Shown: positions 1 through 8,253 of the stretch, piece after piece | Position numbering within the stretch: the stretch's first letter is position 1 | How the letters are laid out: each line of letters begins with the position of its first letter | IMG/VR virus record: IMGVR_UViG_3300011952_000012 | Direction: 5' to 3' (one strand) | DNA: 8,253 bases | Source of the DNA: a virus | Taxonomy: Duplodnaviria > Heunggongvirae > Uroviricota > Caudoviricetes | Translations under genes and position numbers: made by a program | The notes under the pieces: model-generated | Told to the model about the DNA's origin: nothing | Databases searched by the model: none | The model's input: the letters and a program-made list of their open reading frames with translations, nothing else

Positions 1-1042
1 CGACGCCAGCGGCAACGTAACGCAGGAGTGATTTTTCCAGCGAACTGAAACCAGCGTCAGCGTTCTGAGCGGTCTGTAAACTGAGTTTGTCGCCGGGGTG
101 CAGGTGAGGGACTTTCACGCCGCCTAATTTAATGTTTGCGCCGTTGTAGTACGTCACGTAACTCTGAATAAACGAATTCAGTGGGTTCGAGTCGATATCA
201 GTACCCGCGCCGGCGATATATTCAAACGCCTGCTGGCTGTCGAGCTCTGATTCGATTGTCGCGGCATACATCGCCTTCACAATGGCGCTCTGCAGTTGTG
301 TTTGCTGCAGCGTGTCGAGCATTTTCAGACGCTCCATCACGCTGTAGAAAATGTTATCTCCGCGGGTCTGTCCGTCCTCGAGCGGCTCGAATATGTGAAT
401 GAATGCGTGTCTGCCGCTGCTGAGCTGCGCTATCCAGTAGCCCACTGCGGCTCCATTTTTATCGATATCAACACCGGCGCGGCGAAATTGGGTGTCAGCT
501 GCGTAACCCGGATTTCGAATCCGTTTCGGCGAAACCATTTTGAATCGCGTCCGAAAAACGCTACCGGTACTGCTTTCCCAGACCGGTTGTACGCAGGTTT
601 CACCGTTAAACGCGTGAGTGGCCACACCCTCGCGGATCATCATTGTGAACGTCCGTTTCCGCTCGATATCAATCGTGCAGTGAGGGTCCTCAGCGTATTC
701 AGTCCACGCGACCTCAACGTCACGCGCCAGCGCCCTGGCGTCCTCGCGAGATATCCCTAGGTAACGCCAGTTAGGGCGATAACTCAATTTAAACAGATTG
801 CCGACAATATGATCCTGGTGCAGCTGCACGGCGTTCGACGCGACACCGTTATTGCGAACGAGATCGTCTGCTCGCGCGTTACCGCGATAAAAATTAGGCA
901 GCAGTGCCGCATCGGCGCTTTGCTGTGGCGCATTCCAGTCAATCAGCTGGCCACCGAAACCGGGACCGCCGCCGTTATACCCCGCAAAACGGCGTAGTGG
1001 CGTTTTACCGTCAGGCCCGAGCAGCTGCTGTGGAGCAGTCAT
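1..1042 (-). CDS. Phage portal protein, lambda gpB family (N-terminal ~347 aa; 3' end lies beyond the window start)
   Basis: Minus-strand ATG at 1042-1040 opens a frame that stays open to position 1. Translation begins MTAPQQLLGPDGKTPLRRFAGYNGGGPGFGGQLIDWN...LLPNFYRGNARADDLVRNNG...QLHQDHIVG...ERKRTFTMMIREGVA...SVMERLKMLDTLQQTQLQSAIVKAMYAATIESELD, closely matching lambda gpB as I recall it. It is not in the ORF track because it runs off the window. Start overlaps the gpW stop (ATGA). Confidence 0.9.
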   Translation of the reverse strand, partial: MTAPQQLLGPDGKTPLRRFAGYNGGGPGFGGQLIDWNAPQQSADAALLPNFYRGNARADDLVRNNGVASNAVQLHQDHIVGNLFKLSYRPNWRYLGISREDARALARDVEVAWTEYAEDPHCTIDIERKRTFTMMIREGVATHAFNGETCVQPVWESSTGSVFRTRFKMVSPKRIRNPGYAADTQFRRAGVDIDKNGAAVGYWIAQLSSGRHAFIHIFEPLEDGQTRGDNIFYSVMERLKMLDTLQQTQLQSAIVKAMYAATIESELDSQQAFEYIAGAGTDIDSNPLNSFIQSYVTYYNGANIKLGGVKVPHLHPGDKLSLQTAQNADAGFSSLEKSLLRYVAAGV

Positions 1043-1155
1043 AATCGAACTCCCACGGGACGGCGGCGTCCCGTACTCAGACCGAGCTGTGATTTCAGCT
1101 CGATAATGTACGTTCGGAGCTGTTCAATACTCGCCTGGGAGTACTGATAGCTCCG
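1039..1155 (-). CDS. Head-tail joining protein gpW-like (C-terminal 38 codons; 5' part hidden in the N-run)
   Basis: Third minus-strand frame between the N-run and the portal start translates to ...QASIEQLRTYIIELKSQLGLSTGRRRPVGVRL-stop, resembling the lambda gpW C-terminus (…[28 protein letters not shown]). Stop TGA at 1041-1039 overlaps the portal ATG. Position between terminase large subunit and portal matches lambda order A-W-B. Confidence 0.7.
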   Translation of the reverse strand, partial: RSYQYSQASIEQLRTYIIELKSQLGLSTGRRRPVGVRL

Positions 1156-1310
1156 NNNNNNNNNNNNNNNNNNNNNNNNNNNNNNNNNNNNNNNNNNNNN
1201 NNNNNNNNNNNNNNNNNNNNNNNNNNNNNNNNNNNNNNNNNNNNNNNNNNNNNNNNNNNNNNNNNNNNNNNNNNNNNNNNNNNNNNNNNNNNNNNNNNNN
1301 NNNNNNNNNN
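1156..1310. other. Run of 155 N (unresolved or masked sequence); hides the terminase large subunit C-terminus and the gpW N-terminus
   Basis: Directly visible as n characters in the sequence. Confidence 0.98.
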
Positions 1311-3207
1311 GAGCGTCTCGAGATTGAGCTGGAAACGAATTTTACTGATACGCAGCGCTGCCAGCCCGTATACCCAGCAGTCGAGCGCCTCATTTCGCCG
1401 CCCCTGGTTGTCCCAGCGGTAAACGACGCGACCGTTAATGAGTTTCGGGATCAGAACTTCAGAGACGAGCTGTTTTGCCTCTGTTGTGCCGAATATTTCG
1501 TCGTCGTTTGGAAAATGAATTGCACCCGGTGTCGCTGATTTTGGGTCTGGTTCCAGTGGCAGGGGCATCGCGAGCAAATCTTTTGCTGTGTCAGTACCGA
1601 TTAACGACAAATAAACTTTATTCGCGTTACGTGTACGCGGCATATTTACGACTGGCTGGCCGTATGAGCTTGCGCCTTTAATTGGAATGACCCACAGCGG
1701 ACCGAGTTTCAGCGAGCGGTTATAAACAACCTGCGCATCTATACCGCCGGTATCCCACGCCCAGCGGCTGACGCCGATTGTGGTCCCGTCGCTGCGCCGG
1801 TATTGTTTGCGAATCACTCCGTCGACACGCTGCAGCGTGTCCTCTTCGTCGTAGCGACCGAGGACGATTGTTTTATCAATCAGCCAGCACTCTTCCTCAG
1901 CTCCCCAGCCCCACACGTAACACTCGTAGCGCCCGGACGTCTGAGAGTCGATGCCGCCGGTTATATAAACAACACCGTCAGGAACCTGGCTGGCGTATTT
2001 TTCCCGGCGATTAACCAGAATATCGTGCTCCAGCTGCTCGCTGGCCACGTCGCTCCAAAGCTCGCCGAGCGTCGTGTTATGAAACGTTTTTTCTTTGAGT
2101 GGGTCGCCCTTCGCTTTCAGCCACTCGCTGACAATCTCGCCCCATCCATCAAGGTTTAGTGAATACAGGGCGTTTATCACGATCGCCGCGTGTTTCGGCG
2201 CGCGAACGACGCCACTGTCATGATCAAAAAAATGGATTNNNNNNNNNNTCTCGGGTCCAGGTGCAGTCCTCGGCTATCCAGCGCCCCCCGAGCTCCATTT
2301 TTTCGAGATCGCGATAGTAAAAATGCTCCGGGCAGTGGCAGCACTGGTAATACGCGGACGACGATTTCGACTCGTTGGTCTGCAGGCTGTCATCCCACTT
2401 GAGACCGTATTCGATACCGTCGAAACCAAATACCAGGACCTGCTCCTCGCCACAATGCGGACACTTCAGGTAAAAACGAAACGTCAGATCAGCCGCGTCT
2501 TCCAACATTTCTATATGGCTTTTGCCAGTAACGGTCGGCGTCGAACCAAAAATCGCTTTCGGGTATGCTGCGCCCTTAATTCGAACGAGCGCCAGCTCAA
2601 TTGGCGAGCCTTCGCCTTTACCTTTTTTAGCGACCTCCAGCGGCCAGCCGTCGACCTCGTCACCTTCGACAACCTGTTTCGTCAGTCGACGAAAATTCCC
2701 CGGCGTACTCGCGCCGCGAAAATCAATAATTGCGCCGCTCATCTCTTTGCGCTGGAGATTGTTACGCTCGTTGCTTTTATCCCAGTCTGGGAAAATTTTC
2801 TGAATCACCGGCATTTCGGCGATAGCGGGGTCAACCTCGTCGGCGACAAATCCATCCGATTCGTCATCGATAGGCTGATAGACCACGGCACTACGTTTTT
2901 TGTGCTCAGCGAAATAGAGCAGCGCCGCGACGAGTATTTTTGTATAACCGAGACGAGCTGATTTGCGAACAGACACGATTTTTATCGCGTCGTTAGTCAT
3001 CATATTTAACATCACTACCTGGACCGGCTGAGTCGTCCAGTGGCCAGCAATATGGCTTGAGCCTTCGGGAAGATAAAAATGTTTATCAGCCCACTCAACC
3101 CCCGTCATCGGTATCGTCACGCGCAAGGGATTCAACCCTGTCGAGATCGCGTTCGATATCGCTGACATCGTAATCGCTGAAGTCGATTCGTATGTCTGCC
3201 AGTTCAT
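1311..3207 (-). CDS. Terminase large subunit, lambda gpA family (interrupted by a 10-N run at 2239-2248; C-terminus in the 155-N run)
   Basis: ORF-track pieces 2224..3207 and 1095..2180 are two halves of one protein. N-terminal half has VEWADKHFYLPEG, VSVRKSARLGYTKILVAALLYFAEHKKRS, KCPHCGEEQ; C-terminal half has KEKTFHNTTLGELW, YITGGIDSQ, CWLIDKTIVLGRYDEEDTL, WDTGGIDAQVVYNRS, VIPIKGASSYGQPV, YLSLIGTDTAKD, RRNEALDCWVYGLAALRIS, all colinear with lambda gpA as I recall it. Start may be 3207 (ORF track) or the internal ATG at 3168 (MSAISN..., closer to lambda MNISNS...). Confidence 0.92.
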
Positions 3208-3661
3208 TCAGGGCTATTGCCAGCTCCTCTCGTAATACACTGCTCGCCTCCTGCGGCATTTCCGGCCACACCTTTTTTAACCGTGGTGGCCACGATTCGA
3301 CACGGGTACGTAATTCAACTGCGACGCGAGATACAGCTACGCTGATTAATTCAATTGGCGCGTAGCGTTTAGCAAGAATGCGGCGTTTCACGCGAGCCAT
3401 CAGGATTCGCTCCTGCCGTTCCTCATTTTTCAACCACTGCTCGCGATTTTTTTCGGGAGAATTGTCCCCCGCTTCCGGTTCGTCATTACTAGTTGTGTCG
3501 CGTCTATTGCTCCGGAGATAACGAATATAAAAATGGCGCCATGCGTCAAGTTCCCAATCGCCACGTCCTTGGGGGACTGGGGCTCCCGGAAGTTTTGCAA
3601 GATCGCGCAGACGACGATCAGATAGCAGTAAATGTGCTGCGACCTCAGCCTGACTTGCCAT
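3095..3661 (-). CDS. Terminase small subunit (Nu1-like DNA-packaging protein)
   Basis: 188-aa ORF immediately upstream of and overlapping the terminase large subunit. RBS GAGGA about 6 nt before the ATG at 3661. N-terminus (LSDRRLRDLAKLPGAPVPQGRGDWELDAWRHFYIRY) loosely resembles the lambda Nu1 N-terminal region (ASIRTIQNWQEQGMPVLRGGGKGNEVLYDSAAVIKWY); acidic C-terminus. Called mainly on synteny. Confidence 0.65.
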   Translation of the reverse strand: MASQAEVAAHLLLSDRRLRDLAKLPGAPVPQGRGDWELDAWRHFYIRYLRSNRRDTTSNDEPEAGDNSPEKNREQWLKNEERQERILMARVKRRILAKRYAPIELISVAVSRVAVELRTRVESWPPRLKKVWPEMPQEASSVLREELAIALNELADIRIDFSDYDVSDIERDLDRVESLARDDTDDGG

Positions 3662-3724
3662 TAAAAATCCTCACCGGAACCGGAAATACCCAAAATGAAA
3701 AAATACTAAAAACGAGTGAGTTTT

Positions 3725-3775
3725 TGCGCGTCTACCGACCCTCGGTGTTTTGAATTTCGGAAAGGACCCGCGACC
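3725..3775. other. Putative cos region (cosQ-like and cosN-like elements)
   Basis: About 60-100 bp upstream of the Nu1-like start. Minus strand reads CGGGTCCTTTCCG (plus 3758-3770), matching the lambda right-end motif ACGGGTCCTTTCCGG as I recall it, followed about 11 nt later by the hyphenated palindrome ACCGA-GGG-TCGGT (plus 3734-3746), a candidate nicking site. Confidence 0.45.
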
Positions 3776-4032
3776 AGGGGGGCTATATCCCTTTCAGGAC
3801 AGGAATCGGGGGCTCGCATCAGGTTCATCAAACTCGACTGTAGCCTCGCGGCGTACTTGTTTGCATACATCAGCTTTGTGTATCTCATTATCAGCGTAAG
3901 CTTTCACTTTGGCAGCGAGCCATCCTTTTGCGCTGTATCGATAGACTACCGAACAAAGTTTCCCCTATGTGTATATATCTTGAAATTATTGATATTCTTA
4001 CAGAAAAGCAACAACCATGAGCACACAAAAAA

Positions 4033-4262
4033 ATGAACAAAGAAAAAATCGAAGCCTTAATGAGCGTAATATTAAAAGAAGCTGACCCCAAAAAATTTCC
4101 TGAGAAATTATCAGAGGACGCCATCGTATCTTTTTATCGTGCGAACTCCTCTTACCTACATTGTTCAACTTTAAGAGAATGGTTAAGCGGCGAAGCAGAG
4201 CCTTCAGATGAGATACTTGAGGAGATTATGGTTCAGAACAACTGGCGCGCAACTAAATGGTC
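4033..4262 (+). CDS. Hypothetical protein, low-GC moron-like ORF (3' end lost in or near the 10-N run)
   Basis: Only plus-strand ORF with a plausible hydrophilic translation (MNKEKIEALMSVILKEADPKKFPEKLSEDAIVSFYRANSSYLHCSTLREWLSGEAEPSDEILEEIMVQNNWRATKW). Markedly AT-rich compared with flanking phage genes, preceded by an AT-rich region 3890-4030. No clear SD. The ORF-track continuation after the gap is antisense to the lipoprotein signal peptide and is probably not real. Confidence 0.35.
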
Positions 4263-4272
4263 NNNNNNNNNN
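4263..4272. other. Run of 10 N (placeholder gap) between convergent genes
   Basis: Directly visible. Confidence 0.98.
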
Positions 4273-4403
4273 GTAATCTTCGTACCCGGCGCGATCGTCA
4301 CGTGTTTAATGCTGCTGCCGTCAGCGCGAGTCGCTTCGGTGTATGTCGAATGTGTGCAGCCTGCCATCGTGAAGAACGCGACAGCTAAGAGAAGTTTTTT
4401 CAC
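4273..4403 (-). CDS. Putative lipoprotein (N-terminal part; possible spanin or Bor-like outer-membrane lipoprotein), 3' end in or beyond the N-run
   Basis: GTG at 4403-4401 lies 7 nt after the endolysin stop (TAG 4413-4411). Translation V/MKKLLLAVAFFTMAGCTHSTYTEATRADGSSIKHVTIAPGTKIT... has a canonical lipoprotein signal peptide (KK n-region, hydrophobic core, lipobox-like MAG-C). All three minus frames hit stops within about 25 codons below the gap, so the protein is short unless the gap hides more. Confidence 0.55.
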
Positions 4404-4410
4404 GTTTTAC

Positions 4411-4890
4411 CTACGCTTCTGAGATAGATTTCTCAGCATTCACCAATGGAAGTGATTGTGGAACATCCGTTTGACCTGCTGGCCAGCGATAGCCTGTTAC
4501 GCGGGAACGAGGAAAAGCTTTGATATTTACTTCATCTGCCTGGTTGCCCCCCAAAATCATTAAATCCCCGGCGGCATTTTTCCCGACAACAAAACCAACG
4601 TGGCCACCGCCAGACCGAGACAGAATAGCAATGCATCCATAGGCAGGTTCCTTCAGTTCATTACCCCAATCGAGATAAGAATTCGCAGACTCAAAACGCG
4701 TTGAGCGAATACCAACACGTTCCAGCATTGCTCCGGTGAAGGCGGCGCACCATGGTGTTTCGTCATCCTTAATACCGCCGCGTTTGATATCTTTCCAGTA
4801 CTGCACAATTTCTGCAGCATGTTGCTTCCCTTTCATTTCCCGGATGCCGAGATTTTTTCGTGCCTCAATTAGCCATTTAGGATCGGTCAT
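4411..4890 (-). CDS. Putative endolysin: Cys-His peptidase (CHAP / NlpC-P60-like, TIGR02594-like) peptidoglycan hydrolase
   Basis: 159-aa ORF with RBS GGAGA about 6 nt upstream. Candidate catalytic Cys in DETPWCAAFTG and His in GGGHVGFVVG. Sits directly after two small membrane proteins and before a lipoprotein. Start overlaps the upstream stop (TAATG). Confidence 0.6.
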   Translation of the reverse strand: MTDPKWLIEARKNLGIREMKGKQHAAEIVQYWKDIKRGGIKDDETPWCAAFTGAMLERVGIRSTRFESANSYLDWGNELKEPAYGCIAILSRSGGGHVGFVVGKNAAGDLMILGGNQADEVNIKAFPRSRVTGYRWPAGQTDVPQSLPLVNAEKSISEA

Positions 4891-5162
4891 TACCTGTCTC
4901 CTGTTATTTTTGAAATATTTCCTCGTGCCCGCCAGACAGCAATACAGATGGTGAGGTTGAGAAAGAACTCTGCGGGATCAACCTGCGTATATTTCCCGTA
5001 AAAAATTCGTAGGGCTATCCACGCAGCAGACAGAATCGCCAGGTAAGCAGTTAGTGAGATAAAAAAACGATAGCGGCCTGTTTTTTGAAAAAACATCAAC
5101 CGCAGTGCCAGCATCAGACAGATAATTGCATTGGCATTGATGAGGACAGAGTGCAGGGTCAT
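4890..5162 (-). CDS. Small integral membrane protein (holin or antiholin-like), second gene of the lysis cassette
   Basis: 90-aa ORF with about three hydrophobic segments (AIICLMLALRLMFF, FFISLTAYLAILSAAWIALRIF, FFLNLTICIAVW). RBS AAGGGGA about 8 nt upstream. Stop and start overlaps with both neighbours (TAATG) suggest translational coupling. Confidence 0.6.
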   Translation of the reverse strand: MTLHSVLINANAIICLMLALRLMFFQKTGRYRFFISLTAYLAILSAAWIALRIFYGKYTQVDPAEFFLNLTICIAVWRARGNISKITGDR

Positions 5163-5545
5163 TATTTCATCCCCTTATCTGATTTCCATAAACGAGCTTG
5201 TGACATGATCCGCAACAGTGATGTAACGCTGATTACTGATGCAACCAGTGCACCAATGGCGGGAGAGACTTTTACTGTTACGGGAGGGTTCAGGTGACTC
5301 AGCACCGCATTCAGAATACCGGTAATGATGGCTGATGCTGTCTCAGCGCAATACACACCGCCAACAAACGAAATGAGTGCGAAAATAACCTGCTTCCAGA
5401 ATCGATGCTGCCCGGATGACAACACATAGAGAGCTGCGCCTGCCAGCGCACAGATCATCACTGCAGGTGTTGCCTCAGGAAATAACGCAGCAAACGTCAC
5501 CCCCGCCGAGCCAGCAGCAACGCCAGCGGTTAGAGGTTCAGACAT
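5162..5545 (-). CDS. Putative holin (multi-TM membrane protein), first gene of the late/lysis operon
   Basis: ORF track gives 5162..5671, but the ATG at 5545 (MSEPLTAGVAAGSAGVTFAALF...) has an RBS AGGAAA 6 nt upstream and lies downstream of the terminator hairpin; the longer start would run through that hairpin. 127 aa with 3-4 hydrophobic segments and a charged C-terminus (RLWKSDKGMK). Confidence 0.6.
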   Translation of the reverse strand: MSEPLTAGVAAGSAGVTFAALFPEATPAVMICALAGAALYVLSSGQHRFWKQVIFALISFVGGVYCAETASAIITGILNAVLSHLNPPVTVKVSPAIGALVASVISVTSLLRIMSQARLWKSDKGMK

Positions 5546-5561
5546 GATTTTTCCTGATTCA

Positions 5562-5590
5562 GAAACGACAAAACCCCGCCGTGGCGAGGT
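5562..5590 (-). terminator. Rho-independent terminator-like hairpin between the Q-like gene and the holin (tR'-like)
   Basis: Minus strand reads CCUCGC-CACG-GCGGGG (6-bp GC-rich stem, one G-U pair, 4-nt loop) followed by UUUUGUCGUUUCU. In lambda the Q-dependent terminator tR' lies in the equivalent position. Confidence 0.4.
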
Positions 5591-5625
5591 TCTTAGAAAT
5601 TTGGCAACATACCAAATTAGCGTTA

Positions 5626-5654
5626 AATATGGCCTATTTTGTTCGGTTTTGCAA
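5626..5654 (-). promoter_or_regulatory. Candidate late promoter (pR'-like) immediately after the Q-like stop
   Basis: Minus strand TTGCAA (5654-5649), 17-bp spacer, CATATT (5631-5626). Weak match to the sigma70 consensus; proposed from position only. Confidence 0.25.
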
Positions 5655-5657
5655 GCA

Positions 5658-6092
5658 TTATACGCAAACATCGTCTAAATGGTTCTGATAATGATGCAAA
5701 GTTGCAAAAAGTGCCACTTCATCAAGTGCTCTCACCGCCTCTTTCATTCCTACCCAGTGCGGGGAGTATGTTTCGCACCAGGTGGAACGAGAAACAGACA
5801 ACATTCCAGCTAGCGCAGATCCGGCCATCTCCTTAAAATCCTCGCGTTTATTTGCTGCTGCGACCGCCTGCACGGACAACCACACCAACGAAAGCAGGCG
5901 CTTGACTACTTTTCTCTGAGTTGACGCAGAGATGTTTCCTTTATAGCGACTCCAGACAGCCTCACAAATAGCTGTTTGGTGTTTGAACGCCAGGTTACCA
6001 CCGTAGCAATAGCGCAACCACGCCTGCTGGCTAACGTCGAGCGCGTTCACGGCACGGCGCCACGATGAATCAGCGAATTCAAAATCATTCAT
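5658..6092 (-). CDS. Putative late-gene antiterminator (Q-like), 144 aa from the ATG at 6092; may continue upstream across the N-run
   Basis: Open frame with a credible translation (MNDFEFADSSWRRAVNALDVSQQAWLRYCYGGNLAFKHQTAICEAVWSRYKGN...). It is the last gene before the promoter/terminator region and the holin, which is the Q position in lambdoid phages. I do not recognise the sequence as a specific Q family, so the function is inferred from synteny. Confidence 0.45.
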   Translation of the reverse strand: MNDFEFADSSWRRAVNALDVSQQAWLRYCYGGNLAFKHQTAICEAVWSRYKGNISASTQRKVVKRLLSLVWLSVQAVAAANKREDFKEMAGSALAGMLSVSRSTWCETYSPHWVGMKEAVRALDEVALFATLHHYQNHLDDVCV

Positions 6093-6126
6093 CGGCGGCG
6101 CGGGGCGACGTCTGCTGAAACTTTCC

Positions 6127-6136
6127 NNNNNNNNNN
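6127..6136. other. Run of 10 N (placeholder gap) inside the Q-like region
   Basis: Directly visible. Confidence 0.98.
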
Positions 6137-6333
6137 TAAACTGGCGGAACCAGAGCATCAACGGTCCGGTCCTCCAGTTGCACACGATGAATATGTTTGC
6201 GTGGGTATGCGTTTTTATCTGCTGGCGGGTGCTCACACAATGCTTCCAGTTGCCCCTTAGAACCACCAGACAAATCCCGTAATGCAGCACGCAGTTTTAT
6301 GCGGGTATATTCCAATAAATACTCGTTACTCAT
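6137..6333 (-). CDS. Small ORF upstream of the Q-like gene (65 aa visible before the N-run); either a separate small gene or the N-terminal part of the Q-like protein
   Basis: ATG at 6333-6331 overlaps the stop of the YbcO-like gene (TGATG). Translation MSNEYLLEYTRIKLRAALRDLSGGSKGQLEALCEHPPADKNAYPRKHIHRVQLEDRTVDALVPPV then enters the gap. After the gap this frame stops at 6087-6085, 8 nt inside the ATG-initiated downstream frame, but gap length is unknown so frame continuity cannot be judged. Confidence 0.4.
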
Positions 6334-6613
6334 CAGATAAACTCCTCATCGCGCCAGATAGCCAGTGTTCTGAAAACTCCTTCAGCGTGCATCAACAACA
6401 ATGAGTCGTGCTCGTAATCCGTTTTTGTACGCCCGTCGATGGCATCGTGACACGCACTGCAGGCGATAGCGCCCTGCATATCGTGAGGTTTGATGGCTGT
6501 GCCGCACGTTCCGGCGAGGCGGTAGTGAGCCAGTACACTGGTTTCCGGATTGTGATTACGCACACAGGACAAGCGCGACCGCATGCAGCTTTTCTCAGGT
6601 CGATTTTTTTCAT
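6333..6613 (-). CDS. YbcO-like protein (DUF1364 family), with an apparent frame break near the 5' end (possible pseudogene or sequence error)
   Basis: C-terminal 80 residues (...NPETSVLAHYRLAGTCGTAIKPHDMQGAIACSACHDAIDGRTKTDYEHDSLLLMHAEGVFRTLAIWRDEEFI) match E. coli DLP12 YbcO as I recall it (NPETSVLAHIRLTGLCGTGTKP...IACSACHDEID...). The YbcO-like N-terminus MKKIDLRKAACGRACPV is in a different frame, starting at the ATG 6613-6611 that overlaps the upstream stop (ATGA). Confidence 0.6.
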
Positions 6614-7206
6614 GATGTGTAATCCAGCAGCTGCGCGGCAGCATTTTCAGCGGCCTCCTGAGAGGCAAACGTGCGGAACAAAATATAATTCCACAGCACA
6701 TCTAAAACGGCTGAATACAGTTGACCGAACTCAAGATCGTCCATCGCAGCAAACGAGATTGAACGAGGTACGCGCATCAAACTGCCATCCGGCATCTGAT
6801 GAACGTCATAAAACCCAGCTTCCATAATCGCCCAGGCGCGAAACGCCTCGAACGACTTCACCGCACTGATATTCCCCGCGCGCTTTTCCGACTCATCGAG
6901 AAGATACTGATCAGCCAGCTCTGCCATGACATCACCGTGTCCACCGTAATACGCCAGTAACTTAACGTAGCCATGGACCAGTTCGCGCTCCGCAGGAGAA
7001 ATAGCCCCTCCGGACGGATGCCAGTAATCAAAGCCCAGGTTTAGAAGTGAGAAAAATTTACGATGAAACGCGGGATTACGCGCCTGTTTGAAATCTGCAT
7101 ACACAACAGCATCTGGTTTGACTCGTTCAGTCAACCAGCGTTGCGTGTCTGGTGTCGCGGGTATTAGCGAACCGCCGGATACCCTGATAAATGAATGCTG
7201 CGCCAT
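6610..7206 (-). CDS. Conserved phage protein of unknown function (nin-region gene, possibly DUF1367-like)
   Basis: 198-aa ORF with RBS TGGAG about 8 nt before the ATG at 7206 and a globular-looking translation. Stop overlaps the YbcO-like start. Family assignment is a guess from neighbourhood. Confidence 0.7.
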   Translation of the reverse strand: MAQHSFIRVSGGSLIPATPDTQRWLTERVKPDAVVYADFKQARNPAFHRKFFSLLNLGFDYWHPSGGAISPAERELVHGYVKLLAYYGGHGDVMAELADQYLLDESEKRAGNISAVKSFEAFRAWAIMEAGFYDVHQMPDGSLMRVPRSISFAAMDDLEFGQLYSAVLDVLWNYILFRTFASQEAAENAAAQLLDYTS

Positions 7207-7283
7207 GTTTAACTCCAGGTGGCGCGGCAGTGCTCAGAAAATGGTGCCGGGTGTTCAGACCAGCACCAGTATTATACCGCGTA

Positions 7284-7463
7284 TTACGCGTCAGGGGGTG
7301 TAATAGTATATCCAGCTGTTTCTGCCAACTCGAGAAACGCCAGCAGGCTGGCAATCCGCTCGTCGTCGCTGAGGACGCGTACAATCACTACGCGCCCCTC
7401 TTCTCGTTTGATTACAGCCCGGCACGTATCCGGTAATTTGCTGATCGCCTCGTGTGTGTTCAT
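7284..7463 (-). CDS. Small hypothetical protein (59 aa) under a LexA-box promoter; candidate SOS-induced regulator such as an antirepressor
   Basis: ATG at 7463 preceded by SD AGGGGGA about 5 nt upstream (the ORF-track start at 7484 lacks an SD). Translation MNTHEAISKLPDTCRAVIKREEGRVVIVRVLSDDERIASLLAFLELAETAGYTITPPDA. The promoter and LexA box lie 20-55 bp upstream. Confidence 0.55.
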   Translation of the reverse strand: MNTHEAISKLPDTCRAVIKREEGRVVIVRVLSDDERIASLLAFLELAETAGYTITPPDA

Positions 7464-7481
7464 ATTTCCCCCTGACAGAAA

Positions 7482-7501
7482 CACTGTATATATATACAGT
7501 A
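7482..7501. promoter_or_regulatory. LexA operator (SOS box), near-perfect consensus
   Basis: CACTGTATATATATACAGTA matches the E. coli LexA consensus TACTGTATATATATACAGTA at 19 of 20 positions (CTGT-N8-ACAG with an alternating AT spacer). Lies in the intergenic region just upstream of the 59-aa gene. Confidence 0.8.
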
Positions 7502-7519
7502 TTTTTTATCGTATGTCAT
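7491..7519 (-). promoter_or_regulatory. Sigma70-like promoter for the 59-aa gene, -10 embedded in the LexA box
   Basis: Minus strand ATGACA (7519-7514), 17-bp spacer, TATATA (7496-7491). The -10 lies inside the SOS box, the usual arrangement for LexA-repressed promoters. Predicted start about 20 nt upstream of the ATG. Confidence 0.45.
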
Positions 7520-7612
7520 AACATCAAATGCAATGGGGGAATAATGAGCAATTATATTCACCGCGTGAATTTGATTAAACGGTTTATTCCCGGAAAAAAC
7601 GGTTTATGGTTA

Positions 7613-8253
7613 TTATTTTTCATTTCCATAAACATGGGTTAACCATTTTCTAATAGTTGACTCCGCCGGAACGTCAGCATATTTTTTTACGAGAATTTCG
7701 TTAATACGTGCCACCGCCGCACTAACCCGTGCGTGGGGATTATTTGTGAAAAAAACCTCTGCAATCTGTAATGCCTCGTCTTTTAGCCTGTGCTGTGGCC
7801 TCCCTCCGCCCTTTGTTCCCAGATAACGCGCCAGTTGTTTGAACCGGTACGCCACGATTAGTGGCCGCATCATCATATTGAAAAAATCACGTGCATCGTC
7901 GTCCTCTCCTCGCGCTATCAACAGCGCAAAAAACAGGTACGGTATTGTATATACGTCAGGGGAAATCATTACGCGCCTGCACACAGTCGGCGCCAGTGCG
8001 ATCAGTGTGTCTGCCAGCGCGTCGCTCTCTCCTCCACGTTTGTAATACCGGTAGAGTGGTCCTAAGTCGAGTTCACTGGTATTGAATCCAGTCACAGCCT
8101 CACGAACCTCGTCTGCCAGCGCGTTGTAAATCGCCCCTGTACGTTTTGTGTAGAGTCTCCGGGTTGCCCCCCGGTTATCCAGCGCCCGCAGCATGTCAAG
8201 TCGGGTGACAAACGTTTCAGGCCAGTCCTCATAGAATGATCTCATATCCACCT
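7613..8253 (-). CDS. Hypothetical protein (at least 212 aa, probably truncated at the window edge)
   Basis: Long minus-strand ORF with a non-repetitive translation (...RSFYEDWPETFVTRLDMLRALDNRGATRRLYTKRTG...TIRKWLTHVYGNEK). The frame is open to the last base of the window; the ORF-track start is a GTG at 8251 with an ATG at 8245. No family recognised. Confidence 0.65.
   Translation of the reverse strand, partial: VDMRSFYEDWPETFVTRLDMLRALDNRGATRRLYTKRTGAIYNALADEVREAVTGFNTSELDLGPLYRYYKRGGESDALADTLIALAPTVCRRVMISPDVYTIPYLFFALLIARGEDDDARDFFNMMMRPLIVAYRFKQLARYLGTKGGGRPQHRLKDEALQIAEVFFTNNPHARVSAAVARINEILVKKYADVPAESTIRKWLTHVYGNEK

Follow-up and report, generated by a model that had tools for sequence, protein, structure and literature searches.

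The question raised by this locus is whether the noncoding DNA in front of a Nu1-like gene holds the cos site of a lambda-like phage and, if it does, at which bases it would be cut. The window, that is, the whole stretch of 8,253 nucleotides analysed here, had been given a preliminary description in which a motif resembling the lambda right end and a hyphenated palindrome downstream of it were read as such a site. Comparison of the region with lambda, N15 and a series of more closely related phages and prophages indicates that the minus strand from 3769 to about 3674, together with a repeat at 3473-3481, is very probably the cos of a lambdoid E. coli prophage, built like that of lambda and provided with a short cosB in the style of N15. 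The features on which this reading is based are collected in Table 1.

Table 1. Features of the putative cos region and of the terminase genes in the window (bp numbers count from the predicted left end of the packaged DNA; a slash marks a nick or an axis between two bases).
Feature	Positions	Strand	Remarks
13-mer CGGGTCCTTTCCG	3770-3758	minus	same as lambda right end ...ACGGGTCCTTTCCGGTGATCC... (J02459)
cosQ, GGGTCCT	3769-3763	minus	within the 13-mer; presumed packaging-termination signal
cosQ-to-cosN spacer, 22 bp	3762-3741	minus	ends in conserved CACCGAG
Hyphenated palindrome ACCGA-GGG-TCGGT	3746-3734	minus reading	ACCGA 3746-3742, GGG 3741-3739, TCGGT 3738-3734
Predicted nicks	3741/3740; 3729/3728	minus; plus	from the cohesive-end register
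Predicted 12-nt 5' cohesive end GGTCGGTAGACG (cosN core)	3740-3729	minus	from alignment to the record ends of relatives
cosN dyad, GTC (bp 2-4) and GAC (bp 9-11), plus G0/C13	3739-3730	minus	axis between bp 6 and 7 (3735/3734)
A/T-tract-rich spacer from cosN to the R3-like site, bp 13-50	3728-3691	minus	position of the lambda I2 region
R3-like candidate TerS-binding site GGTATTTCCGGTTCCGG, bp 51-67	3690-3674	minus	tandem TTCCGG
terS, 188 aa	3661-3095	minus	divergent Nu1-superfamily member; start at bp 80 from the predicted left end
Inverted copy of the R core TTCCGGTTC, bp 260-268	3473-3481	plus	inside terS; inverted repeat I5
terL, lambda gpA type	3108-1095	minus	interrupted only by N-runs 2239-2248 and 1156-1310

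Prophage context and terminase genes

The window covers 8.25 kb of a lambdoid E. coli prophage; Q, the lysis genes, the putative cos, terS and a terL of the gpA type all lie on its minus strand. The lambdoid late region is found on the minus strand and consists of a Q-like antiterminator, two holins and a CHAP/TIGR02594 endolysin, with a small plus-strand ORF. After this ORF come about 370 bp without any annotated gene, followed by terS, terL, gpW and portal genes. Escherichia phage vB_EcoM-705R4 (ON470624) is 94.6% identical to the window. Of 5,426 complete E. coli genomes, 444 have the cos region, among them strains E24377A, SE11 and GF43, and in every case it is located in the chromosome. 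Four runs of N interrupt the window (1156-1310, 2239-2248, 4263-4272 and 6127-6136). The apparent division of terL into two ORFs is caused by a run of 10 N, and a reading of terL as two separate ORFs was rejected as an artefact of this run. Two ORFs lying over the cos region, one of 60 aa on the minus strand (3706-3888) and another of 106 aa on the plus strand (3716-4036), were also rejected as genes, because RefSeq annotates no CDS at this site and the relatives cannot be aligned left of cosQ.

A profile search assigned TerS to phrog_57 over its full length (E 2e-39), the same PHROG that is matched by lambda Nu1 (1e-76) and N15 gp1 (9e-54). No match to Pfam PF07471 (Phage_Nu1) or to NCBIfam was obtained, and a sequence search of the PDB gave nothing relevant. 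In pairwise comparisons with Nu1 and gp1 the identity was 22%, confined to the C-terminal half of the protein, and all 26 clusters of TerS homologues in a large protein collection were either unnamed or 'hypothetical'. An AF2 model built with 21 sequences had a mean pLDDT of 76, with values of 77-86 over residues 1-50, and presented an N-terminal strand, two helices, wing strands and another helix, followed by a long coiled helix. The top Foldseek matches of this model were MerR-type wHTH domains and the TerS-Rpp complex 6hlk, none with an E-value below 0.46. The modelled N-terminus is consistent with a gpNu1-like DNA-binding domain.

The terL gene begins before terS ends, with its start at 3108 overlapping the terS end at 3095. 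Its product is of the gpA type, as revealed by the Pfam families GpA_ATPase (PF05876, 4.7e-47) and GpA_nuclease (PF20454, 1.1e-62), and it is 97-98% identical to the TerL of 705R4.

cosQ, record ends of relatives and the predicted cohesive end

Read on the minus strand from 3780 to 3659, the region consists of ...CCCCTGGTCG CGGGTCCTTTCCG AAATTCAAAAC ACCGA GGG TCGGT AGACGCGCAAAAACTCACTCGTTTTTAGTATTTTTTCATTTTGGGTATTTCCGGTTCCGGTGAGGATTTTTA ATG. The likeness to the lambda right-end motif that had been noted beforehand proved to be complete identity over the 13-mer CGGGTCCTTTCCG, and the hyphenated palindrome does lie 11 nt downstream of it, after the intervening AAATTCAAAAC. The window has a single copy of the 13-mer; the calculated expectation for an exact 13-mer is about 2.5e-4 copies over the two strands of 8.25 kb, and with two mismatches allowed a mean of 0.14 matches was found in shuffled sequences. 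The composite pattern GGGTCCT-N22-GGNCG had no occurrence in 200 shuffles. The heptamer GGGTCCT in this 13-mer is the lambda cosQ, at lambda 48473-48479.

A block that includes cosQ, GGGTCCTTT, was present in all 17 cos regions tabulated and unchanged in the nine relatives aligned. The cosQ element, whose role has been described, has 7 bp and is highly conserved among lambda-like phages (PMC4669245), and in the window a cosQ of this length stands upstream of the nicking site, 22 bp before the predicted nick. The conservation footprint was drawn from an alignment of nine cos regions from relatives with TerS proteins 36-87% identical to that of the window. Its invariant columns were GGGTCCTTT, the GGG at the nick, C11, CGCA (bp 13-16), CTC, the T-tracts and TTTCCGGTT. 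In eight relatives the identity to the window was 22-38% over the 40 nt left of cosQ and 60-83% from cosQ to the ATG, and this jump indicates that the homology with the relatives begins at cosQ. The earlier statement that the position is right for terminase binding and cutting is in keeping with this boundary and with the gpA-type TerL and Nu1-superfamily TerS encoded directly downstream.

The register of the cohesive end is given by relatives whose database records are open at this point. A distant DNA search returned Aeromonas phage matches that start at record position 1 or stop at the last base. The record of phiARM81ld, a linear-plasmid prophage, begins with GGGCGTTAGACCCGC... and ends with ...GGGTCCT-N23, and its first base aligns to 3740. 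The phages PhAER-1, -2 and -5, which come from fish-farm water and were deposited in either orientation, have the 12-mer GGGCGTTAGACC at both record ends; this 12-mer also opens the phiARM81ld record, and in the nine-relative alignment it lies base for base on 3740-3729. Stray bases are found at the ends of PhAER-2 (AA) and PhAER-5 (TT), and they are absent at the joined prophage junction in A. popoffii. The ends of the PhAER phages and phiARM81ld are known from sequence records alone; considering library chemistry, the 12-bp terminal duplication of the PhAER phages with its ragged, non-genomic bases would correspond to 5' overhangs that were filled in and appear in a raw assembly. The break at the other side is provided by Hafnia phage yong2, whose record ends with ...CACCGAGGGGGCAGCGACA and starts with CGCGGG (junction GCGACA/CGCGGG), so that it is interrupted at the predicted bottom-strand nick. 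No papers on the PhAER phages or yong2 were found.

The Aeromonas phages belong to the same TerS clade as the window, with TerS 47% identical. Over TerL, phiARM81ld has an identity of 62% for the ATPase half and of 48% for the nuclease half. In the noncoding DNA between cosQ and the ATG, the Aeromonas phages share 70-72% of the bases with the window, the R site TTTCCGGTTCCGG is identical, an inverted copy of it is located at bp 252, terS has its start at bp 79, and 9 of the 12 bases of the cohesive end are shared. They differ from the window in the remaining bases of the 12-mer, in the CG flanks and 23-bp cosQ spacing and in their hosts, and their ends are visible in the records, whereas the E. 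coli family of the window has no record that ends at cos.

Headful (pac) packaging, with the resemblance to cosQ being a coincidence, is scarcely probable at all. The ATPase and nuclease domains of gpA, both of which are present in TerL, belong to the 5'-cos packaging class; moreover, each element of the cos is conserved and keeps its register, and related phage records have fixed 12-nt terminal duplications.

A scan with the pattern GACGCGCAAAAANTCNCTC yielded 21 loci in IMG/VR and at least 120 loci in metagenomes, and real cos regions were recognized in 11 metagenome loci among the matches listed. No contig ended at cos: the true IMG/VR hits, and the metagenome hits among the matches listed, were all internal to their contigs, and therefore the scan gave no termini for the E. 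coli family. One contig (L021) ends 4 nt inside cosQ and is uninformative. In two contigs with homologous TerS, P0006 (41 kb) and P0020 (46 kb), the gene is located in the middle of the contig. The HY01 record begins at the terS ATG, and the HY01 paper makes no mention of cos. The cohesive-end 12-mers of the clade were not found in the relevant literature. The distant DNA search returned no Gifsy record, and the Gifsy-1 record is in prophage order.

Two spacings between cosQ and cosN were found. The succession GGGTCCT, 23 bp, 12-nt end and CGC is present in lambda, N15, phiARM81ld and two Photobacterium prophages; the same succession with 22 bp is present in the window, with GGTCGGTAGACG as 12-nt end, and in L019-L023, the E. 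mori prophage (L033), L188, L192, L189 and L193. The 22-bp spacer was found in all enterobacterial members of the TerS clade of the window with a CACCGAG or CCTGCC flank. The alignment to the lambda and N15 cos regions that had been proposed as a check revealed a shared cosQ, these spacings of 22 and 23 bp, and CGC after the 12-nt end.

Since the register was fixed by the relatives, matches of GGTCGGTAGACG to the lambda cohesive end GGGCGGCGACCT could be recognized at 6 of 12 positions, with CGC following in both. The resemblance is concentrated in the left half (5/6 for bp 1-6, and 1/6 for bp 7-12). The preliminary description had reported that base-level identity to lambda cosN was not seen, which is only partly correct, and it had expected a cohesive end different from that of lambda, in agreement with the six positions that differ in the predicted end. 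One of these is bp 3, which is T in the window and G in lambda. In natural lambda-like variants the right half of cosN is variable and the left half and cosQ are kept (PMC4669245). Citrobacter-type relatives (L188 and L192) have GAG/GGGCGGTAGACG/CGC, in which the left half GGGCGG is exactly that of lambda and one base away from that of the window.

A CG flanking the nick positions is reported to be highly conserved (PMC4669245). In the window this holds for the right nick, which is followed by CG as part of CGC, but the left flank is AG (CCGAG/GG), as it is throughout the CACCGAG subgroup. The AG flank reduces the certainty on the exact left nick and not on the site as a whole.

An alternative to be considered is a true lambda-type cos cut one base away from the positions in Table 1, either with the top-strand nick at 3740/3739 and an 11-nt overhang GTCGGTAGACG or with both nicks shifted. 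A one-base shift would retain the 23-bp spacing of lambda between cosQ and the nick. The interval from cosQ to CGC is 34 bp in the window, yong2, SerU, L019-L023, L033, L188 and L189, and 35 bp in lambda, N15, phiARM81ld and the Photobacterium prophages; it is this interval, 1 bp below that of lambda, that makes an 11-nt overhang possible, and the yong2 record sets the right-hand boundary only. However, the GTC/GAC dyad of the window and a perfect palindrome in E. mori are both centred, in the 12-nt register, on the axis between bp 6 and 7, the GAG/GGGCGG... of L188 and L192 aligns with ACG/GGGCGG of lambda, and in the MAFFT alignment the spacer has the 1-bp gap beside cosQ and not at the nick. 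Nicks that are symmetric about the dyad axis are 12 bp apart, which favours an overhang of 12 nt over one of 11 nt, and the shifted cut is considered unlikely. The terminase of this prophage would thus be predicted to cut at the bases given in Table 1, leaving 12 nt and not 11 nt single-stranded.

Symmetry of cosN and the hyphenated palindrome

As in lambda-like phages, the predicted cosN has partial two-fold rotational symmetry. Five of 11 pairs are symmetric in the window (-2:15, 0:13, 2:11, 3:10 and 4:9) and also five of 11 in lambda, pairs 0:13, 2:11 and 3:10 being common to both. Pairs 0:13, 2:11, 3:10 and 4:9 are retained in the window, L019, L023 and L033, with 5:8 as an additional pair in L023. 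A perfect palindrome of 10 bp, GTCTGCAGAC (bp 2-11), lies on the dyad axis of the E. mori prophage (L033), in which 7 of 11 pairs are symmetric.

The hyphenated palindrome ACCGA-GGG-TCGGT, which had been put forward as a cosN-type symmetric nicking site, does not coincide with this element. Its centre, 3740, is at the predicted top-strand nick, 5.5 bp left of the dyad axis, and it takes in bp 1-7 of the predicted end. L023 (TCCCA), E. mori L033 (TCTGC), SerU-LTIIb and yong2 have lost the stem and keep the other cos elements. Perfect 5-3-5 hyphenated palindromes occur 14 times in the window, with about eight expected, which is chance level. The palindrome is probably incidental and not the symmetry element of cosN.

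A function of its own outside packaging, as a hairpin or protein operator, for instance a plus-strand intrinsic terminator, has very little probability. A consensus scan did score TACCGACCCTCGGTG followed by TTTTGAATTT as a weak terminator-like site on the plus strand, but this was one site against a mean of 1.0 in shuffled sequences, no plus-strand gene reads into the palindrome, and neither the chance frequency of 5-3-5 palindromes nor the loss of the stem amid retained cos elements agrees with such a role. Terminator or promoter readings of the cos site were rejected as being at chance level.

Proposed cosB layout and packaging, and relation to known systems

The resemblance to lambda extends beyond cosN. 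Compared ungapped and in register, bp 13-66 are identical to lambda at 28 of 54 positions, which was the best of 21 offsets (22 for the next best) and was reached by only 7 of 20,000 shuffles. The core TTTCCG is located at bp 55-60, in the same register as the lambda R3 site GGCGTTTCCG (bp 51-60), and forms part of TTTCCGGTTCCGG at bp 55-67. Within this site, TTTCCGGTT is invariant in nine relatives with TerS identity as low as 36%. The full R3-like motif occurs once in the window and is the only conserved block of the leader. By sequence register, its position at bp 51-67 compares with about bp 48-64 expected for a lambda-like R site. From this arrangement, TerS would be expected to bind to the TTCCGG repeats. 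The proposal of a lambda-like cos upstream of the Nu1-like gene is supported by the identity of cosQ, by the homology to lambda in register from cosN to R3 and by the record ends of the relatives.

The inverted copy inside terS forms with the R site an inverted repeat (I5) whose 9-nt arms, separated by 195 nt, are 100% complementary, and TTCCGGTT has two occurrences in the window where 0.27 would be expected. Among the 17 cos regions tabulated, nine relatives have an inverted copy at bp 252-282 and L193 has one at bp 112; an exact inverted copy is absent in L189, L191, lambda and N15. The copy sits in a poorly conserved linker of TerS, where the protein alignment shows it to occupy other codons in the Photobacterium relatives. 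In these relatives the direct and the inverted copy both read TTTCCGGTTT, and elsewhere both read TTCCGGTTC, so that the change is matched. The leader is long in L193, with the terS ATG at bp 199, and in L191, with the ATG at bp 152, and both have an inverted copy at about bp 114, like lambda R2.

The simple cosB of N15 has a single R3 at bp 48-59 and a remote inverted rR2 at bp 249-260 inside gene 1 (Feiss et al. 2015, PMC4669245), rR2 being non-essential (PMC4669245). The window is similar to N15 in its short leader, with terS starting at bp 80 (bp 89 in N15 and bp 191 in lambda), in one R site at about bp 50-65 and in an inverted copy about 200 bp distal to it in terS, which is a candidate analogue of rR2. 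It differs from N15 in the cohesive end and the TerS recognition region and in the cosQ-cosN spacing, which is 23 bp in N15, and its R site is unrelated to the N15 sequence GAGGTTGTTGTT and closer to lambda R3. No IHF consensus WATCAANNNNTTR with up to two mismatches was found in 3640-3780 by a scan that recovers I1 and I2 of lambda. An IHF site is likewise absent from the simple N15-type cosB (PMC4669245), with which the lack of this consensus in the window is in agreement.

With lambda the window shares cosQ within 13 identical bases, a predicted nick about 30 bp downstream of the cosQ start, the TTTCCG core of the R3-like site at bp 55-60 and the order of terS and an overlapping gpA-type terL. 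It departs from lambda at half of the predicted cohesive-end positions, bp 3 of the left half among them, in a left flank of AG and not CG and in a spacer of 22 and not 23 bp between cosQ and cosN. The cosB is short and its leader lacks R2, R1 and the IHF consensus, and TerS is too diverged to be matched by Pfam Phage_Nu1.

According to the mechanism proposed for this site, during late lytic growth the Nu1-superfamily TerS would bind the R3-like TTTCCGGTTCCGG at bp 55-67, and possibly also the inverted copy about 200 bp further, inside terS. The bound TerS would position the gpA-type TerL on cosN, where it would nick twice, 12 bp apart and symmetrically about GTC/GAC, generating the 5' cohesive end GGTCGGTAGACG. 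Packaging would proceed from the terS side, toward lower window coordinates, and cosQ would direct the terminating cut at the next cos.

The site might instead be the relic of a cos in a defective prophage, descended from a working one and no longer cut or used, a possibility regarded as decidedly improbable. On the one hand, the only phage record in the E. coli family, that of vB_EcoM-705R4, has 27 kb and does not start at cos, terS is annotated in a shortened form (306 nt, 101 codons) in RefSeq for strain E24377A, and the window shows only part of the prophage. On the other hand, terS and terL are intact save for the N-runs, and the cos elements are invariant across the E. coli copies while the spacers vary: in E. 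coli and metagenome copies, substitutions are found in the cosQ-cosN spacer, at about bp 24-28 and just before the R site, with no changes in cosQ, the 12-mer or TTTCCGGTTCCGG. In addition, the noncoding cos DNA shows more conservation across genera than TerS does, as seen with Aeromonas, and the name vB_EcoM-705R4 implies, as far as a name can do so, that virions were obtained. A cut shifted by one base, a relic, a hairpin and headful packaging are all less likely than a working lambda-type cos.

This cos and the unannotated TerS clade could tentatively be regarded as a further lambda-like packaging specificity, with a TerS that reads TTCCGG tandems set in the R3 register of lambda, mixed cosB layouts and variants in constrained features. 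In such a specificity, the simple layout may be that with terS at bp 80 and the inverted R copy in terS at about bp 260, and the complex one (L191 and L193) may be that with a long leader and the inverted copy at about bp 114. With simple and complex cosB in a single clade, the Monarch/N15 pair would have been repeated independently. The clade may also contain natural variants at cosN bp 3, in the left CG flank and in the cosQ-cosN spacing, which are features reported as constrained.

The cos site itself is an ordinary and expected feature, and the sticky end and the TerS are variants missed by current annotation. The understanding of cos packaging is unchanged, and the departures from lambda are of modest, specialist interest. 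The small set used for reasoning on terminase specificity gains with this site a natural cos variant, and such variants bear on which helper phages package which prophages and satellites. For annotation, the packaging origin and the likely genome ends are provided for a family of prophages carried by about 8% of complete E. coli genomes. In this family cos is unannotated, and public records call TerS 'hypothetical' or truncate it. One related record annotates a CDS across its cos.

Organization of cos in related phages

The segment from cosQ to the nick is common to Hafnia phage yong2 and the window; over 35 nt, CACCGAG included, the two show 83% identity. The TerS protein of yong2, however, belongs to another family (DUF1441), and the two TerL proteins share only 28% identity, which suggests a mosaic joint at cosN.

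Two other relatives, Logan assemblies SRR2005923 (L193, bp 1-204 counted from the left end) and ERR13421017 (L191, whose TerS bears the NCBI name Klebsiella aerogenes), encode TerS proteins with 64-65% identity to that of the window. Their leaders are long, with the terS ATG at bp 199 (L193) and bp 152 (L191), and in both an A/T-rich stretch is followed by an inverted copy of the R site, around bp 114. This is a lambda-like 'complex' cosB; the window type shows the 'simple' layout, a pair that parallels Monarch and N15 (Feiss et al., PMC4669245).

In a more distant marine relative, Microbulbifer sp. (L190, GCA_030731025.1; TerS 51% identity), both GGGTCCT and an R-like site, TTCCGCTTCCGGTT, are kept. 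The interval between them departs from the N22/23 + 12 + CGC pattern, and cosN therefore could not be located in this relative.

In Escherichia phage SerU-LTIIb, an annotated CDS runs straight across GGGTCCT-N22-GGTCTGGGGACG-CGC, a sequence that is clearly cosQ-cosN, and this CDS is probably a mis-annotation. The LT-IIb toxin genes are located directly upstream of this cos. A 16-nt direct repeat (81% identity) was also observed in the window, with one copy inside terS at about bp 235-250 from the predicted left end, and it may be a chance match.

Coordinates of the features described
Feature	Record	Position	Strand
Small terminase (terS)	window	3095-3661	minus
terL, two apparent ORFs	window	2224-3207, 1095-2180	
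Four N runs	window	1156-1310, 2239-2248, 4263-4272, 6127-6136	
Small ORF between lysis cassette and cos	window	4033 to about 4278	plus
16-nt direct repeat	window	3491-3506, 3719-3734	
cos segment	Hafnia phage yong2 (MZ516527; L003, L006)	L003 3005-3045, L006 1-20	
'NU1-like protein' CDS	SerU-LTIIb (KU052038; L004)	2951-3169	

Annotation of the terminase genes

The small terminase matched no family in Pfam or NCBIfam, and its only tie to Nu1 is PHROG 57. All 26 homologue clusters in a large protein collection are unnamed or 'hypothetical protein', and the RefSeq 'terminase small subunit' of E. coli E24377A has only 306 nt (101 codons). This is an annotation gap in a gene that, among complete E. 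coli genomes, occurs in about 8%. The terL gene appears as two ORFs because it is split by N runs; its frame is otherwise unbroken, and the product shows 97-98% identity to TerL of Escherichia phage vB_EcoM-705R4.

A small ORF beside cos

The small plus-strand ORF, lengthened to 4033-4422 in the window by N runs, found no match in Pfam. The annotations of 705R4 and of E. coli E24377A each list it as a 246-nt hypothetical protein. It is oriented against the late operon, and its place is a typical moron position.

Follow-up and report, generated by a model that had tools for sequence, protein, structure and literature searches.

The interval between the lysis genes and the presumed cos site described here is probably the point where two conserved modules of a lambdoid E. 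coli prophage abut tail to tail; the prophage combines head genes of the lambda type with a contractile tail. In one module a small lipoprotein gene would have a spanin-like role; the other is an antisense gene for a helix-turn-helix (HTH) protein, which would be independent of it. The sequence analysed, referred to as the window, was a whole stretch of 8,253 nt (IMG/VR record IMGVR_UViG_3300011952_000012), the features of which are listed in Table 1. Both genes are labelled "hypothetical" in current annotation.

Table 1. Features of the interval between the lysis genes and terS in the window
Feature	Position (nt)	Strand	Remarks
Terminase small subunit (terS), divergent from HTH gene	3095..3661	-	PHROG 57 E 2.2e-39; annotation of relatives
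Intergenic region terS-HTH gene, presumed cos site	3662..3889		cosQ-like CGGGTCCTTTCCG, minus strand 3758-3770
AT-rich leader of plus ORF	3890..4032	+	38.5% GC
Plus ORF, small XRE-like HTH protein	4033..4262	+	PHROG 5191; 5' 230 nt, 76 full codons
10-N placeholder	4263..4272		49 bp in L038; 137 bp in common E. coli form
Lysis-cassette lipoprotein gene, 5' part	4273..4403	-	43 full codons; GTG 4403; signal peptide; lipobox MAGC, Cys16; conserved mature core
Endolysin, TIGR02594 family, CHAP/NlpC-P60-like peptidase	4411..4890	-	TIGR02594 E 2.5e-40; CHAP 25.8 bits
3TM holin (Phage_holin_3_7)	4890..5162	-	profile matches
First holin-like membrane protein (Phage_holin_8)	5162..5545	-	127 aa as annotated in relatives

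The lipoprotein gene begins 7 nt after the end of the endolysin ORF, as an earlier sequence-only reading of this DNA had noted, and a spacing of 2–30 nt from the endolysin gene was observed in 23 of the 27 loci compared. The preceding endolysin was of the CHAP/TIGR02594 type in 20 loci, Peptidase_M15_4 in L004 and L042, and Peptidase_M15_3 in L007, a podovirus-like Salmonella prophage with its cassette between scaffold and capsid genes; exceptions included L041 and L043, where the lipoprotein gene followed a KilA-N/Ant-like gene, and L017, where it followed a holin gene. Linkage to holin and endolysin was conserved across unrelated phages of several architectures, as in a lysis cassette. The lipoprotein gene would be the last member of a Q-dependent late lysis operon running from holin_8 through the 3TM holin and the TIGR02594/CHAP endolysin. 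Some carriers looked defective, for example L001, in which Q had an internal stop. On the other flank of the interval, the CGGGTCCTTTCCG sequence is presumably the counterpart of lambda cosQ, likened here to that of the lambda right end.

The N-terminus of the lipoprotein, VKKLLLAVAFFTMAGC continuing into THSTYTEATRADG..., possesses an n-region with KK, a hydrophobic core and the lipobox M-A-G-C, which bears out the lipoprotein signal peptide proposed earlier. Within the family the lipobox was MAGC or LAGC, followed by Thr or Ser and never Asp at +2, the pattern of an outer-membrane lipoprotein signal, and LPAM_1 matched 31 of the 46 members. The full form has about 63–64 aa, the mature peptide about 45–48 residues with two further conserved cysteines, Cys50 and Cys60, and the GC content of the gene (53%) was normal. 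The mature core was invariant or nearly so, while the signal peptide varied; with a median omega of 0.075 (~0.07), pS of about 0.65 and saturated synonymous divergence, the core is by these measures under strong purifying selection.

Searches with a single query and with a profile retrieved 70 and 128 clusters, respectively, all from Salmonella, Citrobacter, Escherichia, Enterobacter, Leclercia and Superficieibacter, and the family was found in many Salmonella and Citrobacter assemblies. On this distribution, the lipoprotein is an unannotated family confined to prophages of Enterobacteriaceae. Only one carrier, ON470624, was found by tblastn among 50,697 phage genomes; in species-representative genomes, a profile scan detected only Escherichia whittamii and two Superficieibacter, and an exact-match search with the window sequence gave no match. 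Beyond the signal peptide there was no match to Pfam, PHROG or NCBIfam, PADLOC gave no hit, and a PDB sequence search returned nothing meaningful. The AF2 model, built from a 46-sequence alignment, was unreliable (pLDDT 59.5, pTM 0.26). The lipoprotein motif was unmentioned in the literature searched, which also covered TIGR02594 lysis cassettes and spanin-less phages and yielded no functional data; work on LambdaSo, LysZ and T10SS was considered and set aside as unrelated.

The window contains three 10-N placeholders, one of which separates the two genes. The sequence-only reading had recognised this gap and taken both 3' ends as lost in it; the gap is real, and the ends could be read in the near-identical contig L038, the flanks of which were 100% and 99.8% identical to the window. 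In L038 the stop codons of both genes overlap within one TTAA under the N-run, and the fill of this type expected in the window reads ...ATTACTACTGCGAACGGTGGTTGTATTGATTCAACCGGTTAAGGTAACCGATTTGACC... on the minus strand. The earlier reading had also depended on both frames being maintained in closed sequence: in L038 the plus ORF was intact at 81 aa, and the lipoprotein frame stopped early, giving 55 aa against the usual 64. The common E. coli form of the junction includes a GC-rich hairpin, and relative to it L038 had lost about 90 bp comprising the lipoprotein tail and this intergenic hairpin. In the lineage of the window this deletion has fused the two stop codons. Because the 55-aa form lacks the conserved Cys60, the copy in the window may be impaired. 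A 7-nt ATTCAAC repeat lies near both ends of the deletion, but the junction was unlike a simple repeat-mediated product and a clean microhomology deletion was rejected.

The plus ORF is open from its ATG through nt 4262 into the N-run, which covers the last codons and the stop. Position 4033 was taken as its start because the ATG at 4017 is out of frame in the window; distant homologues start at the equivalent position. Homologues at 33–51% identity kept a length of 81–85 aa and 16 invariant columns, and pN/pS was 0.17–0.49, with few substitutions; on this evidence the plus ORF is a real gene. As in the earlier description, it proved lower in GC (40.0%) than the window (50.9%) and the neighbouring genes (45–53%), and its upstream region was AT-rich; a similar deviation was seen in relatives (33% vs 46% in L025; 35% vs 42% in L052). 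That it is the only credible plus-strand gene also agrees with closed relatives, which annotate no other in the equivalent stretch. Against 50,697 phage genomes tblastn gave ON470624 as the sole match, NCBIfam and PADLOC had no match, and a PDB sequence search gave nothing meaningful.

No strong Shine-Dalgarno sequence was seen on inspection ahead of the ATG, and a consensus promoter scan called no plus-strand promoter. A pattern search identified an extended -10-like sequence, TGATATTCT, at nt 3990–3998 in the leader (TGATATCAT in the common E. coli form), which is a candidate promoter element read from the letters of the leader and has a poor -35. In relatives, a GC-rich hairpin lies just 3' of the HTH stop (in L001, dG -16.7 kcal/mol, z -2.97, no U-tract); stem-loops also followed the gene in L025 and L052, the latter with a T-run. 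Low GC, AT-rich leader and downstream hairpin were shared by most members of the HTH family. Deviant base composition relative to the neighbours, which is typical of morons, was thus present in the plus ORF itself, and the terminator-like hairpin was present in relatives and deleted in the lineage of the window.

The protein of the plus ORF had a confident AF2 model (pLDDT 82.9, pTM 0.71) with a Cro/C1-type helical fold. Its best structural matches were DNA-binding domains, and nearly all named matches in BFVD were HTH_XRE or cI-like, but weak. The turn signature W-L-x-G-x-x-E-P-S-D-E-I-L was conserved in the family. The plus ORF is therefore described here as an independent, AT-rich antisense transcription unit predicted to encode an 81-aa XRE-fold protein, which would act as a small regulator by binding DNA or a partner. 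Its synthesis would start from a promoter of its own and not depend on late transcription, and by analogy with bor in lambda it is most likely expressed from the prophage. It is doubtful that the protein has an XRE-like fold without DNA binding and serves instead to bind another protein, as an antirepressor, anti-sigma-like factor or orphan antitoxin comparable to TP901-1 MOR or SinI-type partners. An acidic pI of 5.1–5.4 with a charge that varies across the family, a Pfam HTH_3 (PF01381) score of 15.8 bits against a cut-off of 23 and covering residues 50–70 only, and a repeat search upstream of the gene that returned no operator-like inverted repeat, only short repeats at chance level, would fit such a protein binder; the nature of the top structural matches and the conserved turn signature speak against it, as does the finding that no toxin or partner gene consistently adjoined the HTH gene in the loci compared. 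An acidic pI is unusual for a DNA binder.

The plus ORF had been regarded as a horizontally acquired moron at the place of lambda bor. Its architecture is in keeping with this: the unit is self-contained and low in GC, runs antisense between cos and the lysis genes, and has an AT-rich leader and, in relatives, a hairpin; bor has this position and orientation on the lambda map. Recent acquisition and variability were not borne out. Each of the 21 loci retrieved with this terS had the gene, that of L036 in truncated form, and coverage of the 759-bp stretch containing it reached 80% or more in 418 complete E. coli genomes, the locus being present in 444 of 5,426. Its start lay about 370 bp from that of terS in the measured loci, the exception being L036 with 174 bp, and it was absent only where the terS family differed (L014 and L039). 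Compared across related prophages, it was neither variable nor recently acquired in this phage group. In all four loci of remote homologues, the gene lay in antisense immediately behind a lysis or cargo gene; two of these loci had a different terS family on the other flank, and two were untyped or cut off. In relatives, the 3'–3' junction between the two genes held 0 to 2.4 kb of varied cargo, and by the comparison of loci it is this junction that is the truly variable "moron" space. In L012, DUF2158 and DUF6953 lie downstream of and co-oriented with the HTH gene. The possibility that the HTH gene heads a cargo operon was rejected, since in L012, as elsewhere, a hairpin follows it, and other loci have different cargo or none. 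Besides sporadic cargo, the boundary between lysis and packaging genes holds a conserved, position-specific, regulator-like gene.

For the lipoprotein, the earlier suggestion of a spanin component did not hold in its conventional form. A heuristic scan of 12 lipoprotein cassettes, from -3 kb to +1.5 kb, detected no i-spanin-like ORF, while Rz/Rz1 was detected in the control L025; furthermore, the polar C-terminus (...IDSTGAVTTCPxx) has no hydrophobic stretch that could anchor it in a membrane. Matches to "Rz-like spanin" in PHROG were no stronger than E 1e-3; the best of the stretches shown, for member 1, spanned residues 1–47 and was led by the signal peptide. The slot itself is nevertheless that of a spanin in other phages: L025 has the same two holin families with an embedded Rz/Rz1 after the endolysin, and among isolated phages with a homologous TIGR02594 endolysin, phiARM81ld has Rz/Rz1 and Xanthomonas phage DoCa11 an annotated Rz in this position. 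We infer a role as spanin substitute, in which translation of the lipoprotein would accompany that of the lysis genes and lipid would be attached at Cys16. With Thr/Ser at +2, the Lol system would deliver it to the outer membrane, where it would act on the outer-membrane step of lysis, as Rz/Rz1 does in cassettes whose holins or endolysins are homologous.

Spanins and disruptins are usually highly diverse in sequence. The very high conservation of the lipoprotein points to a specific, conserved partner in the host envelope rather than generic membrane damage. We tentatively propose, as a possibility falling well short of probable, that the ~63-aa lipoprotein represents a new class of one-component outer-membrane lysis factor, which lacks an inner-membrane anchor, resides at the inner leaflet of the outer membrane, and through its near-invariant 45-residue peptide engages a conserved component of the enterobacterial envelope such as an outer membrane–peptidoglycan tether, the outer-membrane biogenesis machinery or a phospholipase, and which has been captured repeatedly by the holin-endolysin cassettes of unrelated temperate phages. 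Such conservation would suggest a defined host target, possibly of antibacterial interest.

The unusual conservation would be equally compatible with binding to a receptor or an enzyme. The lipoprotein might instead mask a receptor or exclude superinfecting phages, as do T5 Llp and Cor of phi80 and N15; made late, it would keep progeny or superinfecting phage from binding a conserved protein in the outer membrane of the lysing cell and of its debris. An omega of this order suits a specific protein–protein interaction, the lipoprotein resembles Llp, a small outer-membrane lipoprotein with cysteines, and it gave weak PHROG matches to Cor. However, the matches to PHROG 1119 (Cor) cover only the signal peptide, residues 1–20, the one shown for the first member spanning residues 1–19, and homology of the mature domain was not found in that comparison; the same peptide occurs in prophages with contractile tails, podovirus-type heads and other architectures, the receptors of which should differ; and the genes for Cor and Llp sit by tail or receptor-binding genes, not by the endolysin gene. 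Receptor masking is considered unlikely.

Still less credible is the original proposal, that the whole interval is one horizontally acquired moron locus, with a lipoprotein that, like Bor, would be expressed from the prophage and serve at the surface or in virulence. It could draw on the moron-like composition and architecture of the plus ORF, on the cargo hot spot at this site in relatives, and on Bor being a small lipoprotein encoded beside lysis genes. The lipoprotein gene, however, has normal GC and is co-oriented with the late genes, not antisense; it lies next to the endolysin gene at the short distances given above, in a cassette shared by unrelated phage types; and its product had no Pfam match to Bor at E values up to 10, nor any PHROG or NCBIfam match past the signal peptide. 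In addition, the two genes segregate independently, many lipoprotein loci being without the HTH gene and all four remote HTH loci without the lipoprotein. A single accessory locus is therefore very unlikely.

The lipoprotein could also regulate the peptidoglycan hydrolase encoded next to it or confer immunity to it, delaying or confining cell-wall cleavage in the manner of the immunity proteins of T6SS amidase effectors. It lies directly downstream of a TIGR02594/NlpC-P60 hydrolase, and T6SS effectors that have a small immunity gene as partner can contain TIGR02594 domains too (PMC13055248). This explanation is highly improbable, since lipoproteins about 70% identical follow three unrelated hydrolase folds (CHAP, M15_3 and M15_4), with which a specific inhibitor should co-vary. 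Finally, the idea that the plus ORF is no gene and that the AT-rich spacer happens by chance to be open in this frame, as the lack of a strong Shine-Dalgarno sequence and of a promoter call might hint, can be practically dismissed, being already contradicted by the conservation of length, invariant columns and position in its homologues, the pN/pS values, the confident fold and the PHROG 5191 match.

Compared with small stand-alone XRE/Cro-C1 regulators (C-proteins of R-M systems, Aca proteins, the BldD DNA-binding domain, and N-terminal domains of phage Rep/cI), the HTH protein falls below the Pfam HTH_3 threshold, is acidic, carries an additional long helix at its N-terminus, shows a conserved W-x(3-5)-W-S tail where helix 5 would be, and is encoded with no regulated partner (R-M system, acr gene or toxin) adjoining it. 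With lambda bor, the archetypal moron between Rz and cos, the plus ORF shares position, antisense orientation, deviant composition, and its own leader and hairpin, but it encodes a cytoplasmic XRE-fold protein instead of a lipoprotein, is conserved rather than sporadic within its own phage group, and there keeps a fixed distance to terS, not to the lysis genes.

The lipoprotein resembles the o-spanin Rz1 of the lambda Rz/Rz1 pair in its outer-membrane signal, its periplasmic cysteines and the location of its gene directly after the endolysin gene in the late lysis operon, where it occupies the slot that Rz/Rz1 fills in L025, which shares the holin families, and in phiARM81ld, which has a homologous endolysin. 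It differs in having no embedded, overlapping or adjacent i-spanin partner, in a mature part that is not proline-rich and has no similarity to Rz1 beyond the signal peptide, and in being far more conserved than usual spanins. With the unimolecular spanin gp11 of T1, the lipoprotein shares a single gene with an N-terminal lipoprotein signal, located at the end of a lysis cassette lacking an i-spanin. A C-terminal transmembrane anchor belongs to the defining features of gp11 (PMC6139136). At 131 aa, gp11 has the length to span the periplasm, in contrast to the polar C-terminus and short mature peptide of the lipoprotein.

Bacteriocin release proteins are small Thr/Ser/Gly-rich lipoproteins. Together with the colicin lysis proteins (Lysis_col) and the phiKT "disruptin" gp28, they are precedents for a single small protein that permeabilises the outer membrane with no inner-membrane partner. 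A Pfam scan of the 46 lipoprotein members gave no match to Lysis_col, and gp28 is cationic or amphipathic, whereas the lipoprotein is neither, its mature pI being 6.9. In phiKT, gp28 replaces the spanin (bioRxiv 10.1101/515445). Among phages that infect Gram-negative hosts, about 13% lack a recognisable spanin (PMC6139136), and the phiKT disruptin is the sole alternative described (bioRxiv 10.1101/515445). Beside spanins and the disruptin, the lipoprotein would be a candidate for a third mechanism by which the outer membrane is breached, and one that is testable at low cost.

The 8.25-kb window was a lambdoid prophage segment with nearly all genes on the minus strand, in the order NinB/DUF1367, YbcO/DUF1364, Q, two genes of holin type, an endolysin gene, the gene for a small lipoprotein, an intergenic region with the presumed cos site, and the genes for the terminase small (terS) and large (TerL) subunits. 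The 759 bp around the locus described here were matched in 444 of 5,426 complete E. coli genomes (95-96% identity), chromosomal in every case, and in one deposited phage record, vB_EcoM-705R4, which holds lambda-type head genes and a contractile tail. Three of the four N-runs, each of 10 N, were fixed-length placeholders whose true lengths differ; apparent frameshifts across them, such as those in Q and TerL, are artefacts of the placeholders and no evidence of pseudogenes. The tandem holin-family genes may represent a holin/antiholin or a two-holin arrangement. A second AT-rich trough lay between ninB and a 212-aa gene, where relatives have a 59-aa hypothetical gene annotated.

Positions of features in the window and in related loci
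Feature	Sequence	Position	Strand	Remark
N-run	window	1156-1310
N-run	window	2239-2248		in TerL
terS	window	3095-3661	-
Short hairpin, then T-run	window	3733-3747		adjoins CGGGTCCTTTCCG
CGGGTCCTTTCCG	window	3758-3770	-	cosQ-like
Out-of-frame ATG and A-run	window	4017-4035		ATG at 4017
HTH gene (plus-strand ORF)	window	4033-4262	+	ATG at 4033
N-run	window	4263-4272		between the 3' ends
Lipoprotein gene	window	4273-4403	-	GTG at 4403
Endolysin gene	window	4411-4890	-
Tandem holin-family genes	window	4890-5545	-	Phage_holin_8, then 3TM Phage_holin_3_7; stop/start codons overlap
N-run	window	6127-6136		in Q
AT-rich trough	window	7400-7700		GC 0.34-0.39
212-aa gene	window	7613-8251
Second lipoprotein gene	L044	3199-3447		82 aa
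Second, partial lipoprotein copy	L020	7042-7200
Foreign terS 5' remnant	L012	5865-5957
Foreign terS 5' remnant	L034	4126-4305
DUF1378 peptide and 79-aa protein	L025	4302-4708

The lipoprotein gene started 7 nt past the endolysin stop, as first read from the sequence, and the textbook signal peptide and lipobox were borne out by the N-terminus VKKLLLAVAFFTMAGC/THSTYTEATRADG... A single query retrieved 70 clusters of homologues and a profile 128; every one came from Enterobacteriaceae (Salmonella, Citrobacter, Escherichia, Enterobacter, Leclercia and Superficieibacter) and was named 'hypothetical' or 'lipoprotein'. The signal peptide varied freely; the mature protein was (near-)invariant, C-(T/S)-H-T-T-Y-T-E-A-T-R-A-D-G-S-T-V-K-H-V-A-I-A-P-G-T-K-I-T-T-A-x-G-G-C-I-D-S-T-G-A-x-T-T-C-P, with Thr or Ser at +2 and two more cysteines within the conserved peptide. 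Over 40 core codons, median omega was 0.075 and pS about 0.65, with synonymous sites near saturation. No match beyond signal-peptide level was obtained in Pfam, PHROG, NCBIfam or PADLOC, the weak 'Rz-like spanin' and 'Cor' matches being of that level; the AF2 model was unreliable, and a literature search found nothing on either the lipoprotein or the HTH family.

In 23 of 27 loci the lipoprotein gene followed the endolysin by 2-30 nt. This endolysin was of the TIGR02594/CHAP type in 20 loci, Peptidase_M15_4 in L004 and L042, and Peptidase_M15_3 in L007, a podovirus-like Salmonella prophage with the holin-endolysin-lipoprotein cassette between scaffold and capsid genes. A heuristic scan of 12 representative cassettes found no i-spanin-like ORF; as a control, it recovered the embedded Rz/Rz1 of L025, a locus whose cassette is headed by the same Phage_holin_8 and Phage_holin_3_7 pair as that of the window and in which Rz/Rz1 fills the slot after the GH19 endolysin. 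In isolated phages whose TIGR02594 endolysin is homologous, this slot is likewise taken by spanin genes, with Rz and Rz1 annotated in Aeromonas phiARM81ld (endolysin 65% identical) and Rz in Xanthomonas DoCa11. Thus, the lipoprotein fills the spanin slot of spanin-less cassettes and travels with them from one phage type to another. One Escherichia-type cassette (L044) carried a second, unrelated lipoprotein gene (MKKTLLAALFLSLTAC...) 3 nt after the first. In Superficieibacter (L020-L022, L054, L055), the gene lay beside an MFS transporter gene at a decayed prophage edge, close to Terminase_2 fragments and remnants of IS elements, and in L020 a second, partial copy was about 3.5 kb away; the gene here could be domesticated or stranded.

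The 10-N gap separating the lipoprotein gene from the plus-strand ORF was present as noted, and the ORF read into it. In L001 and L003, which represent the common E. coli form, it corresponded to 137 bp, comprising the final five ORF codons with the stop, a GC-rich 8-bp hairpin (dG -16.7 kcal/mol, z -2.97) and the 21 codons at the 3' end of the lipoprotein gene. L038, an IMG/VR contig matching the window flanks at 100% over 628 nt and 99.8% over 601 nt, had just 49 bp, a deletion of about 90 bp relative to L001 that removed the hairpin and the last nine lipoprotein codons. Its ORF encoded 81 aa (C-terminus ...ATKWSNRLP) and its lipoprotein gene 55 aa (...GGCIDSTG), the two stop codons overlapping inside one TTAA. 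None of the 443 complete E. coli genomes with a match had the deletion at this junction, and the 55-aa form, seen on 20 contigs, made up a protein cluster of its own. With the L038 closure, the ORF was intact and uninterrupted by stops; the lipoprotein frame was kept, although in the window's lineage the protein probably lacks its last nine residues, including Cys60, and the window copy may therefore be impaired.

The plus-strand ORF had a GC content of 40.0%, versus 50.9% for the window and 45-53% for neighbouring genes, and a 143-nt leader of 38.5% GC; closed relatives had no other plus-strand gene annotated in the equivalent stretch, all in agreement with the sequence-only reading. Its product matched PHROG 5191, a family of unknown function, over the full length (E 9.5e-62) and scored 15.8 bits against Pfam HTH_3 (cut-off 23). 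A word-indexed search returned near-identical Escherichia proteins only, and four further homologues (81-85 aa, 33-51% identity) came from an exhaustive HMMER search; their alignment fixed the start at the Met corresponding to 4033 and showed 16 invariant columns, including W-L-x-G-x-x-E...D. The 86-aa annotation of many E. coli genomes is inapplicable to the window because a longer A-run (7 bases versus 6) puts the upstream ATG out of frame; the 81-aa form is the one in common with the distant homologues. AlphaFold2 with a seven-sequence alignment gave four helices (pLDDT 82.9, pTM 0.71), and Foldseek against viral models gave weak matches, the named ones nearly all HTH_XRE or cI-like. The protein was acidic (pI 5.1-5.4), and no operator-like repeat was found upstream of the gene. 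The product is called a predicted XRE-fold protein, the partner of which may be DNA or another protein.

This gene was oriented against the late operon and lay between cos and the lysis genes, where bor is found on the lambda map. CGGGTCCTTTCCG, which we take to be identical to the cosQ-side sequence at the lambda right end (…ACGGGTCCTTTCCGGT…), would put cos at distances of about 260 bp and about 100 bp upstream of the HTH start and of terS, respectively. The leader contained a candidate extended -10-like element, TGATATTCT (TGATATCAT in L001), and low GC, an AT-rich leader and a hairpin 3' of the stop were common to most family members. The proposal of a moron thus held for the architecture, antisense position included, but not for a sporadic distribution: rather than varying across related prophages, the gene was carried by 21 of 21 fetched loci with this terS (truncated in L036), with about 370 bp separating its start from that of terS in measured loci except L036. 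Remote homologues were likewise antisense and directly followed a lysis or cargo gene: in L025 between HNH and Terminase_4 genes upstream and holin-GH19-Rz/Rz1 downstream, in L023 with a PHROG 51 terS upstream, in L049-L051 facing a holin_8 gene (upstream gene untyped) and in L052 facing DUF1378 (locus cut off upstream). The HTH gene is therefore conserved and position-specific at a module boundary. The variable part was the interval between the HTH and lipoprotein 3' ends, which measured 3 bp in L038 and 66 bp in L026 and rose to about 1.0-1.2 kb (L030, L034) and 2.4 kb (L012), with KilA-N, DUF2158 and DUF6953 genes among the cargo. The cargo also included leftover 5' ends of terS genes from another family (MAKPNWGALQHQFLADHAKTGISPKEWCDA...), so it seems to have been acquired by recombination with other phages at their lysis-terS junction. 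In L025, Rz/Rz1 and the HTH homologue were separated by genes for a DUF1378 membrane peptide and for a protein of 79 aa that matched the Acb2/Tad1-hairpin family of Pfam, a possible anti-CBASS or anti-Thoeris sponge, by which the same boundary would host anti-defence cargo in other phages.

Lipoproteins are processed by Lgt, LspA and Lnt and sorted under the Lol +2 rule, by which this one would be acylated at Cys16 and placed in the outer membrane. Judged by its position, it would be co-expressed late with the lysis genes and may act in the outer-membrane step of lysis; a role as spanin substitute is proposed tentatively, at somewhat below even probability. Its unusual conservation argues for a putative specific host partner, as a receptor-masking protein would have, but the family spans phages of different tail types, which speaks against a receptor-specific blocker, and masking is given a low probability. 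An endolysin-immunity role is improbable, as hydrolases of three unrelated folds are encoded ahead of what is practically one peptide. We read the locus as a lysis cassette that ends in an unclassified lipoprotein gene, adjoining a bor-position antisense unit encoding a protein of predicted XRE fold; this two-module picture with its functional assignments, all of which we infer, is on balance favoured.

Bacteriocin release proteins are single small proteins that suffice to breach the outer membrane. The phiKT disruptin gp28 is likewise a single small protein that can do so (bioRxiv 10.1101/515445); neither has detectable homology to the lipoprotein, and gp28 differs from it in charge. Under the definitions of o-spanins and u-spanins (PMC6139136), the lipoprotein is not a conventional spanin component, one of the options in the sequence-only reading: it differs from an o-spanin in having no i-spanin partner in the 12 cassettes and from a u-spanin in lacking a C-terminal TMD, but it is like the former in signal and slot and like the latter in standing alone.

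Follow-up and report, generated by a model that had tools for sequence, protein, structure and literature searches.

The window, by which we mean the whole 8,253-nt stretch of the viral record IMGVR_UViG_3300011952_000012, holds a run of minus-strand genes that is laid out as a phage lysis cassette (Table 1). Genes for a DUF1367 protein, a YbcO-type nuclease and a Q-type antiterminator precede a terminator-like hairpin, which is followed by genes for two small membrane proteins, a soluble enzyme and a lipoprotein. The first-pass annotation, made from the sequence alone, had described two small multi-TM genes followed by an enzyme gene, and all three were located exactly where it had placed them. 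Moreover, the TAATG junctions that it reported were confirmed, with one base common to each gene pair, at 5162 and 4890. The lipoprotein gene begins 7 nt beyond the endolysin gene, and beyond it lie a small convergent gene and then the genes of the small and large terminase subunits. The cassette is therefore placed between Q and the terminator on one side and the terminase genes on the other.

Table 1. Features of the lysis region in the window (position 1 is the first letter of the window).
Feature	Coordinates	Strand	Basis or remark
DUF1367	7206-6610	minus	
YbcO-type nuclease	6701-6333	minus	
Q-type late-gene antiterminator	5658-6290	minus	PF06323, 96.8 bits; phrog_304, E 1.6e-53
Intrinsic-terminator-like hairpin, 10-bp stem then TTTTGTCGTTT	5570-5593	minus	Terminator scan and sequence
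127-aa membrane protein, PF16931 (Phage_holin_8), putative antiholin/holin partner	5162-5545	minus	
90-aa 3-TM protein, PF05449 (Phage_holin_3_7, ex-DUF754), putative class-I-like holin	4890-5162	minus	
159-aa soluble TIGR02594/CHAP-like cysteine peptidase, putative endolysin	4411-4890	minus	
Lipoprotein gene, 5′ part	4273-4403	minus	GTG start at 4403; lipobox LAGC; spanin position

The antiterminator gene carries the RefSeq name 'bacteriophage antitermination protein Q' in NZ_CP049101. The spacer between this gene and the first lysis gene is 112 nt long and holds the hairpin, which we infer to be a tR′-type target of Q antitermination. A promoter scan upstream of the cassette gave no sigma-70 candidate above threshold, and the best candidate found by eye, TTGCAA-17 nt-CATATT, matched 8/12 positions. 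The first lysis gene could also be drawn as a longer ORF of 169 aa. However, the start at 5545 is favoured because both the Pfam and the PHROG alignments begin at that Met, and because RefSeq annotates the same 127-aa product.

Four N runs interrupt the window (1156-1310, 2239-2248, 4263-4272 and 6127-6136), the last of them within the Q gene. The run of 10 N at 4263-4272 stands for 139 nt of the closest relative, in which this segment takes in the final 21 codons of the lipoprotein gene, a hairpin and the terminal part of the convergent gene. A 56-aa lipoprotein ORF that can be read at 4403-4233 was therefore rejected as a chimera made by the N mask; the real product in the closest relative is 64 aa long. 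An unmasked copy of the gene lies at 2164543-2164737 of NZ_CP049101.

The cassette shares 97.7% DNA identity with Escherichia phage vB_EcoM-705R4 (ON470624), with the gene order alike and no substantive difference between the two, save that only the window has N masks. In its packaging and head genes the phage is lambda-like, and its tail is contractile. The chromosomes of 476 out of 5426 complete E. coli genomes (~9%) carry the cassette, mostly as a single copy, and its prophage counterparts in RefSeq are WP_001294589.1, WP_000172496.1 and WP_000131873.1. Both membrane proteins are 100% identical to RefSeq proteins, the 127-aa protein to WP_001294589.1 ('putative holin'), and the endolysin differs from the copy in NZ_CP049101 by one residue. 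RefSeq labels the cassette proteins as 'putative holin', 'phage holin family protein' and 'TIGR02594 family protein', whilst GenBank uses 'putative 3TM holin' and 'putative peptidoglycan hydrolase'. Since both databases already carry such annotations, the holin/endolysin interpretation is not new. We regard the locus as an ordinary late lysis cassette of a lambdoid-type E. coli prophage, common and made up of catalogued families; as a lysis cassette it offers nothing new, its genes, families and predicted roles being already in public annotation.

The enzyme had been assigned to the CHAP or NlpC/P60-type peptidases on the strength of two motifs, TPWCAAFTG (containing Cys48) and GGHVGFVVG (containing His97), both of which are present in the 159-aa protein. 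This assignment is supported by a TIGR02594 match, the conserved Cys and His, the predicted fold and the endolysin position. The domain search placed the protein in a peptidase family, with a full-length match to TIGR02594 (NCBIfam, NlpC/P60 superfamily) that scored 137.8 bits (cut-off 70.55; residues 6-136 aligned to 2-132 of the 132 model positions). The Pfam CHAP model PF05257 narrowly missed its gathering threshold (25.8 against 26 bits; residues 42-116 aligned to 3-81 of 81 model positions), and it is precomputed in most homologues. A database search with the protein returned 1746 proteins at E <= 0.001. Cys48, His97, Asn116, Gln117 and Asp119 are invariant in 38 aligned homologues, which are among the best-scoring of the 1746 and are 63-81% identical. 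From this conservation Cys48, His97 and Asn116 emerge as candidate catalytic residues.

An AF2 model of the protein (pLDDT 82.4) was compared with the PDB using Foldseek, and the top ~40 matches were all NlpC/P60 or CHAP enzymes, with probabilities of up to 1.0. They include E. coli MepS, B. subtilis LytE, C. difficile Acd33800, the CHAP domain of LysK from phage K and the T6SS amidase Tse1, at E values of 5e-5 to 1e-2 and with only moderate TM-scores (0.43-0.52). Searching the PDB by sequence with the endolysin brought up no meaningful match. Sequence identity to MepS, LytE, CHAP-K and P. aeruginosa Tse1/Tae1 is just 14-20%, whereas the papain-like fold, as predicted, and the Cys-His(-Asn) arrangement are common to all of them; what sets TIGR02594 apart from these enzymes is its N-terminal helical part (residues 1-45). 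With hhalign, His97 and Asn116 paired with their catalytic counterparts in CHAP-K in a weak C-terminal alignment (probability 30%), and the family alignment gave no usable alignment with an approximate sequence of Tse1. Taken together, the sequence and the model support a Cys/His papain-fold peptidase of the NlpC/P60-CHAP superfamily in the endolysin position.

An experimentally characterised relative is Lysqdvp001 (Plychap001) of Vibrio phage qdvp001, whose catalytic part is homologous, Cys and His motifs included, and 45% identical over 152 aa. Lysqdvp001 (236 aa) has an extra N-terminal PG_binding_1 domain, whereas the window protein corresponds to the catalytic domain alone. The isolated catalytic domain of Lysqdvp001 lyses V. 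parahaemolyticus in vitro (PMC9180635). The putative endolysin would be expected to act on the peptide portion of peptidoglycan, be it as an amidase or as an endopeptidase on stem peptides or cross-links; for no member of the family did we find a published identification of the cleaved bond.

Homologues of the enzyme were present in 593 deposited phage genomes. They stand in the endolysin position of several further kinds of cassette, beside differing holins and in some phages beside Rz/Rz1; examples are Pseudomonas phage Kakheti25 (gp3), a Shewanella locus with GTA_holin_3TM, and Klebsiella and Salmonella prophages in which they stand beside phrog_126 holins. The best PHROG match of the enzyme is to the C-terminal part of the 'baseplate hub subunit and tail lysozyme' family and, since PHROG lumps it with tail lysozymes, some of its relatives will be virion-associated domains rather than endolysins. 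Moreover, TIGR02594 domains are found in T6SS effectors too (PMC13055248). Both observations would fit a peptidase that is virion-associated or secreted and acts as an effector or entry lysin, the true endolysin being encoded elsewhere. We consider this very unlikely, however, as the protein is free-standing at 159 aa, its start overlaps the holin stop codon, its homologues occupy the endolysin position as described above, and the 27-kb phage record has no other annotated muralytic gene.

Hydropathy analysis found no hydrophobic window in the enzyme (KD mean >= 1.3 over 17 residues), and its N-terminus is polar (MTDPKWLIEARKNLGIRE). The enzyme would therefore be a soluble endolysin of the cytoplasm, dependent on a large-hole holin. 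The first-pass annotation had offered three options for the membrane proteins, namely a holin with an antiholin, a two-component holin or a pinholin; the first two stand, and the third is disfavoured because the enzyme lacks a SAR or signal segment. In a pinholin system the small membrane protein would do no more than depolarise the membrane and the enzyme would be exported by Sec as a SAR-endolysin. Small holins of 2-3 TM segments can indeed be pinholins, but membership of this class was rejected on the hydropathy of the 159-aa protein. In addition, other phages use this holin pair with soluble GH19 and GH24 endolysins, and a pinholin here is extremely improbable.

The two membrane proteins belong to two curated families of putative holins. 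The 127-aa protein matches PF16931 at 44.4 bits (threshold 26.4; residues 1-117 aligned to 1-107 of 121 model positions) and the holin family phrog_198 (E 2.7e-34), whilst the 90-aa protein matches PF05449 at 67.7 bits (threshold 25.4) and phrog_217 'holin' (E 4.4e-31). These matches, like that of the enzyme to TIGR02594, lie far outside what chance would give. Their multi-TM character was borne out by hydropathy, with three segments in the 90-aa protein and 4-5 in the 127-aa protein, the latter ending in a basic C-terminal tail. The 90-aa protein has a strongly basic first loop (QKTGRYR), a slightly acidic second loop and a basic tail (RARGNISKITGDR). From this charge map and the positive-inside rule we infer an N-out/C-in topology, which would make the protein class I holin-like. 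A lambda-type dual start is absent from both proteins, the next Met codons lying at residues 17 and 30. A viral-contig scan with the 90-aa protein alone recovered near-identical prophage copies only; protein-mode BLAST against deposited phages gave more.

We compared the neighbourhood of both genes across phages. In 8/8 phages inspected, a sample rather than a census that spans four unrelated groups, the PF16931 gene lies immediately upstream of the PF05449 gene. What follows the pair varies. In the present lambdoid E. coli prophage it is the TIGR02594 peptidase endolysin; in Aeromonas AsXd-1 (Hendrixvirinae), Salmonella SPN1S (Uetakevirus) and Escherichia HK639 (unclassified Caudoviricetes) a GH19 endolysin; in Escherichia Pollock (N4-like) a GH24 endolysin; in Burkholderia AP3 (P2-like) a PG_binding_1 + DUF3380 muramidase; and in Klebsiella prophage ST512-KPC3phi13.3 (unclassified) a gene annotated 'lysozyme'. 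Enterobacter EcP1 (N4-like) has an Rz-like gene after the pair and no endolysin gene directly after it. The pair therefore forms a mobile two-gene module that is compatible with any soluble endolysin. It is widespread, and the E. coli version described here sits in the most tractable host.

The division of labour within the pair is less firmly set. In the Burkholderia P2-like phages KS5, KS14, KL3 and AP3, the PF16931 and PF05449 genes stand in this order directly before the endolysin gene, as they do here, and encode a putative antiholin (gp13/gp35) and a DUF754 holin (gp14/gp34); the PF16931 protein is ~36% identical to its Burkholderia counterparts. These homologous pairs were named 'putative antiholin' and 'holin' on position and TM count alone (PMC3091744, PMC5247547). 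Our search of the open-access literature found no genetic or biochemical test of any PF16931 or PF05449 member, and 'holin' and 'antiholin' are for that reason labels drawn from position and topology. On balance, we lean towards an antiholin followed by a holin.

Two other arrangements were weighed. Two-component holins have been reported for some Gram-positive phage systems. Both membrane proteins of the present cassette could likewise be needed to form the hole, which would fit their strict linkage and constant order in all eight phages irrespective of the endolysin, their basic C-terminal tails and their shared placement in PHROG 'holin' families. The 1-nt overlap also points this way, as translational coupling suggests near-equimolar synthesis of the two proteins. 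Against this, the published readings of homologous pairs prefer an antiholin with a holin, albeit on topology and position alone, and we hold an obligate two-component holin to be possible though rather unlikely. The roles could also be reversed, with the 127-aa protein forming the hole and the 90-aa protein regulating it, given that Pfam and RefSeq name PF16931 'putative holin' too and that several curated genome annotations keep the label 'antiholin/holin'. The 90-aa protein is, however, the more typical class I holin in its size, three TM segments and charged tail, and its gene is directly upstream of the endolysin gene in all inspected cassettes except that of EcP1; such a reversal therefore appears improbable.

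The preferred arrangement, a 3-TM class I holin with a separate multi-TM timing protein, is analogous in its proposed logic to P2 Y (holin) and LysA (antiholin) and to lambda S105/S107. Homology of the pair to P2 Y and LysA was tried and rejected, as it was not detectable by BLASTP (E 0.30 and 1.5); P2 Y is a PF04550 member, and PF16931 does not match LysA. The pair would thus work like them at most by analogy.

We think it probable that the cassette as a whole works by holin release of the peptidase. Judging from gene order, Q-dependent read-through of the terminator would give one transcript of four tightly packed genes, the first three of which would be translated as a coupled unit through the TAATG overlaps. 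The 90-aa PF05449 protein, most likely the canonical holin, would accumulate in the inner membrane and trigger to form a large hole, with the 127-aa PF16931 protein most likely acting as its dedicated partner, either a timing-setting antiholin or a co-holin. On triggering, the soluble enzyme would escape to the periplasm and cut the peptide moiety of murein. The downstream lipoprotein would probably act at or on the outer membrane.

Measured against the canonical three-step model this cassette is incomplete, because no spanin is present. In the glycosidase-endolysin cassettes that have the same holin pair, leaving out the gene after the Klebsiella lysozyme, Rz-like spanins follow; in the Burkholderia phages Rz/Rz1 follow the muramidase, whereas here the cysteine peptidase is followed by the lipoprotein only. 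Hidden, nested and overlapping spanin ORFs were sought following the LambdaSo precedent, and no i-spanin-like ORF of an Rz/Rz1 two-component spanin was found around the lipoprotein gene in the loci L001 (NZ_CP049101), L033 and L036. A simple filter for an i-spanin (an N-terminal TMD with a hydrophilic remainder) found none in the 27-kb phage record. A unimolecular spanin of the T1 gp11 type was also rejected: although the lipoprotein has a lipobox, its C-terminal end (…GGCIDSTGAEASCLGGK) is hydrophilic and forms no TMD. A 139-aa lipoprotein encoded elsewhere in the phage record was likewise rejected as a u-spanin, as it has no C-terminal TMD and sits at the prophage edge.

Lastly, we examined the lipoprotein itself. 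After its lipobox, LAGC with Thr at +2, comes a mature part of 48 residues with two conserved Cys, which reads roughly C-THTTYTEATRADGSTVKHVAIAPGTKITTAxGGCIDSTGAxTTC and is not proline-rich. An AF2 model was of low confidence (pLDDT 58) and uninformative. Members of the family are 61-69 aa long, all annotated as 'hypothetical', and form a small family of ~70 clusters, confined to the Enterobacteriaceae genera Escherichia, Salmonella and Citrobacter, with no match to Pfam or to a functional PHROG; tblastn against deposited phages returned the same phage only. The mature part is strikingly constant across the family and the signal peptide is variable.

In 7/7 contexts the lipoprotein gene lies directly after the endolysin gene, and the partner endolysins are all peptidases. 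These contexts comprise the TIGR02594 enzyme with the PF16931/PF05449 pair; TIGR02594/CHAP-type peptidases (one homologue at 81%, one at 67% and a third), each preceded by one unrelated membrane protein that matches phrog_126 where checked; two with Peptidase_M15_4; and one with Peptidase_M15_3 and Phage_holin_3_3 in a BPP-1-like element. None of the seven has a PF03245 neighbour.

The lipoprotein in the spanin position is the sole element of this cassette that might repay experiment. Spanin-less phages make up ~13% of surveyed genomes (PMC6139136), and cassettes that lack spanins and carry a highly conserved lipoprotein bear on how such phages breach the outer membrane. We found neither a description of this lipoprotein gene in such a role nor one of lipoprotein-only outer-membrane disruptors in the open-access literature. 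Tentatively, the lipoprotein could be a self-sufficient factor for outer-membrane disruption or envelope release that takes the place of spanins in Enterobacteriaceae prophages with peptidase endolysins (TIGR02594, M15_3, M15_4), although we would sooner bet against this than for it. Given that the mature peptide is near-constant while holins, endolysins and virion types vary, it would act on a conserved component of the host envelope rather than on a phage partner. Receptor-blocking exclusion lipoproteins are known, of the T5 Llp or Cor type, and the present protein could be one of these. Such an exclusion role is less likely, however, because the family is constant across differing virion types and is tied to the lysis cassette.

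The lipoprotein gene that follows the endolysin belongs to a family found only in the Enterobacteriaceae. In all seven contexts the endolysin preceding it is of the peptidase type (TIGR02594, M15_3 or M15_4), and no Rz-like i-spanin was identified near the lipoprotein gene in any of the seven. The lipoprotein is a candidate spanin substitute. The list of spanin-less phages compiled by Kongari et al. (PMC6139136) includes ECML-4 and the BPP-1 group. A search for homologues in deposited phage genomes showed that ECML-4 carries a TIGR02594 protein, whilst the lipoprotein is present in the cassette of a BPP-1-like element (L036). Several of the listed spanin-less phages overlap with the carriers of TIGR02594 or the lipoprotein identified here, and it is possible that the absence of spanins is linked to peptidase lysins.

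The N runs in the window are masks whose length differs from that of the true gap; the 10-N run at the lipoprotein gene stands for 139 nt of the closest relative. ORFs that span an N run are distorted, namely the 56-aa lipoprotein, a 129-aa plus-strand ORF, Q and the large terminase subunit.

Features of the window and of the corresponding E. coli locus (L001, NZ_CP049101)
Feature	Position	Strand	Remarks
Lipoprotein gene	4263-4403 (complete in L001, 5298-5492)	minus	small, highly conserved, directly 3′ of endolysin
Convergent 86-aa gene	4033-4262; L001 5552-5812	plus (minus in L001)	phrog_5191
Terminator-like hairpin, strong	5570-5593	minus	24 nt upstream of first lysis gene, just downstream of Q
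212-aa ORF	7613-8251	minus	phrog_5215 (unknown function), E 2e-102
N runs	4263-4272, 1156-1310, 2239-2248, 6127-6136		masks

Upstream of the lysis genes, the placement of the hairpin after the antiterminator gene Q matches the arrangement expected of a Q-antiterminated tR'. A consensus scan returned no promoter above threshold in this region; inspection by eye gave TTGCAA-17 nt-CATATT (about 5655-5627) as the best candidate.

The convergent 86-aa gene, which separates the terminase genes from the lysis cassette, encodes a protein with only a faint match to HTH_3 that belongs to a family of unknown function. The gene appears to be a moron that has inserted into the late operon.

In one related cassette, from a Salmonella prophage (L028-L030), a gene for a 271-aa protein (L028 2189-3004) matching phrog_887 'queuine tRNA-ribosyltransferase' (PHROG, E 6.5e-86) separates the holin-like gene from that of the TIGR02594 endolysin, an unusual position for a DNA or tRNA-modification-type gene. 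Lastly, the 212-aa ORF had no Pfam match; it is conserved at the corresponding position of the related phage under the annotation 'All2787 protein'.

Follow-up and report, generated by a model that had tools for sequence, protein, structure and literature searches.

A predicted phage 82-type late gene control cassette between the Q and holin genes of a lambdoid Escherichia coli prophage

Three unrelated families of phage Q antiterminator proteins have been distinguished, one of which is the Q82 family (PMC9388147; PMC9371919). In Pfam the Q82 family is represented by PF06323, whereas the Q protein of phage lambda belongs to an unrelated protein family, PF03589 (PMC9388147). In lambda a constitutive sigma70 promoter lies just past the Q gene, the Q-binding element (QBE) is located between its -35 and -10 hexamers, Q is loaded at a pause caused by a -10-like, sigma-dependent pause element within the initially transcribed region, and a terminator precedes the lysis genes (PMC4914094, PMC9388147). 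The lambda pause is at +16/17, and termination at tR' occurs at +193 (PMC4914094). A QBE position between -35 and -10 has been described for the Q proteins of lambdoid phages including 82 (PMC4914094). The late promoter pR' of phage 82 has been dissected in detail: transcription begins with AAA ('WT initial AAA sequence'), pausing is induced by a TATAAT-like element with an extended -10 motif and requires the GCC at +15-17, behind which comes an AT-rich stretch, and the polymerase pauses at +25/26, with U as the preferred terminal nucleotide (PMC5001585).

The stretch of DNA studied here (the window) is 8,253 nucleotides long and comes from a Caudoviricetes record of the IMG/VR collection (IMGVR_UViG_3300011952_000012). 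The genes and elements described below are on its minus strand. A Q antiterminator gene of the Q82 family, recognized by matches to PF06323, occupies positions 5658..6333, and the first late gene, coding for a putative holin, positions 5162..5545. The holin was identified by Pfam, in agreement with the RefSeq annotation of an E. coli chromosome (L001) that is 99.2% identical to the window. The Q open reading frame of the window is broken by a run of Ns (6120-6129); in L001 it is intact (3068-3739) and codes for 223 amino acids. After the holin gene come a second holin-like gene (4890-5162) and a gene for a CHAP/TIGR02594 endolysin (4411-4890); the Pfam matches of the lysis genes were Phage_holin_8 (E = 2e-11), Phage_holin_3_7 (E = 9e-19) and CHAP (E = 1.5e-5).

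With the Q stop codon TAA at 5660-5658 and the holin start codon ATG at 5545-5543, the intergenic region is 112 nt long (5546-5657). Read 5' to 3' on the minus strand, its promoter half is TAA-tgc-TTGCAA-aaccgaacaaaataggc-CATATT-taacgc-TAATTTGG-TATGTT-GCC-AAATTTCT, and it continues with aag-AACCTCGC-cacg-GCGGGGTT-TTGTCGTTTC-tgaatc-AGGA-aaaatc-ATG, in which AGGA (5552..5555) is the Shine-Dalgarno sequence of the holin gene, as read from the sequence, 6 nt before the ATG at 5545. On the evidence set out below we consider it about 90% probable that this region is a late gene control cassette of the phage 82 type, belonging to a lambdoid E. coli prophage. The cassette was found in approximately 500 of 5,426 complete E. 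coli genomes, ST131 strains among them, and carries no annotation in RefSeq genomes. The value of recognizing it is chiefly for annotation, as it would mark the exact switch point to the lysis and virion genes in a common prophage.

The assignment to the 82 type starts from the Q protein. PF06323 was the only Q-family Pfam entry matched by the Q protein of the window, with E = 9e-28 (above the curated cut-off) for the C-terminal and E = 1e-5 for the N-terminal part. In tblastn searches of phage genomes the protein was approximately 34% identical to the Q proteins of phages 82 and 434, with 93% of the length covered, and its relatives formed a graded series from 96% down to approximately 24% identity. 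The PF06323 match together with this graded similarity to the 82 and 434 proteins indicates that the right comparator is phage 82 and not lambda. The original prediction had described the region as pR'/tR'-like with lambda as the model. The likeness in kind was supported, both by the Q82-family Q and by the homology to the 82 type seen through phage 434, but phage 82 must take the place of lambda as the model. The predicted logic of the locus is nevertheless that of lambda, from the constitutive promoter just past Q to the terminator before the lysis genes. What differs is the register: the pause is predicted at +25/26 here as opposed to +16/17 in lambda, and termination at approximately +50 as opposed to +193. 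The cis elements of the window have no sequence similarity to those of lambda beyond generic promoter features. A lambda-type arrangement proper, with a PF03589 Q, a pause element at +1..+6 and tR' at +193, was rejected because the Q protein matched PF06323 only, the element is at +6..+14 and the predicted leader is only 50-55 nt long.

For the sequence downstream of the Q stop codon phage 434 was used as a proxy for phage 82; the Q proteins of the two phages are 89% identical and the 3' end of the gene, ATTGCAAAACTGGATTAA, is common to both. The proxy has a limit at +15-17, where 434 has GTA and the published 82 sequence GCC; the window has GCC. Downstream of Q, 434 has TTGCAA-17 nt-TATACT-TCATGC-AAATTTGGTATGTTG-TAAAAAATGTATAAACCCGCTGCCGAGTGGGTTTTTTTT, with which the window can be aligned without gaps from -35 to +15. 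The features common to the window and 82/434 are the PF06323 Q protein, the -35 hexamer TTGCAA, the 17-bp length of the spacer, the distance between the -10 hexamer and the start, the sequence ATTTGGTATGTTG and the T at +25; the window and 434 have in addition a terminator hairpin from approximately +31 and a T-tract from +47 in common. The differences are in the -10 hexamer (CATATT in the window, TATACT in 434), in the start (TAA in the window, AAA in 82 pR'), in the sequence of the spacer, in the 5' hairpin of the leader, which is present in the window but absent in 434, and in the first late gene, which begins 74 nt after +1 in the window whereas in 434 a different gene begins after approximately 180 nt.

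The -35 element of the predicted late promoter (the equivalent of pR') is TTGCAA at 5649..5654, the same hexamer as in phages 82 and 434, and the -10 element is CATATT at 5626..5631, which falls opposite the TATACT of 434 in the gapless alignment. A TTGCAA-17-CATATT motif between Q and the holin gene had been predicted, and it is present at 5654-5626 of the minus strand exactly as described. It occurs once in the window and was found in none of 200 shuffled sequences. The motif agrees with the sigma70 consensus at 8 of 12 positions, one fewer than the 9/12 required by a generic promoter scanner, which for this reason did not call it. Because of the 8/12 match the motif alone would be weak evidence of a promoter; support comes from homology to the TTGCAA-17-TATACT of 434 and from conservation. 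The transcription start is predicted at 5618..5619, 7-8 nt past the -10 hexamer. Alignment to 82 places +1 at 5619, where it coincides with the first A of the initial AAA of 82 pR' and with AAATTTGG in phage 434, but the purine at 5618 is equally plausible, and the numbering used here is uncertain by 1.

Conservation was studied in loci selected by the Q protein. When a single Q protein was used as query, a search of genome contigs yielded one close relative only. With an alignment of four Q sequences as query, 80 viral loci with Q proteins of 48-100% identity were gathered from IMG/VR by Q-protein homology alone, and the survey set consisted of these loci, nine phage relatives from GenBank and the window. 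The regions downstream of Q were anchored with the pattern TTG[ACT]AA-N17-NANANT, which fixes five positions of the -35 and three of the -10 hexamer, so that invariance at these eight positions (including A-11, A-9 and T-7) is by construction. The same gapless cassette, with the homologue of TTGCAA-17-CATATT, was present in 74 of 81 downstream regions examined, and 68 of the cassettes were unique. Among the regions lacking an anchor match one has TTGCGA at -35, one has a disturbed Q frame, the region still being Q coding sequence, and one is unrelated; Gifsy-1, PY54 and N15, whose Q genes are in a different context, also gave no match.

Many of the 68 unique cassettes are closely related and the conservation percentages given here and below overstate the independent evidence; with this reservation, the free fourth position of the -35 hexamer (-32) was C in 97% of them, positions -10 and -8 were conserved at 97%, and -12 was C in 88%. 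Further conserved positions were G-2, TTTG at +4..+7, TA at +9/+10 (100%) and AAA at +18-20. The distance from the Q stop codon to the first extended -10-like match is 19, 43, 70 or 106 nt, depending on the locus, and in the 19-nt group (e.g. phage 434 and Aeromonas phage pAEv1818) the -35 hexamer lies inside the Q open reading frame. The downstream gene varies as well: it codes for a holin in the window, and its place is taken elsewhere by small hypothetical genes or methylases, by tRNAs or by the gene of a membrane protein. The variable distance from the Q stop and the differing downstream genes indicate that the cassette is a non-coding module linked to Q. A module travelling with Q is what would be expected of a Q protein and its cognate loading site. 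The presence of every cis element in the window, the register in which the elements stand, their conservation across the family and the family of the Q protein can be read directly from these sequences.

Between the promoter and the hairpin lies an element that the original prediction overlooked, TGgTATGTT-GCC at 5614-5603. Its first part, TGgTATGTT (5606..5614), is like an extended -10 and is the predicted sigma70-dependent pause element; the GCC at 5603..5605 would be the discriminator-like, GC-rich part of the pause signal; and the pause site itself is predicted at +25/+26 (5594..5595), with a T at +25, in the register of 82 pR'. Together TGgTATGTT-GCC-AAATTTCT spans +6..+25, with TG at +6/+7, TATGTT at +9..+14, GCC at +15..+17, AAATTTC at +18..+24 and T at +25; the anatomy published for 82 pR' has the same register. 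Over the 13 nt of ATTTGGTATGTTG the window and phage 434 do not differ. In the 68 unique cassettes G+7, T+9 and A+10 were invariant and T+13/T+14 were conserved at 96-99%; for the three positions of the GCC (+15/+16/+17) the values were 96%, 84% and 97%, and for T+25 and A+26 they were 96% and 91%. By this comparison with 82, TGgTATGTT-GCC is the predicted pause element and the diagnostic part of the Q-loading site. When the literature was searched for TGGTATGTT itself, the matches were all irrelevant, e.g. EF-Tu genes.

It could be argued that TGgTATGTT is the late promoter's own -10 element and needs no -35. It fits a stand-alone extended -10 (TGnTATGTT) better than CATATT fits TATAAT, and the upstream TTGCAA-17-CATATT was left uncalled by the generic scan. 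Transcription would then start at approximately 5599 and give a terminated RNA of approximately 30 nt, and the upstream motif would be fortuitous or a second promoter. We consider this very improbable. In phage 82 the element that stands in the same register (+9..+14) was shown to cause sigma70-dependent pausing, and a mapped AAA start lies upstream of it (PMC5001585); the position of a -35 hexamer 17 nt upstream of TATGTT is occupied in the window by GGCCAT, which is not -35-like. Moreover, the free positions of the upstream hexamers (-32, -12, -10 and -8) are 88-97% conserved and lie at a fixed distance from TGgTATGTT, which would be unexplained if the hexamers were fortuitous. The assignment of TGgTATGTT to the pause, downstream of a promoter at TTGCAA-17-CATATT, is thus preferred.

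The predicted intrinsic terminator (the equivalent of tR') occupies 5562..5593 and has the core stem CCUCGC/GCGGGG (5589-5574) with the loop CACG, an A-tract upstream of the core stem, and the U-rich tail UUUUGUCGUUUC at 5573-5562. The hairpin as a whole (5593-5570) has 10 pairs including an A/U extension, five of them GC pairs, and is followed by TTTTGTCGTTTC. A GC-rich hairpin with a T-tract before the holin ribosome-binding site had been predicted, and was located at 5593-5562, beginning 33 nt past the -10 hexamer and followed by the AGGA and the ATG at 5545. The fold-energy calculation proposed along with it also turned out in favour of the hairpin: the folding energy was -14.6 kcal/mol (z = -3.6), and one of 200 shuffled sequences was as stable. 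In a scan of the whole 8.2-kb window the hairpin was the first-listed terminator-like site and the one with the longest stem. Since the U-tract is interrupted (UUUUGUCGUUUC), the efficiency of termination is uncertain from the sequence; the same interrupted variant recurs in several Q clusters.

The terminator is also conserved in the family. When 44 distinct leaders were aligned, the terminator helix was paired in 84.7% of its cells and GC/CG swaps were found at two stem positions; the covariation score of the helix exceeded that of all 500 shuffled alignments and of all slid controls. RNAalifold recovered only the four core pairs of the terminator. Distant relatives have entirely different stems at the same place, GCCCAC/GTGGGC in phiES15 and GCCCGAGG/CCTTGGGC in Klebsiella ST11phi8.2. 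The first TTTT is at +47 in 57 of the 68 unique cassettes, at +48 in six and at +49 in one, and the distance from the pause to the U-tract, approximately 22 nt, is nearly fixed. This spacing, the GCC at +15-17 and the U at +25 agree with biochemistry that comes from a single phage; the 68 unique cassettes, mostly from protein-selected loci, give a view at the sequence level of the constraint acting on late promoters of the Q82 type.

A hairpin just past the Q stop codon is also in a plausible place for the end of an operon, and TTGCAA-17-CATATT is a weak match to the consensus. The hairpin might then be a mere terminator of the early operon that contains Q, with the promoter motif upstream of it arising by chance and with no late promoter or Q-loading site in the region. 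We give this explanation hardly any credence, for it is the whole cassette that is conserved and not the hairpin alone. Nor does the cassette keep to the end of the Q gene: the pause motif follows the Q stop by anything from 19 to 106 nt, and in some phages the cassette begins inside the Q open reading frame. Sigma-dependent pausing is the only process in which the conserved GCC at +15-17 and T+25 have a known function (PMC5001585), and in phage 82 the homologous region has been defined as a promoter by experiment. The hairpin could serve both at the end of an operon and in a late gene switch, since polymerases that come from upstream unmodified would be stopped by it as well.

The reading as a late gene switch of the 82 type assigns a function to the spacer as well. 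The 17-bp spacer AACCGAACAAAATAGGC (5632..5648) is the candidate QBE, by analogy to 82 and because the QBE has been placed between -35 and -10 (PMC4914094). A search for a Q-binding element near the -35 had been suggested; by this analogy the element would rather lie in the spacer between the two hexamers, 5648-5632. With no more than 34% identity between the Q protein of the window and that of 82, and a spacer unlike the one of the 82/434 type (AACTGGATTAAAAGCCA), Q binding at the spacer would be an analogy, and the specificity of the Q protein is probably different from that of the 82 and 434 proteins. In the 68 unique cassettes AA at -29/-28 and AACAAAAT at -24..-17 were conserved at 87-100%.

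When the Q proteins were clustered and the spacers listed for each cluster, the upstream half of the spacer fell into discrete types, which were uniform within Q clusters and tracked the Q clades. The type AACCGAAC was found in the clade of the window, in several clusters with Q proteins of 48-58% identity and in Hafnia phage yong2 (34%). The type AATGCAAC was found in the largest cluster (approximately 53% identity), in the Flotzy/phiNP/LLS cluster and in a cluster of Aeromonas phages, AACCTGAC in one cluster, and AACTGGAT or AAGTAGAT in the 82/434/PPompW type. In the other half of the spacer, downstream, most non-82 cassettes have AAAAT(A/G)(A/G)G(C/G) and those of the 82 type T(A/G)AAAG(C/G)CA. 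Spacer types that track Q clusters are suggestive of a QBE co-evolving with Q, but would be seen just as well if the two were linked by descent. The discrete types could define specificity classes of the Q82 family, and the half-sites of the QBE could become readable from such comparative data. A sequence search of the PDB detected no solved structure of a Q82-family protein, and the survey yields candidate QBE types for the sole Q family that is still without a structure.

The functions of the cis elements are taken from the published experiments on phage 82; for the prophage of the window we infer from the sequence where transcription starts and pauses, that it terminates, that Q binds and that the switch depends on Q. 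Host RNA polymerase carrying sigma70 would initiate constitutively at TTGCAA-17-CATATT. Sigma70 would then bind again, at TGgTATGTT (+6..+14), and the polymerase would pause at approximately +25/26, helped by the GCC at +15-17 and the U at +25. Without Q the polymerase would escape and, after another 25 nt or so, stop at the intrinsic terminator, releasing a leader of approximately 50-55 nt. When Q is present, it would bind its element in the -35/-10 spacer and be loaded onto the paused complex, and the polymerase, now resistant to termination, would go on to transcribe the genes for the holin, the endolysin, the terminase and the structural proteins. The cassette is plainly related to a textbook system, whose mechanism is here extended to a new relative; this will not surprise specialists.

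The leader counted from +1 (5619 or 5618) to the U-tract has a predicted length of approximately 50-55 nt. The original prediction had given approximately 50 nt and had stressed that such an RNA would be very short. The length is in agreement with ours, but the shortness is no peculiarity of the window: with the T-tract at +47..+49 in 64 of the 68 unique cassettes, a terminated leader of this predicted size is the norm for cassettes of the Q82 type. For the predicted leader of the window a fold with two hairpins was obtained (-21.4 kcal/mol, z = -4.2). The pause element lies within the 5' hairpin, AAUUUGGUA/UGCCAAAUU at +2..+22, which is strong in the clade of the window (z = -4.5) and is kept by compensatory changes in some lineages (AATTCTGA/TCAGAATT in locus L071, C6-G18 in locus L031). 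As a family-wide RNA element the 5' hairpin was rejected, because it was stable in only approximately 15 of 39 unique leaders and is absent from the majority of the family and from 434; most members have an A·C mismatch in the middle of the hairpin and form no stable 5' fold. We regard the 5' hairpin, on this distribution, as a clade-specific extra outside the core mechanism.

A precedent exists for a further role of such an RNA. StxS, a by-product of the pR'-tR' arrangement of Shiga-toxin phages, became an Hfq-binding small RNA (PMC7547250), and the predicted leader resembles it in being a short RNA that Q-type antitermination control would yield constitutively in lysogens as a side product. 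The leader might in the same way act in trans, in addition to and not instead of the late gene switch. In the clade of the window it has the usual shape of a small RNA, a 5' stem-loop and a terminator with a U-tail, and the cassette occurs in approximately 500 E. coli genomes. However, StxS is a processed RNA of 74 nt with demonstrated targets (PMC7547250), whereas the predicted RNA of 50-55 nt is almost fully paired in this clade, with approximately 4 nt between the hairpins and almost no single-stranded seed. Most family members, 434 included, lack the 5' hairpin, the pause and terminator signals in the DNA fully explain the conservation of the leader, and a search of Rfam 15 gave no match in 5546-5657 even at E <= 1. 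We consider a trans-acting function unlikely. The broader proposal, that the leader is a constitutive StxS-like small RNA of the lysogen with a function of its own, or else that the 5' hairpin, forming after the polymerase has left the pause, modulates escape from the pause, the efficiency of termination or the stability of the late mRNA, is likewise unlikely. Elsewhere in the window, the Rfam search returned a sub-threshold match to RsaE at 7475-7561, which is explained by a LexA-box palindrome, and a chance match to Ocean-VII.

The distance of the terminator from the predicted transcription start was strongly conserved. Among the 68 unique cassettes of the comparative set (family-wide, loci L003-L097) the T-tract of the terminator began at +47 to +49 in 64 cases, and the pause-to-terminator distance is therefore almost invariant at about 22 nt. 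Longer leaders were found in PPompW, in Klebsiella ST11phi8.2 and at locus L054. The near-constancy of the roughly 22-nt interval may reflect a constraint, or it may reflect merely shared descent.

On the minus strand of the window, 5598-5618 (leader positions +2 to +22) form an inverted repeat, AATTTGGTA/TGCCAAATT, that encloses the pause element. As judged from the sequence, the leader RNA would fold into a 5' hairpin at this repeat. The hairpin was strong in the clade of the window (z = -4.5), and a few lineages (L071, L031 and L036) have retained it through compensatory changes. When leaders of Q82-type cassettes were compared, it was missing in most family members and in phage 434, the proxy for phage 82. 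Further downstream (5550-5566, minus strand) the U-tail of the terminator can pair, through its distal portion, with the holin Shine-Dalgarno sequence AGGA in a weak hairpin, UUUCUG/CAGGAA. At locus L056 the stem of this hairpin is retained and the loop differs. The pairing might serve to link translation with readthrough; alternatively, it may be a chance match.

The spacer between the -35 and -10 hexamers, the candidate Q-binding element, was a hybrid (AACCGAAC-TGAAAGGCA) in Klebsiella phage ST11-VIM1phi8.2 (L016), where the site reaches from about 17 nt upstream of the Q stop to 12 nt downstream of it. Its upstream half is of the window's type, whereas its downstream half is of the 82 type. 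This arrangement hints that the presumed element consists of two separable half-sites.

The Q protein of Gifsy-1 (L012) belongs to the same Pfam family as that of the window (PF06323, 33% identity), but its cassette is different. In the 130 nt following the Gifsy-1 Q stop no TGnTATGTT element was found, indicating that the 82-type pause element does not occur throughout PF06323. The promoter-like sequence TTGACA-18-TATATT straddles the stop codon, and a terminator follows the predicted start at a distance of about 75 nt. In the window, a perfect TATAAT hexamer (gTATAAt; 5659-5664, minus strand) overlaps the Q stop codon, and only 4 nt separate it from the late promoter's -35, which lies downstream. 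No recognisable -35 was present at a spacing of 16-18 nt from this hexamer, which is probably a chance match.

The lysis cassette (4411-5545, minus strand) starts with two tandem holin-like genes, Phage_holin_8 followed by a 3TM Phage_holin_3_7, whose stop and start codons overlap. The endolysin that follows is of the CHAP/TIGR02594 type, not a lysozyme or transglycosylase. Several ORFs of the window are broken by N-runs, which stand for masked or unresolved bases and are seen as X-runs in the translated ORFs at about 1124-1393, 2224-2344 and 4233-4422. The Q ORF, with an N-run at 6120-6129, is among them and shows up in two pieces in different frames; the gene is intact in the E. coli chromosomal locus L001 and in L002.

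A near-consensus LexA (SOS) box, the palindrome CACTGTATATATATACAGTA, is located at 7482-7501, upstream of an ATG at 7463 on the minus strand. It agrees with TACTGTATATATATACAGTA at 19 of 20 positions, a match reached by none of 200 shuffles. The ORF of about 60 amino acids (MNTHEAISKLPD...) starting at this ATG begins about 18 nt downstream of the box, which suggests from sequence that the small gene would be under LexA control. It may encode an antirepressor, as in Gifsy-type prophages. The sub-threshold match to RsaE arises from the palindrome of the LexA box.

Follow-up and report, generated by a model that had tools for sequence, protein, structure and literature searches.

The ybcO locus and its neighbors

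The DNA considered here, referred to as the window, is the whole of an 8,253-nt stretch from a virus of the Caudoviricetes (IMG/VR record IMGVR_UViG_3300011952_000012). Its genes run in the order DUF1367-ybcO-Q-holin-holin-endolysin-terminase, a late-regulatory (nin-like) region whose order is matched in relatives. The gene of the DUF1367 family (6610..7206, minus strand) is intact in the list of open reading frames; it encodes 198 amino acids that match Pfam PF07105 over their full length (E = 4e-77), and the exact protein is present on 139 contigs. Its stop codon (TGA, 6612-6610) overlaps the start codon of ybcO (ATG, 6613-6611) as ATGA on the minus strand, just as the initial annotation of the sequence had described. 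At its other end, the stop codon of ybcO (TGA, 6335-6333) overlaps the beginning of the gene for antiterminator Q (5658..6333, minus strand). Both halves of Q match Pfam PF06323, and the apparent frame break between them is a run of 10 Ns (6127-6136) standing for six real bases (TGCCCT), as judged from E. coli ETEC1738 and the contig IMGVR_UViG_3300030310_000017. A ribosome-binding site belonging to Q itself (GAGGAG) lies 8 nt before its ATG, and ybcO should accordingly not be needed for the expression of late genes.

Two other features of the region may be mentioned. Position 5670 of the window is T, as it is in the isolate assemblies L092 and L094 considered below, and the minus-strand codon is ATG, as against ACG in ETEC1738 and the IMG/VR contig. 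The result is an in-frame upstream ATG (5669-5671) that lengthens the holin reading frame from 127 to 169 amino acids in the mechanical list of open reading frames, but that is probably not the real start. There is also a perfect, TA-rich palindrome of 18 nt (ACTGTATATATATACAGT) at 7483-7500, intergenic and upstream of a 66-amino-acid reading frame (7484..7284). Set against ETEC1738, the window is longer by one TA and carries a G>T change that completes the palindrome, and the identical form is found in IMG/VR contig 3300030310_000017. The palindrome may be an operator-like site or a site of TA-repeat slippage.

As written, ybcO is divided between two reading frames, in agreement with what had been proposed from the sequence. 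The first 15 codons (MKKIDLRKAACGRAC; 6569..6613, minus strand), ending with the Cys15 codon (TGT, 6571-6569), lie in what I will call frame A. The conserved body (NHNPETSVLAHYRLAGTCGTAIKPHDMQGAIACSACHDAIDGR...; NHNPETSVLAH...ACSACHDAIDGR...; 6333..6568, minus strand), which corresponds roughly to residues 20-97 of the full-length protein, lies in frame B, offset by -1/+2 from frame A and ending at 6333. The switch between frames had been predicted to fall within 6555-6580, and it was found at 6562-6569. From the ATG at 6613, frame A runs on as the reading frame of 73 amino acids previously noticed (6613..6392, beginning MKKIDLRKAACGRACPVCVITIRKP), and the TGA that ends it (6392..6394, minus strand) is 59 nt ahead of the ATG of Q. 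The 73-amino-acid sequence has no Pfam match and is absent, as an exact sequence, from a collection of 15 billion proteins. Frame B is open across the entire junction, as part of a reading frame of 122 amino acids, and contains an internal ATG (6582..6584, minus strand) that yields a product of 83 amino acids without family residues 1-19, including Cys15.

The similarity of the frame B sequence to the YbcO family can be expressed by its match to Pfam PF07102, whose gathering threshold of 29.9 bits is exceeded by the frame B product, the 83-amino-acid product, and an intact relative. The frame B product scores 101.2 bits (E = 3e-29), matching only positions 12-90 of the 92 in the profile, and the 83-amino-acid product scores 101.4 bits (the match begins at profile position 12 or 15 in the window's gene and ends at 90), as compared to 136.9 bits and positions 2-90 for the intact parental allele. 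Frame B keeps the predicted catalytic His34, Cys41, and the pair Cys56-x-x-Cys59, plus Asp64 and Gly65. No single frame contains a complete PF07102 domain: residues 1-15 are in the other frame and codons 16-19 are deleted. The ybcO gene of the window is, as written, a disrupted member of the family (a pseudogene) and not an intact one.

The YbcO/DUF1364 family and the nearest intact alleles

DUF1364/YbcO proteins have been described as treble-clef zinc fingers with a His-Me finger (beta-beta-alpha-metal) core and as predicted nucleases (PMC4999995, PMC5714182), the nuclease activity being a prediction only (PMC4999995). They occur in prophages next to antiterminator Q or recombination genes (PMC5714182), a context that fits the window.

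Within the cluster defined by 90% identity, 12 of the 14 listed members are 97 amino acids long and start with MK(K/N)(I/V)DLRKAA, the other two being a truncated call of 81 amino acids and a partial sequence of 89. The close relatives from E. coli and Salmonella are likewise 97 amino acids in length and begin MKKIDLRKAA. A wider sample took in 80 loci, one per species, ranging from Escherichia to Pseudomonas and Pasteurellaceae; in 76 of them a single frame contains the N-terminal segment, the motif C-x-[VI]-R-I-P-G-x-C, and the body. An alignment of 54 sequences shows Ala10, Cys15, His34, Cys41, Cys56, and Cys59 to be invariant, as are the columns of Asp64 and Gly65, while Arg18, Ile19, Gly21, and Cys23 each recur in no fewer than 90% of the sequences. 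The Pfam profile PF07102 covers the intact protein from residue 5, and the sequence of PDB entry 3G27 (YbcO from prophage DLP12) matches with E = 1e-28 and is aligned from its residue 2.

An AlphaFold (AF2) model of a close homologue (P0002) has a pLDDT of 89.6 and a TM score of 0.93 to 3G27, which is the only match that Foldseek found for it in the PDB. The model places strands at residues 31-33 and 53-55, followed by a helix at 57-63, with His34 at the end of the first strand. Residues 11-30, which include the stretch deleted in the window, form a confidently modeled non-helical segment that bears both Cys15 and Cys23. Judging from the model, I infer that loss of this segment would destroy the zinc site.

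The gene in the window invites comparison with ybcO of the E. coli prophage DLP12 and phage 82 (PF07102, 3G27), since it belongs to the same family, adjoins antiterminator Q, and lies in a nin-like region. Unlike ybcO of DLP12, it has a reading frame broken by the loss of 13 nt between the codons for Cys15 and Cys23, and Cys23 is replaced by Arg. The neighbor of ybcO also differs: DUF1367 in the window as against the ninE/rusA arrangement in DLP12.

The abundance of intact alleles in E. coli was assessed by megablast of positions 6320-6720 of the window against 5,426 complete E. coli genomes. This ybcO allele is carried by 444 of these genomes, and all 30 of the matches listed span an intact 414 nt, as compared to 401 nt in the window. 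In the listed matches, an annotated DUF1364 protein of 97 amino acids lies between DUF1367 and Q, and the alignment contains a single gap of 13 nt in the window.

Closer relatives were reached in two ways. With the 18-nt palindrome used as a marker of lineage, the IMG/VR contig 3300030310_000017 was found, and an exact-protein look-up led to three assemblies of E. coli isolates (GCA_049387865.1, GCA_028652135.1, and GCA_013055325.1). All four carry the parental allele (P0151), with the sequence TGT ACT GTG CGT ATC CCC TGT GTG TGT AAT and an intact protein of 97 amino acids. The window shares with this allele flanking DNA that is identical over 4-6.4 kb, the substitution of Cys for Gly21 (GGT>TGT), and the TA-rich palindrome upstream; it differs in that the parental allele has the 13 nt, a T at the equivalent of 6560, and the full protein. 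When two of the assemblies (GCA_049387865.1 and GCA_013055325.1, or L092 and L094) are compared with positions 1443-7881 of the window, a span of 6.4 kb, the only differences are the 13-nt deletion, the T>C change at 6560, a single nucleotide difference at 1564, and the runs of N.

The substitution at residue 21 deserves a comment of its own. It changes the motif to R-I-P-C-V-C throughout the parental lineage (L088, 2741-3034; L092-L094, 1269-1562), replacing a glycine that 90% or more of family members have. The sequence CCCTGTGTG, which marks this allele, is common to the window and the parental lineage. The variant protein is on 53 contigs drawn from NCBI, JGI, ENA, and Logan, and so it represents a real, circulating allele. 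Because the window shares this marker, its ybcO stretch derives from a real template.

Nature of the lesion

The lesion was defined by alignment of the window to ETEC1738, RM10042, phage 705R4, IMG/VR contig 3300030310_000017, and the isolate assemblies L092-L094. Of the sequence common to all intact relatives, 13 nt (ACTGTGCGTATCC relative to the nearest allele) are missing between 6569 and 6568, at a junction that occupies 6562..6569 on the minus strand; the placement of the gap is ambiguous to the extent that BLAST can also put the deletion at 6563|6562. With the 13 nt in place, the intact sequence reads TGTACTGTGCGTATCCCCTGTG (the intact allele is also represented by TGTACTGTGCGTATCCCCTGTGTGTGTAAT), and the window across the junction reads GCGCTTGTCCTGTGTGCGTAATCAC. 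The codons for Thr16, Val17, Arg18, and Ile19 are lost together with one base of the codon for Pro20, and the frame is therefore shifted. Eight nt from the deletion is the second change, the T>C substitution at 6560 (minus strand), which in the frame of the body converts Cys23 (TGT) to Arg (CGT); apart from it, only one other base differs from L092 and L094 over 6.4 kb. Starting at the ATG and including the Cys15 codon, 45 nt agree exactly with intact alleles, and so the N-terminal similarity to YbcO is not a matter of chance; beyond the lesion, the body too shows no difference from intact alleles. The suspicion of a small deletion or frameshift was therefore correct for the sequence as written, which has a 13-nt deletion and an adjacent substitution when set against intact alleles.

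The lesion was sought elsewhere. An exact scan for 30 nt spanning the junction found it absent from 185,579 species genomes, from IMG/VR, and from 241 million JGI metagenome records. No match spanning the junction was found when a 71-nt junction region was compared by megablast with the 5,426 complete E. coli genomes, only intact alleles aligned with a gap. The 83-amino-acid product is recorded once (JGI/IMG), only on the window's own contig.

Simple mechanisms for the deletion were also considered. Deletion between the CTGTG...CTGTG repeats (13-nt period) predicts TTGTACTGTGTGTGTAATC, and deletion between GTGCGTA and GTGTGTA (15-nt period) predicts TTGTACTGTGCGTAATC, neither of which is the observed TTGTCCTGTGTGCGTAATC; because both models fail in this way, no single clean slippage event fits. 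A search for a template switch or quasi-palindrome, allowing up to 3 mismatches on either strand, found no second copy in the window of the novel 17-mer at the junction. When the intact segment is folded as single-stranded DNA, its small hairpin (CCGG..TGTG/CACA..CCGG) does not reach significance (z = -1.74).

Two other damaged copies of the same ybcO allele were encountered. One, on a Logan contig (SRR10692319; P0032, locus L086), has a deletion of 1 nt (CCCCGGTG to CCCCGTG; GG>G) at about 3075-3095, equivalent to about 6562-6569 of the window and so inside the same 13 nt that the window lacks; the gene was called as a reading frame of 107 amino acids from an off-frame upstream ATG. The other, on a 525-bp contig from ENA (P0045), has an in-frame deletion of 12 amino acids (MQGAIACSACHD) that takes in the Cys56-x-x-Cys59 (CSAC) motif. 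Like the window, these are sporadic inactivating lesions of the same prophage gene; unlike it, they represent independent events of other kinds, the loss of a single nucleotide and the in-frame loss of 12 residues.

The coincidence of two different lesions within the same 13 nt could be due to chance (about 4%) or to a hotspot for mutation or for sequencing error. Three changes are known within the 13 nt: the window's deletion, the 1-nt deletion of the Logan contig, and the substitution at Gly21 found on 53 contigs. One may imagine that CGTATCCCC(G/T)GTG, between the first two Cys codons, is a hotspot where mutation repeatedly inactivates a prophage His-Me nuclease, perhaps because the enzyme is costly to the host. 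This is a weak reading and I consider it unlikely, because only two of the events disrupt the gene and both could be sequencing artefacts at the C4G2 run.

Origin and meaning of the frame break

If the sequence is taken at face value, what would be broken is an ordinary ybcO gene of a lambdoid E. coli prophage, interrupted immediately behind its Cys15 codon by the loss of 13 nt and further altered by the T>C change that puts Arg in place of Cys23. Initiation at the translationally coupled ATG (6613) would give 15 correct residues followed by 58 out of frame, up to the stop at 6392, and the conserved body would be left untranslated. At best, the body would be made as an 83-amino-acid fragment from the ATG at 6584, without Cys15, Arg18, Ile19, and Cys23.

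The initial annotation allowed that the gene may truly start at that internal ATG, the similarity in frame A being coincidental if proteins of the family normally began at the equivalent position. On this view the product would be a functional YbcO of 83 amino acids, and frame A would be irrelevant. The ATG is there, the reading frame that starts from it was called by the gene caller of the source, and the product still scores 101 bits against PF07102 and retains His34, Cys41, Cys56, and Cys59. However, homologues do not begin there: close relatives are 97 amino acids long from the ATG of MKKIDL, 76 of the 80 species-level loci have the body in the frame of the N-terminal segment and first Cys, and both the Pfam profile and 3G27 take in the N-terminus. 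The shorter product would be without two invariant residues (Ala10 and Cys15) and two conserved ones (Arg18 and Ile19), with Arg replacing Cys23, and its ATG is not preceded by a good Shine-Dalgarno sequence (GAGAAAAGCTGC) and lies inside a reading frame translated from the coupled start. The survey of homologues has already largely refuted an internal start, and I regard it as very unlikely. Programmed recoding, in which the ribosome would pass from one frame to the other, say by tRNA-Val slipping +2 on GUGUG (6565-6561) or by a -1 shift on the run of seven As (6610-6604), is less probable still, to the point of being hardly credible. It would be permitted by the openness of frame B over the whole junction, by the two overlapping GUG codons within GTGTG, and by the A7 run that follows the ATG. 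But the junction (TGT CCT GTG TGC GTA) contains no X XXY YYZ heptamer, consistent with the earlier remark that no obvious slippery heptamer was seen, and the only slippery run is the A7 in codons 2-4, where a slip would lose the conserved N-terminus. After a +2 slip, the product would still be missing residues 19-22 (the I-P-C-V block) as well as Cys23, now encoded as Arg. The division into two frames is not seen in any relative: those with identical flanks and the same A7 run have one open reading frame, and the window's allele is a singleton.

Two readings remain. Either a dispensable gene of the prophage has lost its function through a real deletion of very recent date, or the break is an artefact of assembly or sequencing. 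In the latter case, the phage in the sample has an intact gene of 97 amino acids, and both the gap and the T>C change come from two contig ends joined by a short-read scaffolder or from a low-coverage, error-bearing path of reads. The window is a scaffold, with four runs of N in 8.25 kb (1156-1310, 2239-2248, 4263-4272, and 6127-6136). Comparison with near-identical relatives indicates that the run of 155 Ns (1156-1310) stands for 188 nt and that at 4263-4272 for at least 49 nt, while those of 10 Ns at 2239-2248 and 6127-6136 stand in for no more than three (CGG) and six bases, respectively, from which it follows that contigs broke and were re-joined repeatedly in the region; the assembly was clearly a fragile one here. 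The runs are gaps of fixed length, and so the apparent frame breaks in Q (6333..5658) and in the large terminase gene (3207..1095) are not mutations. Scaffolders of the SPAdes type include joiners that work by approximate overlap, with an artificial gap of 10 Ns, and the ends of the ybcO deletion share an imperfect repeat (ACTGTGCGTA / CCTGTGTGTGTA) that such a joiner could mis-merge. It also speaks for an artefact, and against a real deletion, that no second copy of the lesion turned up in any of the collections searched, near-identical relatives all being intact, and that the deletion falls within 8 nt of one of the only two single-nucleotide differences in 6.4 kb. The event is not one of clean microhomology but needs the extra substitution, and a cluster of deletion and substitution would also fit a bad join of contig ends.

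On the other side, there are no Ns at the site of the lesion, the site is not a long homopolymer, and a deletion of 13 nt is atypical of Illumina read error. A simple merge of prefix and suffix from the two repeat copies fails to give the observed sequence without an additional base change. Outside the gaps the contig is essentially free of error when compared to the isolates; since the window is otherwise identical to L092 and L094 over 6.4 kb, base quality outside the scaffolding gaps must be high and the event recent. Moreover, the contig has a second private deletion, of 51 nt (17 codons, in frame), in the portal gene (431|432, minus strand), relative to the sibling IMG/VR contig, GF43, and every E. 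coli match listed. The portal deletion is flanked by a 3-nt direct repeat (AGC) and is clean, with no similar flanks that might be mis-merged, which suggests that the variant represented by the window really carries deletions. A real event is also favored by the lineage marker CCCTGTGTG in the ybcO stretch and by the other damaged copies of the gene. An artefact I judge to be a serious contender, if somewhat short of an even chance. On the evidence of the sequences compared, I lean slightly toward the genuine deletion, which I would put at about an even chance. The comparisons establish the lesion itself, its uniqueness, and the intact gene of all relatives; the loss of ybcO function and an origin in biology rather than in assembly are inferred.

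The frame break was correctly spotted, and it is an ordinary one in a known family of prophage genes, not a novelty. For annotation it carries a caution, in that the call of a "YbcO" of 83 amino acids represents a truncated fragment of a protein of 97. Genes of the nin region are dispensable in phage lambda, as the nin5 deletion attests, and if the deletion in the window is real, it would be a further instance of the decay of such a gene in a lambdoid prophage.

Follow-up and report, generated by a model that had tools for sequence, protein, structure and literature searches.

The window analysed here, an 8,253-nt stretch of Caudoviricetes DNA (IMG/VR record IMGVR_UViG_3300011952_000012), contains a 59-aa gene that probably encodes an SOS-induced antirepressor acting on a non-cleavable repressor; we put the probability of this reading at about 0.8. 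Judged from its sequence, the gene is an unannotated short member of the GfoA/FsoA family of small antirepressors, through which Gifsy and Fels-1 prophages of Salmonella respond to DNA damage. The antirepressor system itself is already known, and what is new here is a short member of the family without dinI.

The evidence consists of features observed in the DNA, namely: the ORF, its LexA box, the homology of its product, the conserved synteny of the locus and its association with one type of repressor. The sequence-only reading had offered, as one of two hypotheses, that the gene encodes a small antirepressor under LexA control, as in Gifsy-type systems. Homology to FsoA and GfoA, an identical genomic slot, a conserved LexA box and co-occurrence with short non-cleavable repressors all support that proposal. 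The coordinates of the relevant features are collected in Table 1.

Table 1. Features of the 59-aa gene locus and of the genes that follow it (window coordinates).
Feature	Positions	Strand	Basis and remarks
59-aa antirepressor-like protein (GfoA/FsoA family, PHROG 340)	7284..7463	-	ORF, PHROG, BLASTP, codon bias
Ribosome-binding site AGGGGGA	7467..7473	-	Sequence; GGGGGAAG or GGGAGGG in homologues
LexA box, core CTGTATATATATACAG at 7484-7499	7482..7501		20-mer scan; 20 nt upstream of ATG
Putative -35 hexamer TTGCAT of the SOS promoter	7528..7533	-	Read from sequence
Putative -10 hexamer GATAAA	7505..7510	-	Read from sequence; 17 nt from -35
Alternative promoter pair ATGACA + TATATA	7519-7514 + 7496-7491	-	Places -10 inside the LexA box
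TATAAT, likely -10 of the DUF1367-ybcO-Q operon promoter	7271..7276	-	Conservation
Hairpin GGTGCTGG-TCTGAACAC-CCGGCACC, then ATTTTCTGAG	7243..7267	-	Predicted 5' end of the DUF1367-Q transcript
DUF1367 / irsA homologue	6610..7206	-	Pfam PF07105, E 4e-77; PHROG 319 'NinB/Orf-like'
ybcO (DUF1364 nuclease)	6333..6613	-	Pfam YbcO; frameshifted by a 13-nt deletion between 6569 and 6568
Q-type antiterminator	5658..6333	-	Pfam Phage_antiter_Q on both pieces; frame cut by masked bases 6127-6136

The 59-aa gene, its LexA box and its putative promoter

The ORF has 59 codons plus a stop codon and begins with an ATG at 7463-7461, preceded by the ribosome-binding site AGGGGGA. When it is compared with homologues that are 76% identical, the nucleotide differences are distributed over codon positions 1, 2 and 3 in the ratio 8:5:24. 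This is the pattern of a translated gene, and the ORF is under purifying selection as a protein.

The 20-mer that contains the LexA box matches the LexA consensus TACTGTATATATATACAGTA at 19 of 20 positions and its core is exact, while none of 200 shuffled sequences gave a match at up to 3 mismatches. That a 59-aa gene lies behind a LexA box, as had been noticed from the letters alone, is therefore confirmed by the ORF, its ribosome-binding site, the box and the coding bias. The box is not peculiar to this copy: CTG-N10-CAG occurs at the same relative position, with an inner sequence that varies, in most of 56 related IMG/VR loci, and the loci that do not have it are mostly cut by a contig end.

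Two promoters can be read next to the box (Table 1). In many related loci, TTGCAT or TTGCAC stands 17 nt before a -10-like hexamer beside the LexA box. Whichever of the two promoters is chosen, the box is predicted to cover the -10 or the +1 region.

Protein family, genomic slot and associated repressors

Scans of the 59-aa protein against Pfam and NCBIfam gave no family match. The protein belongs to PHROG 340 (E 2e-17), as does FsoA (E 1e-26). In direct BLASTP comparisons, it is 49% identical to FsoA over 43 aa (E 2e-10) and, over 51 aa, 33% identical to the protein of GfoA type in phage SEN34; the E value for SEN34/mEp237 is 3e-9. With the GfoA-type proteins it has in common a core, G-x-V-x3-R-x-L-x-DDE, and a C-terminal motif, GY-x-(V/I)-TPP. 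In an alignment of 8 members, three of which are experimentally characterised or orthologues of characterised proteins, residues G23, R29, D34 and G51 are invariant. The AlphaFold2 model (pLDDT 87) forms one compact helix-hairpin-helix (alpha-beta-beta-alpha) unit, and no solved structure or viral predicted model resembling it was found.

The reference proteins were identified through published primers. A tblastn search of phage genomes matched Fels-1 among others, and the Fels-1 ORF is STM0898.2n; since the fsoA primers le154 and le162 of Lemire et al. encode exactly the first and last residues of STM0898.2n, this ORF is FsoA. The gfoA primers le117 and le163 match the GfoA-type genes of SEN34 and mEp237, both of which came from the phage collection; an exact-match search of IMG/VR for the gfoA primer sequence found none. 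GftA was confirmed as STM1020.1n of Gifsy-2 via primers le116 and pp864.

In a set of 5.8 billion proteins, the family has 484 members at E ≤ 1e-3, which form 142 clusters at 50% identity and are all unnamed or 'hypothetical'. A word-indexed protein search reached only 5 close relatives, and the family alignment reached further. The suggestion that the protein could be novel is not supported, as the family was described in 2011 (PMC3121763); it has as yet no function in Pfam, NCBIfam or PHROGs.

A GfoA/FsoA-like module of 45-50 residues, for which Pfam has no model, is also present at the C-terminus of some Bro-N proteins (P0191, P0246) and of one P22_AR_N protein (P0237), with significant E values from 1e-6 to 2e-4 against 1.84 billion proteins. 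The small antirepressors thus look like a free-standing domain of the large Ant-type antirepressors, and the two groups are tied together by this occurrence.

The gene has the genomic position of gfoA and gftA in Gifsy phages. In the window, the LexA box is followed by the small gene, DUF1367, ybcO and Q; in Gifsy-2 it is LexA box, dinI, gftA, irsA (DUF1367), ninG and Q, and SEN34 and mEp237 are alike. At all 56 IMG/VR loci with a DUF1367 homologue (63-100% identity), a family ORF ends 66-85 nt upstream of it; these ORFs are usually about 63 aa long and down to about 35% identical to the 59-aa protein. There is no Pfam DinI match in the window, where the small ORF comes directly after the LexA box, and the same layout without dinI is found in 705R4 and BUCT708. 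The dinI gene is typical of the Gifsy-type module but not essential to it. A different setting is seen in Fels-1, in Klebsiella phages and in Stx phages: there the FsoA-like gene is part of the early-left operon, the repressors are long and of the CI type, and no LexA box was found. Literature on irsA/DUF1367 and on Gifsy-1 RtcR yielded nothing bearing on the locus of the 59-aa gene.

One of the loci without dinI stands apart. In Stenotrophomonas phage BUCT708, positions 2440-2760 hold a LexA box, a 63-aa ORF, the hairpin described below and DUF1367, and the box is of the E. coli type, CTG-N10-CAG. The LexA box of Xanthomonadales differs from the E. coli type, so the BUCT708 box is unexpected, and closer attention should be given to the host assignment or to the regulation.

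The repressor of the window prophage lies outside the window, and its pairing with the small protein is therefore drawn from near-identical prophages; it should be noted that phages are mosaic. In the prophage of E. coli HCP5S3_I2, the immunity region has a 130-aa HTH protein (WP_000853106.1) that faces a Cro-like gene and a YdaT-like gene. This repressor consists of HTH_3 only, without an S24 domain; it is 33% identical to the Gifsy-2 repressor GtgR over its full length (E 5e-23), and its C-terminal LPESEK (LPESE) motif is common to DicA. The same repressor is present in three E. coli prophages whose small proteins are 76-100% identical and whose structural modules differ: of the two further prophages, one has tail genes resembling those of myoviruses and the other a head module of the HK97 type. 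No other conserved antirepressor candidate was seen in these three prophages.

The association extends to distant relatives. Of 35 IMG/VR loci that are more distant and include 10 kb of DNA upstream, 34 have a divergently oriented repressor of 128-163 aa that matches the GtgR/DicA profile from end to end, and all five of these that were scanned for domains are HTH only. Across the repressors, the mean identity is 67% for the C-terminal domain vs 49% for the HTH. In addition, near-identical small proteins (>90%) at loci L084-L125 are paired with repressors whose HTH identity goes down to 19%, while their C-terminal identity is at least 52% and the C-terminal pattern LPxSEK...FxxLFEELL is kept. 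This suggests that the C-terminal domain of the repressor is the contact of the antirepressor. The divergence of the antirepressor follows that of either repressor domain only weakly (rho 0.17 for the C-terminal and 0.11 for the N-terminal domain), and these values are descriptive only. The pairing of near-identical small proteins with divergent HTH domains further suggests a broad specificity, and hints that cross-induction between heteroimmune prophages may be common. The pattern agrees with the published observation that GfoA and GfhA each inactivate two heteroimmune repressors (PMC3121763).

The Q operon and the spacer ahead of it

All recognisable genes of the window lie on the minus strand, the sole exception being an unassigned ORF on the plus strand (4033-4422). 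Read from its right end, the window has a 212-aa ORF and, after a spacer of 149 nt, the 59-aa ORF, DUF1367, YbcO and the Q antiterminator; beyond Q there are two holin-like genes, a TIGR02594/CHAP-like endolysin gene and terminase. The annotation of the DUF1367 gene relates its protein to STM1020/STM2620. The small gene is followed on its own strand by nin-like genes and then Q, just as the sequence-only reading had it. Its further statement, that the genes of this chain mostly overlap at their stop and start codons, is correct in part. The ybcO start overlaps the DUF1367 stop (ATGA), and the C-terminal frame of ybcO meets the Q start in TGATG; between the small gene and DUF1367 there is no overlap but a 77-nt spacer, and within ybcO the chain is broken in the window by a frameshift. 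The 13 nt in question (ACTGTGCGTATCC) are absent in an alignment with three intact relatives, and the N-terminal frame of ybcO stops at 6392, about 60 nt short of the Q start codon. Either translational coupling into Q could be weakened by this deletion, or the deletion could be an error of assembly.

Masked bases occur in four runs (1156-1310, 2239-2248, 4263-4272 and 6127-6136), which interrupt the large terminase gene, the region past the endolysin gene, and Q. It is only because of a 10-base mask that Q appears as two frames; the gene is intact and encodes 223 aa in the HCP5S3_I2 prophage, which is 98.9% identical to the window over 4273-8253. The HCP5S3_I2 prophage combines lambda-like head genes with P2-like tail genes, and its terminase gene contains insertion sequences. 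Both this copy and the window prophage may be decaying, which leaves the assignment of the small gene unaffected.

Some neighbouring ORFs were also recorded. The 212-aa ORF (7613-8251, minus strand) belongs to PHROG 5215, of unknown function, and is without a Pfam or NCBIfam match; it adjoins the SOS promoter on its upstream side, is kept in all E. coli relatives examined, and borders a variable cargo region with ImmA/IrrE, LprI, DUF262 and ORF6N genes that differ by strain. Downstream of the endolysin gene, a 56-aa ORF (4233-4403, minus strand) begins with MKKLLLAVAFFTMAGC, a lipoprotein signal with a lipobox, and from this sequence may be a spanin-type component. It is overlapped on the opposite strand by the plus-strand ORF of 129 aa mentioned above, and the mask at 4263-4272 interrupts both.

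Three features of the 77-nt spacer ahead of DUF1367 are kept in 30 diverse loci, namely: a TATAAT, a hairpin and, downstream of the hairpin, a conserved block TTCTGAGCAAnTGCTGCGC. Five of the six positions of the TATAAT are invariant or nearly so among these loci, whether or not it overlaps the stop codon of the small ORF, which it contains in most relatives. The hairpin has a predicted dG of -12.4 kcal/mol. Its 9-nt loop is nearly invariant (consensus ACUGAACAC or ACTGAACAC, with an invariant TGAACA core), and in 6 of the 8 pairs of its stem both partners change. Covariation scored 0.439 vs 0.201 in shuffles (0 of 500 shuffles reached it), and slid controls gave at most 0.12. The whole element (7233-7276, minus strand) recurs at related loci of E. 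coli, Salmonella and other hosts (L004 at 11706-11740, L005, L006, L008 and L014-L069). Rfam has no match for the hairpin; the only one nearby, RsaE at 30.7 bits vs a threshold of 79, is due to chance. A boxB/nut-type site of the kind repeated near early promoters was also considered, and is argued against by the occurrence of the element once per prophage.

Gifsy-2 has a corresponding CATAAT and hairpin at a distance of about 1.6 kb upstream of Q. The transcription start of antQ in Gifsy-1 has been mapped 1,600 nt upstream of antQ, at the head of a four-gene operon, SL2582-SL2579 (PMC4825925, Hershko-Shalev et al.), and from the distance and the gene count we infer that the first gene of this operon is the irsA/DUF1367 homologue. 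Because the conserved TATAAT coincides with the antQ start, the Q chain has its own promoter just past the antirepressor gene.

In the E. coli group the hairpin is followed directly by AUUUUCU, and there the pair may stop part of the SOS transcripts; in most relatives the U-tract is poor and offset. The palindrome that had been singled out earlier at 7271-7291 is a weaker candidate: CGCGTA-A-TACGCG (7278-7290) folds at only -6.1 kcal/mol and is not kept in relatives of about 81% DNA identity, and we do not regard it as a terminator.

The hairpin element is the most unusual by-product of this analysis. Its candidate roles could include those of an mRNA 5' stabiliser, an attenuator or a put-like antitermination signal. 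A more specific and, in our estimate, unlikely reading is that TATAAT, hairpin and TTCTGAGCAAnTGCTGCGC block together form a promoter-proximal regulatory RNA, so far undescribed, by which the irsA-ybcO/ninG-Q operon is gated. If this were true, DNA damage could act on Q by a second route that is independent of the repressor, via transcripts from the LexA promoter that cross the element.

Proposed mechanism, alternatives and known systems

The mechanism that we favour takes LexA binding, the contact between the two proteins and the effect on induction from the published behaviour of the family, i.e. LexA control and a stable repressor-antirepressor complex of A2B2 stoichiometry (PMC3121763). 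In E. coli K-12, Rem and DicA follow the same logic (PMC10448788). In the lysogen, LexA bound to the box overlapping the promoter would keep the 59-aa gene off. DNA damage would activate RecA and lead to self-cleavage of LexA, upon which the 59-aa protein would be made. The protein is expected to bind a short, non-cleavable HTH repressor of the GtgR/GfoR and DicA type, probably through the conserved C-terminal domain of the repressor and probably dimer to dimer. With the repressor off its operators, the early operons would fire, and Q and the lysis genes would follow in the normal order.

Some observations temper the assignment. The 59-aa protein is without the N-terminal 20-25 residues of GfoA, GftA and FsoA, its similarity to GftA and Rem is weak, and its model matches no solved or predicted structure. 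Furthermore, FsoA is dispensable for Fels-1 induction (PMC3121763), and a relaxed BLAST with FsoA picked out three K-12 proteins that failed to derepress dicBp (PMC10448788). Membership of the family alone is thus no guarantee that a protein has a role in inducing its own prophage.

The other hypothesis of the sequence-only reading was that the SOS promoter reads through to Q and so couples DNA damage to late genes independently of the repressor. In its strong form, the LexA promoter would mainly serve to read through the small gene into DUF1367-ybcO-Q, and the 59-aa protein would be incidental. The arrangement permits this, in that all the genes are on one strand with the Q start about 1.1 kb downstream, a consensus scan reported no intrinsic terminator on that strand between 7284 and 5658, and the U-tract after the hairpin is poor and offset in most relatives; in addition, dinI, the antirepressor gene and irsA have been described as one LexA-regulated operon (Lemire et al., PMC3121763). 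Yet the Q chain is preceded by a conserved promoter-like element of its own, which is kept across 30 loci and coincides with the mapped antQ start of Gifsy-1 (PMC4825925), and in the E. coli group the hairpin with AUUUUCU could terminate part of the SOS transcripts. Nor is read-through needed for induction, as gftA of Gifsy-2 expressed from PBAD at another locus suffices (PMC3121763), and early Q without replication would presumably be wasteful for the phage. The purifying selection on the small ORF as a protein also speaks against an incidental product. Read-through as the main function is thus unsupported, and we consider it improbable.

Alternatively, the 59-aa protein could be a working antirepressor that acts on the repressor of another resident prophage, while its own prophage is induced in some other way. 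FsoA, its closest validated relative, does act in this manner on GtgR of Gifsy-2 (PMC3121763), and the pairing of small proteins more than 90% identical with repressors whose HTH identity falls to 19%, at a C-terminal identity of at least 52%, fits a protein that works across immunity groups. Unlike fsoA, however, the 59-aa gene has its own LexA box and occupies the Gifsy slot, and the associated repressor, being without an S24 cleavage domain, needs some antirepressor, for which no other conserved candidate was seen in the three E. coli prophages; cross-talk as the relevant role is accordingly quite doubtful. That the slot is occupied by chance by a small SOS protein of another kind, for instance a DinI-like modulator of RecA or an antitoxin, seems to us very improbable. 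The absence of a Pfam or NCBIfam family and of a structural neighbour would suit such a protein, as would the dinI gene that Gifsy phages carry at the head of the same operon. But the 59-aa protein has no Pfam DinI match and no similarity to Tum/DinI, its similarity to validated antirepressors is significant, and there is no toxin-like partner next to it, the neighbour being DUF1367 at 56 of 56 loci.

An SOS-induced antirepressor acting on its prophage's own non-cleavable repressor thus remains the preferred reading, and it has consequences beyond this locus. The link to the validated FsoA and GfoA gives a usable annotation to the gene and to its 484 or more relatives that are 'hypothetical' in databases. 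DNA related to the window prophage is present in 438 of 5,426 complete genomes, and for this common E. coli prophage the predicted route of induction is via LexA and an antirepressor, not via cleavage of the repressor. The prediction is relevant to how DNA-damaging antibiotics induce prophages and to the cross-induction of co-resident prophages. The version of 59-63 aa without dinI can be viewed as a minimal antirepressor module.

Among known systems, the closest in organization are GfoA and GfhA of Gifsy-1 and Gifsy-3 (Lemire, Figueroa-Bossi and Bossi 2011, PMC3121763). Each is a small single-domain protein under a LexA box, encoded directly upstream of irsA/DUF1367 and Q, and the associated repressor is short and without a cleavage domain. 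They differ in length (about 80 aa vs 59 aa, which corresponds to the N-terminal residues absent here), in the start codon (UUG or GUG vs ATG) and in the presence of dinI before the antirepressor gene; in addition, the window derives from a prophage of an E. coli host with lambda-like head and P2-like tail genes. By sequence, the closest validated relative is FsoA of Fels-1, but fsoA lies in an early-left operon under a cleavable CI-like repressor, has no LexA box, and encodes a protein that its own prophage can do without and that acts on the Gifsy-2 repressor (PMC3121763).

GftA of Gifsy-2 occupies the same slot with the same LexA-operon logic and retains the invariant G, R, D and G. It matches the family profile (hhalign E 1.6e-5, probability 79%) but belongs to PHROG 4847, has no pairwise BLASTP similarity and reaches PHROG 340 only at E 0.23; from these comparisons, it appears to be a distant relative in another subfamily. 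Rem of the cryptic prophage Qin, which was found by PSI-BLAST from GfoA and FsoA (PMC10448788), is likewise a small protein that relieves a short repressor of the DicA type, but its profile similarity is marginal (hhalign E 0.0023, probability 13%) and the DNA upstream of rem shows no evident LexA box. The comparison with Tum of coliphage 186 that had been drawn earlier stands as an analogy, since Tum is a LexA-repressed antirepressor that blocks DNA binding by the repressor. As a homologue it is rejected (hhalign E 0.45, probability 0.1%), and Tum has 146 aa with a DinI-like C-terminal half, vs 59 aa without a DinI domain here. Finally, compared with the large Ant-type antirepressors that carry Bro-N or P22_AR_N, the 59-aa protein corresponds to the C-terminal module alone, without the DNA-binding N-terminal domain.

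Follow-up and report, generated by a model that had tools for sequence, protein, structure and literature searches.

A predicted LexA-controlled promoter of a probable small antirepressor gene in the nin region of an Escherichia coli temperate phage

In lambda-type prophage induction, the RecA filament stimulates the autocleavage of the CI repressor, which has a C-terminal Peptidase_S24 domain and an Ala-Gly cleavage site. Another arrangement is employed by Tum of coliphage 186 and AntC of N15, where the gene of an antirepressor is under LexA repression and its product binds a repressor that cannot be cleaved (PMC3121763). Tum is a protein of 146 aa, larger than the one considered below, and its sequence is a fusion that includes a DinI-like half (PMC3121763). 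The closest described systems are those of the Gifsy prophages. Lemire, Figueroa-Bossi and Bossi (2011, PMC3121763) described GfoA and GfhA of Gifsy-1 and Gifsy-3, LexA-controlled Salmonella antirepressors, and mapped the Gifsy antirepressor between dinI and the irsA homologue. GfoA inactivates GfoR/GfhR, GftA (STM1020.1n) of Gifsy-2 is a demonstrated antirepressor of GtgR, and FsoA of Fels-1 inactivates the Gifsy-2 repressor GtgR (PMC3121763). A further example is Rem of the cryptic prophage Qin, which inactivates DicA (Ragunathan and Vanderpool 2023, PMC10448788). In the same system YpjJ, YeeT and YkfH gave no derepression of dicBp (PMC10448788), so predicted members of this loose group need not act on a given repressor.

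The stretch of DNA analysed here, referred to as the window (8,253 nt), covers the end of a temperate phage at which the nin/late-regulatory and packaging genes are located, and every recognisable gene in it lies on the minus strand. Read from right to left, the order is a 212-aa ORF to which no function is assigned (8251..7613; phrog_5215), an intergenic region with a LexA box (7612..7464), a gene for a 59-aa protein (orf59, 7284..7463), a DUF1367/NinB-like gene (7206..6610; PF07105, E 4e-77; phrog_319), a YbcO/DUF1364 gene and Q. Further leftward, beyond Q, two holin genes, an endolysin gene and the small and large terminase genes follow.

The box is very probably the operator of an SOS-controlled promoter of a small antirepressor gene, which would place this phage among those with Gifsy-type induction. 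As in Gifsy-1 and Gifsy-3, a homologous protein is encoded outside the immunity region, just upstream of a DUF1367/irsA homologue and of hairpins, a LexA box would overlap the predicted promoter, and the repressor is a short DicA/GtgR-like protein without a cleavage domain. Unlike in these prophages, dinI is missing, and the predicted SOS transcript would begin with orf59 and probably contain no other gene. At 59 aa, against about 77 aa for GfoA and GfhA, the protein is also shorter, and its start codon is ATG instead of a non-canonical one. E. coli is the host, and lambda-like head genes are combined with a contractile-tail gene set. The genomic contexts of Tum and AntC differ from that of orf59.

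The predicted LexA operator and its promoter

The predicted LexA (SOS) operator is the 20-mer CACTGTATATATATACAGTA (7482..7501, no strand assigned), which holds the palindromic CTGT-N8-ACAG core of the box (7484-7499). It agrees with the LexA consensus TACTGTATATATATACAGTA in 19 of 20 positions, and the single mismatch is at the outermost base, which is weakly conserved. No other site in the window matches when up to three mismatches are allowed, and not one of 200 dinucleotide-preserving shuffles yielded any match at the same threshold. The core itself occurs once in the window, compared with 0.06 expected occurrences. The weight matrix used for scoring was derived from a set of 27 chromosomal SOS boxes of E. 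coli as known from published compilations, and the scores are approximate: at 28.2 bits, the box scores higher than all 27 (13.0-26.9 bits), and its heterology index is about 1.2. At its centre, the box consists of a plain TA repeat. The distance between the box and the ATG of orf59 is 18 nt, with no gene intervening.

Operators close to the consensus are reportedly tightly repressed within the SOS regulon and derepressed late. On this basis, the near-consensus operator predicts a tight repression of orf59, with derepression only after sustained damage. Such tight repression would be sensible for an irreversible decision.

A promoter-like element was read from the sequence on the minus strand (7491..7519), and it is kept in relatives. 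It consists of a -35 hexamer ATGACA (7519..7514), a 17-nt spacer and a -10 hexamer TATATA (7496..7491), the latter within the LexA box. Transcription is predicted to start near 7484, practically where the earlier note had placed it (near 7483), and with the hexamers so placed, the operator would cover this start as well as the -10 element. Downstream, on the same strand, the Shine-Dalgarno (SD) sequence GGGGGA of orf59 (7472..7467) is followed by its ATG (7463..7461).

A strict sigma-70 scan of the window did not list this minus-strand promoter, because the scan demands T at position 6 of the -10 hexamer, which TATATA does not offer. In the (TA)n run, no register holds both A2 and T6 of a -10 hexamer. 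The support for the promoter comes from conservation rather than from a strong consensus score, as the -10 hexamer is imperfect. In the relatives L002 and L010, whose divergence across the shared region amounts to 9% and 6%, ATGACA-17-TATAAA is kept. The form typical of the lineage of the window is ATGACA-17-TATA(T/A)A, and most lineages, which are more distant, carry TTTGCA-17-TATA(T/A)A abutting the box.

The earlier note on this DNA had recognised that the 20-mer agrees with the LexA consensus in all but one of its 20 positions, which is borne out by the sequence, and had proposed a comparison with known SOS boxes, in which the site now ranks above all 27 of the set. Its reading of the site as an operator fused to the leftward promoter of the 59-aa gene finds support in the sequence and in the conservation of the locus, and the assignment to the nin region agrees with the location of the box upstream of Q.

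Upstream of the promoter, the intergenic region contains a palindrome, ATTCAC-CGC-GTGAAT (7556-7570, no strand assigned), and, at a spacing of 20 nt, two direct repeats ATAAACCGTTT (7587..7577 and 7607..7597, both on the minus strand). These elements (7556..7607) are kept in the close lineage (L001, L002 and L008-L010). The palindrome ATTCAC-N3-GTGAAT was considered as an operator of the phage repressor and rejected: the repeats in the immunity region of the related E. coli prophage L001 are of a different type (TTACAA/TTGTAA), and the prophage has no second good copy of the palindrome.

Gene order, intergenic hairpins and the extent of the transcript

The protein of the DUF1367 gene, which starts 77 nt past the stop codon of orf59 (TAA, 7286..7284, minus strand), is 56% identical (E 1e-81) to STM1020 of Gifsy-2, the 'irsA homologue' that follows gftA. 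Given this identity, orf59 occupies the slot of gftA and gfoA. In Gifsy-2, the order is a terminator, a LexA box (TACTGTGTTTATATACAGTG), dinI, gftA, STM1020 and, further on, Q, and the succession of a LexA box, a small gene, two hairpins (HP1 and HP2) and a DUF1367 gene is common to both loci. The box of the window is not followed by dinI, unlike that of the Gifsy-type operon dinI - antirepressor - irsA; dinI was found in Gifsy-2, in Salmonella phage SEN34 and in mEp237. The missing dinI is a difference in the composition of the operon rather than in the presumed mechanism.

The first hairpin, HP1 (7235..7268, minus strand), has a 9-bp stem, in which 7268..7260 pairs with 7250..7242, and a conserved 9-nt loop UCUGAACAC (7259..7251); the stem is followed by UUUUCUG. 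Its features are those of a possible terminator or another RNA signal. The second hairpin, HP2 (7198..7227, minus strand; CCGCGCCA...UGGCGCAG), encloses the SD sequence and the start codon of the DUF1367 gene. Both structures are supported by comparison among loci. The HP1 loop CUGAACAC is almost invariant, and the inner five pairs of the stem covary with almost no unpaired cases: column 24-40 is CG in 17 cases and UA in 6, and column 25-39 is UA in 10, CG in 7 and UG in 5. This covariation exceeds that of all 500 shuffles and of all slid controls. In HP2, 95.8% of the cells are paired, and compensatory versions are present in Qin and in the locus L011. Both hairpins are also found in Gifsy-2, SEN34 and mEp237, and downstream of rem in Qin.

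A terminator scan of the window did not list HP1, since it permits loops of at most 8 nt. Rfam gave nothing at the gathering score in the window, and around the locus it gave sub-threshold chance matches only, such as RsaE with 30.7 bits against a cut-off of 79. Each locus has a single copy of HP1, in every case shortly 5′ of the DUF1367 gene, and this leaves the notion of a nut-like site, which would come in two copies like nutL and nutR, unsupported. The candidate roles of HP1 are a terminator, a protein-binding site or, together with HP2, a part of a translational switch. That the two hairpins form an undescribed cis-regulatory RNA of Gifsy-, Qin- and Rac-type phages, which gates the extent of the SOS transcript, is a tentative idea and rather improbable.

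The properties of the hairpins bear directly on which genes the LexA-controlled promoter serves. It could mainly drive the nin/Q cluster (DUF1367, YbcO and Q), with orf59 as a mere leader gene, in which case DNA damage would lead directly to late-gene antitermination and the immunity switch would be bypassed; such a role could coexist with that of an antirepressor. The genes are indeed co-oriented and closely spaced, dinI-gfoA-irsA has been described as one LexA-regulated operon by Lemire et al. (PMC3121763), and in most lineages the U-tract does not adjoin the HP1 stem, so that termination is perhaps weak. The lineage of the window, however, has the 9-bp hairpin followed by UUUUCU, 15 nt past the stop codon of orf59, and the start codon of the DUF1367 gene is enclosed by HP2; both structures argue for insulating the orf59 transcript from the DUF1367 gene in this lineage. 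Moreover, the Gifsy antirepressor alone sufficed for induction, and non-polar deletions of irsA had no effect (PMC3121763). Expression of Q without replication and early functions would also presumably be unproductive. The promoter is thus unlikely to serve mainly the nin/Q genes, and the SOS transcript that we propose is a short one of roughly 250 nt, for which HP1, ahead of the DUF1367 gene, is probably the point of termination or of a pause. If HP1 were read through under some condition, the cleavage of LexA would feed nin/Q directly and provide a second, more direct route from damage to lysis.

The orf59 protein and its probable target

The gene orf59 encodes a predicted small antirepressor of the GfoA/FsoA/Rem family. 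Its product matches phrog_340 (E 2e-17), which bears the PHROG label "unknown function", and the same PHROG is matched by FsoA, by gp55 of SEN34 and by Rem. The closest characterised homologue is FsoA of Fels-1, with 49% identity over 43 aa (BLASTP E 2e-10). FsoA was recognised as STM0898.2n by its N-terminus MNSQQMM and C-terminus EAGIRFEEISNVG, which agree with the primers for cloning and tagging in Table S1 of PMC3121763. The link to GfoA was made through the gfoA::3xFLAG primer, the translation of which ends in RRLGYRVTPPSDI, a C-terminus nearly identical to that of gp55 of SEN34. Both SEN34 and mEp237 were found by BLAST of the gfoA primer sequence against a phage collection; an exact 40-mer of the primer had no occurrence in IMG/VR. 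The orf59 protein is similar to this GfoA-type gp55 (E 2e-9), for which the family profile gives an hhalign probability of 97.4%.

BLASTP of orf59 against Rem gave no match, while the profile of the orf59 family aligns with Rem at an hhalign probability of 92.4% (E 5e-7), and Rem itself matches phrog_340 (E 4e-21). Like orf59, rem precedes a nin-like gene and Q, and hairpins resembling HP1 and HP2 lie downstream of it. Unlike orf59, it has no LexA box upstream (the best score is 3.0 bits), and its product is longer (83 aa) and has an N-terminal extension. GftA shows no detectable similarity to orf59: it belongs to phrog_4847, BLASTP gave no match, and when profiles of the two families were compared, the hhalign probability was 3.6%. 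Homology between orf59 and GftA is accordingly not claimed here, and their equivalence is one of position only. FsoA differs in its control, as its gene lies in the PL operon under the phage repressor rather than LexA, and the Fels-1 repressor is of the cleavable CI type.

Pfam holds no family for orf59, Rem, GftA or their relatives, even at E 10. The AlphaFold model of orf59, a confident one (pLDDT 89), has an alpha-beta-beta-alpha arrangement consisting of a helix, a beta-hairpin and a long helix, and a Foldseek search of the PDB with this model returned nothing below E 1. The protein is small, as are the members of its family (about 60-85 aa, next to the 59 aa of orf59), and its gene is placed outside the immunity region, flanked by accessory genes of the early region on one side and by DUF1367, YbcO and Q on the other.

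The immunity region lies beyond the end of the window, and the repressor was read from a matching contig. The window is 99.4-100% identical to the IMG/VR contig L009/L090 and 93-99% identical to the E. coli prophage L001. Both L009 and L001 encode the same 130-aa repressor, about 13.6 kb (L009) and 14 kb (L001) upstream of orf59. It consists of an HTH_3 domain alone, has no match to Peptidase_S24, and is 33% identical to GtgR of Gifsy-2 (E 5e-23) and 31% identical to DicA, the target of Rem. Its neighbours are a YdaS-like gene in the position of Cro and a YdaT-like gene in the position of cII. This 130-aa protein is most likely the target of orf59, an assignment made from a contig whose identity to the window is 99.4-100%.

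The survey of related loci described below points to the same pairing. A short repressor (ORF of 118-166 codons) is present in 59 loci, namely Qin, which has no LexA box, and 58 with a box, in which the repressor gene is always on the opposite strand and lies 3-9.5 kb upstream in the IMG/VR loci or 14 kb upstream in L001. Proteins of the S24 type occur in three surveyed loci, two of which are PL-operon cases without a LexA box, and just one LexA-box locus has a repressor of this type. The family genes of Klebsiella phage KPP5665-2 and of phiP27 share the arrangement of FsoA: they belong to PL operons, have no LexA box and are accompanied by S24-type repressors.

These relations also weigh on whether orf59 takes part in induction at all. 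It might instead encode another SOS effector, such as a DinI-like modulator of RecA or LexA, a division inhibitor or a toxin/antitoxin component. LexA-controlled prophage morons do exist, and dinI homologues occupy this place in Gifsy, SEN34 and mEp237; the absence of a Pfam domain and of a structural match in the PDB would also suit such a function. The protein is, however, a direct homologue of three others for which antirepressor activity has been demonstrated, bears no similarity to DinI, and belongs to a family that co-occurs with short non-cleavable repressors. An effector unrelated to induction is therefore very unlikely.

The antirepressor reading can be set out as a sequence of steps modelled on the homologous systems. 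In the lysogen, the host LexA would occupy the box, covering the -10 element and the start site, and orf59 would be silent. After DNA damage, the RecA-stimulated self-cleavage of LexA would free the orf59 promoter. The orf59 protein would then bind the short non-cleavable repressor of the DicA/GtgR type and displace it from its operators, and this removal would allow the early promoters to fire and the lytic programme to begin. The upstream signal, the RecA filament, is the same as in lambda-type induction, but in place of RecA-stimulated autocleavage of CI it would be transmitted by LexA and a second protein.

The proposal of the earlier note that induction is wired to the host SOS regulon thus gains support from homology, although not in the form in which it was made. 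The box had been taken as a separate input, added to the autocleavage of a CI-type repressor, whereas the 130-aa repressor of the matching contig has no S24 peptidase domain. Such a repressor makes the LexA-controlled orf59 most likely the SOS induction route itself rather than an additional one, and the LexA-orf59 route is probably the main SOS input of the phage. The surprise that was implied at a LexA-repressed promoter in this part of the genome is likewise unsupported in view of the homology of orf59 to the Gifsy antirepressors, since this design was described for the Gifsy-1, -2 and -3 prophages in 2011 (PMC3121763).

LexA boxes across related loci

To survey the association of the box with the gene family, IMG/VR was searched with a degenerate peptide motif of the orf59 family, a search that is blind to the upstream DNA and that retrieved 70 loci. 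The motif was taken from a subset of the alignment, as the full alignment offered no sufficiently conserved stretch. In this motif-retrieved set, a box of at least 15 bits lies just upstream of the family gene in 68 of the 69 evaluable loci. When all examined loci are considered, such a box is present in 75 of the 79 with upstream sequence, and most boxes score 21-28 bits. For comparison, the best score within 330-nt background windows of these loci is -0.5 bits at the median and 7.7 at the 95th percentile. The 80 loci with a family gene encode 51 distinct proteins, which form 14 clusters when grouped at 70% identity. Between the end of the box and the coding region there are usually 14-24 nt.

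The conservation is confined to particular positions. All examined loci together provide 58 distinct promoter sequences, among which there is little or no variation in the CTGT and ACAG arms and free variation in the eight central bases, and the DNA around the box is often unalignable among the family loci. The maintenance of the arms with a varying centre and varying flanks is the pattern expected of a functional operator, and binding by LexA and inducibility by SOS would be anticipated from the homologous systems. A chance palindrome arising from the (TA)n run of an AT-rich intergenic region, with no LexA-related role, could be suspected from the TA-repeat centre of the box and from the frequency of TATA runs in AT-rich promoters, but this is effectively refuted by the comparative data, as the arms are kept where the centres are not (TA)n and the box is retained by protein homologues down to 35-45% identity, in addition to its absence from the shuffles.

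The mechanism has been known since 2011, and the gene family and its genomic position are also already described. What is added here is the E. coli phage lineage of the window as a member, without dinI and probably with a monocistronic SOS transcript, and an association between LexA box and antirepressor that is far wider and more regular than the few studied cases. As a consequence, phrog_340 and the unannotated 59-aa "hypothetical protein" become readable as LexA-controlled antirepressors. These prophages are predicted to need the cleavage of LexA, not of the repressor, for their induction, and in a lexA(Ind-) host no induction would take place. Antirepressors of the orf59 type may also induce other prophages resident in the same host, a cross-induction that has been shown for Gifsy and Fels-1.

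Among 5,426 complete E. coli genomes, 437 contain a related version of the locus, with identity down to 60-80%, and the same module is found in many IMG/VR prophages.

Conserved hairpins between the antirepressor and DUF1367 genes

The region separating the antirepressor gene from the DUF1367/NinB-like gene carries two conserved RNA hairpins, HP1 and HP2 (window 7198-7269, minus strand). Their counterparts are found in three related loci, at L006 11715-11775, L007 ~3560-3650 and L082 ~1545-1600, and the pair is present in one copy per phage locus. The stem of HP1 covaries, and its 9-nt loop, nCUGAACAC, is nearly invariant. HP2 is formed by the pairing of CUGCGCYA with AUGGCGCAG and encloses both the Shine-Dalgarno sequence and the start codon of the DUF1367 gene. 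Rfam holds no family for either hairpin. The pair may act as a terminator, as a protein-binding site or as a translational gate.

Sequences upstream of the SOS promoter

The -35 element is closely preceded by a perfect palindrome, ATTCAC-CGC-GTGAAT (window 7556-7570). It is also preceded by a direct repeat of 11 nt, ATAAACCGTTT, whose two copies (7577-7587 and 7597-7607) have a spacing of 20 nt. These elements are kept in the close lineage (L001, L002 and L008-L010), with the exception that the two repeats of L002 are inverted relative to each other; they bear no likeness to immunity-region operators. On its upstream side, the promoter is adjoined by a 212-aa ORF (window 7613-8251, minus strand) assigned to phrog_5215 (E 2e-102), in which no Pfam domain was found. 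This ORF accompanies the LexA-box antirepressor module in the E. coli prophage L001, in L002 and in L009, the IMG/VR contig nearly identical to the window.

The antirepressor family and exceptions to the rule

The L009 contig, which belongs to the same phage as the window, encodes two additional phrog_340 domains, both lacking a LexA box and located ~8 kb upstream of the 59-aa antirepressor gene. The first is a stand-alone protein of 73 aa (L009 1418-1639), and the second forms the C-terminus (45 residues) of an ORF6N-type 'anti-repressor' that is 278 aa long (phrog_4792; L009 1864-2700). Such an arrangement suggests that larger Ant proteins bind repressors through the small phrog_340 domain, and that early-expressed antirepressors, which could cross-induce other prophages, are made by this phage as well. 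The family carries the label 'unknown function' in PHROG. Antirepressors of three kinds that have been characterised by experiment, Rem, FsoA and a GfoA-type protein, belong to it, and its annotation could be upgraded.

Two related loci are exceptions to the rule that a family gene has a LexA box upstream and is paired with a short HTH-only repressor devoid of the S24 domain. In L017 (~4780-5090), a family gene is followed by the DUF1367 gene, and the upstream LexA box is absent (best score 1.4 bits). In L069 (2876-3268), the antirepressor gene does have a LexA box; an S24-type protein was found with it, but the locus yielded no short repressor. The same module is also present in vB_SmeS_BUCT708 (L005), a phage deposited as infecting Stenotrophomonas, where the LexA box CACTGTTTTTATATACAGTA (L005 2956-2975) is of the enterobacterial type. 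The LexA motif of Xanthomonadales differs from this type. Either the host assignment of the phage or the regulator reading its LexA box deserves a check.

Integrity of the window and the mosaic prophage L001

Of the four masked N-runs in the window (1156-1310, 2239-2248, 4263-4272 and 6127-6136), two break the large terminase gene, one the Q gene and one a stretch of short unassigned ORFs adjoining the endolysin gene. In L001, an ISVsa5 insertion divides the large terminase gene and the accessory region contains an IS3 element (L001 13046-14254 and 24007-25235), so this prophage copy is probably defective. This prophage is a mosaic (L001 1-11700): in contrast to a classical lambdoid siphovirus, it has lambda-like head and packaging genes (gpW, portal, S49 protease, decoration protein and FI) and a contractile-tail set (sheath and baseplate V/W/J/I), and its early region is Gifsy/Rac-like.
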